Positions 1-64,000 of a stretch of 64,000 nucleotides of DNA are shown in pieces; positions within the stretch are counted from its first letter, which is position 1; each line of letters starts with the position of its first letter. Source of the stretch: Eubacteriales bacterium (GTDB taxonomy: Bacteria > Bacillota > Clostridia > Oscillospirales > CAG-272); NCBI GenBank assembly GCA_045593885.1, contig JAZNXN010000022.1, forward strand, positions 22,511 to 86,510, written 5' to 3'. The position numbers and the translations under genes are program-made. The notes under the pieces were generated by a model. It had not been told where the DNA came from. It searched no databases and was given only the letters and a program-made list of their open reading frames with translations.

Positions 1-115
1 CCGCTTCCCCATCGAAAAGGTCGCCCTTATATTCCCTCACGTCATACCCCTCACGCAAAAGAAGGGTATAAAGCTGCTTTTGCCTATCGTCGTTACCTAC
101 AATCAGAATACTCAT
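1..115 (-). CDS. partial CDS, first 38 codons only (rest lies left of the window); Rossmann-like N-terminus, function unassigned
   Basis: ATG at 115-113 on the minus strand. It reads MSILIVGNDDRQKQLYTLLLREGYDVREYKGDLFDGEA, open to position 1. Absent from the ORF track because it is truncated. Confidence 0.35.
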   Translation of the reverse strand, partial: MSILIVGNDDRQKQLYTLLLREGYDVREYKGDLFDGEA

Positions 116-154
116 CATTTACCTCTTATAACAGTATATTAGTATTATATTCCC

Positions 155-206
155 ACAAAAAAGGGGGTGAGCACATGCTTGGGTGCCACCCCTTCTTCTT
201 TTTTCC
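155..206. terminator. bidirectional intrinsic-terminator-like hairpin
   Basis: GGGGTGAGCAC (164-174) pairs with GTGCCACCCC (183-192) with one bulged A. An A-run lies 5' and TTCTTCTTTTTT lies 3'. Confidence 0.5.
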
Positions 207-224
207 GCTACAGCCCAAAAAAGT

Positions 225-253
225 AAAAAAACGGCTGAATATCAGCCGCTTTT
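225..253 (-). terminator. intrinsic terminator downstream of the helicase-loader gene
   Basis: CGGCTGA (232-238) pairs with TCAGCCG (242-248). On the minus strand the hairpin is followed by T7 (the A-run at 225-231). Confidence 0.6.
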
Positions 254-262
254 CAGGTCATT

Positions 263-1207
263 TTATATTTTCTGTATTCTTATATCCTCACCCTCGAACA
301 AAAACGGAGTGTAGCTGCCGAACAGGCGGCTGGTTATACGCGAATCATACTCCTTTTGAAGCTCGGTCTCGCCAAGATTTGTGTTAATCACGGTGGGCTT
401 GCCCTTATTGAGCCTTGTATTGATTACGTTATATATGTACATCTGAGTAACTTGAGTTGACCTCTCTGTTCCGAGATCGTCAATTATAAGAAGGTCGCAG
501 TCAAAATACTTGTCGGTGCGCGATTCTCTGTCCCCACTTCCGAATCTATCCGCGTCAAAATCGCTTATCAGATTGAGCGCGCTCTCATAGAAAACGTCGT
601 AGCCGCGCTCGATAACAACCTTCGCTATTGCACTGGCAATATGTGTTTTTCCGAGTCCTGTGCCACCGAGCAGAAGCAGATTTTCGGAATTTTCCGAGAA
701 GGTTTTGGCGTAGCTCTTGAAATAATTGATATTATTTATCATCATATCCTCGTTTTTACCGTAGTACGAGGTATCTATGTTGTCAAAGGTCTGCTTCTCG
801 ATAAGGTAGCCGAGCCCCGAGGTCATAAAGCCGCGCTTAATCAGCCTTTTTCTCATACAGTCGCACATTTTCGTATCAACGTAGCCCGTGTCCTTGCACT
901 CGTCGCACTCGTAATGAATGTCGGTATAATCCGCGGGGTATCCGAGCATAACGAGTATCTCGCGCCTGTCCTCGAGCATTGCTCCGTTCTCCCGACGCAG
1001 CTCGTTTATTTTGTCGTCAACATCCTCGCCCGTGCAGGCAATTCCGAATATTTTAAGACCTGTTTTGGCAAGTGCCTCGTCTATCTGTCTTATTTCGGGA
1101 GAAACCGCCCACACCTCGCGCTTGCGCCTGTCGGCGTCAGCCATTGCCCTGTTGCGCTTCAGGTTATATTCTTCCTTTACCTTGCGGAAATTTTCTGCAT
1201 TATACAT
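263..1207 (-). CDS. DnaC/DnaI-type AAA+ replicative helicase loader
   Basis: Walker A GGTGLGKTH, Walker B LLIIDDLG, and a Cys-rich N-terminal segment (CDECKDTGYV..CDC). It overlaps the upstream DnaD-domain gene by 8 nt. Confidence 0.7.
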   Translation of the reverse strand: MYNAENFRKVKEEYNLKRNRAMADADRRKREVWAVSPEIRQIDEALAKTGLKIFGIACTGEDVDDKINELRRENGAMLEDRREILVMLGYPADYTDIHYECDECKDTGYVDTKMCDCMRKRLIKRGFMTSGLGYLIEKQTFDNIDTSYYGKNEDMMINNINYFKSYAKTFSENSENLLLLGGTGLGKTHIASAIAKVVIERGYDVFYESALNLISDFDADRFGSGDRESRTDKYFDCDLLIIDDLGTERSTQVTQMYIYNVINTRLNKGKPTVINTNLGETELQKEYDSRITSRLFGSYTPFLFEGEDIRIQKI

Positions 1208-2135
1208 TCTTGTCTTCCTTTTCGTTTCCTACCATTTTCGCGCTTCTCTTGAGCGCTCTCTGAAATGCGGATTTAGGGTCAAAGGTGTTGTTCTTGAAGT
1301 TGGATTTTGCCGTTCTCGATACGTGCGTAGGGCTCGCAGCAGTCATCCTCTCCTTCTTTTCCTTTTCAATCAAGGCGATAACATCATCAAGAGTTTTGCA
1401 GCCGCCCTCATGCCATCTGCTGATTATTTTGTCAAGATAGTTAAATGAACGGCGCGTAGCGGTTTCTGCCATTATATCGTAGGCAAGACCGAAAATATCC
1501 TTGCCGTATCCGAATTTGGCAGTCCATTTATCAATAAGCTTCTTCTGGTTTTCCGAGAAGGCAGAGGAGCCTATACCGAACAGCCTGCGGGCCTCGCCCG
1601 AAACGCTTTCCCTATCCTCTGCGTAGCGCGCAAAATCCTCTGCGCTCCTTATGCCCTTGCCCTCAAGGTCCTTTGCTACGGTTTTTATGTAGGAAAACGA
1701 AAAGGTCTTGTCCTTCACGTCGCCGTAGTACTTGACGAGTGCGGCAATATAGTCACTCTCGTATTTTTCCAGCATTTCGCGAAGGTCGCTCATCTGATAG
1801 TCATTGAGATTAACGTCGCTTCTGCCTATCACGTCGGCATAAATCTCCACTATCTCGGCGATACGCATGTCGAGGTTCGGCATTTCCTTGCCCTCTTTTT
1901 CGAGGTCGTCAGCAACGCTTTTTATTATTCTGTGCTTTTCCCAGAATTTGAGTGCCGCCGCCACCTCGTCCGCCGTGCAGTCGCAGTCGGTTGCTATTCT
2001 GTCGAGGTCAAGCCCCTCTGTCTGCGAAAGACAGATTAGCACCCGAAGCTCAACCGCGCTTGCCTTACACAGCGCGAGCGTTCCGCACAGTCGGGGGAGT
2101 GGCACTCCGTATCCGTTGGCGAGTAAATATTTCAT
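1200..2135 (-). CDS. DnaD-domain replication initiation / primosome protein
   Basis: C-terminal DnaD-type repeat (FGLAYDIMAETATRRSFNYLDKIISRWHEGGCKTLDDV). It is operonic with the loader gene and overlaps the rex stop by 4 nt. Confidence 0.6.
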   Translation of the reverse strand: MKYLLANGYGVPLPRLCGTLALCKASAVELRVLICLSQTEGLDLDRIATDCDCTADEVAAALKFWEKHRIIKSVADDLEKEGKEMPNLDMRIAEIVEIYADVIGRSDVNLNDYQMSDLREMLEKYESDYIAALVKYYGDVKDKTFSFSYIKTVAKDLEGKGIRSAEDFARYAEDRESVSGEARRLFGIGSSAFSENQKKLIDKWTAKFGYGKDIFGLAYDIMAETATRRSFNYLDKIISRWHEGGCKTLDDVIALIEKEKKERMTAASPTHVSRTAKSNFKNNTFDPKSAFQRALKRSAKMVGNEKEDKNV

Positions 2136-2812
2136 ACTCCCGCGTCTTCCTTCTTCTTTATTTCATAGCACAAGGTCATCAGTGAATCGCCCATGTGCAT
2201 ATTGAGTATAGTTCTGTCCTTGTTCTCGGTTCTGAGCTCGGTGTTGGAGAAATTCCACACACCCTTAATTCCACACGCAAACAGTCTGTCAAGAACCTCT
2301 GCCGCACATTCCTTCGGCGTGGTGAGAACGGCAATATCAACGTTATGAATACCGCAAAAATCCTCAAGCTCGTCCATAGATAGCACCTTGATTCCCGCAA
2401 CCGTAGTTCCGATAACACTCTCGCTTACGTCAAACATGGCGAGGCGCGTCACGCCGCGACGCTCGAACATATGGCTCGAAACCAGAGCCTTGCCGAGATT
2501 GCCCGCACCGACGATAATCGCGTTGTAGCTCTCCTCAACGCCGAGCAGCTCGCTGATTTTTCCGTGAAGATATTTTACGTTATAGCCGTAGCCCTGCTGA
2601 CCGAATCCGCCAAAGCAGTTGAGGTCCTGACGAATCTGCGAGGCAGTAACGTCCATCAGCTTCGACAGCTCCGATGAGCTGATTCTGAGTATATTCTGAT
2701 TGAGCAGCTCGCCCAGGTATCTATGATAACGGGGGAGTCTGTTTATTACTGCCCACGATACCTTTTCGGGCGAGGGCCTTGCGCCCTTTCTTCTTGTCAC
2801 TTTCTTTTCCAT
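2132..2812 (-). CDS. rex: redox-sensing transcriptional repressor Rex
   Basis: N-terminal winged-helix motif RLPRYHRYL...SSSELSKLMDVTASQIRQDLNCFGGFGQQGYGYNV, followed by the Rossmann motif IIVGAGNLG. Confidence 0.85.
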   Translation of the reverse strand: MEKKVTRRKGARPSPEKVSWAVINRLPRYHRYLGELLNQNILRISSSELSKLMDVTASQIRQDLNCFGGFGQQGYGYNVKYLHGKISELLGVEESYNAIIVGAGNLGKALVSSHMFERRGVTRLAMFDVSESVIGTTVAGIKVLSMDELEDFCGIHNVDIAVLTTPKECAAEVLDRLFACGIKGVWNFSNTELRTENKDRTILNMHMGDSLMTLCYEIKKKEDAGV

Positions 2813-2844
2813 CTCTTCATTCTCTCTTTACAAAATTGAGTTTC

Positions 2845-3921
2845 TTATATTCCGTCGCTTGCCGAGGCGTTTAGCGATATATCCGCCCTCTCGCCGTTTC
2901 GGTATGCAAAATAGCCCGCCACGGCAATCATAGCCGCATTGTCACCGCACAGAGAGGGCGGCGGCACGAACAACGGTATTTTGTGCTTATCCGCTACCTC
3001 ACGCACAAGATATCTCAAATGAGAATTTGCGGCAACGCCGCCCGATAGCACGAGGCTCTTCGCCTCGGTGCGCGAGAGCGCCATATTCAGCTTCGACACT
3101 ATTGCCGACACCGCCTCGTAGGTATATAGGGCGGCAAATTCCTCGTTGGGAAAGCTCTCGCCCCTCTGCTCGTACTTGTGCAGAAGATTTACAGCCGCGG
3201 TCTTGAGTCCCGAAAACGAGAAATCGAGGCTGCCGCCCGCTATCGCAGGGCTGGGGAGCTTCAGCTCGGAGAGCTTTTCTTTCTTTATTTTCTCAAAGCC
3301 GCGGTAGAGGTTTTCCCTCTCGCCCATGAGCTTTTCAAAGCCCCTTCGCGCTATCTTGTCAAAGCCGGCTCCCGCAGGATAGGGGATACCGAGTATACGC
3401 CCCACCTTATCAAACGCCTCGCCTGCCGCGTCATCGCGCGTGGTGCCTAAAATTTCGTAATCAAAATGGTTTTTCGCGTGATATATCGCGGTATGTCCGC
3501 CCGAAACGACCAAAGCCACAAACGGCGGCTCGGGTGTTTTTTCAAGGTCAAGATACGCCGCCCCCACGTGCCCTTTAATATGGTCAACCGCGACAAGCGG
3601 TATGCCGTTCGCGTACGCCAGCGCCTTCGCAAAATTAACGCCGACGAGCAGAGCGCCGATGAGTCCGGGGTTAGCGGTCACGGCAACCAGCTCTATATCC
3701 GAAAGCGTAACGCCTGCGGTGTCGAGCGCCTCGTAGGTTATGCGCGATATCGCCTCGGTATGAGCGCGGCTCGCTATCTCGGGCACAACGCCGCCGTACA
3801 GACGGTGCGTGTCCACCTGCGACGCAATTATATTCGATTTTACGGTAAATTGACCGCCCTCTGCCAGCACGACGGCGGCGGAGGTTTCGTCACAGGAGCT
3901 TTCAAAAGCAAGAATTAACAT
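2845..3921 (-). CDS. tsaD: tRNA N6-adenosine threonylcarbamoyltransferase TsaD
   Basis: Kae1/TsaD family N-terminus MLILAFESSCDETSAAVV, the HxxGH metal motif (DHIKGHV) and typical length. Confidence 0.9.
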   Translation of the reverse strand: MLILAFESSCDETSAAVVLAEGGQFTVKSNIIASQVDTHRLYGGVVPEIASRAHTEAISRITYEALDTAGVTLSDIELVAVTANPGLIGALLVGVNFAKALAYANGIPLVAVDHIKGHVGAAYLDLEKTPEPPFVALVVSGGHTAIYHAKNHFDYEILGTTRDDAAGEAFDKVGRILGIPYPAGAGFDKIARRGFEKLMGERENLYRGFEKIKKEKLSELKLPSPAIAGGSLDFSFSGLKTAAVNLLHKYEQRGESFPNEEFAALYTYEAVSAIVSKLNMALSRTEAKSLVLSGGVAANSHLRYLVREVADKHKIPLFVPPPSLCGDNAAMIAVAGYFAYRNGERADISLNASASDGI

Positions 3922-4373
3922 AAATCCCTCGGGGCTTTTCTCAGAATTATCGCGTTTTCACGCGGATTTTTGTAGTAGCTTTTTCTCACGGCTATTTCCT
4001 CATAGCCGCACTTGTTGTATAGCGCACGCGCGGCGGCGTTTGTTTCGCGCACCTCGATAAAATAGGTGCTTTTACCCTCACCGTCGGCGGTTTTTTCAAA
4101 ATAGCCGAGCATTTTTTCGCCAATACCCCTGCGCCTGACTGATGGCGCGGTAGCAACGCGGAAAACCTCACATTCGGGAGCTATAACCTGCCCCAGAACG
4201 CACCCGACGACCTCGCCGTCAAGCTCAGCAACAATGCTAAGAGAAATCGCGCTGTCCAAATGCGCCCTCACCATTGACTCGTTCCAAAAATCCGTGAAGC
4301 ACTGCGCCTCGATTTTCGCTATCGAAACGGCGTCATGGGGTGTGGCTATTCGCAAAATTACATCGGTCTGCAT
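3915..4373 (-). CDS. rimI: ribosomal-protein-alanine N-acetyltransferase RimI (GNAT)
   Basis: GNAT motif RRRGIGEKML and overlap with the tsaD start, the classic rimI-tsaD pairing. I chose the start at the internal ATG 4373, preceded by GAGGA; the ORF track extends to 4430. Confidence 0.7.
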   Translation of the reverse strand: MQTDVILRIATPHDAVSIAKIEAQCFTDFWNESMVRAHLDSAISLSIVAELDGEVVGCVLGQVIAPECEVFRVATAPSVRRRGIGEKMLGYFEKTADGEGKSTYFIEVRETNAAARALYNKCGYEEIAVRKSYYKNPRENAIILRKAPRDLC

Positions 4374-4531
4374 CAGAAAATCCTCGCACACGCATACTAT
4401 TACATCGTAATTATACACCATAACGCGCATTTAGTCAAGAGAAATAATTTTACACAGTTTTCAAAATTACCTTGCAAGAGGGCGTATTTTGTGATAAACT
4501 AACATTATAAGAAAATTCATCGGAGCGCATT

Positions 4532-6412
4532 ATGGAGCTGAGAGCAAAAGTAGCGGTAATAGGAGCAGGACACGCGGGAATTGAGGCTGCCCTTGCCTCT
4601 GCGCGCCTTGGGCTCGATACCGTTCTGTTCACCATAAATCTCGATTCGGTTGGAAATATGCCCTGCAACCCCTCTATCGGCGGCAGCGGAAAGGGGCATC
4701 TGGTATTCGAGATAGATGCGCTCGGCGGCGAAATGGGCGCGGCGGCTGATGCGGTTACTCTGCAATCGCGCACCTTAAATCTTGGCAAGGGCGCGGCAGT
4801 GCACTCTAAGAGAGTGCAGGCAGACAGAATGCTCTACCGCGCAAAAATGAAGGAAACTATTGAAAAGACCGAAAACCTGCGCCTCATTCAGTCGGAGATA
4901 GTCAAAATAATCACCGAGGCCGACGAAAACGGAAAAAAGCGCGTGACGGGACTCGTCACCCATCTTGATGAGTTATGGCAGGTCAACCGTATCATAATAT
5001 GCTCGGGTACCTACCTTAACGGTGAGATTTTCATAGGGGATAAGGTGTTTTCCAGCGGTCCCGACGGACTTATGCCCGCAAAGGGTTTGTCGGAATCTCT
5101 GCTTGCCGAGGGTATTCGACTGATGAGGTTCAAAACGGGAACGCCCGCCAGAGTTGCGAAGCGCTCGATAGACCTATCCCGCCTCGAAATCCAAGGTGGC
5201 GAGGAATATATAACCCCCTATTCAGAAAACACAGATGCAGCAGCGCTCAACTCAATTGAGCAGATACCCTGCCACATCGTCTATACAAATGCGCGCACGC
5301 ACAAAATTATACTCGACAACATTGACAGAAGCGCAATGTATTCGGGCAACATTCACGGCACAGGTCCGCGCTACTGTCCCTCGATAGAAACCAAGCTTGT
5401 CAGGTTCGCCGACAAGGAGCGTCACCAGCTCTTTATCGAGCCGACGGGCAGGGATAGCGAGGAAATGTATATTCAGGGCTTCAGTACCTCGATGCCCACC
5501 GACGTTCAGTACGATATGCTCCGCTCGCTTGACGGCTTTGAAAACGCAGAAATAATGCGCTACGCCTATGCAATAGAGTACGATTGCATAGATCCCACCC
5601 AGCTTCTGCCCACTCTCGAATTCAAAAACATCGGGGGACTTTACGGCGCAGGACAGTTCAACGGAACCTCGGGCTATGAGGAGGCGGCGGCGCAGGGACT
5701 GGTTGCGGGAATTAACGCCGCACTCGCCGAAAAGGGCGAGTCCCCTATGGTTTTAACCCGAAATTCCTCGTATACGGGAACGCTGATTGACGACCTCGTG
5801 ACCAAGGGCACGGACGAGCCGTACAGGATAATGACCTCGCGCTCGGAATACCGCCTGCTTCTGCGACAGGACAACTGCGATTTGCGCCTGTCGGATATCG
5901 GCTACCGTGTCGGACTTCTGTCCGAGGAAAGATACGCGCGCTTCTGTAAGAAGCGTGATATGATAAATAAGGAAATCGAGAGGATAAAGGGAACGAACAT
6001 AGCCCCCACCGACAAGGTCAACGCGCTTTTGAGGGAGCACGGCTCCTCACCGATTACCAGCGGAATCAAGCTATCCGAGCTTTTGAAGCGCCCCGAGCTT
6101 GACTACGAAACCCTTTCGCCCATAGACGAAAAAAGAGAGCCGCTTCCAAGGGCGGTTGCAAACACCGCGTATATCGAAATAAAGTACGAGGGGTATATCA
6201 AACGGCAGCTTCTGGACGTTGAACGCCTTGAAAAGCTGGAGAGCCGCACCCTCCCCCCCGACCTTGACTACACCTCGATAACAGGGCTTCGTATCGAGGC
6301 GGCGGAAAAGCTCAACGCCATACGCCCCGTCAGCATCGGTCAGGCATCGCGAATCAGCGGTGTCAGCCCCGCCGACATCAGCGTTCTGCTAATCTATTTC
6401 TCAAGGGGATAG
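4532..6412 (+). CDS. mnmG: tRNA uridine 5-carboxymethylaminomethyl modification enzyme MnmG (GidA)
   Basis: FAD motif VIGAGHAGIEAA, GTGPRYCPSIE, and 626 aa with full-length family architecture. Confidence 0.95.
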   Translation: MELRAKVAVIGAGHAGIEAALASARLGLDTVLFTINLDSVGNMPCNPSIGGSGKGHLVFEIDALGGEMGAAADAVTLQSRTLNLGKGAAVHSKRVQADRMLYRAKMKETIEKTENLRLIQSEIVKIITEADENGKKRVTGLVTHLDELWQVNRIIICSGTYLNGEIFIGDKVFSSGPDGLMPAKGLSESLLAEGIRLMRFKTGTPARVAKRSIDLSRLEIQGGEEYITPYSENTDAAALNSIEQIPCHIVYTNARTHKIILDNIDRSAMYSGNIHGTGPRYCPSIETKLVRFADKERHQLFIEPTGRDSEEMYIQGFSTSMPTDVQYDMLRSLDGFENAEIMRYAYAIEYDCIDPTQLLPTLEFKNIGGLYGAGQFNGTSGYEEAAAQGLVAGINAALAEKGESPMVLTRNSSYTGTLIDDLVTKGTDEPYRIMTSRSEYRLLLRQDNCDLRLSDIGYRVGLLSEERYARFCKKRDMINKEIERIKGTNIAPTDKVNALLREHGSSPITSGIKLSELLKRPELDYETLSPIDEKREPLPRAVANTAYIEIKYEGYIKRQLLDVERLEKLESRTLPPDLDYTSITGLRIEAAEKLNAIRPVSIGQASRISGVSPADISVLLIYFSRG

Positions 6413-6615
6413 CGCAGGTCGCTTTTTGAAAAAAGCTCGGCAAAGCCTCTTTCGGGGCTCGCTTGATTTTGAGCAGAAACCGTCGCTTTCGCTGCCGTCG
6501 CCGTACTCAGTACGGCAGAGAGTGAAAACGGCGGTAGTAAACAAAAAAACTGTAATAAATCAAAAATCGCAGATTTTTTCCTTATTCTTGACAAGATATA
6601 AGCTTTAATAAAATT

Positions 6616-6648
6616 AAAAGTGAGGAACCTTTTGTCCCTCACTTTTTT
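6616..6648. terminator. intrinsic terminator hairpin, module T1 of the repeat
   Basis: AAAAGTGAGG (6616-6625) pairs with CCTCACTTTT (6637-6646), followed by TT. The A-tract/T-tract symmetry allows either strand to use it. Confidence 0.75.
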
Positions 6649-6839
6649 GTTTGCGGTTATGGCGAAATGAAGCAGCCCAGGGGCTCGCTTGATTTTGAGC
6701 AAAAACCGCCGCTTTCACTGTCGTCGATGTACTCGGTACGGCAGAGAGTGAAAACGGCGGTAGCAAACAAAAAAATGTAATAACCAAAAATCGCAGATTT
6801 TTTCCTTATTGTCAACGGGATATAGTTTTTAGTAAAATT

Positions 6840-6872
6840 AAAAGTGAGGAACCTTTTGTCCCTCACTTTTTT
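6840..6872. terminator. intrinsic terminator hairpin, module T2 of the repeat; likely serves the SLOG gene on the minus strand
   Basis: The stem and loop are identical to T1: AAAAGTGAGG (6840-6849) pairs with CCTCACTTTT (6861-6870). Confidence 0.75.
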
Positions 6873-6924
6873 GTTTGCGGTTATGCCGAAATGAAGCAGC
6901 CCCTTCAATTTCCCAAATAACCTT

Positions 6925-7377
6925 TTACTCATTGTAATCTGCGAGATTTATAATCTCCTTGCCCCTATGCCTTGCGTACTTATAAGAAGCATAAGCACCA
7001 CCGTAGCAGTGAGTGATATACGCGATAATGAGGTCAGAGCGCTCCATCATCCACCTATTTCTTTGCACTATCGCAAATTTCGGAATAGAATTTTCAATTT
7101 CGGGGTATACCGTAAAATCAAAATCCTGTCTTATATACTCCATTCGCTCATTTGAATAACCGAAAAGATAGGGGGTTACGAAAATGAGGCTTGCGCTTAG
7201 ATGCCTTTCCTTAAATTCTCTGGCGCATACACGGGCAAATCTGTCAAACGCTCCGTATTCACCGAGATAAAAGTCCACCCTTCTGTCGCCTATTCTTTTC
7301 TCAAAAATATCAATCAGTTTTTGCCTATGCACATTACTGCTTGAAAAGCTCGAATGACCGCAAAAGGAAACAATCAT
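6925..7377 (-). CDS. SLOG-superfamily protein (DUF1273 / YpsA-YoqJ-like)
   Basis: Pattern FCGHSSF ... YLGEYGAFDRFARVCA ... IFVTPY ... QRNRWMMERSDLIIAY ... GGAYASYKYARHRGKEIINL matches my memory of DUF1273 proteins. There was no search to confirm it. Confidence 0.55.
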   Translation of the reverse strand: MIVSFCGHSSFSSSNVHRQKLIDIFEKRIGDRRVDFYLGEYGAFDRFARVCAREFKERHLSASLIFVTPYLFGYSNERMEYIRQDFDFTVYPEIENSIPKFAIVQRNRWMMERSDLIIAYITHCYGGAYASYKYARHRGKEIINLADYNE

Positions 7378-7531
7378 AATCAGAATCCCTCACATTTTTG
7401 TTTATCAACATTTTAGCACAGTGCGACAAGGATGTCAAGTGTAAATTGCACTTATATATTATAGTGCTAAAATAGAGTGTATATTTTTGTAAAAACATAG
7501 TGTAAAATATAGGTGTAGGGAGTGATGTAAT

Positions 7532-7702
7532 ATGTTTAAGGTAAAGAAATCGGAGCATAAAAACAAAACATTTAGAATGCCCGTTGACCTTTTGGAAAAA
7601 CTCGAAACCATTGCTCAGGAGCAAGGAATATCACTGAACAACCTTGTTATTCAATGTTGCGAATATGCTGTTGAGCATTTGGATAAACAAGACAAAAATT
7701 GA
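7532..7702 (+). CDS. 56-aa ribbon-helix-helix (Arc/CopG-like) DNA-binding protein
   Basis: RBS AGGGAG lies 9 nt upstream of ATG 7532. Translation: MFKVKKSEHKNKTFRMPVDLLEKLETIAQEQGISLNNLVIQCCEYAVEHLDKQDKN. The beta-strand FRMPVDL plus two helices is the RHH signature. It is below the ORF-track cutoff. Confidence 0.6.
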   Translation: MFKVKKSEHKNKTFRMPVDLLEKLETIAQEQGISLNNLVIQCCEYAVEHLDKQDKN

Positions 7703-7752
7703 GAAAAGGTCGCTTTTTGAAAAAAGCTCGGCAAAAACTTCATAATACGAAT

Positions 7753-7779
7753 AACGGATGCGGCTGCATCCGTTTTTTG
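7753..7779 (+). terminator. intrinsic terminator
   Basis: AACGGATGC (7753-7761) pairs with GCATCCGTT (7766-7774), followed by TTTTG. Confidence 0.75.
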
Positions 7780-7843
7780 TAACCCCTTGGGGTGTTTTTG
7801 CATATAATCATATCAAGAACATTTTACTCTCGGAGGTTTTTGT

Positions 7844-8002
7844 ATGAGGTCAAGGCTGTGCTGGAAGGCGGCAATCGGTATAGGCGTGTTTTCCTTCGGG
7901 CTCGGGGTGCTCATATCCTTTTTTCTTCCGGAGGCGGTGCTCGTGGTTCTGGAGGCTATCGTTCTGATTGCGCTCGGTATAATCTGCTATGCTCAAAGGT
8001 GA
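7844..8002 (+). CDS. 52-aa small membrane protein (two predicted TM helices), unknown function
   Basis: GGAGG lies 7 nt upstream of ATG 7844. Translation: MRSRLCWKAAIGIGVFSFGLGVLISFFLPEAVLVVLEAIVLIALGIICYAQR. It is below the ORF-track cutoff and sits 4 nt upstream of spoVM. Confidence 0.45.
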   Translation: MRSRLCWKAAIGIGVFSFGLGVLISFFLPEAVLVVLEAIVLIALGIICYAQR

Positions 8003-8006
8003 CTGT

Positions 8007-8090
8007 ATGAAAATTGTTTTGGTTCGTTCCCCGAGGTTTCTATCCCCCATTCTACGCAGGCTGTTCAAAATCAAAAAGTCAAAAAGGTGA
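8007..8090 (+). CDS. spoVM: stage V sporulation protein M (SpoVM-like 27-aa amphipathic peptide)
   Basis: MKIVLVRSPRFLSPILRRLFKIKKSKR aligns with B. subtilis SpoVM MKFYTIKLPKFLGGIVRAMLGSFRKD, sharing the pattern MK....[KR].P[KR]FL..I.R. A terminator follows directly. Confidence 0.7.
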   Translation: MKIVLVRSPRFLSPILRRLFKIKKSKR

Positions 8091-8096
8091 TAAAGG

Positions 8097-8123
8097 CCGC
8101 CCGATAAAAAGGGCGGTTTTTTT
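8097..8123 (+). terminator. intrinsic terminator after spoVM
   Basis: CCGCCC (8097-8102) pairs with GGGCGG (8111-8116), followed by T7. Confidence 0.75.
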
Positions 8124-8161
8124 CTGAATACAAGCAACGCGGGCGGTCAAAAATGATTTTG

Positions 8162-8190
8162 TTGACATATCGCGCGTTTTTTGGTAAAAT
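8162..8190 (+). promoter_or_regulatory. sigma-A-type promoter for the MFS/GDPD genes
   Basis: TTGACA (8162-8167), a 17-nt spacer, then TAAAAT (8185-8190). Confidence 0.55.
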
Positions 8191-8222
8191 ATAGGTGTTT
8201 ATTAAAACAAGGAGATATTAAA

Positions 8223-9500
8223 ATGAAGCTGAATTACAAAAGAACAATCCTCGTTGGATTTGCATTCTTTCTCATCTCTGCCTTCTGGCAGGCGTACGAC
8301 ACGGTAGTTCCCCTCATCCTGACAGACAAATTCCATATGAAGCAGGCGTATTCGGGTATAATTATGGCGCTGGATAACATATTCGCGCTGGTTATGCTGC
8401 CGATATTCGGCGCTCTGTCCGACAAAACGAGAACAAAATGGGGCAGACGTACACCCTATATAACAATAGGTGCTGTTTGCGCGTCGGTTGCCTTCTCCTT
8501 CCTCGGAATTATAGACAACCTCACCCTTTTCATAATCGTTTTGCTTCTGGCGCTGACCTCGATGGCAACCTTCCGTTCACCTGCGGTTGCGCTCATGCCT
8601 GACGTAACGATAAAGCCGTTGCGCTCAAAGGGCAACGCGGTAATCAACCTCATGGGCACAGCGGGCGGTATACTTGTTTTGCTTCTCACGAAGGTTTTTG
8701 GAACGGACAAGGCTGACAACACCGAGTTCGCAGGTTACATCCTCACCGTTGCGGCGGTTATGATTGGCGCGCTCATCATATTCCTTTTAACCGTCAGAGA
8801 GCCCCTTTGGGTGAAGGAAATGGAGGAAAAGACCGAGGAGCTCGGCTGCGACGAGGAGGTCAAGGAGCGCGAGCACGAGGGCGGCAAGCTTTCGCGCGCG
8901 CAGATGATATCCTTCATCTTCATTCTTCTGTCTGTATTCCTTTGGTTCTTCGGCTACAACGCAGTAACGACAAAATACTCGGTATACGCAAAGGACTTTC
9001 TGAAGGTTTCCTATTCCACAACCCTGCTGATAGCTCAGGCGGCGGCAATAATCTCCTACCTGCCTGTCGGTATGATAGCGAGCAAAATAGGCAGAAAGAA
9101 AACCATTCTTGCAGGTGTGGTTATGCTCTTTGCAGCATTCTTCGGCGCGGCGTTTATCCGTGAGGGCACGGCAACCTTCCTGATGTACCCCCTCTTTGCT
9201 CTTGCCGGAATTGCGTGGGCAACTATAAACGTAAACAGCTTCCCTATGGTCGTTGAGCTGGCGAAGGATTCCGACTGCGGAAGATACACTGGCTTCTACT
9301 ACACAGCATCAATGACGGCGCAGATACTCACCCCTGTTATTTCGGGCTTCCTTATGGATAATCTCGGCTTCTCGTCGCTGTTCCCCTACGCCGCAGTATT
9401 CGCAGGTCTTGCCTTCTTCACAATGCTTATGGTCAAGCACGGCGATTCAAGGCCGGGGGTAAAGCAGAGTGTTCTCGAAAGCCTTGATGTAGAGGATTAA
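8223..9500 (+). CDS. MFS transporter (SLC45/GPH-like sugar or glycerophosphodiester symporter)
   Basis: 12-TM profile with the motif GALSDKTRTKWGRRTPY in the loop 2-3 position. I chose the start at ATG 8223 behind AAGGAG; the ORF track starts at 8181. Confidence 0.75.
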   Translation: MKLNYKRTILVGFAFFLISAFWQAYDTVVPLILTDKFHMKQAYSGIIMALDNIFALVMLPIFGALSDKTRTKWGRRTPYITIGAVCASVAFSFLGIIDNLTLFIIVLLLALTSMATFRSPAVALMPDVTIKPLRSKGNAVINLMGTAGGILVLLLTKVFGTDKADNTEFAGYILTVAAVMIGALIIFLLTVREPLWVKEMEEKTEELGCDEEVKEREHEGGKLSRAQMISFIFILLSVFLWFFGYNAVTTKYSVYAKDFLKVSYSTTLLIAQAAAIISYLPVGMIASKIGRKKTILAGVVMLFAAFFGAAFIREGTATFLMYPLFALAGIAWATINVNSFPMVVELAKDSDCGRYTGFYYTASMTAQILTPVISGFLMDNLGFSSLFPYAAVFAGLAFFTMLMVKHGDSRPGVKQSVLESLDVED

Positions 9501-9502
9501 AA

Positions 9503-10333
9503 ATGATTGCCCTTATAATAACACTTTCTTCAATTATCGCATTTTTCCTTATCCTTTCCCTTCTCTATATTCTCTCGCTTCGGTGTGGCAAGCGCCGTGA
9601 GGGTGCAGCCTACTTTGCCTCGCAGGTTTACGCACACAGAGGATATCATAGCAAGGACGGGGGTATTCCCGAAAACTCGATAGCGGCATTTACGCGCGCA
9701 ATCGAGAGAGGATGCGGCATTGAGCTTGACGTTCAGCTATCGAAGGATGACAAGGTCGTGGTTTTTCACGACACAACCCTCAACCGCGTTTGCGGTGTCG
9801 ATGCGCGCGTGCGCGATTTAACCCTTGAGGAGCTGAAAAAGCTAACCCTTTCGGGCATAGAGGGCGAGTGTATACCCACGCTTGACGAGGTTTTGGCACT
9901 CGTTAACGGCAGGGTGCCGCTTCTCGTTGAGATAAAGGCGGAGAGCCTCGCTATTGCGACCACCGAGGCGGCGCAGAAAATACTCGACGGCTATTCGGGC
10001 AAATACTGCGTTGAGAGCTTCAACCCCTTTGTTATTTCCTGGTATAAAAAGAATCGCCCAGAAATTATCCGAGGCAATCTTTCGGATATGTTTTTGAGGG
10101 ATAAAACGAAAAATTATACCTTAAAGCACCGCCTTCTCCAGACGATGTTTCTCAATTTTCTCAGCAAGCCTGATTTTATCGCATATAATTTTGAAAACAG
10201 AGATTCACTTCCCTTCCGCCTCGTAAAAAAGCTGTACAGGCCCTACACGTTTGCCTGGACGCCGAGAAGCGAGGGTGAGGTCGCGGAGTGCATAGAATTT
10301 GACAGCGTAATTTTTGAAAACGCAGAGCTTTAA
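9503..10333 (+). CDS. glycerophosphodiester phosphodiesterase family protein with N-terminal TM anchor
   Basis: GDPD motifs HRG..........PENS and ELDVQLSKDDKVVVFHD. Confidence 0.85.
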   Translation: MIALIITLSSIIAFFLILSLLYILSLRCGKRREGAAYFASQVYAHRGYHSKDGGIPENSIAAFTRAIERGCGIELDVQLSKDDKVVVFHDTTLNRVCGVDARVRDLTLEELKKLTLSGIEGECIPTLDEVLALVNGRVPLLVEIKAESLAIATTEAAQKILDGYSGKYCVESFNPFVISWYKKNRPEIIRGNLSDMFLRDKTKNYTLKHRLLQTMFLNFLSKPDFIAYNFENRDSLPFRLVKKLYRPYTFAWTPRSEGEVAECIEFDSVIFENAEL

Positions 10334-10334
10334 T

Positions 10335-11468
10335 ATGAAAACTGAATTAGTGGCAACCTGCCTTTTTGGGCTCGAGCATCTTCTCGGCAAGGAGATTGAC
10401 GAGCTTGGCTACAACAGAATATCAACAATTGACGGACGCGTAACCTTCCTCGGCGACGGGGAGGCAATAGCGGTTTGCAACATAAACCTGCGCTACGCAG
10501 AGAGGGTTTTTATCAAGCTCGGCGAATTTCACGCCGACACCTTCGATATGCTTTTCGAGGGCACAAAAGCGCTTCCGTGGGAGCAGTGGATAGGCGAAAG
10601 CGACCAATTTCCCGTCAAGGGACACTGCATCCAGAGCACCCTTTTCTCCGTCCCCGACTGTCAGGCTATATGCAAAAAGGCGATAGTCAGCCGCCTGTCC
10701 GAAAAATACGGCGTCCGCTGGTTTTGTGAGGAGGGTGTCAAGTATCAGGTCGAGTTTTTTATATTCAAAAACACTGCAACCCTTATGATAGACACCTCAG
10801 GCACCGCCCTGCACAAGAGGGGCTACCGCCCGACCTCAAACGCAGCACCGATACGCGAAACGCTGGCGGCTGCGATAGCGGCAACCTCGCGCCCTCGCGA
10901 GAACGTTCTGACGTGGGACCCTATGTGCGGCAGCGGAACTATTGCTATCGAGACGGCAATGCTCATGCGTAACATCGCACCGGGCGTAAAAAGACATTTT
11001 ATAGCCGAGAGCTTCCCCCAAATCTCGCGCACCCTATGGGAAAACGCGCGCGAGGAAGCACTTGATAACGAGATAAGGGACAGTGCCTTCCGCGTTTACG
11101 CATCGGATATTGACGAGAAGTGCATAGCCCTCACGCGCGAAAACGCAAAAAGGGCGGGTGTCAACGACTGCATTCGTTCCTTCCGTGCCGACGCGAGAAA
11201 TATCGGCGAGGACGGCGTGCGCGCAACGATAGTCTGTAATCCCCCGTACGGCGAGCGCATAGGCACACAGCGCGAGGCTGAAGAGCTTTACCGTGAGATA
11301 GGCGCGCATTTCCGCTCGCTTTCACCCTGGCAGGCGTATATCATCACCTCATGCAAGAGCTTTGAGAAATTCTACGGCAAGCGCGCTGACAAGGTCCGCA
11401 AGCTCTACAACGGAATGATAGAATGTTACCTATATCAGTACTTCAAAAACGACACCAAAAAACAATAA
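10335..11468 (+). CDS. THUMP-domain class I SAM-dependent RNA methyltransferase (RlmL/YpsC-like)
   Basis: An N-terminal THUMP-like region is followed by DPMCGSGTI (motif I) and NPPYGERIG (motif IV). I preferred the start at 10335 because it lies just after the GDPD stop. Confidence 0.8.
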   Translation: MKTELVATCLFGLEHLLGKEIDELGYNRISTIDGRVTFLGDGEAIAVCNINLRYAERVFIKLGEFHADTFDMLFEGTKALPWEQWIGESDQFPVKGHCIQSTLFSVPDCQAICKKAIVSRLSEKYGVRWFCEEGVKYQVEFFIFKNTATLMIDTSGTALHKRGYRPTSNAAPIRETLAAAIAATSRPRENVLTWDPMCGSGTIAIETAMLMRNIAPGVKRHFIAESFPQISRTLWENAREEALDNEIRDSAFRVYASDIDEKCIALTRENAKRAGVNDCIRSFRADARNIGEDGVRATIVCNPPYGERIGTQREAEELYREIGAHFRSLSPWQAYIITSCKSFEKFYGKRADKVRKLYNGMIECYLYQYFKNDTKKQ

Positions 11469-11483
11469 TTTGAGTCAAAATAA

Positions 11484-11514
11484 GGGCGGTTGCCATATCG
11501 GCAACCGCCCTTTT
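11484..11514. terminator. bidirectional intrinsic terminator between convergent genes
   Basis: An 11-bp stem, GGGCGGTTGCC (11484-11494) pairing with GGCAACCGCCC (11500-11510), flanked by A- and T-runs. Confidence 0.85.
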
Positions 11515-11521
11515 GCTGTAT

Positions 11522-12202
11522 TCACCTTGAAAAAAACTCTGTTATAGAGAAATTGCGCGCGCGGATGAGGTCAATTATCTCCCTCTCGCCACTCGGCACG
11601 TTATCAAAAACAAGGCCGCAGAATGCGTGCATTCTGTCCGCGTGATAGTCAGAGCCCGCTATTCCTATAAGGTCATACGCCTCGGCATATACCTCTGCCA
11701 TCTTATCTGCCCTCTCGGTCAGGTTGTGCGTATTGACCGTCTCAACACCGTCAACGTTTGCGGGGTACAGGGTTATATTCTTAATCCACCTTGCCTCGCG
11801 GAAGGGGTGTGCCTGAATTACAAGACCGCCGTCACGCCTGAATGTATCGAGCAGCTCGTGTATATCCATATTTTCAAGCTCGGGATGAGCCGTAAGATAA
11901 TCGGTATCTATTCCGTATATGAGAAAATCACTTCTCCCCTCTGCAAGCTCAAAGCCGAAGAAAACGTCAACCCCCACGCTTTTTCCGTATTCCCTCGCAC
12001 TCTCGTGACACTCCTTATAAATTCTTACCCTCTCCTGCCATTCCAAGTCACGAATCTTGCAGTTCCCGCGCCAGAAATGGTCGGTAAAGAATACACCGTT
12101 GTAGCCGAGCCCTTTATAAAAATCTATCTGCTCTTTTCGGTCAACCTTTCCACACATACTCACATCGGAGCTGTGAAGATGCATTTCGCACAAATAACCC
12201 AT
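11522..12202 (-). CDS. PHP-domain metal-dependent phosphoesterase
   Basis: The N-terminal MHLHSSDVSMCG (HxH motif) and later H/D metal ligands are typical of the PHP family. Confidence 0.65.
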   Translation of the reverse strand: MGYLCEMHLHSSDVSMCGKVDRKEQIDFYKGLGYNGVFFTDHFWRGNCKIRDLEWQERVRIYKECHESAREYGKSVGVDVFFGFELAEGRSDFLIYGIDTDYLTAHPELENMDIHELLDTFRRDGGLVIQAHPFREARWIKNITLYPANVDGVETVNTHNLTERADKMAEVYAEAYDLIGIAGSDYHADRMHAFCGLVFDNVPSGEREIIDLIRARNFSITEFFSR

Positions 12203-12252
12203 ACTGTACCTCTGATAAATAAGCCCCTCATTTTACCGAAGGGCTTTCGTTT

Positions 12253-14873
12253 TTATAATTTTGAAACTATATCCTTCGCGAGCGCGAGCGCACCGTCAAT
12301 CTTATCAAGGTCGCGTCCGCCACTCATTGCGCTGTCGGCACGTCCGCCGCCCTTACCGCCGCATACCGCGCAAACCTCGCGCAGAATGTTGCCTGCGTGC
12401 GCGCCTGCGCTGACCGCCTTCTCGCCTGCACAGGTGATAAAGTTGAGCTTGCCGTCATTTACAATAGCAAACACTGCTATCATATCGGGGTAATCGCACT
12501 TTATACTGTCGCAAAGAGCCCTTGCGCTGTCAATCTTCATTTCAAGACGGGCGGTGAGCAGTCTTACCTTGCCCATATCAACAGCCGAGCCGATGAGCTC
12601 GCCAAGCTTCATCGCGGAGATTTTCGAGTTGAGCGAATCTATCTCGCGCCTTGCCTCGCGCAGCTCACCCTGAAGCTGCACTGCCTTCTTTGCTATATCG
12701 TTTACGTTGTTTGCCTTCAGCTCACGTGCGGTATCGAGGATGAGCGCATCCTTCTCCGCCATAAGCTCAAGAACGCCGAGTCCCGTGGTCGCCTCTATTC
12801 TGCGGATTCCTGCCGCAACCGAGCTCTCGGATATAATCCTGCAAAGACCTATTTTGCCCGTGTTATCAACGTGCGTACCGCCGCAGAATTCGGTTGAGAA
12901 ATCGCCCATCTTAACAACTCTTACAGTCTTTCCGTACTTCTCACCGAACAGAGCCATAGCACCCATTTTCTTCGCGCTTTCTATGTCGGTAACAACCGTG
13001 AGAACGTCAGCAGCGGAAAGAATATGCGCGTTCACAATACTCTCGATTTTTGCTATTTCGTCTGCGGTTATTGCGGAGAAATGCGAGAAATCGAAGCGTA
13101 AACGGCGCTCGTCAACGTATGAGCCTGACTGCTCGACGTGATTTCCAAGAACCTCTCGGAGCGCAGACTGAAGAATATGAGTTGCGCTGTGATTGCGCCT
13201 TATCGCGTTGCGGCGCGCAACGTCAATTGAGAGGGTAACGGTATCACCAACCCTCACTGCGCCCTCGTTTACTGTAGCGACGTGTATATAAACGCCGTCG
13301 TTTTTCTTAGTATCGGTAACAGTTATGTCAAGACCGTCTGCGGTTATAGCTCCGCTGTCGCCTACCTGACCGCCGCCCTCGCCGTAGAATACGGTTTTGT
13401 CGCATACGATAAGGCAGTCGCCCTCGCTTATCTCTTCCACGTCCTCGCCGTCAACGATTATTGCCAGAACCTTGGCACTCACGGTGTCGTTTTCGTAGCC
13501 GACAAACTCGGTCTTATCAACACTCGACAGAGAGTTTTTAGAGCCCTCGCTCCAGCCGCTGATGCTTGCGCGTGCCGCACGTGCGCGAGTGCGCTGCTCG
13601 TTCATAAGAACAGAAAACTCAGCCTCGTCAACCGAAACGCCACTCTCGTCGGCAATCTCGCGCGTGAGGTCTATCGGGAAGCCAAAGGTGTCGTAGAGAC
13701 GGAAGGCATCAGCGCCGCTGATAACCGTCCTTCCGCTCGCCTTCACATCCGATATTATACCCGAAATTATCGAAAGTCCCGCGTCAATGGTCGCGTTGAA
13801 GCGCTCCTCCTCGTTTGCAATAACCTTGAGAATATACTCGCGCTTCTCGGAAAGCTCGGGGTACGCGCCCACATTCTCACCGATAACCACCTCGCAAAGA
13901 GGGGGCAAGAACATCTCGTTTATGCCGAGCAGCTTTCCGTGTCTTGACGCACGGCGCAAAATTCTGCGTAATACGTAGCCGCGTCCCTCGTTTGAAGGAA
14001 TTACTCCGTCACATATCATAAAGGTCGCGCTTCTGATATGGTCGGTGACCACGCGTATAGATATATCGTCCTTTGCATTATCGCCGTAATTCTTGCCTGC
14101 AACCGAGCATACCGAATTGAGTATCTTTCTTACGGTATCAACCTCAAAAAGGTTGTCCACCCCCTGCATTACGCAGGCAAGACGCTCAAGGCCCATACCC
14201 GTATCTATGTTTTTCTGTGCAAGCTCGGTGTAGTTGCCGTTTCCGTCGTTGTTAAACTGCGAGAATACGTTGTTCCATATCTCCATAAATCTGTCGCAGT
14301 CGCATCCGGGGCCGCAATCGGGCGAGCCGCAGCCGTATTTCTCGCCGCGGTCAAAATATATCTCCGAGCAGGGGCCGCAGGGGCCCTGTCCGTGCTCCCA
14401 GAAATTATCCGCCTTGCCAAGTCGCTTGATATGGCTCTTTGGAACGCCTATTTCCTTTGTCCATATCTCAAACGCCTCCTCGTCATTTTCAAATATCGAG
14501 GGATAGAGAAGATTTTCAGGTATTTCGAGCCACTTGGTCAGAAATTCCCACGCCCACGCAATCGCCTCGCGCTTGAAATAATCTCCGAAGGAGAAGTTAC
14601 CCAGCATCTCAAAATATGTGCCGTGGCGCGCGGTATGTCCTACACGCTCAAGGTCGGGCGTTCTTATACACTTCTGGCAGGTGTAACACGGCGGCGCGGA
14701 GGCTCCTCCTCACCCGTAAAGAATTTCTTCATAGGTGCCATACCCGAGTTTATAAGCAGAAGGGATTTGTCATTATGAGGAACGAGCGAATAGCTCGGCA
14801 GTCTCAGATGTCCCTTGGACTCAAAGAAGGAAAGGTATTTTTCTCTGAGCTCATTTAGTGATGTCCATTTCAT
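12253..14873 (-). pseudogene. alaS: alanine--tRNA ligase (AlaS), reading frame broken by an apparent 1-nt deletion near 14682-14684
   Basis: Codons 1-69 (14873-14667) read [26 protein letters not shown]...PPRRRVT and then hit a stop at 14666-14664. The rest of AlaRS continues in the -1 frame from 14682 to 12253 ([37 protein letters not shown]...). This may be a sequencing error. Confidence 0.9.
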
Positions 14874-14924
14874 TTTTATGCCTCCTCCTCGCGTGCGCGA
14901 GGATTTTATTATTAAATCCATTAA

Positions 14925-14954
14925 ATTATACCACTTGAATTTGTACTGTGTCAA
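14925..14954 (-). promoter_or_regulatory. strong sigma-A-type promoter for alaS
   Basis: The minus strand reads TTGACA (14954-14949), an 18-nt spacer, then TGgTATAAT (-10 at 14930-25). Confidence 0.55.
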
Positions 14955-14962
14955 GGGGTGAA

Positions 14963-17900
14963 TTAAATTTCTATGCTCTCACCGAGTGCCAGAGAATAAA
15001 TATACACCTTTGCCGGCGCTTTTCCGAACATTTTGGTAGAGACCTCTCTGTAATATCCGAGCTGAGAGCTGTGCCTTTCGCGCAAAACGGCGCGCGCCTC
15101 CTCTCTGTCGCGGGGAACTCTGTCGGTTTTGTAATCCGAGAGAATTATGTCGCCGTTTTCTGCCTCGAATACGCAGTCTATAACTCCCTGCACCAAAAGC
15201 TCCTCACAGCGAAGCTTCTCTGACAATTCGGCGTCAGCGGTGAATTTTTCGGCAGGCAGCTTCATATTGAAGCGCAGCTCCCGCCAGATTCGGCGCGCCG
15301 AGCGCATAGCGAAAAACAGCTCGCTCTTAAAGAAGCACTCAAGCTCGTAAATTCTCACAAGCGCCGCATCCCTTTCGGTTATGAAGCGGTTTTCGACCAG
15401 GCGCGAAAGCTCCCTCTCAACTCCGCCTCTGCACACGTTTTCAAAATCGCAGAACTGTAAAAACAGGTGAGTTGCGTTGCCCTTCTGTGCACCGTCCGCC
15501 TCGTTTTCTTGCGAGGACATAAACCTCGGCACTCTGCCTGTAACCTCTGCGTTTACAACGGGGGTAATCTCCCTATCCTCACTCTCGTCGAGCACCTCGG
15601 GATAGAGTCGGGAAACCGACAGCTTGCCGGGAAGCTTATTAAGATAGGAATATTTGTACTCAAAGGACAGATTTCTTTCTATACCCTCTCTTATTTTTGC
15701 AATTTCTTCGGTGTGTACCGCGCTGTCGGGCACGTCCTCGGGGCTCCGGGCTATCGCGTTATTGGCTGTAATATCATTTTCGCTTATGATTTCAAAATTC
15801 GCGCAATCGGGGTATAGCTGCATTGCAAGCAAAATGAGGGAAATATAATTCTTTTCGCCGAGAATGTAGTATTCATCGGCGTATTTTGCGAGTGACTCAA
15901 CCTTTTTCTGTATGTTTTTAGGCAACATTCTCGGCGTTGCGGTGACGTATAGCCTCTCTCTTGCTCGGGTAAGGGCAACGTAGAGAATACGCATCTCCTC
16001 CTCTGCCTGCCTTCTTTTCAGCCTCGAGGCAAGCACGTCAAACACAGGGTTGTCAACGACTAAAAGTCCTGTGCTGTCGAGGAATTTAGTTGCAACGCCA
16101 AGCTCTGAGTCAAACAGAAGGTCTGACCTCGTATCCATATTGGAATAGTTGCTTCCCGCACCGCATAGGAAGCATACGGGAAACTCAAGCCCCTTTGAAT
16201 GATGAGCGGTCATTATTGTAACACTCTCTGTGTCCTCGGACATATCACCGAGAGAGAGCTGCCTTTTCTCCGCTATTATCTCATCAACGAAGCTTATGAA
16301 ATTATAGAGTCCCTTGAACGAGGACGCCTCGAATTTCACGGCGTAATTGTAGAGAAGCATCAGCCTGTCGCGCTTCTGGACTACCGACAGTATATTGGTC
16401 GTCGAATATATTTTGGATATCAGCTTATCAACCGACGTGCCGCGTGAAAATTCGCGAAGCTCTGACAGGGTGCCCAGAAAATCAATACCCCTTCTGTAAT
16501 CGGGATGCGCCTCGGTATATGCGACAAGTGCATCGTAAAGCGAGGGCGCATCGGGGTTTTCGTTCCGCAGAGAAACAAGCTCGTCCATAGTGAAATTAAA
16601 CACAGGCGAGCGCATAGCGCCTGCGAGGTAAACGTCACGCCTCGGATTATCAACAGAGTTGAGAATTGAGAGCATGAGCAAAACATCGGGAGTGAGGAAG
16701 AAATTTTCCTTGTTCGCGGCGTGAGCGCTCACTCCCCTATCCTCAAGCATCTGACGGAGCCTGTCCATTTTTTTTGGGCCGGAGCGAAAAATTACCGCTA
16801 TATCCTTGGGGGTTATGGGAGTTGTGTCATTTTTGAGCTCCTCGGAAAGAAGGCGTTTTATCTCGTCGGCAACGTAGGAGAGCTCGGCATCCGCCGCATC
16901 CGTATCCTCTGCCCCATCATCCTCTTCAGCCTTTGTATTTTCAAAAACACGCACAGATGCCTTGCCGTGTGTCGGCGGGTCGGACACCTTCGAGAAGCAG
17001 AGGCGGTCATCTCTCTCGTAGCCTATGCTCGCGCCTGCCCTCTCAAACAGAGTGTCGAAAACGGCGTTTACAAATTCTATAACGCTCTCGTCACACCTGA
17101 AGTTTTCCGACATAAATACCGTAGCATAATCGCCCTCGCTTACGTCAAGCTTCGGGTATTTTCGGCGCAAGCTTGCGAATATATCGGGCTCGCCGCCGCG
17201 GAAGCCGTAAATGCTCTGCTTTATATCGCCAACCATAAATCTGTTGTTTTTTCGGGATATGCTCTCAAATATTCTGTGCTGAATATAGTTTACGTCCTGA
17301 TACTCGTCTATGTAAACGTAGTCATAGCTATCGCACAGCCCCTTGGCTATATCGGTAGGGGTGCCGTCCTTATTGCAGAGAAGGTTGTAGGTATATCGGG
17401 ATATATCGTCAAAATTGAGAATACCCCTATCTCTTTTCTCGCGCGTCAGCCTTTCCTCATATTTTTCGAATATGAGTATGAGCATTTTATAAAAATCCTT
17501 CATCTGTGAAAACAGGCTCGAGAAATCCTCTTTCGAGTAGGAAAAGCTCTTTTTAAGGGCTTGGGCATCGGTTTTCAGAAGGGCGTGGAGCGCCTCTGCC
17601 GAATGTGAGTACTCCGAGCGCTCATTTTCCTTATTTCTTCCCCTTTCGGGAAGCTTGCACAGCAGAGCTACCGCTGCCGCGGCATTTTCATATCCTTTTT
17701 CTATTGCCTTGATACACAAATCGGTGTGCTCTATGACGTGAGAGAAGCATTTTTCGTACTTTTTCTCCGCATCCGCGTCGGTGTCGCTCATTTTCGATAG
17801 CAGATGGGCGCACAGCCGTCCGTAATGTCCGCAAAAATCGGCGAGCCTTTTCTTCAGGTGCTCACCCCAGGGGGTGTCGAATATCTTTGGCTCTGACTCA

Positions 17901-18511
17901 AGTATTTCCAGTATTCTCTTATATACCTCAAGCCTGTCGGGAAGCTGAGAGGTTTTCGAGTAAAGAAATATCAGCTTCTCCGAGAGCGCGCCCTCATCCT
18001 TTGCAACGGTCATATTCTCCGCAAAGAGCGCAAAGCCATTTTTGTCAATATCCAAGTAAAGTCCCTCGTAGGCGGACTCCACGATTTCCTCCATCACCAC
18101 GTGCTCGAGCAGCTTTTCCTCTGCCTCGTCGCATATTCTGTACGAGGTCGACAGCCCAAGCTCTGCCGCGTGCGATGACAAAATATCATTACAGAAGCTA
18201 TCAATAGTGCAAATCTGTGCCGTAGGCATCAGAAGTGCCTGACGCGATAGGTGTCTGTTTTCGGGGTCACTCTCCAGCGCCCTTGCAATTGCAGCGGTAA
18301 TTCTCTCGCGAAGCTCTGCCGCCGCCGCACGAGTGAAGGTGACTATCAGCATTCTCGATATATCCGCAGGGTTGTCCTTATCGAGCACGGACTGAATTAT
18401 TCTTTCGGTGAGTGTTGCGGTCTTTCCCGAGCCTGCGGCGGCAGAAACCAACAGTGTTTTATCCCTTGTTTCAATTGCCTCGCTCTGCTTTTTCGTCCAT
18501 CTTACTGCCAA
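14963..18511 (-). CDS. addA: helicase-nuclease AddA (UvrD-type helicase with C-terminal PD-(D/E)XK nuclease)
   Basis: Walker A AAAGSGKT and UvrD motifs (DEYQD, the [10 protein letters not shown] region), plus the C-terminal nuclease motif GVIDCVF...DYKTD. The likely start is TTG 18511, 7 nt after GGAGG; the ORF track starts at 18532. Confidence 0.85.
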
Positions 18512-18513
18512 AA

Positions 18514-19410
18514 TCACACCTCCCCGAACCAACGGATAGGCTTTATCGCCATGCCGTTTTCATATTCCCTCACCTCGCCGAGCGCGAAAAAGCCACGGTC
18601 GTCGCTCATTCGCACGATCTCACCTAACGAAAGGCTCACGCCTATCTTTTTAAGATATATTTCGAGTCCGTGACGGGCAAGGCGGGCAAAGAACGGCTCC
18701 AGCCTTATCTCTCTGTACTTATCGAACAGCCTGTCCGTCGGAATAACGAGCGACTCGCGCTCATTTTCACTCATATTTTCAAGCTCGTCAAGGGTATAAG
18801 CGGCTGAAATATGAAAGCCTGCGCTTTCCACACGCATAAGCGAGCTCATAGCCGCACCGCAGCCGAGCGCGCGCCCGATATCCGCACAAACCGTGCGTAT
18901 GTAGGTACCCTTCGAGCATTCGATATCCAGCCTGTATTCGCGCTCGCTCAGCCTCTCGGCTGTGAGCGAGTAGACGGTGATTTTTCTCGGCTCGCGGGGG
19001 ACAGCTTTTCCGTCACGGGCAAGCTCCATCAGCTTTTTTCCGCCAACCTTTATCGCGGAATACATAGGGGGTATCTGCATAATCTCGCCAACCATTTTCT
19101 CGGCGCACGCGAAAAGCTCCTTTTCCGATGGGATTAAATCGCTCTCTGCAACAACCGTTCCCGTCGTATCCTCGGTGTCGGTTTCTAATCCGAGGCGAAG
19201 GGTTGCTATATAATGCTTCTTTGAATCCATTAGGAAATCGCTCGCCCTCGATGCACGGCCGAGCATTACGGGCAGAACTCCCGTAGCCATAGGGTCGAGT
19301 GTGCCTGTGTGCCCTGCCTTCTTTGCGCCAAAGAGCCTTTTCACCCTTGTAACGACACCCTGCGAGGTTATGCCCTCACCCTTGTTTATAACGATTACCC
19401 CATCCTTCAT
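18514..19410 (-). CDS. truB: tRNA pseudouridine(55) synthase TruB
   Basis: Catalytic motif GHTGTLDPMATGVLPV and a PUA-like C-terminus. Confidence 0.9.
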   Translation of the reverse strand: MKDGVIVINKGEGITSQGVVTRVKRLFGAKKAGHTGTLDPMATGVLPVMLGRASRASDFLMDSKKHYIATLRLGLETDTEDTTGTVVAESDLIPSEKELFACAEKMVGEIMQIPPMYSAIKVGGKKLMELARDGKAVPREPRKITVYSLTAERLSEREYRLDIECSKGTYIRTVCADIGRALGCGAAMSSLMRVESAGFHISAAYTLDELENMSENERESLVIPTDRLFDKYREIRLEPFFARLARHGLEIYLKKIGVSLSLGEIVRMSDDRGFFALGEVREYENGMAIKPIRWFGEV

Positions 19411-19413
19411 TTT

Positions 19414-20478
19414 CTATCCCCTGTATATTCTGTGAACTCTTTTTCCTATCGCCGTCAATTGCTCGTAGGGGGTCATACCCGACAGAACCGACAGCGCTCT
19501 CGTATTTTTCCCCTTTTTGTCAAAAATGCACCCGTATTCGCCAACAGAAATTTTCGCGTCACGGGGTAGCATAACCATACATAAATCCATACATATTTTG
19601 CCGACGATTTTCCCCTTACAGCTCTCAAAAAGCACCGAGCCGCCCGTATACGCACGCAGAAGTCCATCGGCATACCCTATCGAAAGGGTGGCAATTTTTA
19701 CATCTCTGTCTGCGACAAAATCCGCCCCGTACCCCACGTAATCACCCGCGCGGATATCTCGTATCCACACAACGCGCGCGTAAAGCGTCATAACGGGAAG
19801 AAATCCAGACTGCACGCAGGCGTGACCGTACAGAGCCATACCCACACGCACCGCACAGAAGCCCTGCGCGCCGTACCTCTGCACCCCTGCGCTGTTTGAT
19901 ATATGCGTAATCAGCCCCTGATTTGTAAAGGAAGCAATAGCCCTCTTAAAGCTCGCTATCTGCTCCATGCTCCGTCGGTCCTCGCGCATATCCGCACAGC
20001 ATAAATGCGAGTACGCACCGCATATATCGAGTGATTTATGAGAGAGCGCAAAATCAATAGCCCCCTCATCCTCGGGCGAGTAGCCGAGTCTGTTCATACC
20101 GCTGTTTATCGCTATATGCGCCCGTATCGGCAAACGGCCGCCGAGCGCCGAGACAATATGCTCCGTGTATTGCGGTGAGAGAAGGGAAATTATAATTCGG
20201 CTTTCCGCCAACGTCCTCACATAGCCTGCGGGCACGTAGCCGAGCACTAAAATTTCAGAATCGCTGATACGCCTCAGCTCCAGCGCTTCCTCGGCGGTTG
20301 CAACGCAGAAAAAATCCGCGCCCGCGCTTTCAAGAGCTGATAGGCACTCCCTTGCCCCATGGCCGTAGGCATCCGCCTTGAGTGTGCAAATCACACGCGC
20401 CCGAGTCAGCGAGCATACCCGTCTGTAATTATCCCTGAGGCGGGATAGGTCTATTTCTGCAAACGCCCTCTTATTCAT
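19414..20478 (-). CDS. alr: alanine racemase
   Basis: The PLP-lysine motif TLKADAYGHGA and typical length and architecture. Confidence 0.9.
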   Translation of the reverse strand: MNKRAFAEIDLSRLRDNYRRVCSLTRARVICTLKADAYGHGARECLSALESAGADFFCVATAEEALELRRISDSEILVLGYVPAGYVRTLAESRIIISLLSPQYTEHIVSALGGRLPIRAHIAINSGMNRLGYSPEDEGAIDFALSHKSLDICGAYSHLCCADMREDRRSMEQIASFKRAIASFTNQGLITHISNSAGVQRYGAQGFCAVRVGMALYGHACVQSGFLPVMTLYARVVWIRDIRAGDYVGYGADFVADRDVKIATLSIGYADGLLRAYTGGSVLFESCKGKIVGKICMDLCMVMLPRDAKISVGEYGCIFDKKGKNTRALSVLSGMTPYEQLTAIGKRVHRIYRG

Positions 20479-20962
20479 ATCGCTCTATTATCTCAAGTGA
20501 CATAATATCGGTTCCGCTTGCAGAGGATATTTTCTTTATCCCCCCGCCCTCGTACACTATCTCGTAGGTCGAGCCCTCGTAGACAGCCGTCATTTTATCC
20601 TCGTCACGGCGAAATACCGCCGATGCGGGAATATCGAAAAGCTCGAATACCCTCGCGATTCCCACCGCATCCATTCCTGCGCTCACACCGTCGCAGGAAA
20701 CCTCTGTGCCGTCCTCTTTTATATCTATTCTTACCTCTGAAAGTGCCTCGGGCGAGGAAAGAATTATATATCTCTCGCGCTCGGAAAGGCGGTTGCCCTC
20801 GGAAATATAGAACCTACCCGTATAAACGCAGCCGTTAACCTCACACTCACCGTAGAAATTATGCTCCTCATACTGCATATCCACCGAATAAACGCTACCG
20901 CTTGAGCAGGACATAAGGAAAATGCCCAAAGAAATAAGAATCAAAGATAAAATCCGTCTCAT
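20471..20962 (-). CDS. putative lipoprotein, unknown function
   Basis: ATG 20962 lies behind GAGGTG. The signal peptide MRRILSLILISLGIFLMSCSS carries a lipobox (LMSC). It overlaps the alr start. Confidence 0.5.
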   Translation of the reverse strand: MRRILSLILISLGIFLMSCSSGSVYSVDMQYEEHNFYGECEVNGCVYTGRFYISEGNRLSERERYIILSSPEALSEVRIDIKEDGTEVSCDGVSAGMDAVGIARVFELFDIPASAVFRRDEDKMTAVYEGSTYEIVYEGGGIKKISSASGTDIMSLEIIERYE

Positions 20963-21172
20963 AAAAATCACCTCGGCACAACTATATGCACGCACGGCTC
21001 GTTCTCATAACGAAAAAGAGAGTAATTTTTACAACACATAAAACGGACGGGTTTTATATTTACAGTATACCACATATATTTATATTTTGCAATATTATAA
21101 TAATCCGCAGAATGCGACAATTATCGTAGATATATATTGCTATAATATCTCAAAAAAGGAAGGAAAAAGATT

Positions 21173-23602
21173 ATGGATACCAAGAAAAACGGTGAAAAAT
21201 ACAAGGAAATAAGTCTATCGGAAATGCTATCAACCGTGAAGGCGGCATACGGGGCGAGAGAAAACAAGCCACTTGAGCTTCTGTGCGACTTCATTATGCT
21301 GGGGGTTGCCCTTCTTCTCTCGCAGGCGCATATAGCCTTCGGGGTGTGCTCGCTGGGAATCTCCCTGCTCTGTGCGGCGGACCGTCGGGCTCTGCCGATT
21401 TTTATAGGGTGTCTTATCGGGGCGTTTGCGCTCCCTACCGGCAGGGACGGATATCTTATTATTTATTCGCTTATATTTCTTGCAAGAATAATAACCAGCA
21501 TGCCCCTTCGGGGCAGAGTGATTTTTCCGCGCTCTCAGGGCTTTTTTTCGGAAGCGCCGCAGATACGGATAGCGACAGCCTGCTTTGCGGGACTTGGCGC
21601 GGGAATATATGAGCTTATTATCAGTAATTTTGCGTACTACGCAATTCTTTTCTCGGCTGGAAGCGTGTTTTTCTCTGCCGTCGGCGCATTTCTGTTCTGT
21701 GGAATCTACACGGCAAAGATATCGCTGCCAATGCTGATATTTGAGCAAAGGCCCCTCGCGTTCAAAAAAATAAACACGAGAAATCTATTCACCTGGGCAT
21801 CAATTATAGCGCTGTGCGCTTCGGTGGTGCTCGCCCTTCGCTCACGAAGCTTTCTTGGACTAAACCTCGGCTTTTGTGCTATATCCTTTCTCTCGGTTCT
21901 GATGTCGAAGAAGGCAAACCCCATATGCGGTGCCCTGCTCGCTCTCATAGGGGGTGCCGTGTGCGACGCACGGTACATTCCGTCGTTTATAATACTCTCG
22001 GCTGTCAGCGGAATAATCACACATCTTGGCGAAATATATTCCCTTCTGTTCGGCATATTCCTCTCGGTTATATACGCAACGCTCACCTACTCGCTCACAG
22101 GTTTTCTTGATATTATGCCGACGGTTGTTATCCCATCCCTTCTTGTATGGCCGCTTTTCAACAGCAAGCAGAAAAAGGAAACAGGCGAGCAAAAAGAAAA
22201 AAGGGACAAGGTCGGCACCGAGACCGCCGAGCAATATATGCGCCTGAACAAGCTATCCTCTGTTTTCTCCGACCTTTCCCGAGTGTTTTACGATGCGTCG
22301 GACAAGACCAGCCGCCCTGCAATCTCAGAATATTTCGGCGCGTGCGACTCGATATGTAACAGGTGGTGCAAAAAATGCTCCGAGAAAAACGAATGCTGGG
22401 AAAGCGGAGATAAATCCGCCTACCGCGCAATGCAGGGGATATCCGAAAGACTGTACAAGCGCGGAATAACCGACAAGGACTGTATCCCTAAGGCTCTGTC
22501 TAAAAAATGCCCGCATATTGATGAAATAGTGAAGGAAATAAGGGAGAGCTGCGCCACCCTCACGCGCGAGAAGCAGAAGGGGGATAAGAGCGCGCTCATC
22601 GCATTTGATTACGAGATGATAGCAAAGCTGCTGTCCGAGAGCGCAAAAAACGATATGCTCGATATGCGTAGGGACGATAAGCTGTCAGAGGAGCTGTCAT
22701 TTGCGCTTGAAAACGATTTCGGCATAAGGGTGAGCAAGCTCGACGTATGCGGAAAAAGGAACAGAAAAATTTCAATTTACCTTCAAAACGTAGCCCCCCT
22801 GTTTGAATGTGAGGGCGCAGTGTGCACAAAATTCTCTCAGCTCTGCGGCTCCCCGATAGGCAGGCTGACCGTTCCCGATATCAGATACCCCTCGCATGTA
22901 ACTATGCAAACCCTGCCGAAATTCTCACTTGAATTTGATTATGCGAAGGACTCGGCATCAAATACCGAAATGTCGGGTGACAGTATCGTATCCTTCCGCA
23001 ACTCAGACGGATTTTCATACGCGATACTCTCCGACGGAATGGGCAGCGGCGAGGAGGCGGCGTTTACCTCGGATTTTTCTAACCTGTTCCTCGAAAAAAT
23101 GCTCGGCGCGGGAATGAGCAAAACCACCTCGATACGAATGCTTAATAACTTTTTAAGGTATAAGGACGGCGAATGCTCCTCAACCGTCGACTTGTTTGAA
23201 TTTGACACCCTGACGGGCAAGGCTTCGTTTGTAAAAAGCGGGGCAGCCCCCTCTATCGTAAAGAGAGGCAGCGGTATATTCAGAATAAAATCGCAAACTA
23301 TGCCGATAGGGCTTCTTCACTCGATAGATGCGGAGAAGACCGACATCTCGCTTCAGGGCGGTGACACGGTGATTATGCTCTCCGACGGAATCAGTCAGAG
23401 CTGTGACGAGAAATGGCTGATATCCGCTATCGCAGATATAGATGCGCGCACCTCGGCAAAGGATATCGCCGCAAATATTCTTAAGGAAGCAAAGGAAAAC
23501 TCGAATAAATCAGACGATATGACCGTCGGCATTATAAAAATATCCGCCCTGCCAACCGCGGTGGAAATTACCGAAATGGGCGAGGGCGTGGCAGTAATTT
23601 AG
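21173..23602 (+). CDS. spoIIE: stage II sporulation protein E (SpoIIE), polytopic membrane PP2C phosphatase
   Basis: About 10 N-terminal TM segments and a C-terminal PP2C domain (SGDSIVSF...AILSDGMGSGEEAA...MLSDGI...DDMTV). Confidence 0.9.
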   Translation: MDTKKNGEKYKEISLSEMLSTVKAAYGARENKPLELLCDFIMLGVALLLSQAHIAFGVCSLGISLLCAADRRALPIFIGCLIGAFALPTGRDGYLIIYSLIFLARIITSMPLRGRVIFPRSQGFFSEAPQIRIATACFAGLGAGIYELIISNFAYYAILFSAGSVFFSAVGAFLFCGIYTAKISLPMLIFEQRPLAFKKINTRNLFTWASIIALCASVVLALRSRSFLGLNLGFCAISFLSVLMSKKANPICGALLALIGGAVCDARYIPSFIILSAVSGIITHLGEIYSLLFGIFLSVIYATLTYSLTGFLDIMPTVVIPSLLVWPLFNSKQKKETGEQKEKRDKVGTETAEQYMRLNKLSSVFSDLSRVFYDASDKTSRPAISEYFGACDSICNRWCKKCSEKNECWESGDKSAYRAMQGISERLYKRGITDKDCIPKALSKKCPHIDEIVKEIRESCATLTREKQKGDKSALIAFDYEMIAKLLSESAKNDMLDMRRDDKLSEELSFALENDFGIRVSKLDVCGKRNRKISIYLQNVAPLFECEGAVCTKFSQLCGSPIGRLTVPDIRYPSHVTMQTLPKFSLEFDYAKDSASNTEMSGDSIVSFRNSDGFSYAILSDGMGSGEEAAFTSDFSNLFLEKMLGAGMSKTTSIRMLNNFLRYKDGECSSTVDLFEFDTLTGKASFVKSGAAPSIVKRGSGIFRIKSQTMPIGLLHSIDAEKTDISLQGGDTVIMLSDGISQSCDEKWLISAIADIDARTSAKDIAANILKEAKENSNKSDDMTVGIIKISALPTAVEITEMGEGVAVI

Positions 23603-23650
23603 AAATAATCAACAGACAACCAAAAATCGCCATTTACCCCAAAACTAAAA

Positions 23651-23686
23651 AGAGGGCTCAATAAATGAAGTGAACCCTCTTTTCTT
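23651..23686. terminator. bidirectional terminator-like hairpin between convergent genes
   Basis: AGAGGGCTCA (23651-23660) pairs with TGAACCCTCT (23671-23680) with one mismatch, followed by TTTCTT. Confidence 0.5.
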
Positions 23687-23717
23687 ATGCCTTTAATTAT
23701 CAAAATGCACGAATCAG

Positions 23718-24616
23718 CTATATCAGCTCCAGCATATACGACTTTACCGTGCGGTGCATATCAGAGCCTCGTATCAGGGCGGCTGCCTCTCGCTTGCTAT
23801 CGCACCCTTCTACCGCGCGCCGGAGCCTTGCGCGCTCACCCTCGTTTTCGCCCTCGCAGTATTGCAGAACTCTGAGCACGTGCTGCCTTACGAGCGAAAG
23901 CTCGGACGGCTTTTCATATTTCACCGTAACGGTATACTCCTTTGAGGTGTCCATAGTAAAGCTCACGCGCAGGCATTTGTTTTCCCTTGTGTCAAACAGA
24001 GTGCCTTTTCCGTTCTCCTTTACCTCAACCTCTCCGTAGGGTATGTTGAGAAAACGCACGGTTATGCTGCGCTTTTCGGGCAAAACGTTGTGCTTTTTGT
24101 CGGATTTTATCGAAAATTTCTGTCCGCATTTGTAAACCTTTGTTGACATTTGGGTAAAATCAGCGCCATTTTCGCCGTTTTTCGACACAACTCCGTTTTC
24201 AAGCTCAATGTCGTATACCGAATCCGCCCTGTCGGGATCTCACAAAACTCTGTGATGTGTTCCGTCGCAGCAGTCAAGACACCAGTACGTGCCGAGCAGA
24301 TTTTCGGAATTGTCGAGTGCTACCTCTTTTCCGTCGATAATAACGTACGAGCCTTCGTCGCTATCCGCAACGGCGAGTGTTACCGCCCCGTGCCTATGTA
24401 TACGGTGCTGCCGCTTTCCCTTACGGAATAATCCACGGGCGCAAAATCACGGAAGAATACCGCAGCGGTCGCTTCGTCGCAGAACTCTCCCCTCTCGCTT
24501 CTCTCTATGCGAAAAAGCCTGTCGGACAAAACGCTGATCCGTAAATTTTTCCACAGAACCGCGTTCATTTCATTTACAAGCGGCCTTGCTTTGATCGCTA
24601 AGTGAGGATTAAGCAT
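23718..24616 (-). pseudogene. decayed GH31-like glycoside hydrolase: frameshift, in-frame stop and loss of the catalytic core
   Basis: An intact RBS and ATG at 24616 give a GH31-type N-terminus (NLRISVLSDRLFRIERSERGEFCDEATAAVFFRDF). A frameshift follows at about 24380-24395, and a TGA at 24242-24240 falls inside ..NLLGTYWCLDCCDG..*..VYDIELENGVV. Only about 300 codons remain and no (beta/alpha)8 catalytic motifs are visible. Confidence 0.5.
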
Positions 24617-24632
24617 AAAAAGCTCCTTAACC

Positions 24633-25568
24633 TTAATAATTCACGAAAACGTTTACTCCGTCAACGTCTGCACCGTCGGCAAGCACACCGCGGCACCTTA
24701 CCGCGTCAACACCGCAGATTTTTACGCACCTGCTGTTTTCAACAATGACGGCGCGCTCAACCATTTCGGCGAGCAGGTTTTCTATTACCACTCCCTCTGA
24801 ATCCGACACAAAAATCGCGGGGGAGCTTATCTGTATATCGTGTATTCCTATCTCAGAGAGCTCCGTGTTTTTACAACCTACAAGCGAAATCGAGCAATCG
24901 GCAGTTGCTTTCACTCCGTGCTGCTCCGAGTCACTTGCCTTCTGCGTTTTTCCGCGCAGGGTACAGAGTGTTGCCGATATGTCCTCGCAGTCCTGAAGGT
25001 CAATGCCCTTGCCCGAGGTATATATGCACACCGAGCTTATATTTATATTCCTTCCGCCGCGTACGGCTATTCCTCTGCCTATTCCGAGCATTTCGGTATC
25101 CCTGACCGATATATTATCGCCCTCTGCGTTTATTATAACAGCACCGTCCATATTCTCGGCAGGCACCGTTAACCCCTTGTAATAGGGGGTTGCAAGGATG
25201 CTTACGCGCTCAACGGTCAGATTATCCCTTGCCTTGATTATATTTTTGTGAGTGCCCCTCACGTTGATTCTCAGATCGCGTACCGTAGCACCGCTCTCAC
25301 ACTCTAAAAGATTCCATTCTCTGCCGTCCTTATCCTGCTGATAAAGCTGGGTGCCGTTTTCGGATATACCGCACAGAGTAACGCTTTTTGGAATACGAAG
25401 GGTTTTATCTATGTAAAATGCGCCTCTGTCAAGGGCAACCGTACCGCCGACAGCGCCCATTTCGTCAAGCGCCCTCTGTATTATATCACTTGCCGCGTAT
25501 TCCGGCTCGGCGGGAGTTTCGTAATATCTTTCGTCTATCAGAGGATATACTACCTTATAATTTTTCAT
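24633..25568 (-). CDS. right-handed parallel beta-helix (pectate-lyase-fold) protein, no signal peptide
   Basis: The N-terminal motif AASDIIQRALDEMGAVGGTVALDRGAFYIDKTLRIP resembles the pectate_lyase_3/GH55-like start. Repetitive beta-helix coils follow. ATGA overlap with the upstream gene. Confidence 0.55.
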   Translation of the reverse strand: MKNYKVVYPLIDERYYETPAEPEYAASDIIQRALDEMGAVGGTVALDRGAFYIDKTLRIPKSVTLCGISENGTQLYQQDKDGREWNLLECESGATVRDLRINVRGTHKNIIKARDNLTVERVSILATPYYKGLTVPAENMDGAVIINAEGDNISVRDTEMLGIGRGIAVRGGRNINISSVCIYTSGKGIDLQDCEDISATLCTLRGKTQKASDSEQHGVKATADCSISLVGCKNTELSEIGIHDIQISSPAIFVSDSEGVVIENLLAEMVERAVIVENSRCVKICGVDAVRCRGVLADGADVDGVNVFVNY

Positions 25569-28138
25569 ATCCTTTCACCCACCTTATCGTTTTCGAGCTT
25601 ATACATAAACATAGGAATTCTTATATTCATAAGCCTGTTTTTACGGATAACGTAATTCTCGGGGAAATATATAGTGGGCCTTTCAACAAACTTGCCCCTG
25701 CCGAGCTCTATTCCCGTGTAGCTGTTGAGAATATCGTTTTTCTCCATTATAACGCCAAATGTCGCGCCCGTATTGGATAGCCTTGTGTTGCTGTACAGTC
25801 TGTTTCTCTTGACCGTTATTCCCATTGTAGGACGCACGTTGTCGTCAATATTAACGCTTGCGCTGACAGAAACCGCCGAATGTCCCTGATAGCTGATTCC
25901 GCGCACGTTTGAGAGCACTGTGTTATCAACAATATCGGTCATAAAATTGACCTCGCACAATGTGAGCTCCCTGCCATTTATATCCTTTATCAAGAGGTTG
26001 GACGCCGCCGTAAAGCCGCCTGCGTTTTTGGATATGTTCCTCGCCACTATCGAGTACCAGTTAGGCGGATAGGGCTGTACGCACACTCCCGCCTCGGTCA
26101 TATTGTTGTCGGTTATGATATGTCTGCCGTTGAAGGCGCCAACCGAAAACACGGAATTTTCATCGGGCATTATATCCCACTCTCTGTCTATCGTGAGTGC
26201 CAGCGAGCTTACGTCTATTACGTTACGGCACTGACCTAAGCCCCTGCCCTTTACGATTATAACGCAGATTCCGCCGTACCATTCGCGGTCTTTCTTTATC
26301 GAAAACGCCTTGTAGGCGCGCACATTGCCCTTCGTATACATCCACCGATACGGAGAATCGGTAATCTGGGGGTTGGAAAGGCAGGTCATATTCGTGCCGT
26401 CAACCTTCATTTTACCGTAATAATACATACCGTGGTCGTCGTAGGTAAATGCCTCACGGTCATTGTGCAGGGTATGAAGAAGCGTGTTATACGCAACATA
26501 GTTCATATAGCTGCCAAGGCCTGAAAGCTGTACGGCGATAGACGCGCTGCCCTGAACGTGAATTGTAGTGAGGAAATTGTTTTCCACTATCGTTCTGTGG
26601 CACGCGCGCGTGAATATTGAGGAATCGGGAGATTTTACCGTGCAGTTACGGAACACACTGTACTCGCACATTGCATACACAACCCCAAGGAAATGCGCGT
26701 ATATCTCGCATCCGTCAACGACGAGATTCTTCACGCCCTCTGCGGATACGGCGAGTTCGGTGGTTGCCCGTCCGTTATGGTTGGGGAGATAATCGAGCGC
26801 AGGCATTATGAGGGTATTATACATACGCACTCCGTCGCCGTTTATCTGTACGAGATATCCCGATTCACTCTTGAAGAATACGAGTGAGAGATTATCCATA
26901 ACCGAATTCTCGCGCATATCGACCATCTCGTGCATATGTATCCTTGCGCCGCCCTTTTCTTTGCATTTAAGGGTTACGTTTTGTGGAATTTTGAGCATAC
27001 CGAGAACGGTGTACTCGCCGTTTGCGAGAATGAGCGTGCCGCCCCCGCTTTTTCCGAGCGTGTTCAGCGCAGACTGTATTTCGGCCTTCATATCCGTGTC
27101 CTTTGGGGACATTTCAATAACCGTGCCAAAAGCAGGTCGTGGCGGTATCACCTCAACCTTATCGTGATACGTCCATACGGCATTTCCGCCGTAGCCGTTA
27201 TTTACGTAAATCTTATAATTTCCCTTTTTAATTTTCCTTGGCAGCCTCACCTTAACGCAATATCCGTCGTAAAAATAGGGACTAAGAATATGCGCCGTGC
27301 CTTTATCCGAGAGCAGCATAACGCGCGAGGTGTCAAAGGACATTGCGTTACCCATTATCTGAAGCGTGCCGCCCTCGCTCGCGTTTTCGCCCTCGTCCCC
27401 CATAAACCACCACGCATTCGGCGAGTTTACGTCGATTTCGTTTGAGTATCCGCGGCTGTTTTTAACTCTTACGCGGAATACGCCCATTTTCATATCCGCG
27501 GGAATTATAAACATTATATTCGTGTCGGTTACTATTGTGGGCTTTACCTCTCTTTTATCCTCTAAGAGCGCATCGTCGCCGCTTTGGTCGGATATTCTCG
27601 ATATTTCAACCGTGCTGTCCGCCTCGAAATTAACGCCTATCATATTGACGGTTTCATCGGGGTATACGGTATTGTTCTGCCAATACAAGCATACAGGACC
27701 GTCCGCCTTTTTTTCGGGCGACAGGTAGCAGCCGTCGCTGATATCTACGGTTTCGCGGTTGAGGTACTCAAGCACGTCGATTTTGCGGCGCATTGCGTAA
27801 TCGTCTACCGTAAACTCAGAGGGTGTCATATCCTCTCTCGCGCCGTACTCGTCAAAATAGAAATCCACCGCCAGCCTTATAGAATCGCAGCCCGAGCCCT
27901 CGAAGGTCAGAATACCGTCAAGCACCGACACACCGCCGTCATTTTCCTTGAAATTTGCAGGGTTATCCGCAAATTCAATAAATAGCTCATCCCCCTCACA
28001 AAAATCGCGAAGCTCAAGTCCGAGCCTTTCCCTTGCAAGACGGCGGAATTCATCCCGCCCTCTTTTTTCCGCCACACTCTCCTCGCTATTTATCCTGAGC
28101 GAGTATTCGGAAAGCATAGCTCCACACAGCCTTTTCAT
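25565..28138 (-). CDS. 857-aa multidomain beta-helix protein (two Ig/IPT-like modules plus a pectate-lyase-fold domain), no signal peptide
   Basis: Strong RBS AAGGAG. The central motif IQSALNTLGKSGGGTLILANGEYTVLGMLKIP is paralogous to the downstream gene's N-terminus, and a long repetitive C-terminal half follows. Confidence 0.55.
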   Translation of the reverse strand: MKRLCGAMLSEYSLRINSEESVAEKRGRDEFRRLARERLGLELRDFCEGDELFIEFADNPANFKENDGGVSVLDGILTFEGSGCDSIRLAVDFYFDEYGAREDMTPSEFTVDDYAMRRKIDVLEYLNRETVDISDGCYLSPEKKADGPVCLYWQNNTVYPDETVNMIGVNFEADSTVEISRISDQSGDDALLEDKREVKPTIVTDTNIMFIIPADMKMGVFRVRVKNSRGYSNEIDVNSPNAWWFMGDEGENASEGGTLQIMGNAMSFDTSRVMLLSDKGTAHILSPYFYDGYCVKVRLPRKIKKGNYKIYVNNGYGGNAVWTYHDKVEVIPPRPAFGTVIEMSPKDTDMKAEIQSALNTLGKSGGGTLILANGEYTVLGMLKIPQNVTLKCKEKGGARIHMHEMVDMRENSVMDNLSLVFFKSESGYLVQINGDGVRMYNTLIMPALDYLPNHNGRATTELAVSAEGVKNLVVDGCEIYAHFLGVVYAMCEYSVFRNCTVKSPDSSIFTRACHRTIVENNFLTTIHVQGSASIAVQLSGLGSYMNYVAYNTLLHTLHNDREAFTYDDHGMYYYGKMKVDGTNMTCLSNPQITDSPYRWMYTKGNVRAYKAFSIKKDREWYGGICVIIVKGRGLGQCRNVIDVSSLALTIDREWDIMPDENSVFSVGAFNGRHIITDNNMTEAGVCVQPYPPNWYSIVARNISKNAGGFTAASNLLIKDINGRELTLCEVNFMTDIVDNTVLSNVRGISYQGHSAVSVSASVNIDDNVRPTMGITVKRNRLYSNTRLSNTGATFGVIMEKNDILNSYTGIELGRGKFVERPTIYFPENYVIRKNRLMNIRIPMFMYKLENDKVGERI

Positions 28139-28171
28139 ATTTTTTCTCCTTTATATATCTTTATTGTGTGT

Positions 28172-28942
28172 TCAGAATTTAACTCTCTTTATTTCGGTAG
28201 CCTTAAAGTCCGAATCGAGAGTGAATATAACTCCGTCCGCCGCTATTTCCCCCTCGGCAGGCTCGTACCTTGCAGGCATGCAGTCAACGGTGCGCTCGAT
28301 TATACATGCTGCCGACGAGCCTATTATACCGCCTCGGTGACCGCACATTCCTATATCGGATATATATGCCGTGCCCTTCGGGAATATCTGCTCGTCCGCC
28401 GTCTGAACGTGGGTGTGAGTGCCGAATATAATATTTATCCTTCCGTCAAAGTAATGCGGCATAACCAGCTTCTCACCCGCTGCGTCCGCGTGGAAATCGA
28501 GAATCGCAAAATCAAAGCTTCCTTCCTCGCGCGAAAGCACCCTCTCAACCGCCCTGAACGGACAGTCGAGCCTCGGCTCGATATTCACCTGACCGAGCGC
28601 GTTTATAACCAGCGCGCGATATCCGTTACAGTCGGTAATTGTATAGCCAAAGCCGGGCGCGCCCGCAGGATAGTTTACAGGACGGATAGCCCTGCTATCG
28701 CTGTCGAGAAACGCGTGCGCGCTCTTGTTTTGCAGGGTATGGTTGCCACCCGTAACAACGTCAGCCCCCGAATCAATCAGGTGCTTGAGCTGCTCTGCGC
28801 TCGCCCCTGTTATGAAGGAGGCGTTCTCCGCATTCACTACGACGAAATCAATCTTTTCTTTTTTCCTTATATCCCACAGTCTGTCTGCTATATAGTCAAG
28901 CGACTGGGGATCGGTTATATCGCCAATTGCAAGTATTCTCAT
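28172..28942 (-). CDS. ymdB: YmdB-family metallophosphoesterase (TIGR00282-type 2',3'-cyclic-nucleotide phosphodiesterase)
   Basis: MRILAIGDI, NAENAS, GGNH and GTHTHVQT metallophosphatase motifs. It lies directly downstream of rny, as in Bacillus. Start at ATG 28942. Confidence 0.8.
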   Translation of the reverse strand: MRILAIGDITDPQSLDYIADRLWDIRKKEKIDFVVVNAENASFITGASAEQLKHLIDSGADVVTGGNHTLQNKSAHAFLDSDSRAIRPVNYPAGAPGFGYTITDCNGYRALVINALGQVNIEPRLDCPFRAVERVLSREEGSFDFAILDFHADAAGEKLVMPHYFDGRINIIFGTHTHVQTADEQIFPKGTAYISDIGMCGHRGGIIGSSAACIIERTVDCMPARYEPAEGEIAADGVIFTLDSDFKATEIKRVKF

Positions 28943-28978
28943 TGTTTTTCCTATCTGTTTAGTGTTATAAAAGCGAAA

Positions 28979-29005
28979 GGGTGCTGTTCGCGCAGAACAG
29001 CACCC
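28979..29005 (-). terminator. hairpin between rny and ymdB (partial terminator or processing site)
   Basis: An 11-bp stem, GGGTGCTGTTC (28979-28989) pairing with GAACAGCACCC (28995-29005). On the minus strand it is followed by TTTCGCTTTT. Confidence 0.5.
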
Positions 29006-29012
29006 AAAAAAA

Positions 29013-30554
29013 TCACTTTGCAAAGTCAACCGCGCGACTCTCTCGTATCATATTAACCTTAATCTGTCCGGGATAATCCATTTCCTCTTCGATTTTCTTT
29101 GCAATTTCTCTTGCTATAATTACCATCTTGTCATCGCTCACAATATCAGGCTTAACCATTATACGAACCTCACGTCCCGCCTGAATAGCGAAGGACTTGT
29201 CCACGCCGGCAAAGCTGTTTGCGATCTCCTCGAGCTTCTGCAAGCGCTTGATGTAATTTTCAACGTCCTCACGTCTTGCGCCTGGACGTGCCGCGGAAAT
29301 AGCATCCGCCGCCTGAATTATGAAGGCTATCACGCTCTTGGGCTCAACGTCGCCGTGGTGCGCCTCGATTGCGTGAATAATATCCTTGTTTTCGCGATAC
29401 TTCTTTGCGACCTCAACGCCGAGCTGGATGTGCGAGCCCTCAGCCTCCTGAGTGAGTGCCTTACCAACGTCGTGGAGAAGTCCTGCACGTCTTGCCATTG
29501 TGGAATCCGCGCCGATTTCATCGGCAATAATTCCTGCCAGGAGCGATACCTCTATTGAGTGACGGAGCACATTCTGACCGAAGCTCGTGCGGTAACGGAG
29601 CCTTCCGAGAAGCTTAACAACCTCAGGATGAATTCCGTGTACACCCGTTTCAAATATCGCCTTCTCACCCGCCTGCTTGATGGTTGCGTCTACATCGCGG
29701 CGAGCCTTCTCTACCATTTCCTCTATCTTTGCAGGGTGGATTCGTCCGTCGGCAATCAGCTTTTCGAGTGCCAGACGCGCTATCTCTCTGCGAACAGGAT
29801 CAAAGCCCGAAATGGTTATAACCTCAGGTGTGTCGTCTACGATAAGCTCAACACCCGTGAGTGTTTCAATAGAACGGATATTTCTACCCTCTCTACCGAT
29901 AATTCTACCCTTCATTTCCTCATTGGGAAGGCTGACAACCGAAATTGCCACCTCGCTGACGTGGTCAGCGGCGCAGCGCTGAATAGCAATGGACAGAACG
30001 TTCTTCGCCCTCTCCTCTGCTTCCTCGCGGTAGCGCGCGTCAAACTCTGCAATCTTGAGTGCGGTTTCGTGCTCGATTTCGCTCTCCATTCTGTGCAGAA
30101 GCTCCTCCTTCGCCTCACCCGAGGTAATTCCGGAAATCTTCTCGAGAGCAACAACCTGCTCGTCCAGAGCCTTCTTTATCTGCTCCTTGAGGTCCTCAGC
30201 CTCCTTCTGTGCACGTGAAAGATTTGCTTCCTTCCTCTCAAGCGCCTCGGTCTTGGCATCAAGGGTTTCCTCCTTCTTCGCAATTCTGCGCTCCTGGTTG
30301 GAAATTTCCTTGCGTCTTTCCTTCAATTCAAATTCTGTGTCATTCTTTATAGCAAGGGCCTGCTCCTTCGCCTCGAGGATTGCCTCCTTCTTAGCGGTTT
30401 CAGCATCCTTAATGGCCTTCTCAACTATCTGCCTTGCATCCGCCCTCGCCTTGTCATTCTTCTTCTCGGTACTCTTTTTATAGTACACAGCGCCGAATAC
30501 CGCGCCGACAAGCAAGCCAACGACGGCTGCTATAACATAAAACAACCAATCCAT
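29013..30554 (-). CDS. rny: ribonuclease Y
   Basis: N-terminal TM helix, a long coiled coil, a KH domain ([11 protein letters not shown]) and an HD domain (LLHDVGK). Confidence 0.95.
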
Positions 30555-30833
30555 TCAAAAACACCTCCTTTTTGTGTTCTACATATTTAATAAAATAATA
30601 GTCGTTATTTATCCGTGGTACGAGTATACGCCCAACGCAAAGGCGCAAAAAAACCATAGACACATTTATTATATAATAAATATTTGAATATGTCAAGTAA
30701 AAACGAGGTCAAAATCAACTCTTTTTCAGCTCATTTTTCCGCCGATACGGGCGCAAAAAGCGGTTTTTTAGCAGTCTTTTTGCCGAGTTAACAAATTATT
30801 CACCAAAAAAATTAAAAAAATATGAAAAAAGGG

Positions 30834-30862
30834 TTGACAAACGCCTCTTAAAGTGGTACATT
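30834..30862 (+). promoter_or_regulatory. sigma-A-type promoter of the hrcA-grpE-dnaK-dnaJ operon
   Basis: TTGACA (30834-30839), a 17-nt spacer, then TACATT (30857-30862), immediately upstream of CIRCE. Confidence 0.55.
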
Positions 30863-30872
30863 AATACTGCGG

Positions 30873-30899
30873 TTAGCACTCTCGGCTTTTGAGTGCTAA
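30873..30899 (+). promoter_or_regulatory. CIRCE operator (HrcA binding site)
   Basis: A perfect match, TTAGCACTC-N9-GAGTGCTAA, 28 nt upstream of the hrcA start. Confidence 0.92.
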
Positions 30900-30926
30900 A
30901 ATCGAAAAACGGATAAGGAGGGCATT

Positions 30927-31982
30927 ATGTACCGCGATCTCAGCGAAAGAAAAAAGAAGATTTTGGGCGCAATAATCAACGCACATATTCAGTTTGGCGA
31001 GCCTGTCGGCTCGAAATATCTGTCGCAGAGCGAGGAGCTTTCCTGCTCATCCGCAACTATACGAAACGAGATGGCGGAGCTCGAGGCTCTCGGTTATCTT
31101 GAGCAGCCTCACACATCTGCGGGACGTATTCCGTCCGAGCTCGGATATCGCTTCTACGTCGATTCTCTTGTCGAGCGTTACAGCATGACGACCAAGGAAA
31201 TCGAGGAGATAGACCGCTCGCTCCAGCGTAAGCTCTCCGAGGTTGACCAGATTCTTGCCGAGGCTTCCAAGCTTGCCTCGTCATTTACAAACTACACAGG
31301 AATCGCGGTGAAGCCACGCTCGCCCAAGACGGTCATACACCGCTTTGAGAGCATATATATAGACGGACGCAGCTTCGTTCTGGTTATGCTCTTTCCCGAC
31401 GGCCAAGCGAAAACCAAGACTATGCACATCGGCTTCCCGATAAGCCGTGCGGAGCTATCGCAGCTGACCGAGGCCCTCAACGAGAAAATGACGAAAATAA
31501 CCTCTGACCGCATAACCTTCTCGCTTCTGTCGGAGCTTGAACGGGCGGTGCCGTCGATATCCTCTATCATCTCCCCTGTTGCGAAGGCGATATACGAAAC
31601 AATGTCGGATTCGGATGGCGGCGACGTCAAGATAGACGGAGTTGACAATCTTCTCGACTATCCCGAATATTCCGACGTATCCTCTGTCCGTCACCTTCTC
31701 GGAATGTTTGAGCGCAAGGACGAAATCCTCTCCCTCATATCCGAAAAGGACAGCGACAAGGTAAACGTATATATAGGAAAGGAAAATTCGGTTGACGTTA
31801 TGAATAATTCCGCCCTCGTATACCGCACGATAAAGAGGGGGGGCAACGTTATCGGTGCAATCGGAGTCATCGGACCCTGCCGAATGGATTACTCCAGGGT
31901 TATATCGACAATAGAGCGTCTTGCATCGGGAATAGACAGTATGCTCAACCCCGGGGACGATAATTTGAAAGGAGAGCCGTAA
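30927..31982 (+). CDS. hrcA: heat-inducible transcription repressor HrcA
   Basis: N-terminal winged helix (ERKKKILGAIINAHIQFGEPVGSKYL) with operon position and length matching the HrcA family. Confidence 0.93.
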   Translation: MYRDLSERKKKILGAIINAHIQFGEPVGSKYLSQSEELSCSSATIRNEMAELEALGYLEQPHTSAGRIPSELGYRFYVDSLVERYSMTTKEIEEIDRSLQRKLSEVDQILAEASKLASSFTNYTGIAVKPRSPKTVIHRFESIYIDGRSFVLVMLFPDGQAKTKTMHIGFPISRAELSQLTEALNEKMTKITSDRITFSLLSELERAVPSISSIISPVAKAIYETMSDSDGGDVKIDGVDNLLDYPEYSDVSSVRHLLGMFERKDEILSLISEKDSDKVNVYIGKENSVDVMNNSALVYRTIKRGGNVIGAIGVIGPCRMDYSRVISTIERLASGIDSMLNPGDDNLKGEP

Positions 31983-32524
31983 TGGACGAAAAGGAAATAA
32001 AGGAAGCCGAGGGCGAGCCCGCGGCTGATGCCAAGGAAAGCAAAAAGGCAAAAAAGGAATCAAAGAAAAGTGAAATCGACGCACTGCGCGAGGAATGTGA
32101 AAAGAAGGATGCCGAGTTAGAGGAGCAGAAGGACAAATATCTGCGACTTCTGGCTGAATACGATAACTTCCGCAAGAGAAGCGCGAAGGAGAGAGAGGGA
32201 ATTTACACCGACGCAGTCGCGGATACGGTGAATGAAATACTTCCCGTCCTTGACAATCTCGAGCGCGCGTCGCTATACAAGGAATCCGAGAAGGTTGCCG
32301 AGGGGCTCTCGATAACCGCAAAGGGCGCGGCGGCAATGCTTTCAAAGCTCGGAATCGAGCAATTCGGGGCGAAAGGCGACACCTTCGATCCCAACATTCA
32401 CAACGCCGTTATGCACGTTGAGGATGACGAGCACAGCGACGGAGAAATCGTCGAGGTATTTCAGAAGGGATACAGAAGGGGCGACAAAATCATCCGCTAC
32501 GCTATGGTTAAGGTAGCAAATTAA
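31982..32524 (+). CDS. grpE: nucleotide exchange factor GrpE
   Basis: The motif LRLLAEYDNFRKRSAKE and the C-terminal beta-domain FDPNIHNAVMHVE. Confidence 0.95.
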   Translation: MDEKEIKEAEGEPAADAKESKKAKKESKKSEIDALREECEKKDAELEEQKDKYLRLLAEYDNFRKRSAKEREGIYTDAVADTVNEILPVLDNLERASLYKESEKVAEGLSITAKGAAAMLSKLGIEQFGAKGDTFDPNIHNAVMHVEDDEHSDGEIVEVFQKGYRRGDKIIRYAMVKVAN

Positions 32525-32584
32525 TAAAGGTAACAAATTAAGAAAAAAATAAAACAATCAATATATTTTTGGAGGAAAATTATT

Positions 32585-34432
32585 ATGGGAAAAATTATAG
32601 GTATAGACCTTGGTACAACTAACTCCTGCGTTGCAGTTTACGAGGGCGGCGAGCCCATCGTTATTCCTAATCCCGAGGGAGCGAGAACAACCCCCTCTGT
32701 AGTAGGATTTTCAAAGACCGGCGAGAGAATGGTAGGTCAGGTGGCAAAGCGTCAGGCAATCACCAACCCCGACCGCACCGTTATGAGCATCAAGCGCCAT
32801 ATGGGAACGGATTACAAGGTTGATATTGCTGACAAGAAGTACACGCCTCAGGAAATTTCAGCTATGATTCTTCAGAAGCTGAAGGCGGATGCGGAGGCAT
32901 ATCTCGGCGCACCCGTAACCGAGGCAGTTATAACCGTTCCCGCATACTTCTCTGACTCTCAGCGTCAGGCAACTAAGGATGCAGGCAAGATTGCAGGCCT
33001 TGAGGTTAAGCGTATAATCAACGAGCCTACCGCGGCAGCTCTTGCATACGGTATGGATAAGGAAACCAATCAGAAAATAATGGTATTCGACCTCGGCGGC
33101 GGTACGTTTGACGTATCTATCCTTGATATCTCCGACGGAGTGTTCGAGGTTCTGGCAACCAACGGCGACACGGTGCTTGGCGGTGACGACTTCGACCAGA
33201 AGCTCATCGACTGGATGGCAGACAAATTCCAGCAGGAAAACGGCATCGACCTCAGAAAAGACAAGATGGTGCTTCAAAGACTCAAGGATGCGGCAGAAAA
33301 GGCAAAGATTGAGCTTTCGGGTATGGCAACAACCGAGATAAATCTCCCCTTTATCACCGCTACCGCAGAGGGCCCTCTGCATTTCCAGGCAACTCTTTCG
33401 CGTGCTGAGTTTGACAGAATCACCGCAGACCTTGTGGAAAGAACGATGATTCCGACCAAGAAGGCACTCGCTGATGCAGGCCTCTCGGCATCTCAGATTG
33501 ACAAGGTTCTTCTTGTCGGCGGCTCGACCAGAATTCCCGCAGTTCAGGAAGCAGTTAAGAAGTTTATAGGAAAAGAGCCCTTCAAGGGCATCAACCCCGA
33601 CGAGTGCGTAGCTGTCGGCGCGGCTATTCAGGGCGGCGTTCTTGTAGGCGACGTAAAGGACCTTCTCCTTCTCGACGTAACTCCTCTCTCGCTCGGCATC
33701 GAAACTCTGGGCGGAGTATTCAACCGTATAATTGAAAGAAACACCACCATCCCCGTAAAGAAGAGCCAGATCTACTCCACCGCAGCTGACGGTCAGACCT
33801 CGGTTGAAATTCACGTTCTTCAGGGCGAGCGCGAAATGGCGAGCGGAAATACCACCCTTGGCCGCTTCGTTCTCGACGGCATCCCCTCAGCACCCCGCGG
33901 AGTTCCTCAGATAGAGGTTACCTTCGACATTGACGCAAACGGTATCGTTAACGTAACCGCAACCGACAAGGGAACGGGCAAGGAGCAGCACATCACGATA
34001 ACCTCGTCCACCAATATGAGCCAGGAGGATATCGACAAGGCAGTTAAGGAGGCAGAGAAATTTGCCGAGGAAGACAAGAAGCAGAAGGAGGCGGTTGAGA
34101 TAAGAAACCGCGCCGACTCTCTCGTATTCCAGTCCGAAAAGGCACTTAACGACCTCGGCGACAAGGTGACCGATGATGACAAGAAGCCCGTTAACGAGGC
34201 TATCGAGAAGCTGAAGGAAACCCTCAAGGGCGGCGATCTTGACGCTATCAAGGCTGACACCGAGGCACTTGAGAAGGCATTCTATGCTATTTCCGAAAAG
34301 CTCTATCAGCAAGGCGCAGGCGCACAGGGACAGGGCTTTGACCCCAACAATATGGGCGCAAACGGTCAGGGCGGTGCTGATGCAAACGGTACCTACTACG
34401 GAGCCGACTACGAGGACAAAACCAACGGCTGA
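32585..34432 (+). CDS. dnaK: molecular chaperone DnaK (Hsp70)
   Basis: [23 protein letters not shown] and the full-length Hsp70 signature motifs. Confidence 0.98.
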
Positions 34433-34493
34433 TAACCGAATTATCCACAAGGGGTGCCGCATTCACGTGCGGCACTCATAAATAAGGAGCATT

Positions 34494-35627
34494 ATGGCAG
34501 ACAAAAGAGATTACTATGAGGTGCTTGGCGTTTCGAAAAGCGCAAGTGCCGATGAGCTGAAAAAGGCATATCGCTCTCTGGCAAAAAAATACCACCCCGA
34601 CATGAACCCCGGCAACGCTGAGGCTGAGCAGAAGTTCAAGGAGGTAAACGAGGCGTACGCCGTTCTCTCCGACCCCGAAAAGAAGAGCAAGTACGACCAG
34701 TTCGGTCACGCGGCATTTGATCAGTCCGCAGGCTTTGGCGGCTTTGACGCGTCGGGATTCGGCGGCTTTGATTTTGGCGATATATTCTCCTCATTTTTCG
34801 GAGGGGGCCGTTCCTCAGGCGGACGGAGCCGCAGAAATATGCCCGTTGACGGCGAGGACGTTTTCGTGCGTGTCAACCTTTCCTTTGAGGAGGCTGTTTT
34901 CGGTTGCAAGAAGGATATATCCTACAACAGAATAGAGTCCTGCCCCGACTGTAACGGCAGCGGCGCGGAAAAGGGCAGCTCTGTTGATACCTGTACCCAG
35001 TGCCACGGTTCAGGATACGTTATGGTTCAGCAGCGCTCACCCTTCGGCACGGTACAGACCAACACCACCTGCCCCACCTGTAACGGAAGCGGTAAGATAA
35101 TCAAAAGCCCCTGCAAAAACTGCAAGGGCAAGGGACTTATCCGTATTACAAAGAAGATGGCGGTAACCATTCCCGCAGGAATTGACGACGGACAGAGGAT
35201 AGCTCTGCGCTCGGAGGGACACGCGGGAAGAAACGGCGGTATGAACGGCGACCTTATCATCGAGGTCAGCGTACGCCCCCACGCATATTTTGAAAGGCAG
35301 GGCAGCAACATATATTTTGAGGAGCCGGTAACCTTTACCGATGCGGCACTCGGAGCTGAAATAGACATACCCACCCTTGATGGCACGACGGAAAAATACA
35401 ATCTGCCCGAGGGAACGCAGAACGGAACACGCATAACCCTGCGCGGGAAGGGTGTTACAAACCTGAATACCAAGCGCAAGGGCGACCTCATCGTCACAAT
35501 AAATGTAGAGGTTCCTAAGAATCTCTCGTCAGAGCAAAAGGATTTGCTCAAGAAATTCGCTGAAAGCTGCAGCTCAAAGAACAACACGAAGAAGGACTCC
35601 TTCTTCAAAAAGATTTTCAAAAAATAA
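34494..35627 (+). CDS. dnaJ: molecular chaperone DnaJ
   Basis: J-domain HPD motif (KYHPDMNPG), a G/F region and four CxxCxGxG zinc-finger repeats. Confidence 0.97.
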
Positions 35628-35652
35628 GCTTCCAAAGAAGCTTTTCAAAATT

Positions 35653-35685
35653 AAAAGTGAGGCACTTTATGTACCTCACTTTTTT
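35653..35685 (+). terminator. intrinsic terminator after dnaJ, module T3 of the repeat family
   Basis: AAAAGTGAGG (35653-35662) pairs with CCTCACTTTT (35674-35683), followed by TT. The stems are identical to T1 and T2 but the loop differs. Confidence 0.85.
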
Positions 35686-35713
35686 GTTTACGTTTATACC
35701 AAAAGGCGCAATC

Positions 35714-35786
35714 GGGCACGCGTATTCTGAGTGGGTTTTTGCCACCGCAACGCTCTAACCCATAGGGCGCGTATATTTTGAGTAGA
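35714..35786 (+). repeat. two degenerate copies of the 22-nt box of the intergenic repeat family
   Basis: GGGCACGCGTATTCTGAGTGGG (35714-35735) and GGGCGCGTATATTTTGAGTAGA (35765-35786), compared with GGGGCTCGCTTGATTTTGAGCA at 6454 and 6680. Confidence 0.45.
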
Positions 35787-35874
35787 TTTTTGTGTTCTCC
35801 GACACGAAGGCGTAGTCTACCTACATCAAGCTTGGTCGCAAACGCACGAAGCTACCAAAATATGAATCCCTACA

Positions 35875-38715
35875 TTATTTTGCAAAGAAGCTTGCCATAA
35901 GTCTTTGCGCTATCGGGTTTTCCTCGCGCAAATCTACCTGACAGATAATATATCTCTTTCCGTTATAGACCTTCTCTGCTGCGGCGAGCGTTTCGCCCCA
36001 GTCACCGTTTTCGTCGGTGTTGCCCGAAATGAGTATCGGGGTGAAGCCCTCTGCCGTAAAGGTTGCGTAAAGCAGGGGGGTTATCATATCCTCTTTCTTG
36101 TTATAGAAATAGGAAACGTCCTTCGGTCTCAGCTCAGAAACCGCGGGATGTCCGCTCTTTCTCGATGCGAAGTGGAGGGGGAGCATTCCGCATTCCTTAA
36201 CCTTTACCCTCTCGCCCGCAATCTCATACTCACCGGGTGCAAGCATAGTAATCAGCTCAACTGCGTCGTTCTTTTCGTACGAAACAGGAGCGAATACCTC
36301 TATACCCTGTGTGTTATGCGTAATTTCCTTACCGCTTGCATCAACCAAAATTGCCTTGAGGGTATACCTCTCTCTGTCAGAAACTTGGGGAGCTGCGAAC
36401 ACCGCGCTTGACGAATATGCCGCCTCACACACGTTTATTTTCGCAGGAGATGAGCCGTTCATAACCAATGCTCCGCTCTCGTCGTAAAGCTCGTATACCA
36501 TCTTAAAATCCTTGCCCGAGAGCTGAGTGTCGTTACAGATATGAGCCTCAATCTTTACCTTTTCGCCTGCATAATAGGTGAATCGGTCTGTACGCAGGCT
36601 GACGAGCACCGGCTCGAGCGCATTTCTGTACGCAAAAAACGCAGGCTTCGGATTTCTTCTGCAATCCATAATTGTCTTCATCCAGCCGCTCGGCCACGCA
36701 TCTATAAAGAGATGGATAGCAAAGGTTATCATGAGGTTGTTGCGCCTGAACGCCTCGGTCATTATCGAGGTCGCAAATGCCTGATGCGCGTGGCTCTCCT
36801 TAACCCAATCTTCCATCGTGTCCTGCTTGTCGTAGAAGAAGTGATAGAAGTTACCCGTCTGCGCGTTTACTATATTGCCGGGGAAGAAGGGCTCGGTCAG
36901 CCAATCCTTCGGATAGCATTCACGCATAACGTCGGGGAAGTCGAGTCCCTCTGCGCCAAACTCACCGCAGCCGCAGTACCAGCCGGGCTTAATGCTCAGC
37001 CAATAGCCTCTGTGGAGTCTGCCTATATCTATTCCGTGTCCGTTATACCACATAGGATAGCAGTGGTTGTCGGGCAGGCTCTCGCACGGCGGATCGTAGT
37101 CGCCGTCAATATGCTTTATAACTCTGTCGGGGTTGTTCAGAAGCACCACGTGATCGCAGGAGGTAAAGAAGGTTGCCAGCTCATCACGGGTGAGGTGTCT
37201 GTGCGGCTCGTTCTTAGCATTCGGGAACGGCTCGTTGATGTAGGAAACGACGGTGTTACAGGGGTGATTTCTCACCATTCTCTCCATTTCCTCTGCCTGA
37301 CGGACACCCTCTGCAAATTTATTCCTTCTCATACAGCCGAAGAGAGGAAGGTCGGACTGCGTCATAAGTCCGAGCATATCGCAGTACCGGTATATCTCGT
37401 CCTGAACGGGACGCTGGGTGAGACGCAAGAAGTTCATATTGCAGAGCTTTGCAAGCAGAATATCGTCAATAAGCTGCTCAAAATCCCCGCGGAGCACGTC
37501 CTGCTGCTCAAAGCCCATCGTGTTCGCACCGCGCAGGCGTATCTTTCTGCCGTTGAGGTAGAACATACCCTTCGGGCTGCTCTCGTTATCCTCGGTGAAG
37601 GTTCTCATACCGAAGGTTGATTTTTTTCTGTCAACCGTACTGCCGCCCACTACAAGCTCAAGCTGAAGCTGATACAGATAGGGGGTATCGAGATCCCATA
37701 TTTTCGCATCGGGAATATCAACGGTAAACTTATAGACGTTTATACCGAACTGCGCGGGCATGGGAATACCGCTGCCGAGGCTGTCCTTCACCTGAGCCTC
37801 TGTCAGGCTGTCGCCGCGTCCGACGGTGCGTACAGTCAGAGGGGTATAGGACATATTCTCGAAAACAGCTCCGTCAAAATTCTGTCCGTAGAGCGAAATA
37901 TTGAAGGAAAGCTCTGTCTTGTTATGGTCGGCATTCTGTATCTCTGCCCATATTTCTGCCTTACTCTCGGAAACGAGAGGGCGCACGAATATATCGTAGA
38001 TATGTATTCTGCTTCGTATTTCAACGCCAACCTTATTGTATATACCCATTCCGGGAGGGCAATGGTGCCAGCCTATCAGCGGATCGTCCCAGCCAAGACC
38101 TGTTGCGGCATACAGCTTGTCACCCTCGAGAGATTTTACCGAGGCAAACGCGTTACCGCCGTATATGCAGTCGTTTTCAACGACAACTCTGAGGGTGTTT
38201 TCTCCTGCCTTAACCGCAAAGCCTATATCGAACTCAAACGGAGAGAAAAAGCCCTCGTGCTTGCCGACGCACTCGCCGTTTACGTATACGGTTGCGTAGT
38301 AGTCAACACCGCCAAAGCAGATATAATATGCCCGTCCCTCATCAATTTTATCGAGAGTGAAGGTGGATTCATACACCTTCCTTGCTACACCCTGAGGTCC
38401 GCCGTAATGGGGAAGCGTTATCTTCTCCTCACCGTCAAGAACGAAATCGGTTATCTCGATTCTTTCGGTCATACACTCAATTTTCGGTGCTTTATTTTCA
38501 AGGTAGGGCGCATATTTTGCCCTCTCTCTGCCAAGAGCCGCATAAAGCTCCTCTCGGGTATCCATCTTCTTTTCAGTCGCTACGGGAGTCATTCCCATAG
38601 ATGCCCTCAGCTTACATGCCCTCTCCCTTATTTTCACAGGGGATGGGTCATATAACAGCTCTTTTCTGCCGCCTATACCGTCAGCGGCAATATTAGCAAA
38701 TACGTCGTTTGCCAT
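35875..38715 (-). CDS. glycoside hydrolase family 2 protein (946 aa, no signal peptide)
   Basis: A GH2 sugar-binding-domain pattern (FGGVDYYATVYVNGECVGKHEGFFSPFEFDI..GENTLRVVV) is followed by a TIM-barrel region (LRGANTMGFE). Confidence 0.75.
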   Translation of the reverse strand: MANDVFANIAADGIGGRKELLYDPSPVKIRERACKLRASMGMTPVATEKKMDTREELYAALGRERAKYAPYLENKAPKIECMTERIEITDFVLDGEEKITLPHYGGPQGVARKVYESTFTLDKIDEGRAYYICFGGVDYYATVYVNGECVGKHEGFFSPFEFDIGFAVKAGENTLRVVVENDCIYGGNAFASVKSLEGDKLYAATGLGWDDPLIGWHHCPPGMGIYNKVGVEIRSRIHIYDIFVRPLVSESKAEIWAEIQNADHNKTELSFNISLYGQNFDGAVFENMSYTPLTVRTVGRGDSLTEAQVKDSLGSGIPMPAQFGINVYKFTVDIPDAKIWDLDTPYLYQLQLELVVGGSTVDRKKSTFGMRTFTEDNESSPKGMFYLNGRKIRLRGANTMGFEQQDVLRGDFEQLIDDILLAKLCNMNFLRLTQRPVQDEIYRYCDMLGLMTQSDLPLFGCMRRNKFAEGVRQAEEMERMVRNHPCNTVVSYINEPFPNAKNEPHRHLTRDELATFFTSCDHVVLLNNPDRVIKHIDGDYDPPCESLPDNHCYPMWYNGHGIDIGRLHRGYWLSIKPGWYCGCGEFGAEGLDFPDVMRECYPKDWLTEPFFPGNIVNAQTGNFYHFFYDKQDTMEDWVKESHAHQAFATSIMTEAFRRNNLMITFAIHLFIDAWPSGWMKTIMDCRRNPKPAFFAYRNALEPVLVSLRTDRFTYYAGEKVKIEAHICNDTQLSGKDFKMVYELYDESGALVMNGSSPAKINVCEAAYSSSAVFAAPQVSDRERYTLKAILVDASGKEITHNTQGIEVFAPVSYEKNDAVELITMLAPGEYEIAGERVKVKECGMLPLHFASRKSGHPAVSELRPKDVSYFYNKKEDMITPLLYATFTAEGFTPILISGNTDENGDWGETLAAAEKVYNGKRYIICQVDLREENPIAQRLMASFFAK

Positions 38716-38778
38716 TTTTCACCCTCCGTAAGAGTCATTTTTCAAATAAAGCTTTATTAAAAAGACTTATCCACACAA

Positions 38779-38807
38779 ATTATACCACGCGCGCGCGCCT
38801 TTTTCAA
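38779..38807 (-). promoter_or_regulatory. near-consensus extended -10 promoter for the GH2 gene
   Basis: The minus strand reads TTGAAA (38807-38802), a 17-nt spacer, then TGgTATAAT (-10 at 38784-38779). The spacer contains an alternating CG run. Confidence 0.6.
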
Positions 38808-38842
38808 TAGAATAAATAAAAATATATTGTATAAATCAAATA

Positions 38843-38901
38843 GCGGATATACCTAACAGTGTTCTCTCCCGAAACGGAGGCTTAACTGAGGATATATCCG
38901 C
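38843..38901 (-). terminator. long hairpin between the AraC-family gene and the GH2 promoter (possible terminator or insulator)
   Basis: GCGGATATA (38843-38851) pairs with TATATCCGC (38893-38901), enclosing an inner CTCC/GGAG hairpin. T-rich sequence follows on the minus strand. Confidence 0.35.
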
Positions 38902-38984
38902 CACTGCAAGTATATCACGTTGCCGCCCTCTTGTCAAGTGTCTTCAGCTTTGGCCCTTTCCGCTCCCACTCAGAGTTTGCGGCG

Positions 38985-39770
38985 TCAGCTCTTTCTGTAC
39001 TCTCTCGGTGTCTGCCCGACGATTTTGTGAAACGCGCGGTTAAAATTGCGCTGCGAGCCGAATCCGCACTCATAGGCTATCTCGGAAATGCTCATATCGC
39101 TGTTTTTGAGAAGCGAGCGCGCCGCTTCGATACGCACGCCCGTCAGAATATCCACAAACCCCTCGCGGAGCTGCTCCTTTATGCACCTGCCAAGATAAAC
39201 GTAATTGATTCCCAGCTCCTTTGAAACGGTGGAAAGCGTTATATTATCCCCGTACCGTTCAACGATAATCTGCAACGCTGATGAAACAATGTCGTTTCCG
39301 TGCAGAGTTCGCTCACGCAGCATAGGCTCTCTGCCCGCCACGCCAAAAATCAAGGGGTATACTATCGAATGTATCCGTACCGCGTCATAGATAACCGAAT
39401 CCGATGTCTCGGGAACGAAGCCCTTTACGTAAGACAAAAGCTCCCCCGAAAGCTCGGCTTTGTTATTTGCGAGCCTTTTTCCCGCAAGCATGCGCTTGAA
39501 ATCGGAAAAGTTCACCATATCAAATATGAAAACGGCAGAGTCGCTCTCTCCAACCGTTCGGAACTCGTGGGTCTGCGGCGAATCTATGAAAACCGCCTCG
39601 CCCGCAGAAACGGTTATTTTTTCAAAATCAACACAGGCTTCAACCACACCCGAAAAAACCACGAATATTTCCGCAGAATAATTTATGTGAGCCGGACAAT
39701 CCACGTTTTTACACGGACGGATTATCAGCGGACTTGTGCGGTGATTGCGGTCAAAATGAATTTCTCTCAT
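38985..39770 (-). CDS. AraC-family transcriptional regulator (cupin sensor plus HTH)
   Basis: C-terminal AraC HTH (ISEIAYECGFGSQRNFNRAFHKIVGQTPREYRK). I chose the start at ATG 39770 behind GGGAG. Confidence 0.85.
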   Translation of the reverse strand: MREIHFDRNHRTSPLIIRPCKNVDCPAHINYSAEIFVVFSGVVEACVDFEKITVSAGEAVFIDSPQTHEFRTVGESDSAVFIFDMVNFSDFKRMLAGKRLANNKAELSGELLSYVKGFVPETSDSVIYDAVRIHSIVYPLIFGVAGREPMLRERTLHGNDIVSSALQIIVERYGDNITLSTVSKELGINYVYLGRCIKEQLREGFVDILTGVRIEAARSLLKNSDMSISEIAYECGFGSQRNFNRAFHKIVGQTPREYRKS

Positions 39771-39817
39771 AAAAGCTCCCAAGGTTTAATTTCGTCTACA
39801 ATTATACCACTTTTTTC

Positions 39818-39846
39818 TTGTTTTGTAAATAGATTTGGTGTAAAAT
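39818..39846 (+). promoter_or_regulatory. promoter-like element, copy 1, divergent from the AraC gene
   Basis: TTGTTT (39818-39823), a 17-nt spacer, then TAAAAT (39841-39846). It lies within a block of about 45 nt that is duplicated at 40221-40262. Confidence 0.45.
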
Positions 39847-39852
39847 TGTCTT

Positions 39853-40179
39853 AATATCAAACTGTATATACCGCGCTGACATCGAAAAACAAATGCTCCG
39901 CCGGTAAGGTAAGCATATCCGAGGTACAAAGAATTTTCACCGACTCCTTCACTTTATAGGTATAGCCACCGTCCGCAACAAACGCCCAATTTTTCAAAAC
40001 TCGCTTAACGGCGCTTGGAGCAAGGCTCCGTATATCGTCAGGCGCAAAAGATTCGCCCACAAGACTGCCGCGCCCGGTATTGCCGAGCACAAAAACCGTT
40101 GTCCAAGAGCAACACACCCCGCATCGTCGACACAAAAAATTGTTTTCAGGACTGCCGCGCAGCCCGGCGGTCTTTTTTT
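39853..40179 (+). ncRNA. candidate non-coding transcript of about 330 nt (orphan promoter-to-terminator unit)
   Basis: Bounded by promoter copy 1 and a strong intrinsic terminator. There is no RBS-preceded ORF on the + strand, and I recognise no riboswitch or RNA family. Confidence 0.3.
40150..40179 (+). terminator. intrinsic terminator with no upstream + strand gene
   Basis: GACTGCCG (40150-40157) pairs with CGGCGGTC (40165-40172), including one G-U pair, followed by T7 (40173-40179). Confidence 0.7.
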
Positions 40180-40224
40180 AGTTGAAATATGTCTACTTTT
40201 TTGAGCAAAAAAGCAATTTATTTC

Positions 40225-40253
40225 TTGTTTTTTGGGAAAATATGGTGTAAAAT
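40225..40253 (+). promoter_or_regulatory. promoter-like element, copy 2, upstream of the transporter gene
   Basis: TTGTTT (40225-40230), a 17-nt spacer, then TAAAAT (40248-40253). It shares GGTGTAAAATTGTCTT with copy 1. Confidence 0.45.
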
Positions 40254-40301
40254 TGTCTTGTATCTGGAAGGGAGTGTCGGCACCTTTGCCGAGATGGGCT
40301 T

Positions 40302-41246
40302 ATGACCTTTTTTGTCTTTTTGCTAATTCTTATCGCCACCGTAGATATTATGCTGAACGCCATTTTGTCTAAGGTGTATGCAAAACGGGTTGAGCACAAC
40401 CCTAACGCAATTTGGCTATGTATCACAATCACCGCCATTTTTGCCTGCTTTTTCTTCACAGTAACAGGGTTGAAAACATTGACCTTTGACTCTTCCCTAC
40501 TGATTTACAGCTTGATTTACGCAGCCCTGATAGAGGCCGCCTTCGTGCTCAATATTATCGCCTTGAAAATCTCCGATATAACTCTCGTCCTCATATTCAG
40601 GTCGGTTGGAGCAATCGCAATACCTGCGGCGGTTGGATTTGCGTTGGGTGAGAGCATTACTCCGTCAATTATAATCGGACTTTCCCTTTTGATAGCAGCA
40701 ACGGTTATTCCGTGCATATCGGGTGAAATGAAAAAAACAAAGGCGGGCGTTTTCGCTATAATAATAAACTCTCTGAATCTTCTTTTTCAGGGAGCGTCAT
40801 CGGCGTTTGGTAAATTTATAGCAATTAACCCCCATATTGATAAAAACGCGCCGTCCCTTTTCCTCTGGACAAACGTCGTTATGTTGGTTATAAGCCTTGC
40901 TTGTTTGGCATTTTTTGCCACAAAAACAAAGAAAAATTGTATTTTGTCATTATCAGAAGGCGGAACGGACGACATAAAAGCCAAAAATGTGCCAATTTTC
41001 AGCGGTTTTTCCGCATTTGTCGTCTTTATCATACTGTTGATGGCATTTAGCTCAAATTCAGGCTCATACATAGAAATTTACACCCTCAAATTCATAGGAA
41101 TTTCCGAGCTTTCGATGGTTCGCAGCTCCCTGACGTTGATTTTGTCGTATATTCCGAGCATATTTATTTTCAAGGAAAAGCCGACAAAGCAGGAAATTGT
41201 ATCTACAATTGTATGTATAGTCGGTCTTATAGTTTATTTTATATAA
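40302..41246 (+). CDS. 10-TM membrane protein, DMT/EamA-like transporter (putative)
   Basis: The hydrophobicity pattern shows two 5-TM halves. There is no strong RBS at ATG 40302. The family assignment rests on topology only. Confidence 0.45.
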   Translation: MTFFVFLLILIATVDIMLNAILSKVYAKRVEHNPNAIWLCITITAIFACFFFTVTGLKTLTFDSSLLIYSLIYAALIEAAFVLNIIALKISDITLVLIFRSVGAIAIPAAVGFALGESITPSIIIGLSLLIAATVIPCISGEMKKTKAGVFAIIINSLNLLFQGASSAFGKFIAINPHIDKNAPSLFLWTNVVMLVISLACLAFFATKTKKNCILSLSEGGTDDIKAKNVPIFSGFSAFVVFIILLMAFSSNSGSYIEIYTLKFIGISELSMVRSSLTLILSYIPSIFIFKEKPTKQEIVSTIVCIVGLIVYFI

Positions 41247-41252
41247 AATTTT

Positions 41253-41286
41253 GCCGCTTGTCTTTTGTTGACGGGCGGTTTTTTAT
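41253..41286 (+). terminator. intrinsic terminator after the transporter gene
   Basis: GCCGCTTGTC pairs with GACGGGCGG, followed by TTTTTTATT. The terminator abuts the first parS. Confidence 0.6.
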
Positions 41287-41302
41287 TGTTTCACGTGAAA
41301 CA
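41287..41302. other. parS centromere-like site 1
   Basis: TGTTTCACGTGAAACA is a perfect 16-bp palindrome matching the Firmicute parS consensus TGTTNCACGTGAAACA. Confidence 0.9.
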
Positions 41303-41444
41303 CTTAAAAATCATACCAAAATAGCCTAAGTATTATAACAAATAGTTAACCCAAGTTAATGTTTTCATCACACAAAATGCTCGATTTATGTCAAAATCAG
41401 CAATTTACTCTTTTACAAAATCACAAAGTAATTCCAAAAAGGAT

Positions 41445-41460
41445 TGTTTCACGTGAAACA
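41445..41460. other. parS centromere-like site 2
   Basis: TGTTTCACGTGAAACA, identical to site 1. Confidence 0.9.
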
Positions 41461-41537
41461 AATCAAATTTTGCACCAAAAAACAGCAAATATCTTCCCCG
41501 CCGAGTTTCTGAAAAGCAAAAAGGGACGAAAAAGCCG

Positions 41538-41553
41538 TGTTTCACGTGAAACA
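41538..41553. other. parS centromere-like site 3
   Basis: TGTTTCACGTGAAACA, identical to site 1, 94 nt upstream of the parA start. Confidence 0.9.
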
Positions 41554-41646
41554 ATTGTAAAAAATTAAATTTTCGCTCATTTTTGTTTGACAATCACCTA
41601 TATTAATGGTATAATTGTATCATAAAACCATAAAAGGAGTGACAAA

Positions 41647-42408
41647 ATGGGCTCAATTGTTTCATTTGCAAACCAGAAGGGCGGCGTTGGAAAATCAACC
41701 TCTGCTATAAACATAGCTGCTCAGATAGCCAAAAACGGCAAAAAAGTGCTTCTTGTTGACCTTGACCCACAGGGAAATACAACGAGCGGCGTTGGAATCA
41801 GCAAAAACAAGGTAAAATCATCTATATACGACGTTATGATAGGGCATAGCACCGTAAAAGACGTTATAATATCCACAGAATACAAAAATCTTTCATTAAT
41901 CCCTTCAAATATTTCACTTGTAGGCGCAGAATTTGAGCTGCGCGAGCTTGAAAACCGTGATTTCTGCATTAAAAATGCGCTCACAACGGTACGCGACGAG
42001 TACGATTACATATTTATTGACTGTCCCCCTACCCTTGGTCTGCTCACAATCAATGCGCTGACCGCTTCCGATGGCGTAATTGTACCTATGCAGTGCGAAT
42101 TTTTTGCCCTCGAGGGACTTTCTCAGCTAATGCTTACCATTAAAAAGGTACGTCAGTATTACAACCACAACCTCGAAATCACGGGAATACTGCTCACAAT
42201 GTTTAATTCCCGCTTCATTCTCACAAACCAAGTAGTTGCAGAGCTCGAAAAGCACTACGCGGGCAAGCTCTTTGACCAGAGAATTTCCCGTTCCGTCAAG
42301 CTCTCGGAGGCTCCCGGCTTTGGCGCTCCGATATGCTATTTCGCGCAGTATTCGAAGGGTAGCCTCGAGTATAAGAAGCTGTGCGACGAAATCACCCTCA
42401 GGATATAA
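41647..42408 (+). CDS. parA: chromosome partitioning ATPase ParA (Soj)
   Basis: The deviant Walker A motif NQKGGVGKST and ParA family length. Confidence 0.92.
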   Translation: MGSIVSFANQKGGVGKSTSAINIAAQIAKNGKKVLLVDLDPQGNTTSGVGISKNKVKSSIYDVMIGHSTVKDVIISTEYKNLSLIPSNISLVGAEFELRELENRDFCIKNALTTVRDEYDYIFIDCPPTLGLLTINALTASDGVIVPMQCEFFALEGLSQLMLTIKKVRQYYNHNLEITGILLTMFNSRFILTNQVVAELEKHYAGKLFDQRISRSVKLSEAPGFGAPICYFAQYSKGSLEYKKLCDEITLRI

Positions 42409-42518
42409 GATAGAGCATAACGATTAATAAATACATCATAAATGATGTGATTTTCTTCAATTTTTGCACAGTTTATTGTAATAATTGACACATTTTACCA
42501 AAAAGGAGCATTATTAAA

Positions 42519-43403
42519 ATGGCAAAATTTTCAGGGCTCGGAAAGGGCATTGACGCAATATTTCTTGAAAATAATATAGATAACACAGAGAAGGGCAACA
42601 TAACCGTTCTCCCCATAAATCAGATAGAAATCAAGACTAATCAGCCGAGAAAGTATTTTGACGAGGATGCGCTGAAATCTCTTTCGGAATCGATAGAGCA
42701 GCACGGACTCATTCAGCCGATAGTTGTGCGCGAGCTCGCAAACGGCAGATATCAGATAGTCGCAGGCGAGAGGCGCTTCCGTGCGTCGAAAATGGCAGAG
42801 CTTACCGAAATTCCCGCAATAATCATTGATGCGGACGAGCTCAAGGCATCTTCACTCGCGCTTATCGAGAACATACAGAGAGAGGACCTCAATCCCCTCG
42901 AGGAAGCTATGGCATACAAGTCGCTGGCAGAGCGATTCGATATGACTCAGGAGCAGATTTCCTCGCAAATGGGCAAGAGCCGCAGCGCCGTAGCAAACAC
43001 CCTGCGTCTTCTTGACCTTCCCGACGAGCTTCTTTCCTTCGTTGCATCGAGGGAGCTTTCCGCAGGCCACGCGCGTGCGCTTCTCGGCCTTGACGACGAA
43101 GCGGATATGATACTTCTTGCCAACAGAGTAATCGAGGACGAGCTTTCGGTTCGAGCAACCGAGGCAGCGGTAAAGAAAATAAATCAGCAGAAGCTCGCCA
43201 TAGACGAAATCACTCCCCCAACCGAGGTAGTGGTTGACTATGCCCGTGAGCTTGAGCTCAAAATGATGAGCACACTCGGCAGACGCGTAAAGATACAGAG
43301 CAAGGGCTCAAAGAAATGCGTTACCCTCTTTTACGAGGACAATGAGGACCTCGAAAGCCTGCTCAAAACCATATGCGGAGAGCGTTTCGTTGACGAAATT
43401 TAA
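42519..43403 (+). CDS. parB: chromosome partitioning protein ParB (Spo0J)
   Basis: ParB box GERRFRAS, the HTH region and IENIQREDLNPLEEA. Confidence 0.92.
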   Translation: MAKFSGLGKGIDAIFLENNIDNTEKGNITVLPINQIEIKTNQPRKYFDEDALKSLSESIEQHGLIQPIVVRELANGRYQIVAGERRFRASKMAELTEIPAIIIDADELKASSLALIENIQREDLNPLEEAMAYKSLAERFDMTQEQISSQMGKSRSAVANTLRLLDLPDELLSFVASRELSAGHARALLGLDDEADMILLANRVIEDELSVRATEAAVKKINQQKLAIDEITPPTEVVVDYARELELKMMSTLGRRVKIQSKGSKKCVTLFYEDNEDLESLLKTICGERFVDEI

Positions 43404-43417
43404 TCGGAGAGCAGTCT

Positions 43418-43954
43418 ATGTGGGATAAAATCGTTTCCTTTTTCAATAAAATAAACCAGAGATTTTTCTACGTTGACAGCTCCGAGCTTGAGCACATTGA
43501 TATTTCCAACCCCCTGACAGATATACCGAAGGTGATTTTTGCGATAGGCGTCGGCGTGATTATCGCCGCAATATTGGCGTATTATCACAAATCGGTGCTT
43601 GGCTCGGCGGTGCGCGCAATTGCGGGCGCCGAGGCTTTTGACGAGAGTCGGGCGGTAGCACTCTCAGCTCTCTCGATAAAGGGCGCTGCGTTTTTTGAAA
43701 GAAGGCTGAAAAGAGATTCTACTTTGTCAAGAAAAATCAAGTGTGTCGAGGGCGAGGACGGCGAGAAAAAATACTACATCTGCGAGGAAAACCGTGATGC
43801 GCTTCTCAAAAGATATTCGAGCGACGGCTCCGACCTCAAATTTCTGATAATCACGCTCGCGGTAACTGTTGCCATAACCTGCGCGTTTATCACCTTCCGC
43901 AACGAGATATTTATAGGAATTGATTTCCTGGTCGGCTTCTTTACTCTTAGCTGA
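43418..43954 (+). CDS. membrane protein of unknown function downstream of parB
   Basis: RBS GGAGAG. One N-proximal and one or two C-terminal hydrophobic helices. No motif recognised. Confidence 0.45.
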   Translation: MWDKIVSFFNKINQRFFYVDSSELEHIDISNPLTDIPKVIFAIGVGVIIAAILAYYHKSVLGSAVRAIAGAEAFDESRAVALSALSIKGAAFFERRLKRDSTLSRKIKCVEGEDGEKKYYICEENRDALLKRYSSDGSDLKFLIITLAVTVAITCAFITFRNEIFIGIDFLVGFFTLS

Positions 43955-43977
43955 GAAGCACTTTCTTAAATATAAAA

Positions 43978-44035
43978 AGAGGACTCTTGGTCGCTCATCC
44001 CATAGGGAATTGCGAGTCAAAGGTCCTCTTTTTCT
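43978..44035 (+). terminator. long imperfect hairpin terminator
   Basis: AGAGGAC (43978-43984) pairs with GTCCTCT (44023-44029), with additional inner pairing, followed by TTTTTC. Confidence 0.5.
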
Positions 44036-44050
44036 TATTGTTTTTCAAAA

Positions 44051-44382
44051 ACGCAGTGTGTATTGAGACAGGTTGTGTCATCGCGCCCTGACGGTGTATA
44101 AAATACTCTGAGAAAAGCGAGGGCTGCCATGCTCGAAACACAAAGTTCAAGGCACGAGGCCTCAATTGACAAAGCCAAGGCGCACGTATTTTGGATGGGT
44201 TTCGTCGTTTTTCGCCCCGAAGCTGTATAGAATACAGCGAGATTTGGGAGAAAACGGCGGAAGACACCCGAAGCTCAAAGCCAAGGCGCACGTATTTTGG
44301 ATGGGTTTCGTCGTTTTTTGCCCCGAAGCTGTATAGAATACAGCGAGATTTGGGAGAAAACGGCGGAAGACGCCAAAATACG
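44051..44382 (+). repeat. tandem array (one degenerate plus two near-identical 106-bp units) of the intergenic structured repeat family
   Basis: The units starting at 44171 and 44277 are identical over 95 nt except for one C/T change. An upstream degenerate unit starts at about 44051. Confidence 0.85.
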
Positions 44383-44387
44383 AAGCC

Positions 44388-45212
44388 TTACTTCTTCTTG
44401 AATTCCTTCATTCCGTTAGTACTTCCACCGTCGCAGAGAACGTCTACTCCGGCAAGATAGCCGTTGCGCTCGTCCGCAACGGTTGCAAGGGCGTAGCCGA
44501 GCTCCTCGGGCTTGCCCATTCTTTCCTCGCAGGAGAAGGGGATGAGCATTCCGCCATCCTTTGCCTCAAGGTTGCCCATGTCGGTTGCTATCAGTCCGGG
44601 GCTGAGAGATACTACTCTTATGCCCTTTTTGCCGTACTCGTACGCGCACTTTTTCGCATACCATACAACAAAATTCTTGGAGAGTGAATATGCAAAGCCC
44701 GAGCGCTGATAATCACCCTTTGCAAGACTTGCCCTTTTCAGAAGCTTCTTTACGAATTTTTCCTCGTCGGTGTCCGCGAGGGCATATGCCTTCTTCGGAA
44801 TGATGAACGAGGGAAGAATATAAGCGGAATTCGATGATACGTCAACGATAACACTGCCACTGTTCATAACCTTGGAAAATTCCTGATTTATGTAAACGGT
44901 TCCGAGGGCGTTTACTCTGACTATCTTCTCTCCGTCTGCCATCGCAGGCGAAAGACCTGCCGAATTAATTACGTTCTTAACCTCGCCGAGCGAAGCCGCA
45001 AAGCTCACCAGCTCCTTCACGCTCTCGCGGTCAGAGGTGTCGCACGCCTTCGCATAAGCCTCAAAGCCGAGCACCTTGAGCTGCTCAACCGCGCCCTCAA
45101 GCTTCTTTACCGTTCTGCCTGCCAGAACTATAATCTTGTCCTTCGGCATCAGCTTTGCAGCCTCAAGGCCCATTCCGCTTCCGCCACCGGTTATTACACA
45201 TACATTTGCCAT
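44388..45212 (-). CDS. SDR-family oxidoreductase
   Basis: ATG 45212 lies behind AAGGAG. Cofactor motif ITGGGSGMG and a catalytic YxxxK region (YSLSK). Confidence 0.85.
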   Translation of the reverse strand: MANVCVITGGGSGMGLEAAKLMPKDKIIVLAGRTVKKLEGAVEQLKVLGFEAYAKACDTSDRESVKELVSFAASLGEVKNVINSAGLSPAMADGEKIVRVNALGTVYINQEFSKVMNSGSVIVDVSSNSAYILPSFIIPKKAYALADTDEEKFVKKLLKRASLAKGDYQRSGFAYSLSKNFVVWYAKKCAYEYGKKGIRVVSLSPGLIATDMGNLEAKDGGMLIPFSCEERMGKPEELGYALATVADERNGYLAGVDVLCDGGSTNGMKEFKKK

Positions 45213-45214
45213 TT

Positions 45215-45859
45215 TTATATCTCCTTGTTTTTTATTGTTATTGAAGCCGAGTATTTTTTGCCCTCGCCATCGGTGTAGGGCAGAGTTAAAAACGAGGCAT
45301 CGCACGCGGTTGTGTCGAGCGCGCGCACCGAGCATACACCCTCGCCCGTGAGCTTGGCGTACGCTTCTTTTTTAGTCCATACGCCGAAAAAGTCCTCTTT
45401 TTGCTCGCTGACCGAAAAGAATCGCGAGGCTATCCTGTCGGTATCCTTTTTTTCATCGGCAAGCTCGACGTCAGCGCCGACGGGCACGTCGCTCAGCGCC
45501 GCAAAAATCACGCCGTGACTGTGCGAAAGGCTGAAATGCGGCTCTGTATCCGCAAAATGCGGCTTCCCTCGCTCTGTGATGAAAATTTGCGGCAGTGGGA
45601 GCATTTCAAGAGATGAAAAGGATAGAATTTTTACCCTTTCCTCTCCAATATCCATTTCCGCTTCGGTTTCGGCGGCAAGCTCACCGTTTCTGTACGCATA
45701 GAGCATACTGAGCAGGGCGAGCGCGGCTACGTGTCTGTCCCTGTCGTCCCTTTGCTTTCTTTCGTCCGCGCGCCGCTTTTCCTCGTTTGTTAGATTTTTG
45801 CAGAGCTCATCGGTCCTTCCGAAAAGCTGTTTCATATCAAAAGCAGAAATATATATCAT
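45215..45859 (-). CDS. 4'-phosphopantetheinyl transferase (Sfp-type)
   Basis: FSLSHSHG, GADVE and WTKKEAYAKLTGEG motifs. ATGA overlap with the rnj stop. Confidence 0.75.
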   Translation of the reverse strand: MIYISAFDMKQLFGRTDELCKNLTNEEKRRADERKQRDDRDRHVAALALLSMLYAYRNGELAAETEAEMDIGEERVKILSFSSLEMLPLPQIFITERGKPHFADTEPHFSLSHSHGVIFAALSDVPVGADVELADEKKDTDRIASRFFSVSEQKEDFFGVWTKKEAYAKLTGEGVCSVRALDTTACDASFLTLPYTDGEGKKYSASITIKNKEI

Positions 45860-47754
45860 ATATTCATTATAACGGGCAGAATCATCGGTCTGCGCTTGGT
45901 CTTGCTGAACAAAAACCGTCCGAGGTCGTCGCGCACCTCGCCCTTTATCTGCATCCAATCGTCAACGTTATGCTTGAAGCATCTCTCAATAGTTTTGAGT
46001 GCAACCTTGCGGATATCGTCAATGAGGTCCTCTGCCTCGCGCACGTAGATAAATCCGCGCGATACAATGTCGGGGCCTGACAGAATTATCTTGCTGTGCA
46101 TATCAACCGATGCGACAACAACGATGAGTCCGTCCTGCGACAACAGTCTTCTGTCACGAAGAACTATATTTCCGACCTCTCCGACGCCGGAGCCGTCAAC
46201 CAGAACTCTTCCCGACTGAACGGTGCCGTTGAATCGCGCTCCGTAGCGGTCGACCTCAAGCACCTTGCCTATATCAGACACGAATATGTTTGCGGGATTC
46301 ATTCCCATAAACTCGGCAATTTCCTTGTGCGCGAACAGGTGTCTGCTCTCGCCGTGTATAGGCATAAACATTTTCGGGCGCACCAATGCGTGCATGAGCT
46401 TCAGCTCCTCCTGACACGCGTGTCCCGATACGTGAATGAAGTCTGCCGTCGTATCGTTTACAACCTTTATTCCGTTCTTTATCAGGGCATTGACTATCTT
46501 TCCCACCAGCTTCTCGTTTCCGGGAATTGCGCTCGAGCTGAGCACAACTACGTCACCGTGAACGAGGTGAACCTTATCGTGCTCGCCGAACGCCATACGG
46601 TAGAGTCCCGACATAGGCTCGCCCTGGCTTCCCGTTGTGATTACGGTCAGCTGCTCGGGATTAAATCTTTTTATATCGTTTACGCTTATCAGCGTTCCGT
46701 CGGGCACGTGCATATATCCGAGGCCAATTGCCGCAGAGAGTATGTTTTCCATGCTCCTTCCCATAACGACAACCTTACGTCCGCATTTCACGCTGACGTC
46801 TATTATCTGCTGAACCCTATGGATATTAGAGGAAAAGGTAGCTATAACAAGACGCTTGTCACTGTTTTGCATAAACACTCTTTCAAGAGAGTTTCCAACC
46901 TTCTTTTCAGAGGGGGTAAAGCCCGCCCTCTCCGCATTGGTTGACTCGCAGAGCATAAGCGTTACGCCCTCGTTGCCTATCTCGCCTATTCTGGTTATAT
47001 CCATCATTTTTCCGTCTATGGGGGACACGTCCAGCTTGAAATCTCCCGAATGGAATATATTTCCCGCAGGGGTACGCAGTAAAATCGCGCAGGAGTCCGC
47101 TATCGAATGGTTCACGTGGATAAATTCCGCAACAAAGCTGCCAAGCCTCACTATATCCCCCGCCTCAACAGTGTGAAGCTTCGGGCGCTCGGGGAGAGTG
47201 AACTCCTCTAACTTTTTCTTGATAATTCCTATCGCCAGACGGCTGCCGTAAACGGGAGCGTTCAATACCTTCAGAAGATAAGGTATAGAGCCTATATGGT
47301 CCTCGTGTCCGTGGGTTATGAGAACTGCACGTACCTTGCTTTTGTTTTTCTCAAGATAGGAAAAATCGGGCACAACGAGGTCAACTCCGAGCATATCATC
47401 GTCGGGGAATGCGACTCCGCAGTCGATAACAACGATATCCCTGTCGGTTTCAAATACCGTTATGTTCTTTCCTATCTCGCCAAGGCCGCCAAGGCTGATT
47501 ACCCTCACGACCTCGTTTTTCTCGGTCGGAATCCTCTTTTGGCGCCTTGCTTCACTTTTGCCGTTTGCCGTCCTTTTTGCCTCGGGCGGCTTTTTCGTTT
47601 GCTTTTTGCTCTCCTTGCCTATGGGGAGCTTTTCCTTTTTTTGCTGTACGGCGTTTTTTTTGCTTTTTTTCTGCTCCGACGCCTTCATCGGCTCGGTCTT
47701 TACTTTTGCCGTATAGCTCTTTTTTCTTTTACTGTTTTCTTTATTTTTCTGCAT
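45856..47754 (-). CDS. rnj: ribonuclease J with a Lys-rich N-terminal extension of about 95 aa
   Basis: Metallo-beta-lactamase and beta-CASP motifs (LGGLGEIGKN, HGHEDHIG), 632 aa from ATG 47754. Confidence 0.9.
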   Translation of the reverse strand: MQKNKENSKRKKSYTAKVKTEPMKASEQKKSKKNAVQQKKEKLPIGKESKKQTKKPPEAKRTANGKSEARRQKRIPTEKNEVVRVISLGGLGEIGKNITVFETDRDIVVIDCGVAFPDDDMLGVDLVVPDFSYLEKNKSKVRAVLITHGHEDHIGSIPYLLKVLNAPVYGSRLAIGIIKKKLEEFTLPERPKLHTVEAGDIVRLGSFVAEFIHVNHSIADSCAILLRTPAGNIFHSGDFKLDVSPIDGKMMDITRIGEIGNEGVTLMLCESTNAERAGFTPSEKKVGNSLERVFMQNSDKRLVIATFSSNIHRVQQIIDVSVKCGRKVVVMGRSMENILSAAIGLGYMHVPDGTLISVNDIKRFNPEQLTVITTGSQGEPMSGLYRMAFGEHDKVHLVHGDVVVLSSSAIPGNEKLVGKIVNALIKNGIKVVNDTTADFIHVSGHACQEELKLMHALVRPKMFMPIHGESRHLFAHKEIAEFMGMNPANIFVSDIGKVLEVDRYGARFNGTVQSGRVLVDGSGVGEVGNIVLRDRRLLSQDGLIVVVASVDMHSKIILSGPDIVSRGFIYVREAEDLIDDIRKVALKTIERCFKHNVDDWMQIKGEVRDDLGRFLFSKTKRRPMILPVIMNI

Positions 47755-47965
47755 GTCAAAAAAACCTTTCCTGCTTATGCGCGTACACAAGGTCGGGTGA
47801 GCGCGCAAAAATCGCCGCATCCGCGGCATTCGCCTTTTCGGGCTGTAGCCCTATTGATATGCCTCCATAATGACTCCCGTCCAACGCATTATGCGGGGCA
47901 TAGCATTTTGTTCCGTTCATATAGCCCTGTCGTCAGCATCATACGAAAGAGCTCTAACCAATTAG

Positions 47966-47994
47966 ATTATACTACACCAAAATAAAAAAATCAA
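47966..47994 (-). promoter_or_regulatory. consensus-like promoter for rnj, about 205 nt upstream of the start codon
   Basis: The minus strand reads TTGATT (47994-47989), a 17-nt spacer, then TATAAT (47971-47966). Confidence 0.6.
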
Positions 47995-47999
47995 GTGCT

Positions 48000-48251
48000 T
48001 TATATTAATATGAGAAGCAAAACAAGCGCGGACACCGCCGCCCCCGAGAGAAATGAGAGAAAGAGCGCAAGCCTTTTCACCGCACCTTTTCTTCGCGGAA
48101 GACTGTTTTCCTCTAAAATTCTGTTTGCCTCGCCTATTACGTCAATGCTCTTGTCCTTGACGTCATCCTTCATAATAAAATATGCCATATCAAACACGTC
48201 GCTGTTTGTGCTTTTTAGCAGCACCACGTTTCTTTTATAACCCTTAACCAT
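48000..48251 (-). CDS. 83-aa protein with C-terminal TM anchor, unknown function
   Basis: AAGGA RBS. A soluble N-domain is followed by LALFLSFLSGAAVSALVLLLILI. Confidence 0.45.
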   Translation of the reverse strand: MVKGYKRNVVLLKSTNSDVFDMAYFIMKDDVKDKSIDVIGEANRILEENSLPRRKGAVKRLALFLSFLSGAAVSALVLLLILI

Positions 48252-48314
48252 ACCAAAAAATCCTTTTATTTATGTACTTATACTGATTATAGGCATATCT
48301 TTTCATTTATATTC

Positions 48315-48349
48315 AAAAAATTCGGGCTCCTGCTTACGCAAAAGCCCGA
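48315..48349 (-). terminator. intrinsic terminator after the XRE-family gene
   Basis: TCGGGCT (48322-48328) pairs with AGCCCGA (48343-48349). A T6 run follows on the minus strand. Confidence 0.7.
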
Positions 48350-48356
48350 TTCTGAT

Positions 48357-48653
48357 TTACTTTCTGCCGAAAAGCTTTTTGAAGAAGCCCGCGGGCTTTT
48401 CCTGCTTTTCCTTAGGTGCGGCATTTCTCACCGCGTAGCCCTCGCTGTCGATATCTATGCTATCGTTTATCAGCTGGTCGAGGGTTAAGCTGTAAAGCTT
48501 TAGTATAATTGCCGCCTTCTTGATATCGGGATACGCCTGACCCGACTCCCACTTGTACACGGTTTGCCTGGATACCCCTGTCATTTCGGCAAACTGCGAC
48601 TGTGTATAGCCGTTTATTTTTCTCAAATGAATCATTTTTTCGGAAAAAGTCAT
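48357..48653 (-). CDS. XRE-family helix-turn-helix transcriptional regulator
   Basis: The HTH_3 pattern LRKINGYTQSQFAEMTGVSRQTVYKWESGQAYPD. Confidence 0.8.
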   Translation of the reverse strand: MTFSEKMIHLRKINGYTQSQFAEMTGVSRQTVYKWESGQAYPDIKKAAIILKLYSLTLDQLINDSIDIDSEGYAVRNAAPKEKQEKPAGFFKKLFGRK

Positions 48654-48671
48654 AATAAATACCTAACCTTT

Positions 48672-49313
48672 TTATTGTTTGTCGTATACGCAGTACGTAG
48701 GGGTGTTTAATCTGTATTCGCCGTTTTCTTTTCTTATCTGAAGGGGTAAAATATCGGTGTAACCCACAGGGTCTGCGGTGTTTTTAACAGTAACCGTTAT
48801 TTCAAGGCTGACGGTTTTTCTATCTCTTTCAACCACCCGTATAGACGAATAATCGTATTCTACGGTGCTATCCTTTATAAAATCGTCAAGCCCTGTGTAA
48901 ACAAACAGCCGTCCTTTTTCATCGGCAATATATCTGTTGAGAATTTCGGTATATAAATATCCGCCGAAGCTGTCGGAATACGCGGAGTGCGAAAGATAAT
49001 TTTTGAATATATTATCACATTCGTTTTCACTGTAAACGCTCCGCGTGTATTCCTTCAGGGTGTCAATATTGCTGATGCCGTATTCCGAGAGTCCGCTTAC
49101 ATCGGCTATAACGTATTTTCCGTCGGAAAGAGCCTCTCCGCCCTCAATAATATCAATTCCCTTGCCCCAATATATGTCGTTTAAGACAATGGATTTTTTT
49201 ATAAGAGCCTCGGTTATCCCGGCAATCTCAGCGTCACTCTCGGTGGTCTGTGAGCAGGATATGAGAGAGAAAAGAGATATTATTGCAAGGGCTATTGACA
49301 AAAGCCTTTTCAT
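48672..49313 (-). CDS. putative lipoprotein, unknown function
   Basis: The signal peptide and lipobox [21 protein letters not shown]. Confidence 0.55.
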   Translation of the reverse strand: MKRLLSIALAIISLFSLISCSQTTESDAEIAGITEALIKKSIVLNDIYWGKGIDIIEGGEALSDGKYVIADVSGLSEYGISNIDTLKEYTRSVYSENECDNIFKNYLSHSAYSDSFGGYLYTEILNRYIADEKGRLFVYTGLDDFIKDSTVEYDYSSIRVVERDRKTVSLEITVTVKNTADPVGYTDILPLQIRKENGEYRLNTPTYCVYDKQ

Positions 49314-51898
49314 CAGAGGTTATCTCCGCCGTCTTCTTCGACCTGCTCGGCCTCGTCCGTCGCCTCGTCTGCGGGAGCCTTTTCTGCCCCTGCAGCTTGT
49401 TCTGCCGCGTTAGCCTCTGCCACCTGTGCCTCGGACTCCGCCGCCTGCTCGTCAACCTCATCCTCGGGGGTGAGCCTCTGGAAATCGGAAATCTTCGCCC
49501 CGTCGGCAAGGCGCATTACTATAACACCGCCCGCGGTTCTCGAATATACGGGAATATCCGCTACACGTGTCCTTATAATCGTGCCCCCATCGGTTATGAG
49601 CATAATATCGTCGCTTTCGAGAACAGAAGCCACCGATGCGAGCTCGCCCGTCTTATCCGAGAGCTTGTGACAGGTAACACCCTTACCGCCTCTGTGCTTC
49701 ATAGTTCTGAATTCCTCGTAATCGCATCTCTTACCAAATCCGTTTTCGGTTATGGTGAGCAGCTGCTTTCCTTCCTCAACGAGAGCAACACCGACAACCT
49801 CGTCGCCCTCATCAAGACGTATTCCGCGTACTCCGCGGGCAAGTCGTCCCATAGCGCGTACGTTATTCTCGTCAAATCTTACCGCCATACCGCTTCTGGT
49901 TGCCAGAATCAGCTCGGAGTCGCCTATCGTTCTTCTTACGTACAGAAGCTCGTCGCCCTCGTCAAGATTTATAGCTATCTTTCCGCCCTTGCGCTGATAT
50001 GCGTACGCAGAAAGCGCCGTTCTCTTGATTACGCCGTACTTGGTAACCATTGTGAGAAGCTCGTCCTCGCCGAACTCGTCTATCTCTATGATAGAGGTTA
50101 TCTTTTCTCCCTGCTCGAGAGTGAGAAGGTTTACTGCGTTTCCGCCCTTCGCCGTTCTCGATGCCTCGGGGATTCTGTACGCCTTTATCGCGTGTACCTT
50201 TCCTATATTCGTGAACATCAAGAGAGTGGAGTGAGAATTGGTAACGATTACGTTCTCTACGAAATCCTCCTCCTTGGTGGTCATACCGATTATACCCTTA
50301 CCGCCTCTGTGCTGAGCCGAGTATACGCTCGTCCTCTGGCGCTTGATATATCCCGTATGAGTGAGGGTTATAACGCAGGAATGTCTTTCGATGAGGTCCT
50401 CAATATCTATCTCCTCGGTGGATTCAACAAGCTCTGTTCTGCGCTCGTCGCCAAACTTATTCTTTATTTCAAGAAGCTCTTCCTTGAGAATCTCCTTGAT
50501 TCTTGGCTCGTTGTCGAGGATATCGCGCAGGTCTGCAACGGTTGCCGTGAGCTTTGCAATTCTGTCCTCAACCTTCTGTCTTTCAAGCCCGGAAAGCTTA
50601 CCGAGAGGCATTTCGATAATAGCCTGTGCCTGCGCGTCGGAGAGTCCGTATTTCTCAGACAGCTTCGCCTTCGCATCCGCGGTGGACTCACTCTTCTTTA
50701 TGAGCTCAACTATTGCATCAATGTTGTCAATCGCAATCTTGTAGCCCTCGAGTATGTGCATCTCACGAAGTGCTTTTTCAAGGTCAAACTTGGTTCTGTT
50801 TACAATAATCTCTTCCTGGAAGGAAATGTAGTTGTCGAGTATCTCGGGGAGCGAAAGAATCTTCGGCTCACCGTTTACGAGCGCGAGCATATTTACCGCG
50901 CAGGTATCCTGAAGCTGAGTATTCTTATAGAGCTGATTGAGTATGATTTCGCCGTTTGCATCCTTCTTGTACTCAACGACTATTCTCATTCCCGCACGTC
51001 CGGATTCATCGCGCAAATCGCTGATTCCCTCTATCTTTTTATCCTTAACGAGATTAGCCATAGATTCTATGAGCATGCTCTTGTTAACCATATAGGGAAT
51101 TTCGGTTATTACAATTCTGCGGTGCTCCTCCTCTATACGCGCTCTCGCTCTGACGAGGACTCTGCCTTTACCCGTTGTATATGCGTCAACCAGTCCCTTG
51201 AAGCCGTATACTATACCCTTGGTTGGGAAATCGGGACCCTTGATGTAATTCATCAGCTCCACAACCTCACACTCGGGGTTGTCTATTCTGTAAATTGTTC
51301 CGTCAATAACCTCGGAAAGATTGTGGGGGGGTATATTTGTTGCCATACCTACCGCTATACCTACCGAGCCGTTTACGAGTATGTTGGGGAAGCGCGAGGG
51401 GAGAACCGTCGGCTCCTTTCTGCTATTGTCAAAGTTGGGAACGAGGGGAACCACATCCTTCTCGATATCGCTCATCATCAGCTCCGCGATCTTTGACATT
51501 CTTGCCTCGGTATAACGGTATGCAGCCGCGCCGTCACCGTCAACGTTACCGAAGTTACCGTGTCCCTCTACAAGAGTATATCTGTAAGAGAAGGGCTGAG
51601 CCATACGAACCATCGTCTGATATACCGCAACGTCACCGTGAGGATGGTATCTACCGAGAACGTTACCTACCGTCGTTGCTGATTTACGGAAGGGCTTGTC
51701 ATAGGTAAGACCGTCCTCGTGCATTGCGTACATTATGCGGCGCTGACCGGGCTTCATACCGTCGCGCACGTCGGGCAGAGCACGGCTGGTGATAACGCTC
51801 ATCGCGTACTCAATAAAGGAGGTTCTTACTCTTTGCTCCATATTTTTGTCAACAATTTTCTGATTGGGAAATTCTATGCTGCTCTTATCTTCTGCCAT
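49313..51898 (-). CDS. gyrA: DNA gyrase subunit A
   Basis: The active-site region [11 protein letters not shown], the QRDR-like segment HPHGDVAVY, a beta-pinwheel CTD and an acidic tail. Confidence 0.97.
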
Positions 51899-51912
51899 TT
51901 TTATCTACCTCC

Positions 51913-54182
<2,270 letters not shown>

Positions 54183-54202
<20 letters not shown>

Positions 54203-55283
54203 ATTTTCCGCCCTCCACACAAATAACGTTAACACCGTCAAGGTCAAAGATATTTTTATCGCACGCGCTTATTATTATCTGCTTGTCCTTGATTCCGTTT
54301 ATTATATATTTCTGTCTCTGCTCGTCAAGCTCGGAAAGCACGTCGTCAAACAAAAACACAGGGTATTCACCGTTTATCTCACGCGATACCTCTCCCTCAG
54401 CCATTTTGAGAGCGAGCGCCGCCGAGCGCTGCTGCCCCTGCGAGCCAAAGGTACGCAATGAAATTCCGTTAATTTTAACGTCAATATCGTCGCGGTGTAC
54501 GCCAAATAATGTAACTCCGTTTGCTATTTCCTTCTCGGTTGAGCTTCTGTAAAGACTTAAATACTCATCTCTTGCATCATTTTCATTTTCCGCGTATATA
54601 TCAGCCTCGTAGGAAAGACTCAATTTTTCTCTCTCACCGGATATTTCAAGTAATATGCCGTGAGCATATTTTTCGAGCTTTTTTATATATTCCTTGCGCT
54701 TCATATATATTTTCGATGCAAATGAGGCTAATTGCTCGGAAAATACGTCTATTTCCTTCTTATTTACCGACATACCTCTCTGAGCATTTTTTATAAGAAC
54801 GTTTCTGTTCTCCAAAATCTTGTTGTAGCAGGAATAATTCCTTATATAGAAGGAATCGTTTTGCGAGATAGCAACGTTTATAAACTCGCGCCTCTCTGAC
54901 GGACCCCCTTTCACTATCATAAGATGCTCAGGGCAGAAAAGAACAGCTCTGAAATGACCGAGCATATCCGCCGCCTTTTCCTCTTTTATTCCGTTTTTCT
55001 TTCTTATTCTTTCCTTATCACTGTAATAATAGGAGAGTGTCTGACTTCTTCTCTTATCTTCAAACTCTATCTCTATTGAAAATGAGCTTTCCCCGAATTT
55101 AATCAGCTTCTTATCAACAGCCCCGCGAAAGCTCTTTCCTCTCGCAAAGGTATAGATAGCCTCTATTACGTTTGTCTTGCCCTGCGCGTTTCCGCCGAGC
55201 AAAAGATTTACTCCGCCAAAAAAGCTTATTTTTTCGTTTCCTATATTTCTGTAATTATTGGCAGAAAGACTTTTCAGTATCAT
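54183..55283 (-). CDS. recF: DNA replication and repair protein RecF
   Basis: Walker A GGNAQGKTN, the signature SQGQQRS and Walker B LFDDVLSELD. Confidence 0.93.
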
Positions 55284-55284
55284 A

Positions 55285-56433
55285 TCAGTCGTTCATTCTT
55301 ACAGGAAGAATCATATAGAAGAAGCTCTCGTTTTCCTTTTTCTGTGCAGGCTCAATAGTAACACTCTGAGTTGCAGATTTGAATGTAAGAGCAACCTCCT
55401 CTCCCTCTGAGGAACGGATACTGTTAATGAGATAACGGCAGTTAAAGCCTATCTCAAGATCCTCTCCCTCATGCTCACACTCCATTTCATCGTAAACCTT
55501 GCCGTTTACAGAGGTTGAGGTGAGAGAGAATATATTTCCCTTTATTCCTATCTTAACGTAGCTTCTTGCGCTGCCCTGAACCTTATCCTCGGCAACGAGA
55601 ATAGCTCTCTCAAGTCCTCTCAAAAGCCTTTCTCTGTTTACGTTTACAAATATAGTCTGAGAGGTGGGGATTATTCTCTTGTAATCAATGTATTCACTGT
55701 CTATCATTCTCGTAAAGAATACTATATCCCTTATCTTTATGATAGCATGCTTTCTCGAAAGAAATACGTTTACCGTATCATCCTTGTCGGGAAGAATCTT
55801 TATCAGCTCCGTGAGTGCGTGTCCGGGGATTATAAATGAGAAATTCATAGCACTTATCTCACCTATATCCTTCAAATCGCAGTTTACGGTGCATTTTGAG
55901 AGCGTGTAGCTATCGCAGGATACTATTTCAAGATTACCCTCGTTAACCTTAAAGAAAGCTCCGCAGAGCATAGGTCTGCTGTCCTGCTCGGCTACCGAAT
56001 AAATAACCTTGGTTATCATCTTTTTAAGGATAGATGCCTTTATCTCAAAGCCCTTATCTCCGTAAAGCTCGGGCAGGGAAGGAAATTCCGTTCCGCGCAG
56101 AGAGAAAAGTGAGAAGCTGCTCTTACCGCTATAAATAGATGCGTTGTATTTTTCGTCAACCTCTATCGTTATTTCATCCTCTGGCATGAGCTTTGTTATC
56201 TGGAAAAGCTTCTGTGCATTTATAATACAGCTTCCGCTTTCAATAACCTCGATAGCCTCAAAGGTTATTCTTACACCCTTGTTCATATCATAGGAAGAAA
56301 TTCTTACGTTCTCACCGTCAAGAGTTTCGATGAGAATACCCTCTATTGAGGAAATAGTGTTCTTTGTTGATACAGTTCCCATACAGGGAGAAAGCTTGTC
56401 AAGAAACGTTGCCTTATCAAGTACAATTTTCAT
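55285..56433 (-). CDS. dnaN: DNA polymerase III beta sliding clamp
   Basis: Three-domain beta-clamp length (382 aa), the position after dnaA and a family-typical N-terminus. Confidence 0.92.
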   Translation of the reverse strand: MKIVLDKATFLDKLSPCMGTVSTKNTISSIEGILIETLDGENVRISSYDMNKGVRITFEAIEVIESGSCIINAQKLFQITKLMPEDEITIEVDEKYNASIYSGKSSFSLFSLRGTEFPSLPELYGDKGFEIKASILKKMITKVIYSVAEQDSRPMLCGAFFKVNEGNLEIVSCDSYTLSKCTVNCDLKDIGEISAMNFSFIIPGHALTELIKILPDKDDTVNVFLSRKHAIIKIRDIVFFTRMIDSEYIDYKRIIPTSQTIFVNVNRERLLRGLERAILVAEDKVQGSARSYVKIGIKGNIFSLTSTSVNGKVYDEMECEHEGEDLEIGFNCRYLINSIRSSEGEEVALTFKSATQSVTIEPAQKKENESFFYMILPVRMND

Positions 56434-56697
56434 ATTTTATCCTCTCTTTGTAAAACCCTCCGAAATCGCAAGGAAGGAATTAAATAAATGTTATTTTATT
56501 AGTAATAGAATCAGTAGGGGGTGTTAAAAACGTGGAAAACCCAAAATTCTCAATCACTGTATGTATTTATGAAGAATTTTTTCGGTTGATAACCTGTTAT
56601 ATATCTGTTGAAAGTATGTTGGCAATAAAATCAACTGTTTCCTTTTAATGGAAAAATGCATTTATGAGAGCACTTTTAACCTGTTTTCAACACATTC
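56434..56697. other. dnaA-dnaN intergenic spacer (possible second oriC module; only degenerate DnaA-box-like 9-mers)
   Basis: The best matches to TTATCCACA each have 2 mismatches: TTATCCTCT at about 56439, TTTTCCACG (complement) at about 56531, TTATCAACC (complement) at about 56585 and TTTTCAACA at 56684-56692. Confidence 0.3.
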
Positions 56698-58071
56698 TTA
56701 CCCTTTGATTTTTTGAATAAGCTCGCTGATTTCACTCTCAAGTGCCTTGGATTCCTTTATAGATTCCTTTATCTTCTTTAATGAGAAATTAATCGTTGCG
56801 TGGTCCTTATCAAGAAGCTCACCAATGCTTGTCTGAGTCATAGAGGTCATTTTCTTCATCAGATAGACTGAAATATGGCGCGCCATTGCAATTTCCTTGT
56901 TTCTCTTGGTGCTCTTTATATCCTCAACCGATACGTTGTATTTTTCAGCAACACAGTGGAGAATTTTATCGCACACAACAGAAACGGGAACGGTTCCGGA
57001 AATAAAGTCAGCAACACATCTCTTGCACATATCCATAGTGATAGGTGTTGCCGTCAGAGAGCTTATTGCCGCAATCTTCTTTATAGCACCCTCAATCTGT
57101 CGGATATTATTCTGCAGCTTTTCTGCGAGAAAATTAACTATTTCATTATCAAGGGTTATTCCCAATTCCTCAACCTTTTTCTTGATAATAGCGGTGCGGA
57201 GCTCAAACGACGGTGGCTTGATATCCGCAATAATACCCCATTCAAATCTCGTCACCAGTCTTTCCTCAAGGGTTTTAATATCCTTCGGGGGACGGTCTGA
57301 CGTCAGAATTATCTGCTTTTGGTCGTCGTGCATTTTATTGAATGTATTGAAAAATTCCTCCTGAGTCGATTCCTTTCCGGCAATGAAATGAATATCGTCT
57401 ATGAGCAGAATATCGACGGAGCGGTATTTTTCCCTGAACTGAGGCATTGTTTTGTTCTGAAGGCAGGTAATCAGCTCGTTTGTGAAATCCTCACCCTTCT
57501 TATATATAATCCTTGCGTTCTTGTTTTTCTGCTTTATCTCATTTGTGATAGCGCAGAGAAGGTGTGTTTTTCCAAGTCCGCTGGGACCCCATATAAAAAG
57601 AGGGTTGTAGGTTTTTGAAATACTCTCGTTTATAATATCCTTCGTCACCGCAACGCAGGCAGCGTGAACAAAATTGTTTGAATCTCCGACCACGAAATTA
57701 TCAAAGGTGTATTTCGATATAATAGACGGCTCGTTAATCTGCTCGCCGGCGCTGACAATCCTCTCAGGCTTGCTTTCAGGTACGGGAACTCTCGAAATAG
57801 ATATAGGCTCAACACTCTCGGGCTGTTCTGTGAGAACAATTTTTATATCTATCTCAAAGCCGAGCACGTTTTTGAAGGCATCCTCAAGAATAGGCCTGTA
57901 CTTTGTCTCAAGAAATTTTTTCTTGATATCATAGTTTATTCCTACCACAGCCTCGGTGTCGGTGAGGGATAGAAGCTCTATATCCTGAAACCATAATTCA
58001 TAGATAAGCTTCGATGAGGAGGATTTTATGTAGTCAAGTATGGCATCGCATATTTTATTCAATTCTTCCAT
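56698..58071 (-). CDS. dnaA: chromosomal replication initiator DnaA
   Basis: AAA+ Walker A GPSGLGKTHL, box VII, and the C-terminal DNA-binding domain (IAMARHISVYLMKKMT...IGELL..DHATI). Confidence 0.97.
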   Translation of the reverse strand: MEELNKICDAILDYIKSSSSKLIYELWFQDIELLSLTDTEAVVGINYDIKKKFLETKYRPILEDAFKNVLGFEIDIKIVLTEQPESVEPISISRVPVPESKPERIVSAGEQINEPSIISKYTFDNFVVGDSNNFVHAACVAVTKDIINESISKTYNPLFIWGPSGLGKTHLLCAITNEIKQKNKNARIIYKKGEDFTNELITCLQNKTMPQFREKYRSVDILLIDDIHFIAGKESTQEEFFNTFNKMHDDQKQIILTSDRPPKDIKTLEERLVTRFEWGIIADIKPPSFELRTAIIKKKVEELGITLDNEIVNFLAEKLQNNIRQIEGAIKKIAAISSLTATPITMDMCKRCVADFISGTVPVSVVCDKILHCVAEKYNVSVEDIKSTKRNKEIAMARHISVYLMKKMTSMTQTSIGELLDKDHATINFSLKKIKESIKESKALESEISELIQKIKG

Positions 58072-58264
58072 ATAAAACTCCTGTCAATTCGTTACTAAAT
58101 AATTATAACACAAAAAAAGTATTTTTTCAACATATTTTAATAATTTTATTATAAATTATAATAATATCTAAAATTTATATATCGCGGGCGGGAGAAAAGC
58201 CGTTAAAAATGAGCTTTGTTTGAAAAAGTGTTGAAAAGAAGGTGAAAAAGTATTATAATAAAGG
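58072..58264. other. candidate oriC / DNA unwinding region upstream of dnaA
   Basis: A stretch of about 90 bp that is almost pure A/T (58095-58182) abuts the GC cluster CGCGGGCGGG (58183-58192). The coding-strand bias switches here: genes to the left are mostly minus, genes to the right mostly plus. Confidence 0.45.
58102..58130 (-). promoter_or_regulatory. dnaA promoter (extended -10)
   Basis: The minus strand reads TTGAAA (58130-58125), a 17-nt spacer, then TGtTATAAT (-10 at 58107-58102). Confidence 0.6.
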
Positions 58265-58291
58265 ATGAAAAAAGAAAAACGGAGACAGAAC

Positions 58292-59011
58292 GTGAAAATA
58301 GGAGTTATAATTCCCGTATACAACGAGGAAAAGATAATAGAAGATACTATTGAAAAAATAAGGTCATTCAATGCCGAAAACGATAGCTACTCATTCTGGC
58401 TCGTAAACGACGGTTCAAGGGACAACACAAGGAAAATAATAGAAGAAAGCATAAAAGCGGAAGAAAGAATTTTTCTTATCTCCTATGATGAAAATAAGGG
58501 GAAGGGGGGCGCTGTCCGAGAGGGAATGATTAACGCCGACGGTGACGCGCTCATTTTTACCGATGCCGACCTTGCCTACGGTCTTGATACTGTCAAGGAA
58601 ATGGGGGACAGGTTTTCATCAACCGAAAGCGAGCTGATTATAGGAAACAGGCACGCAGAGGGCGGCTTTGGCAAAAGTTACGGATTTGTGCGTAAGCTGG
58701 CATCTGTAATTTACCTAAAAATAATCTCTCTTTTCTTTGGAATGAGGATAAGCGACAGTCAATGCGGAATAAAGGGTTACAGACAGCCCTACGCCAAAAA
58801 AATATTTGAAAATTGCGAAACGAGGGGCTTTGCCTTCGATTTTGAAACGGTAATGATAGCGAAAAAAATGGGACTCGCAATCGAAGAAATGCCCGTGACC
58901 ATAAAGAAGAATAATGAGGACTCGAAGGTACATATAGTAAGGGACAGCCTCAGAATGATACGCGACCTTGTGAGAATAAAAAAGAGAATAAAGAAAATAA
59001 AAATAGACTAA
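58292..59011 (+). CDS. family 2 glycosyltransferase (polyprenyl-phosphate sugar transferase-like)
   Basis: The GT2 motifs IIPVYNEE, DGSRD and TDADL. I preferred the GTG 58292 start behind GGAGA; the ORF track starts at 58265. Confidence 0.8.
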   Translation: MKIGVIIPVYNEEKIIEDTIEKIRSFNAENDSYSFWLVNDGSRDNTRKIIEESIKAEERIFLISYDENKGKGGAVREGMINADGDALIFTDADLAYGLDTVKEMGDRFSSTESELIIGNRHAEGGFGKSYGFVRKLASVIYLKIISLFFGMRISDSQCGIKGYRQPYAKKIFENCETRGFAFDFETVMIAKKMGLAIEEMPVTIKKNNEDSKVHIVRDSLRMIRDLVRIKKRIKKIKID

Positions 59012-59023
59012 AAAATAAAAAAA

Positions 59024-59058
59024 CAGCCCGTTTTTTGAAAAAAATGGGCTGTTTTTAT
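59024..59058. terminator. bidirectional intrinsic terminator
   Basis: ACAGCCC (59024-59030) pairs with GGGCTGT (59047-59053), flanked by A- and T-runs. Confidence 0.75.
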
Positions 59059-59080
59059 GTAAACAAGTGTTTACAAAACG

Positions 59081-59341
59081 CTATTTTTTGAGATTTTCAG
59101 AGTAGTCAAGGGCAAATGCCGCACCTATTCCTATGTTGAGAGATAAAAGTATGAGAGATATACTCGTTCCCATTGACGAGAGAATAAATAAAACCTGGAA
59201 GGCATCGGAAAGTACCGTCAACAGAAATAGCGAGATAAGGGAAAGAAGGCATACAGACAGCGTTACAATTATAAGAATTTTTGAAAGTATGTATATATCC
59301 GAGAGCGAGTGATTCGCTCTCTTTTGCTTTTTATTTTTCAT
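59081..59341 (-). CDS. 86-aa two-TM membrane protein, unknown function
   Basis: ATG 59341 lies behind AGAGGTGAG, followed by hydrophobic helices. Confidence 0.45.
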   Translation of the reverse strand: MKNKKQKRANHSLSDIYILSKILIIVTLSVCLLSLISLFLLTVLSDAFQVLFILSSMGTSISLILLSLNIGIGAAFALDYSENLKK

Positions 59342-59614
59342 TTTCTCACCTCTGAAAGTATTTACACTTGATAACATATTAACATAAATTGCTTAGCTTG
59401 TCACTCATAAAAATTTGGAAAAAGAAAGAATATTTATTCAATTTACCGAAAAATTTTCTCCCTTATGGTTAACATTTCCGTATATTTGGAAAATACTGTC
59501 TGAAACAGGAAAAAAAGAGAGAATTAATTGAATTGCTTCGCCTCAAATTAACAAAATTCTCTCCCTTTTTAGTGTAATATAAAGGTGACATTATTACATA
59601 AGGAAGGAAATAAA

Positions 59615-59953
59615 ATGGAAAAAGAAAATGAGAGGCCGTCGGTTATAAGATACCGTCAGCAGCAGGCGAATGGGTATATATTCAGATATACTCTTTATAA
59701 GGAAAAGGCGGACCCCGATGAGATAAGGGATATGAACGGCGAGCTTGACCCCTATAACACCAGCTTTTATTCGGTTAAAATCGAAACGGTCAGAGAAAAT
59801 GATGCGACGGATTTTGTAGAGGCATTTCTGCCTAAAATGAGTGTTGATATAGAGAAGGCTAAGGAGCTTTTGGATTTCCTGTGCGAGAATCTGGTCGGCG
59901 CGGACAGCGCATACGAGGCAATAGAGGACGTTATGTCGGCATTTGTGATGTGA
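59615..59953 (+). CDS. 112-aa acidic cytoplasmic protein, unknown function
   Basis: ATG 59615 lies behind AAGGAAGG. No motif recognised. Confidence 0.5.
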   Translation: MEKENERPSVIRYRQQQANGYIFRYTLYKEKADPDEIRDMNGELDPYNTSFYSVKIETVRENDATDFVEAFLPKMSVDIEKAKELLDFLCENLVGADSAYEAIEDVMSAFVM

Positions 59954-60010
59954 TGCTCCGAATCCGTTCGCCTCGGCTATCGTATTCAGGCATAACCAAA
60001 ATAAAAAACA

Positions 60011-60048
60011 GGCAGGGGCACTTTTATCGGTGCTTCCGCCCTTTTTTA
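60011..60048 (+). terminator. intrinsic terminator
   Basis: GGCAGGGGCAC (60011-60021) pairs with GTGCTTCCGCC (60030-60040), followed by CTTTTTTATTTT. Confidence 0.65.
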
Positions 60049-60061
60049 TTTTAGTGCGGAA

Positions 60062-60196
60062 AATGTCGACAATTTTGGATAAAAATCTAAAAAATTCAAA
60101 AATATTCAAAAAAATATTCATTTGCGCGAAAAAGGTCGAAATTTTTTTGGATAAAAGATGATAAAAAGGAATTAAAAAAATGCAAAAAAAGTCGAA
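60062..60196 (+). repeat. three direct copies of an A-rich GTCGA(A/C)A module, two with an adjacent TTTGGATAA, upstream of the ABC operon
   Basis: TGTCGAC (60064-60070) plus TTTGGATAA (60074-60082); GGTCGAA (60134-60140) plus TTTGGATAA (60146-60154); AGTCGAA (60190-60196). Confidence 0.5.
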
Positions 60197-60263
60197 ATGT
60201 TAATAATTTATTTATATATATATGTTAAAATAACTCAGTAACAAGTAAAAAGGGAGAATTTTT

Positions 60264-61244
60264 ATGATAAAGGTAGCTTCTCTGACAAAAAGATACGGCT
60301 CTAACTTCGCTCTCGATAACGTGAGCTTTGAAATAGGGGGAAAGGAAATAGTGGGACTTCTCGGTCCTAACGGCGCGGGCAAGAGCACCACTATGAACAT
60401 ACTGACGGGATATCTGTCCGCGACCTCTGGCGACGTCAGCGTAGCCGATACCGATATACTGAAAAATCCTATTGAGGCGAAAAGGAATATAGGCTATCTG
60501 CCCGAGCAGCCGCCGCTCTATCAGGAAATGACGGTTCTTGAGTATCTCAATTTCGTATACGATCTCAAAAAATGCAAGCTGGACAGGAAGGCTCACATTG
60601 ACGAAATATGCGACGTAGTTAAAATAAACGACGTCAAGCACAGAATAATAGGGCATCTGTCGAAGGGCTATAAGCAGAGGGTGGGCATCGCTCAGGCTCT
60701 CATAAACGATCCGCCCGTTCTCATATTTGACGAGCCCACGGTAGGTCTTGACCCCAAGCAGATAATTGAGATAAGAAATCTCATAAGAGCCCTCGGGGCA
60801 AAGCACACGGTGATTCTCAGCACCCATATTCTCTCCGAGGTGCAGTCGGTATGTGAGAGGATTATTATAATAAACAAGGGCAAAATAATTGCTGACAAGA
60901 AAACCGACGAGCTCTCGCGCGAAATCGACGACAGCGTTAAGTATAAGCTCAAAATCTGCGCGCCTAAGGCGGAGGCGCTCTCGGCGTTCAGGGCAAATGC
61001 GGGCATTGCGTCCTGCGAGGCTCTCGCCGACAGAGACGGCGACAGCGTAACCCTCTCGGTTGAAAACAAGAGGGGTATTGATATAAGAAAGAGCGTTTAC
61101 TATATCTGCGCTCAGAAAAATTGGCCTATTCTTGAATTTTCACCTATCGGAATGGAGCTTGAGGATATATTCATCCGCCTCATCGACAGGGGAGATGACA
61201 GCCCCGATAAGAAGAAAAAGGCAAGAAATAAGGGGGTAAGATAA
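60264..61244 (+). CDS. ABC transporter ATP-binding protein (ABC-2 / GldA-like)
   Basis: Walker A GPNGAGKST, the signature LSKGYKQRV and Walker B LIFDEPT. Confidence 0.9.
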   Translation: MIKVASLTKRYGSNFALDNVSFEIGGKEIVGLLGPNGAGKSTTMNILTGYLSATSGDVSVADTDILKNPIEAKRNIGYLPEQPPLYQEMTVLEYLNFVYDLKKCKLDRKAHIDEICDVVKINDVKHRIIGHLSKGYKQRVGIAQALINDPPVLIFDEPTVGLDPKQIIEIRNLIRALGAKHTVILSTHILSEVQSVCERIIIINKGKIIADKKTDELSREIDDSVKYKLKICAPKAEALSAFRANAGIASCEALADRDGDSVTLSVENKRGIDIRKSVYYICAQKNWPILEFSPIGMELEDIFIRLIDRGDDSPDKKKKARNKGVR

Positions 61245-61245
61245 A

Positions 61246-61950
61246 ATGACAGCTATCTACAAAAGAGAAATGAGGTCCTATTTCACAACACCGATAGGAT
61301 ACATTTTCCTCTCTGTATTTCTCATATTCAGCGGGGCTGTATTCTGCTACACCACGCTCTATTCCTATTCGAGCGATATCAGCACCTACTTTACCGTTAT
61401 GCTCGTGCTTATGATGCTTCTTCTGCCGCTTCTGACGATGAAGCTGTTCAGTGAGGAGAAAAAGCAGAAAACAGAGCAGCTTCTTCTGACCTCGCCCGTT
61501 TCGCTTCTCTCTATGGTAATGGCGAAGTTTTTGGCGGCGTACACGATGTTTGCATCGGCAATGCTTGTTTCCTCGCTCAGCTTTCTCATTCTTTACCAGT
61601 ATGCGAGGATACAGACGGCAACGCTGCTCGGAAACATTCTTGCCATTCTGCTTGTAGGTGCGGCGTTTATCGCCGTCGGAGTTTTCGTTTCCTCTATAAC
61701 CGACAGCCAGCTCGCTGCTGCGGTGGGAACAATCGCTATACTTGCATTTTTCTTAGCAATCAGCCTTGTTAACTCATTTATAAACGTATACTTCATACGC
61801 TTCATTTTCAGCTCGATTTCGATTTTCTCGAGATTTAAGAACTTCACCCAGGGCGTGTTCGACGTATCGGCGCTGTTCTATTACGTTTCGGTATGTGCGG
61901 TGTTTTTACTGCTCACAATGGGCGTTTATGACAAGCGCAGATGGGAATGA
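61246..61950 (+). CDS. ABC-2 type transporter permease (GldF-like)
   Basis: Six hydrophobic segments, immediately after the ATPase gene. Confidence 0.7.
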   Translation: MTAIYKREMRSYFTTPIGYIFLSVFLIFSGAVFCYTTLYSYSSDISTYFTVMLVLMMLLLPLLTMKLFSEEKKQKTEQLLLTSPVSLLSMVMAKFLAAYTMFASAMLVSSLSFLILYQYARIQTATLLGNILAILLVGAAFIAVGVFVSSITDSQLAAAVGTIAILAFFLAISLVNSFINVYFIRFIFSSISIFSRFKNFTQGVFDVSALFYYVSVCAVFLLLTMGVYDKRRWE

Positions 61951-61962
61951 GGATTTGTCGGT

Positions 61963-63429
61963 ATGAAGCTTTCCTTTAAGTCTGTGAAAAAGGTGTTGAA
62001 GAAGCGCACTACGTTGCTTTTGGCGTTTATCGCGTCATTTCTTCTGGCGGTGTGTATGCTCAACGTCTTTATAAACGCTCTGTCAACGAAATACAGCTGG
62101 TATTTCTATACCGAGCCCAAGTACGAGCACGTAATCGGCGACGCCTCGGATAAGGTTCTTTCGGGTGTGGACAGAACGAAAAAAACCGAAATATATTTTT
62201 GTATGCCCAGCGAGGAGCTGAAGGCAAATTCGGCATATTCTCTCGTGTGGGAGAGTGCCTGCCAGTTCGCCGCGAGGTATGAGTTTGTTGAGGAGCCCAA
62301 AACCCTCAATACCTTTCTCGATACAAAAAAGATTGACAGCTACGTCAAGGATGAAAATGGCAATATAATACACGAAATCAGCGAAACCACGGTAATTATC
62401 GACTGCGGAGGCAGCTTCCGCGTCGTAGACCTGTCGGATTTCTTTGACCTTGACGAAAATCAGTATATAACCTCTTATCGCGGTGAGGAGGCGTGGGCGT
62501 ATCTTATAAGATACGTTATGACCGAAAATCACCCGAAGGCTCTCTTTACCTCAAATCACGGAGAGCAGTCAACGCAGTCTATGCTCAGCGCCCTGATTTT
62601 TTCAGGCTACGAGGTCGGCACGGTGGATTTAACCGTCGATGAAATAGACGAGGACACGGAGTTTATATTCATCTGCTCGCCTCTCTACGATTTTGAAACC
62701 GCAGTTGAGGGAAGCCTTGCGCGCTCGGAAATACAGAAGCTTTCCGAGTTTGTTGACGGCGGCGGAAACCTCGTGGTTATAAAGGACCCATATTCGGGAA
62801 GGCTTCAAAACCTTGAGGGGCTTCTCTCGGATTGCGGAATGAGCATCAACTACGGAATAGTCAGCGACGGAGCAAACTCGATAACGGTAAACGGACGCTC
62901 GGTTGTGGCGCAGTTTGCAAATAACCCTCTCGCCGCTACGGTAGCAGGCAGGGCATCGGATGCAGGAGATTTACGCTTCATCGTATGCGAATCCGCATCG
63001 CTGTCCGTTCAGGAAAACGGTGAATTTAACGTCAGCCCTCTGGCAATTTCGAGCGAGGGCGCGAGAATAGACTTCTTTGACACCGACACATCGGCGGTGA
63101 CGGGCACGCAAATACTTGCCGCAACGGCGCAGAAGAAGGGCGCGGAGAAGGGCTCTACGGTCACGCTTTTCCCCTCTACCGTCACCTTCTCGGCGACCTT
63201 TGTGAACACCGACGCGTATCTTAATAAGTCAACGCTCTATTCTATAATAGAAACGGTTGGCTCGCAGAACACCCCCATAGGTGCAACCCAGCTCAAATTT
63301 GAGAGCAAGTACCTTGAGAACCTGACCGTCGGCGAGTCAAACGCATACGCGATAGCTCTCACAATAGTCGTACCCCTCTTGGTTCTCACTGTGGGATGCG
63401 TCGTTATAATCAGAAGAAAATACAGATAG
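61963..63429 (+). CDS. membrane-anchored ABC-transport auxiliary protein (distant GldG-like)
   Basis: N- and C-terminal TM anchors flank a large extracytoplasmic domain, and the gene sits after the ABC-2 permease. The assignment rests on architecture only. Confidence 0.45.
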   Translation: MKLSFKSVKKVLKKRTTLLLAFIASFLLAVCMLNVFINALSTKYSWYFYTEPKYEHVIGDASDKVLSGVDRTKKTEIYFCMPSEELKANSAYSLVWESACQFAARYEFVEEPKTLNTFLDTKKIDSYVKDENGNIIHEISETTVIIDCGGSFRVVDLSDFFDLDENQYITSYRGEEAWAYLIRYVMTENHPKALFTSNHGEQSTQSMLSALIFSGYEVGTVDLTVDEIDEDTEFIFICSPLYDFETAVEGSLARSEIQKLSEFVDGGGNLVVIKDPYSGRLQNLEGLLSDCGMSINYGIVSDGANSITVNGRSVVAQFANNPLAATVAGRASDAGDLRFIVCESASLSVQENGEFNVSPLAISSEGARIDFFDTDTSAVTGTQILAATAQKKGAEKGSTVTLFPSTVTFSATFVNTDAYLNKSTLYSIIETVGSQNTPIGATQLKFESKYLENLTVGESNAYAIALTIVVPLLVLTVGCVVIIRRKYR

Positions 63430-63442
63430 GAGATTCGGTAAA

Positions 63443-64000
63443 TTGAAAAGAAAATTAACTAAAAAAACCGTTTTCTACTCTGTTACAGCAATAGCAATTA
63501 TAGCAATTCTGGCGGTAAACGTCCTTCTTAACCTTCTCTGGCAGAGAAATACTCTCTATTTCGATACCACGAGCGAGAATCTTTACACTCTCAGCGAGGG
63601 AATGAAGGCGGAGATGGATGCGGTTACCGGCGACGTTCTCATCACCTTCTGCGCCGAGCCGGATATTCTTCTCTCAAATTACGAGTCAAGATACGTCTAC
63701 ATTATGGCTCAGAAGCTTGCCAAGAGGTATGACAATATAGAGGTTGAGTATATCAATTCGCAAAAGCACCCCGAGCTTCTTGATAAGTACAAAACCACCT
63801 CTGCCTCGACGATAGACGTGTACGACGTTATCATATCGAGCGGAGCAAAGTACAGGGTTATGAGCGCCTCGAGCTTCTGGACGAAGGATGAAAACGACGG
63901 CTACTGGGCGTTTAACGGAGAGTATAAGGCGGCGTGCGCCATTCTGTCGGTTACTGCAGTGGAGAGCCCTCTTGTCTGCATAACCACAACACACGGCGAA
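63443..64000 (+). CDS. GldG-family ABC-transport auxiliary protein, partial (runs off the right edge)
   Basis: TTG 63443 lies behind AGGAG. It reads LKRKLTKKTVFYSVTAIAIIAILAVNVLLNLLWQRNTLYFDTTSENLYTLSEGMK...VLITFCAEPD... open to 64000. It is not in the ORF track. Confidence 0.55.
   Translation, partial: MKRKLTKKTVFYSVTAIAIIAILAVNVLLNLLWQRNTLYFDTTSENLYTLSEGMKAEMDAVTGDVLITFCAEPDILLSNYESRYVYIMAQKLAKRYDNIEVEYINSQKHPELLDKYKTTSASTIDVYDVIISSGAKYRVMSASSFWTKDENDGYWAFNGEYKAACAILSVTAVESPLVCITTTHGE

Follow-up and report, generated by a model that had tools for sequence, protein, structure and literature searches.

Group IIC introns lie directly downstream of intrinsic-terminator hairpins, in the orientation of the terminator, and are structured RNAs that leave no target-site duplication, while bcr1 of the Bacillus cereus group is an example of a small structured repeat. 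To our knowledge, no elements of the REP, BOX or ERIC type have been catalogued for uncultured gut or rumen Clostridia. The BOX element of Streptococcus pneumoniae (boxA - boxB(n) - boxC) is modular: its end modules pair together, its interior is variable, its size follows the module content, and it is tightly base-paired when transcribed (PMC3049150). SPRITEs resemble terminators and are overrepresented at the 3′ ends of convergent coding sequences, and among MITEs of the ERIC, Correia and RUP type are some that provide terminators, promoters or RNase sites (PMC3049150). The stems of REPs covary between subfamilies, and the REP survey does not report REPs in Firmicutes (PMC3733652).

In the window analyzed here (the whole 64,000-nucleotide stretch of DNA), an earlier sequence-only reading had pointed to a tandem 225-bp intergenic element at positions 6454-6903. 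We conclude that the two units of this tandem are probably both complete copies of a previously undescribed interspersed repeat family of uncultured Clostridia (Eubacteriales), which is non-coding, non-autonomous and BOX-, SPRITE- or MITE-like in kind. This would add a structured, covariation-rich repeat family, covered by no Rfam model, for the poorly charted uncultured Clostridia of gut and rumen.

Copies of the element in the window

Tandem Repeats Finder (TRF) reported a tandem at 6454-6902 with a period of 224, 2.0 copies and 90% matches; the 450 bp of 6454-6903 comprise two head-to-tail units of about 225 nt. The 22-nt box GGGGCTCGCTTGATTTTGAGCA had two exact matches in the window, at 6454 and 6680 (chance expectation 0), and the terminator module AAAAGTGAGG-N11-CCTCACTTTT was found at 6616 and 6840, with a third instance at 35653. 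The second unit converts the T.G wobble of helix P1 into C-G and weakens P2 to GATGTAC/GTACGGC. Related units were located at 44178-44387 and 35646-35870, and a 106-bp tandem with 98% matches at 44170-44371 (TRF) carries GCTGTAT/ATACAGC and TTTCGTCG/CGGCGGAA. The tandem, box, module, second-unit changes and compensatory changes in the 44-kb units had all been described in the sequence-only reading, and these descriptions held. Its count of six or more copies was slightly generous for the window, since a covariance model (CM) with filters off found five, all on the + strand (6453-6552, 6679-6778, 44175-44278, 44281-44384 and 35762-35866), beyond which there were two degenerate fragments (35714-35764 and about 44050-44177) and the 3′ half of an element (35646-35713). 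These copies, together with the direct repeats around the tandem, are as follows:

6416-6444, + strand: 29-bp perfect direct repeat, copy 1, AGGTCGCTTTTTGAAAAAAGCTCGGCAAA (direct-repeat family D14; comparison with the relative L021)
6454-6679, + strand: long-form copy A1, complete unit GGGG...GCAGCCCA (TRF; CM R1 match 6453-6552, 77.8 bits; 3′-half HMM match 6534-6680; full-length alignment to copies of other genomes)
6680-6903, + strand: long-form copy A2, complete unit GGGG...GCAGCCCC (TRF; CM match 6679-6778, 72.5 bits; HMM match 6760-6905)
7707-7735, + strand: 29-bp perfect direct repeat, copy 2 (direct-repeat family D14)
35646-35713, + strand: 3′ half of a long-form element (P5, U-tract, tail), as predicted dnaJ terminator (direct-repeat family D3, 86% identity; HMM match 35646-35708, E = 1e-10)
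35714-35764, + strand: mini-unit C0, a box-like start without the core (weak nhmmer match; aligns with unit b of relatives)
35765-35870, + strand: short-form unit C1 (P0+P1+P2), structurally decayed (CM match 26 bits, E = 3e-4, with C1 absent from the training of the model; 87% identical to the orthologous unit c of L029)
44050-44177, + strand: possible degenerate unit B0, with box-like GTGTATTGAGACAGG, TTGTGT/ACACAA and GTAT-AAA-ATAC (by eye only; the CM does not detect it)
44178-44283, + strand: short-form unit B1 (TRF; CM match 65.5 bits; + strand fold -40.6 kcal/mol versus -27.4 for the complement)
44284-44387, + strand: short-form unit B2 (CM match 62.7 bits; + strand fold -49.3 versus -32.7 for the complement; sequence)

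The two 29-bp repeats bracket the tandem and two small genes, and the mnmG flank is uninterrupted in relatives. Exact-protein look-ups returned no record for the window's MnmG, the 150-aa ORF and the RHH ORF.

Predicted fold and its covariation

According to structure prediction, each unit is one integrated fold: what had been listed as box, A-rich linker and terminator module are not separate accessories but form strands of helices P0, P4 and P5. The long form (about 215-255 nt) has six helices on the given strand, whereas the short form (about 105 nt) is P0+P1+P2 only. The long form would be closed by P0 (5′ box with 3′ tail) and would contain a long P1/P2 hairpin and a three-way junction, the latter closed by P4 (A-tract with U-tract) and holding the small hairpin P3 and the intrinsic-terminator hairpin P5. 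Independent minimum free energy (MFE) folds of 12 copies gave the same P0-P5 layout. In A1, its parts are:

6454-6475, + strand: P0 5′ strand (the former "22-nt box"), predicted to pair with 6661-6678 (MFE fold; duplex energies)
6479-6535, + strand: core, P1 (6479-6493 with 6521-6535, one bulge) around P2 (6500-6506 with 6510-6516) (MFE fold, z = -4.1; covariation)
6537-6549, + strand: P4 5′ strand GTAAACAAAAAAA (the former "A-rich linker"), predicted to pair with 6643-6654 (RNAalifold; independent MFE folds)
6562-6578, + strand: P3 hairpin AAAAATC-GCA-GATTTTT (RNAalifold columns 118-124 with 129-135, compensatory changes; MFE folds)
6620-6654, + strand: P5 terminator hairpin GTGAGGAAC-CTTTT-GTCCCTCAC, then the U-tract TTTTTTGTTTGC, doubling as the P4 3′ strand (sequence; terminator scan)
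6661-6678, + strand: P0 3′ strand, tail GGCGAAATGAAGCAGCCC (MFE folds; duplex energies)

P1 and P2 had been proposed at 6479-6485 with 6529-6535 and at 6500-6506 with 6510-6516, respectively, and the MFE fold contains both, P1 being longer. The box/tail duplex of P0 formed in all copies tested (-14 to -31 kcal/mol), with a mean of -20.0 kcal/mol for cognate versus -13.0 for non-cognate pairs; the box of A2 with its own tail gave -27.6 kcal/mol, and L002 has a wholly different box and tail that are yet fully complementary (-30.8). RNAalifold recovered P1, P2, P3 and P4 with compensatory changes. For P4 (columns 93-102 with 215-224), six of the ten pairs were changed on both sides in 2-5 sequences, and P3 reads GAAATCC-GNA-GGATTTC in other genomes.

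Covariation of the core was assessed on 28 distinct copies, which came from the window as well as from genomes and metagenomes. In this set, 90.9% of cells were paired, versus 35-47% in slid controls; 11 of the 21 core pairs had changed on both sides (8/14 in P1, 3/7 in P2), and none of 500 shuffles reached any of the five covariation measures. The wobbles had been put forward as an argument for the strand, which is weaker than claimed because two fixed positions supply 35 of the 56 G.T pairs of the core. Paired folding energies of the + and - strands were therefore used instead of counting G.T against A.C, and in 18 of 19 full copies the given (+) strand had the more stable fold, with a mean advantage of 10.9 kcal/mol over the complement. 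These data support the earlier proposal that the fold is kept while the sequence drifts, and that it is read from the + strand. The orthologous units C1 and L029c are 87% identical, versus 54-68% at four-fold degenerate sites, which suggests constraint at a fixed locus. Intergenic identity was uninformative as a neutral baseline, since gap-tolerant global alignments inflate it.

A repeat built on a small ORF was rejected, as substitutions track base-pair covariation and not codon structure; likewise, the ORFs through the unit, considered as a short-hydrophobic-ORF repeat or type I toxin-antitoxin, are not conserved in other genomes. That no known RNA family could be named is borne out by Rfam 15, which gave no match at gathering thresholds over the whole window and five metagenome contigs. 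In permissive mode the best match was the L20 leader (25.7 bits versus a gathering threshold of 58.7), driven by a generic hairpin plus terminator, and one MAG copy and the window's B units had no match at E<=1. A tRNA/tmRNA scan found none. As a counterpoint to a MITE-like reading, the fold comprises two independent domains and covaries in all of its helices, which makes it more complex than the usual MITE palindrome; such a fold would also fit a functional RNA.

Terminator and promoter signals

The P5 stem (6620-6642) is followed by TTTTTTG on the + strand, as read directly from the sequence, while the terminator scan reported the same hairpin on the - strand (6646-6616 and 6870-6840, tail AATTTTAT). 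The upstream A-run renders P5 terminator-like on both strands, and in the MAG copies the U-rich tail follows P5 on the + strand only. With its G+C-rich hairpin and a T-run directly after it, P5 is a predicted intrinsic (Rho-independent) terminator. Because the P5 U-tract precedes the P0 3′ strand and half of the P4 3′ strand, an RNA ended at P5 could not form the whole fold. An internal promoter of the type TTGACA-N17-TAAAAT was rejected: A2 alone gave a score for it, with TTGTCA-18-TAAAAT, and other genomes do not conserve it. We envisage A1 as the 3′ UTR of mnmG, co-transcribed with it, the mnmG transcript ending at the P5 terminator of A1; the P5 of A2, read from the opposite strand, may terminate the convergent 150-aa ORF.

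Distribution, placement and turnover of the units

Further copies were sought beyond the window, as had been suggested, and were found in at least seven MAGs and 14 metagenome contigs. An exact-pattern genome scan yielded 13 true copies in at least seven Clostridia/Eubacteriales MAGs, all aligning end to end with the window unit, and at least 30 copies were retrieved in total. One MAG holds four near-identical copies at unrelated loci with sharp similarity boundaries, which differ by a handful of substitutions across a shared stretch of about 250 nt. Of the 14 metagenome matches, seven are no more than about 150 nt away from where a contig ends; the element interrupts metagenome assemblies at the ends of genes, which explains a practical nuisance.

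The copies are placed in a consistent way. A hairpin precedes 13 of 15 MAG-type copies by 10-15 nt, the 3′ flanks are often T-rich, and TTGAT or TTAAT directly precedes many of the MAG copies. In L012 and L043 an ordinary terminator precedes the copy, which has T-runs on either side. The 3′ end of the element is 0-22 nt from a convergent stop codon at all three window loci and also in L021 and L027: A2 ends 22 nt from the stop codon of the ORF 6925-7377(-) (ORF list), C1 ends 4 nt from that of the GH2 gene 35875-38715(-), and the last base of B2 abuts that of the SDR gene 44388-45335(-). Among the MAG loci, 7/11 have a convergent stop codon within 30 nt of the 3′ end. The convergent genes are functionally unrelated (GH2, SDR, TrkH, hypothetical). 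In L021, the element starts about 15 nt or less from the stop codon of a co-directional gene and fills the entire 241-nt spacer, and it must therefore be the 3′ UTR and terminator of that gene. Units are thus found where genes end, typically between convergent genes and just past a pre-existing hairpin, either a terminator or another copy, and for this reason they accumulate head-to-tail.

Between close relatives, units have been gained and lost, have changed orientation and have decayed. The orthologous dnaJ-GH2 spacers differ in length (247, 301 and 407 nt) and in their unit sets, DnaJ being 96-100% identical among the strains, and the 178aa-SDR spacer holds three short forms (+) in the window versus one long form (-) in relatives. 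Truncated, decayed and collapsed copies are common, C1 and L027c being decayed. Unit d was gained in L027 where the sequence is locally divergent (the last 300 nt of GH2 are 86% identical versus 95% overall), which points to import by homologous recombination rather than insertion. In the duplication of L030, the apparent junction falls exactly after the box GGGCGCACGGATTTTG.

No target-site duplication was found flanking 15 copies, at either candidate 5′ boundary. All-against-all blastp of the ORFs within 3 kb of 13 copies revealed no protein common to the neighborhoods, the sharing being limited to spurious ORFs through the element and an unrelated ATPase-like pair. A metagenome scan with the 5′ box alone gave no autonomous version: all 14 matches were non-autonomous copies, in which the core and not an ORF follows the box. 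The approximately 50 retrieved loci contained neither an autonomous parent nor a candidate transposase, so that transposition is no more than a putative mode of spread. Blastn of the spacer against phage and plasmid collections and two pattern scans of viral contigs gave no match, and a phage or plasmid origin is thus unsupported.

Alternative explanations

The units could instead be strand-specific mobile elements, ssDNA- or RNA-mediated, that home to the 3′ side of hairpins or terminators by means of an HUH/Y1 enzyme (in the style of REP-RAYT or IS200/IS605) or group IIC-like retro-mobility, the fold being the enzyme's substrate. We regard this as rather unlikely. In its favor, a fold whose P0 and P4 3′ strands extend past the internal terminator is complete only in ssDNA or in a read-through RNA, the strand asymmetry holds in 18/19 copies and two G.T positions are conserved, and the units sit 10-15 nt after a hairpin in head-to-tail arrays with no target-site duplication. 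Group IIC introns reportedly insert after intrinsic terminators, and TTGAT, seen with TTAAT before many MAG copies, is the target of ISDra2. However, no gene for a RAYT (Y1 transposase), TnpA, TnpB or reverse transcriptase was present beside any copy in the 2-22 kb read around each. The two end hairpins of the element are dissimilar, whereas those at IS200/IS605 ends are similar, and its paired ends resemble the terminal inverted repeats that are absent from IS200/IS605 elements. It has neither a group II 5′ GUGYG motif nor a domain V, 105-255 nt is far too small for an intron, and the unpaired GTAG or CGTC tag of REPs (PMC3733652) is missing.

A related and doubtful proposal is a new hairpin- or terminator-homing class, whose active species would be the six-helix fold as an ssDNA intermediate or read-through RNA, recognized by an enzyme for which it might even serve as guide or scaffold; arrays would arise as the closing helix of each copy re-creates the target. 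If true, this class would be a small non-autonomous Clostridia counterpart to group IIC introns or REP-RAYT.

It is also quite improbable, in our judgement, that the units are a multi-copy structured ncRNA (a 3′-UTR module or sRNA) that serves the host, for instance in protein binding or 3′-end protection, the repeats being gene copies and not selfish DNA. The strong covariation in all helices, the conserved + strand terminator, the 3′-UTR position in L021 and the identity of the orthologous unit (87% versus 54-68% at four-fold sites) would all be expected of such an RNA. Yet there is no conserved promoter, the TTGACA/TAAAAT-like match being confined to A2 and absent from other genomes; the short-form arrays lie past the upstream gene's own terminator and would therefore mostly be transcribed as the complement; truncated, decayed and collapsed copies are common; and the neighboring genes are unrelated, with unstable content at orthologous loci.

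In Clostridium, Listeria and Enterococcus, antisense RNAs under riboswitch control are known, and a riboswitch-like element or attenuator could gate read-through of P5 and so control antisense transcription into the abutting convergent gene. The 3′ ends 0-22 nt from convergent stop codons and the order of a structured domain and then a terminator, resembling an aptamer with its expression platform, are in line with this reading, which is nonetheless very improbable: the convergent genes have unrelated functions (GH2, SDR, TrkH, hypothetical), there is no promoter, the short forms are without P5, near-identical copies within one genome are unlike riboswitches, and insertion into the T-tract of a shared terminator simply explains the abutment to stop codons.

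Three further candidates were rejected. A Tn3-derived miniature element, considered for the GGGG...CCCC ends, does not agree with the lack of a 5-bp duplication and with repeats of only about 17-22 nt, which are imperfect. An integron attC site would account for stop-codon adjacency and a single-strand fold, but the genes on either side belong to the syntenic core and R''/R' boxes are missing. A CRISPR-like or type III antitoxin array was considered for the direct repeats, the spacing of which is irregular (48, 50, 105, 104 nt), with no downstream co-oriented gene. Finally, the idea that there is no family at all, only a local tandem duplication of an ordinary terminator region plus chance resemblance elsewhere, fits the 90% identity of the units at 6454-6903, which indicates a recent local duplication, but is already refuted by full-length homologs in at least seven MAGs and 14 metagenome contigs, with CM scores of 56-110 bits, and by the further loci inside the window itself.

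Comparison with known systems

For the interspersed repeat family that we favor, the conserved fold may be what a mobilizing or recombination machinery needs, or what keeps the transcribed element harmless or useful, or both. Why MITE-like repeats of bacteria come under selection for folding, and at the level of which molecule, could well be studied with this element. It indicates that exchangeable repeat modules can supply putative terminators between convergent genes, and a covariance model of the family would improve the annotation of intergenic regions and 3′ UTRs in such MAGs.

An origin from IS200/IS605 (as a PATE or TnpB omega-RNA scaffold) would fit the TTGAT/TTAAT that precedes many MAG copies; however, the end hairpins are dissimilar and the ends are inverted repeats, neither tnpA nor tnpB occurs near the copies, and the Rfam models IS605-orfB and HEARO gave no match. 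With group IIC introns, the family shares insertion just past a terminator stem-loop in like orientation (13/15 copies). In contrast to them, it has no group II 5′/3′ consensus, domain V or RT ORF and is 2-8 times too small: instead of the 5′ GUGYG, domain V triad, domain VI branch A and at least about 400 nt of such introns, the element starts with (A)GTTTGATAAGGGG or GGGG and ends with CCCC, and the Rfam group II intron models did not match.

Of the three options that the sequence-only reading had hedged between, the REP/BIME-like element is closest in kind, while strict REP membership fails. Both are extragenic, downstream of genes, between convergent or co-directional ORFs, in clustered arrays and with strand-specific hairpins. 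REPs, however, are single hairpins of 20-40 bp with an unpaired GTAG/CGTC tag, mostly in inverted dimers, whereas the present units are 105-255 nt long, have several helices and stand head-to-tail; the smallest complete unit (about 105 nt) already has three nested helices, and the long form six. The CGTCG is paired inside P1 (columns 29-33), and GTAG follows the 3′ arm (CGGCGGTAG) and precedes no stem. No RAYT gene lies in 2-22 kb around the copies.

The ERIC, Correia and RUP-type MITEs and bcr1 are, like this family, small, non-coding, highly base-paired, bounded by terminal inverted repeats and, as proposed here for A1, co-transcribed with flanking genes. Here, 105-255 nt without a conserved ORF recur in many copies at unrelated loci, with terminal inverted repeats in the form of the imperfect box and tail. 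The known elements differ in being essentially one long palindrome with defined target duplications (TA, TTTAT) and, for several, a proposed parent IS, none of which was found here. A match to a MITE end had been named as grounds for reclassifying the element, and the evidence goes half of the way: P0 is an imperfect terminal inverted repeat, but neither a target-site duplication nor a parent IS was found.

A SPRITE consists of one 18-bp duplex and a U-rich tract, while here P5 is one helix in a 215-255-nt fold with paired ends, and the short form is without P5. BOX is likewise non-coding, intergenic and multi-copy, with a copy content that varies by strain, but it has no sequence similarity to this family, belongs to another bacterial class and makes target-site duplications, none of which were seen here. 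Whereas BOX carries a tandem of a single module in its interior, that of this family would be two structured domains, one with an intrinsic terminator, and paired ends, two covarying domains, a terminator U-tract inside a long-range helix and placement after hairpins make up an unusual mix.

Fold and covariation of the tandem element

A tandem-repeat search found two copies with a period of 224 nt and 90% matches at 6454-6902. The tandem is flanked as follows:

4532-6412, + strand: mnmG, its stop codon upstream of the tandem
6925-7377, - strand: convergent 150-aa ORF, on the other side of the tandem
7438-7410, - strand: predicted strong promoter of the convergent ORF (promoter scan)

The sequence-only reading had described each unit as a 22-nt box, a core made of helix P1 and hairpin P2, and a hairpin followed by a T-run. 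The box was indeed present twice where it had been placed, with none expected by chance, both arms of P1 and of P2 were found in position, and the hairpin-plus-T-run module occurred twice at this locus and a third time after dnaJ at 35653. The related 106-bp tandem at 44170-44371 was also real, with arms as described. A covariance model, a step proposed in that reading, was built from the box plus core and run without filters; it returned five window copies, each of them on the + strand. Beyond these, the window holds two degenerate fragments and one 3' half-element.

The same architecture was obtained with RNAalifold (11 copies) and from independent minimum-free-energy folds (12 copies). In P0 the partner of the box is the final ~20 nt of the unit, and P1 and P2 form the core. 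P4 joins the A-rich stretch that follows the core to the U-tract behind the terminator stem (GTAAACAAAAAAA with TTTTTTGTTTGC in the window); it encloses a small hairpin, P3 (AAAAATC-GCA-GATTTTT in the window, GAAATCC-GNA-GGATTTC elsewhere), and also the terminator hairpin, P5. A short form of ~105 nt consists of P0, P1 and P2 only (units B1, B2 and C1 in the window) and, when intact, folds into one extended hairpin (-48 to -49 kcal/mol). In P1, one bulged pyrimidine (6486, 6488-6490 and equivalents) is kept across subfamilies, and a G/G mismatch in P0 (6465 with 6669) occupies the same position in window units and distant copies, its flanking pairs being fully exchanged while the mismatch is kept; both are possible recognition features.

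Twenty-eight distinct copies were aligned with the model, some of them not selected for the core, namely 14 metagenome contigs found by the 5' box alone and copies in contigs retrieved via MnmG and DnaJ relatives. Standard pairs filled 90.9% of the cells, versus 35-47% with partners slid by 1-3 columns; both sides had changed in 11 of the 21 pairs, and none of 500 shuffles matched the observed value on any of five covariation measures. The outer P1 pairs vary in other copies and are invariant in those from the genome scan (see below), because the search pattern demanded them. The P0 duplex averaged -20.0 kcal/mol with a copy's own tail versus -13.0 with the tails of other copies, and at one locus (L002) box and tail are entirely different yet perfectly complementary. 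Compensatory changes were found in P3 and P4 as well (RNAalifold, 11 copies). The earlier conclusion that structure is kept despite sequence drift is sound, and the finding is real. As to primary sequence, C1 and its orthologous unit in a relative (L029c) are 87% identical, versus 54-68% at four-fold degenerate sites between window and relatives, which weakly suggests constraint on this unit; however, ordinary intergenic regions of the same genomes also reach ~77-86% in gap-tolerant alignments, and C1 itself is partly decayed.

The claim that the fold is read from the + strand was borne out by folding energies: of 19 full-length copies, 18 fold more stably on the given strand than on the complementary one (mean difference 10.9 kcal/mol, Wilcoxon p = 8e-6, the copies not being phylogenetically independent). 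The wobble argument offered for it was less convincing: the core holds 56 G.T versus 19 A.C, but 35 of the 56 G.T fall at two fixed positions. MAG-type copies carry a U-rich tract after P5 on the + strand only; in the window's genus, an A-run upstream of P5 makes it terminator-like on both strands.

Family members and their placement

A scan of 185,579 species genomes with the pattern CGTCGYTTT-N25-55-GAAAACGGCGGWAG gave 20 loci. At 13 of these the sequence can be aligned to the window unit from first to last base, and every one of the 13 belongs to a MAG of Clostridia or Eubacteriales. Of the other seven, all chance matches, six come from GC-rich phyla and L020 from a further Clostridia MAG. 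One MAG has four copies with only a handful of differences over ~250 nt and unrelated flanks, which defines the ends of the element.

Thirteen of 15 MAG-type copies lie 10-15 nt downstream of a hairpin. At L012 and L043 this is an ordinary terminator, and at L034 and L006 it is the helix that closes the copy before; the third type is a conserved mini-hairpin, GGCTGTCTCAAATG-N4-CATTTGAGACAGCC, resembling a P0-only copy that has collapsed. Directly 3' of the element the sequence is often T-rich, and no target-site duplication was found around the 15 copies examined. At L012 and L043 the flanking T-runs would jointly rebuild a normal terminator tail, suggesting that the element was placed inside a T-tract. 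Such placement would explain why its 3' end lies 0-22 nt from a convergent stop codon at all three window loci and at L021 and L027, and within 30 nt at 7 of 11 MAG loci, since the T-tract of a bidirectional terminator is the last feature before that stop. Head-to-tail arrays would follow from the resemblance of each copy's terminal hairpin to the target.

A conserved ~31-nt palindrome, GGCTGTCTCAAATG-CAAA-ATTTGAGACAGCC or a GGGGTGTCTC... variant, precedes most MAG-type copies, ~15-45 nt upstream (L001, L010, L018, L033, L037, L039, L041, L044, L045, L046), with a conserved linker (..AGTTTGATAA) in between. Its sequence is similar to the P0 ends and to the P5 stem alike; it could represent a copy that has collapsed, or else a distinct REP-like family acting as a preferred target.

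Instability of the repeat

The element behaves as an interspersed, unstable repeat. Seven of 14 metagenome matches are no more than ~150 nt from a contig end, which is where a repeat that disrupts assembly would be expected, and comparison of neighborhood proteins found no recurring family beside the copies. Close relatives (MnmG 92%, DnaJ 96% identical) keep the gene order at each of the three window loci, but the elements found there differ. The dnaJ-GH2 spacer measures 247 nt in the window (half a long form, mini-unit C0 and C1), 301 nt in L029 (units a, b, c) and 407 nt in L027/L028 (units a, b, c, d); in the 178aa-SDR spacer the window has B0-B1-B2 on the + strand, versus a single - strand long form and one additional small gene in L027/L029. 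Relatives lack the element downstream of mnmG; they carry a long form between trkH and a convergent flavoprotein gene, where it takes up all 241 nt of the spacer. Decay is seen in the fold itself, C1 and L027c reaching -30 and -27 kcal/mol versus -49 for the intact orthologue L029c.

Between L027 (11542-11841) and L029 (11436-11735), the final 300 nt of GH2, beside the array, are 86% identical, versus ~95-98% for the rest of the gene (95% overall) and 97% for dnaJ, suggesting a recombination import spanning the GH2 end and adjacent units. Since the gain of unit d in L027 coincides with this divergent tract, homologous recombination would be at least one route of spread.

Two further rearrangements were seen. 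On one metagenome scaffold (L030, 2065-2901) the dnaJ-GH2 spacer reaches 823 nt, and in it the final ~270 nt of dnaJ, the dnaJ terminator and unit a appear twice, with the junction directly behind the box GGGCGCACGGATTTTG. Either the assembly is chimeric, or the duplication is real and marks the box as a breakpoint. Two metagenomic copies (L041, ~1372-1450, and L037, ~2556-2631) are interrupted in or next to the core, in opposite orientations, by another sequence of ~80 nt, GTAGCG[TA]AGCGGC...GTGACCGAGTCGCAACGAGA, without a match in Rfam; this is apparently a second small element that inserts into the first.

Surroundings of the tandem

A perfect 29-bp direct repeat, AGGTCGCTTTTTGAAAAAAGCTCGGCAAA (6416-6444 and 7707-7735), brackets 1,262 bp (6445-7706) containing the tandem, the 150-aa ORF (- strand; weak phrog_289 match only) and a 56-aa Arc-like RHH repressor (+ strand). 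In the relative L021 the mnmG 3' flank is uninterrupted and matches the window from the second repeat copy onward, so the block has the appearance of an insertion that duplicated 29 bp. Part of the interior of the L027/L029 long form (CGCTTTTTGAAAAAAGCT..GCAAAAAC) is similar to this 29-mer. In a relative with 80% identical MnmG (L025, 11894-11928), mnmG is followed by 35 nt and the GDPD and RlmL genes; in the window ~3 kb (6413-9502) intervene, namely the tandem, the two small ORFs, a 52-aa ORF and an MFS transporter (8181-9500). The canonical parS sequence TGTTTCACGTGAAACA occurs three times (41285-41309, 41443-41467, 41536-41560) just upstream of parA (41647-42408) and parB (42519-43403), which, together with mnmG, suggests that the window is origin-proximal.

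Possible working and mobility

A terminator scan found no canonical terminator between mnmG and the first unit, A1, whose P5 is a 9-bp G+C-rich stem with one internal A.C mismatch followed by T6. A1 would be transcribed as the mnmG 3' UTR and terminate that transcript. P5 of the second unit, A2, read on the - strand, lies within 55 nt after the convergent ORF, whose transcript A2 may terminate. The folded 5' domain would be carried along with the mRNA 3' end. The 3' strand of P0 and the distal half of the 3' strand of P4 lie beyond the U-tract, so the complete fold needs read-through RNA or single-stranded DNA. Taken with the strand asymmetry of folding and the lack of duplication at the target, this requirement leaves an ssDNA or retro-mobility mechanism as the main rival explanation. 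We consider it unlikely that the element is a mechanistically new hairpin-homing element.

Comparison with known elements

No Rfam 15 family matched the window, the metagenome contigs, a MAG copy or the window B units, a check that the sequence-only reading had also proposed. Of its options, REP/BIME comes closest in kind, but the element is no strict member: it differs in size, lacks an unpaired GTAG or CGTC tag (PMC3733652), and is arranged in direct, not inverted, orientation. Group IIC introns are alike in position, but the element has no intron features; like classical MITEs it has terminal repeats, but there was no target duplication around the 15 copies examined, and no parent IS turned up at the ~50 loci retrieved. 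For IS200/IS605 derivatives the signs are mixed: TTGAT or TTAAT stands before many MAG copies, but the hairpins at the two ends are dissimilar, the ends are inverted repeats, and no tnpA or tnpB gene was seen near the copies. The unusually elaborate, well-supported fold and the affinity for hairpins and terminators make it worth follow-up. The closest analogues are the pneumococcal BOX, which is modular, with pairing end modules, a variable interior and polymorphism between strains, and SPRITE, which resembles a terminator and is over-represented where convergent genes have their 3' ends (PMC3049150). The family combines the behaviors of both in one element and is best filed as a new family of structured MITE/BOX/SPRITE-like intergenic repeats.
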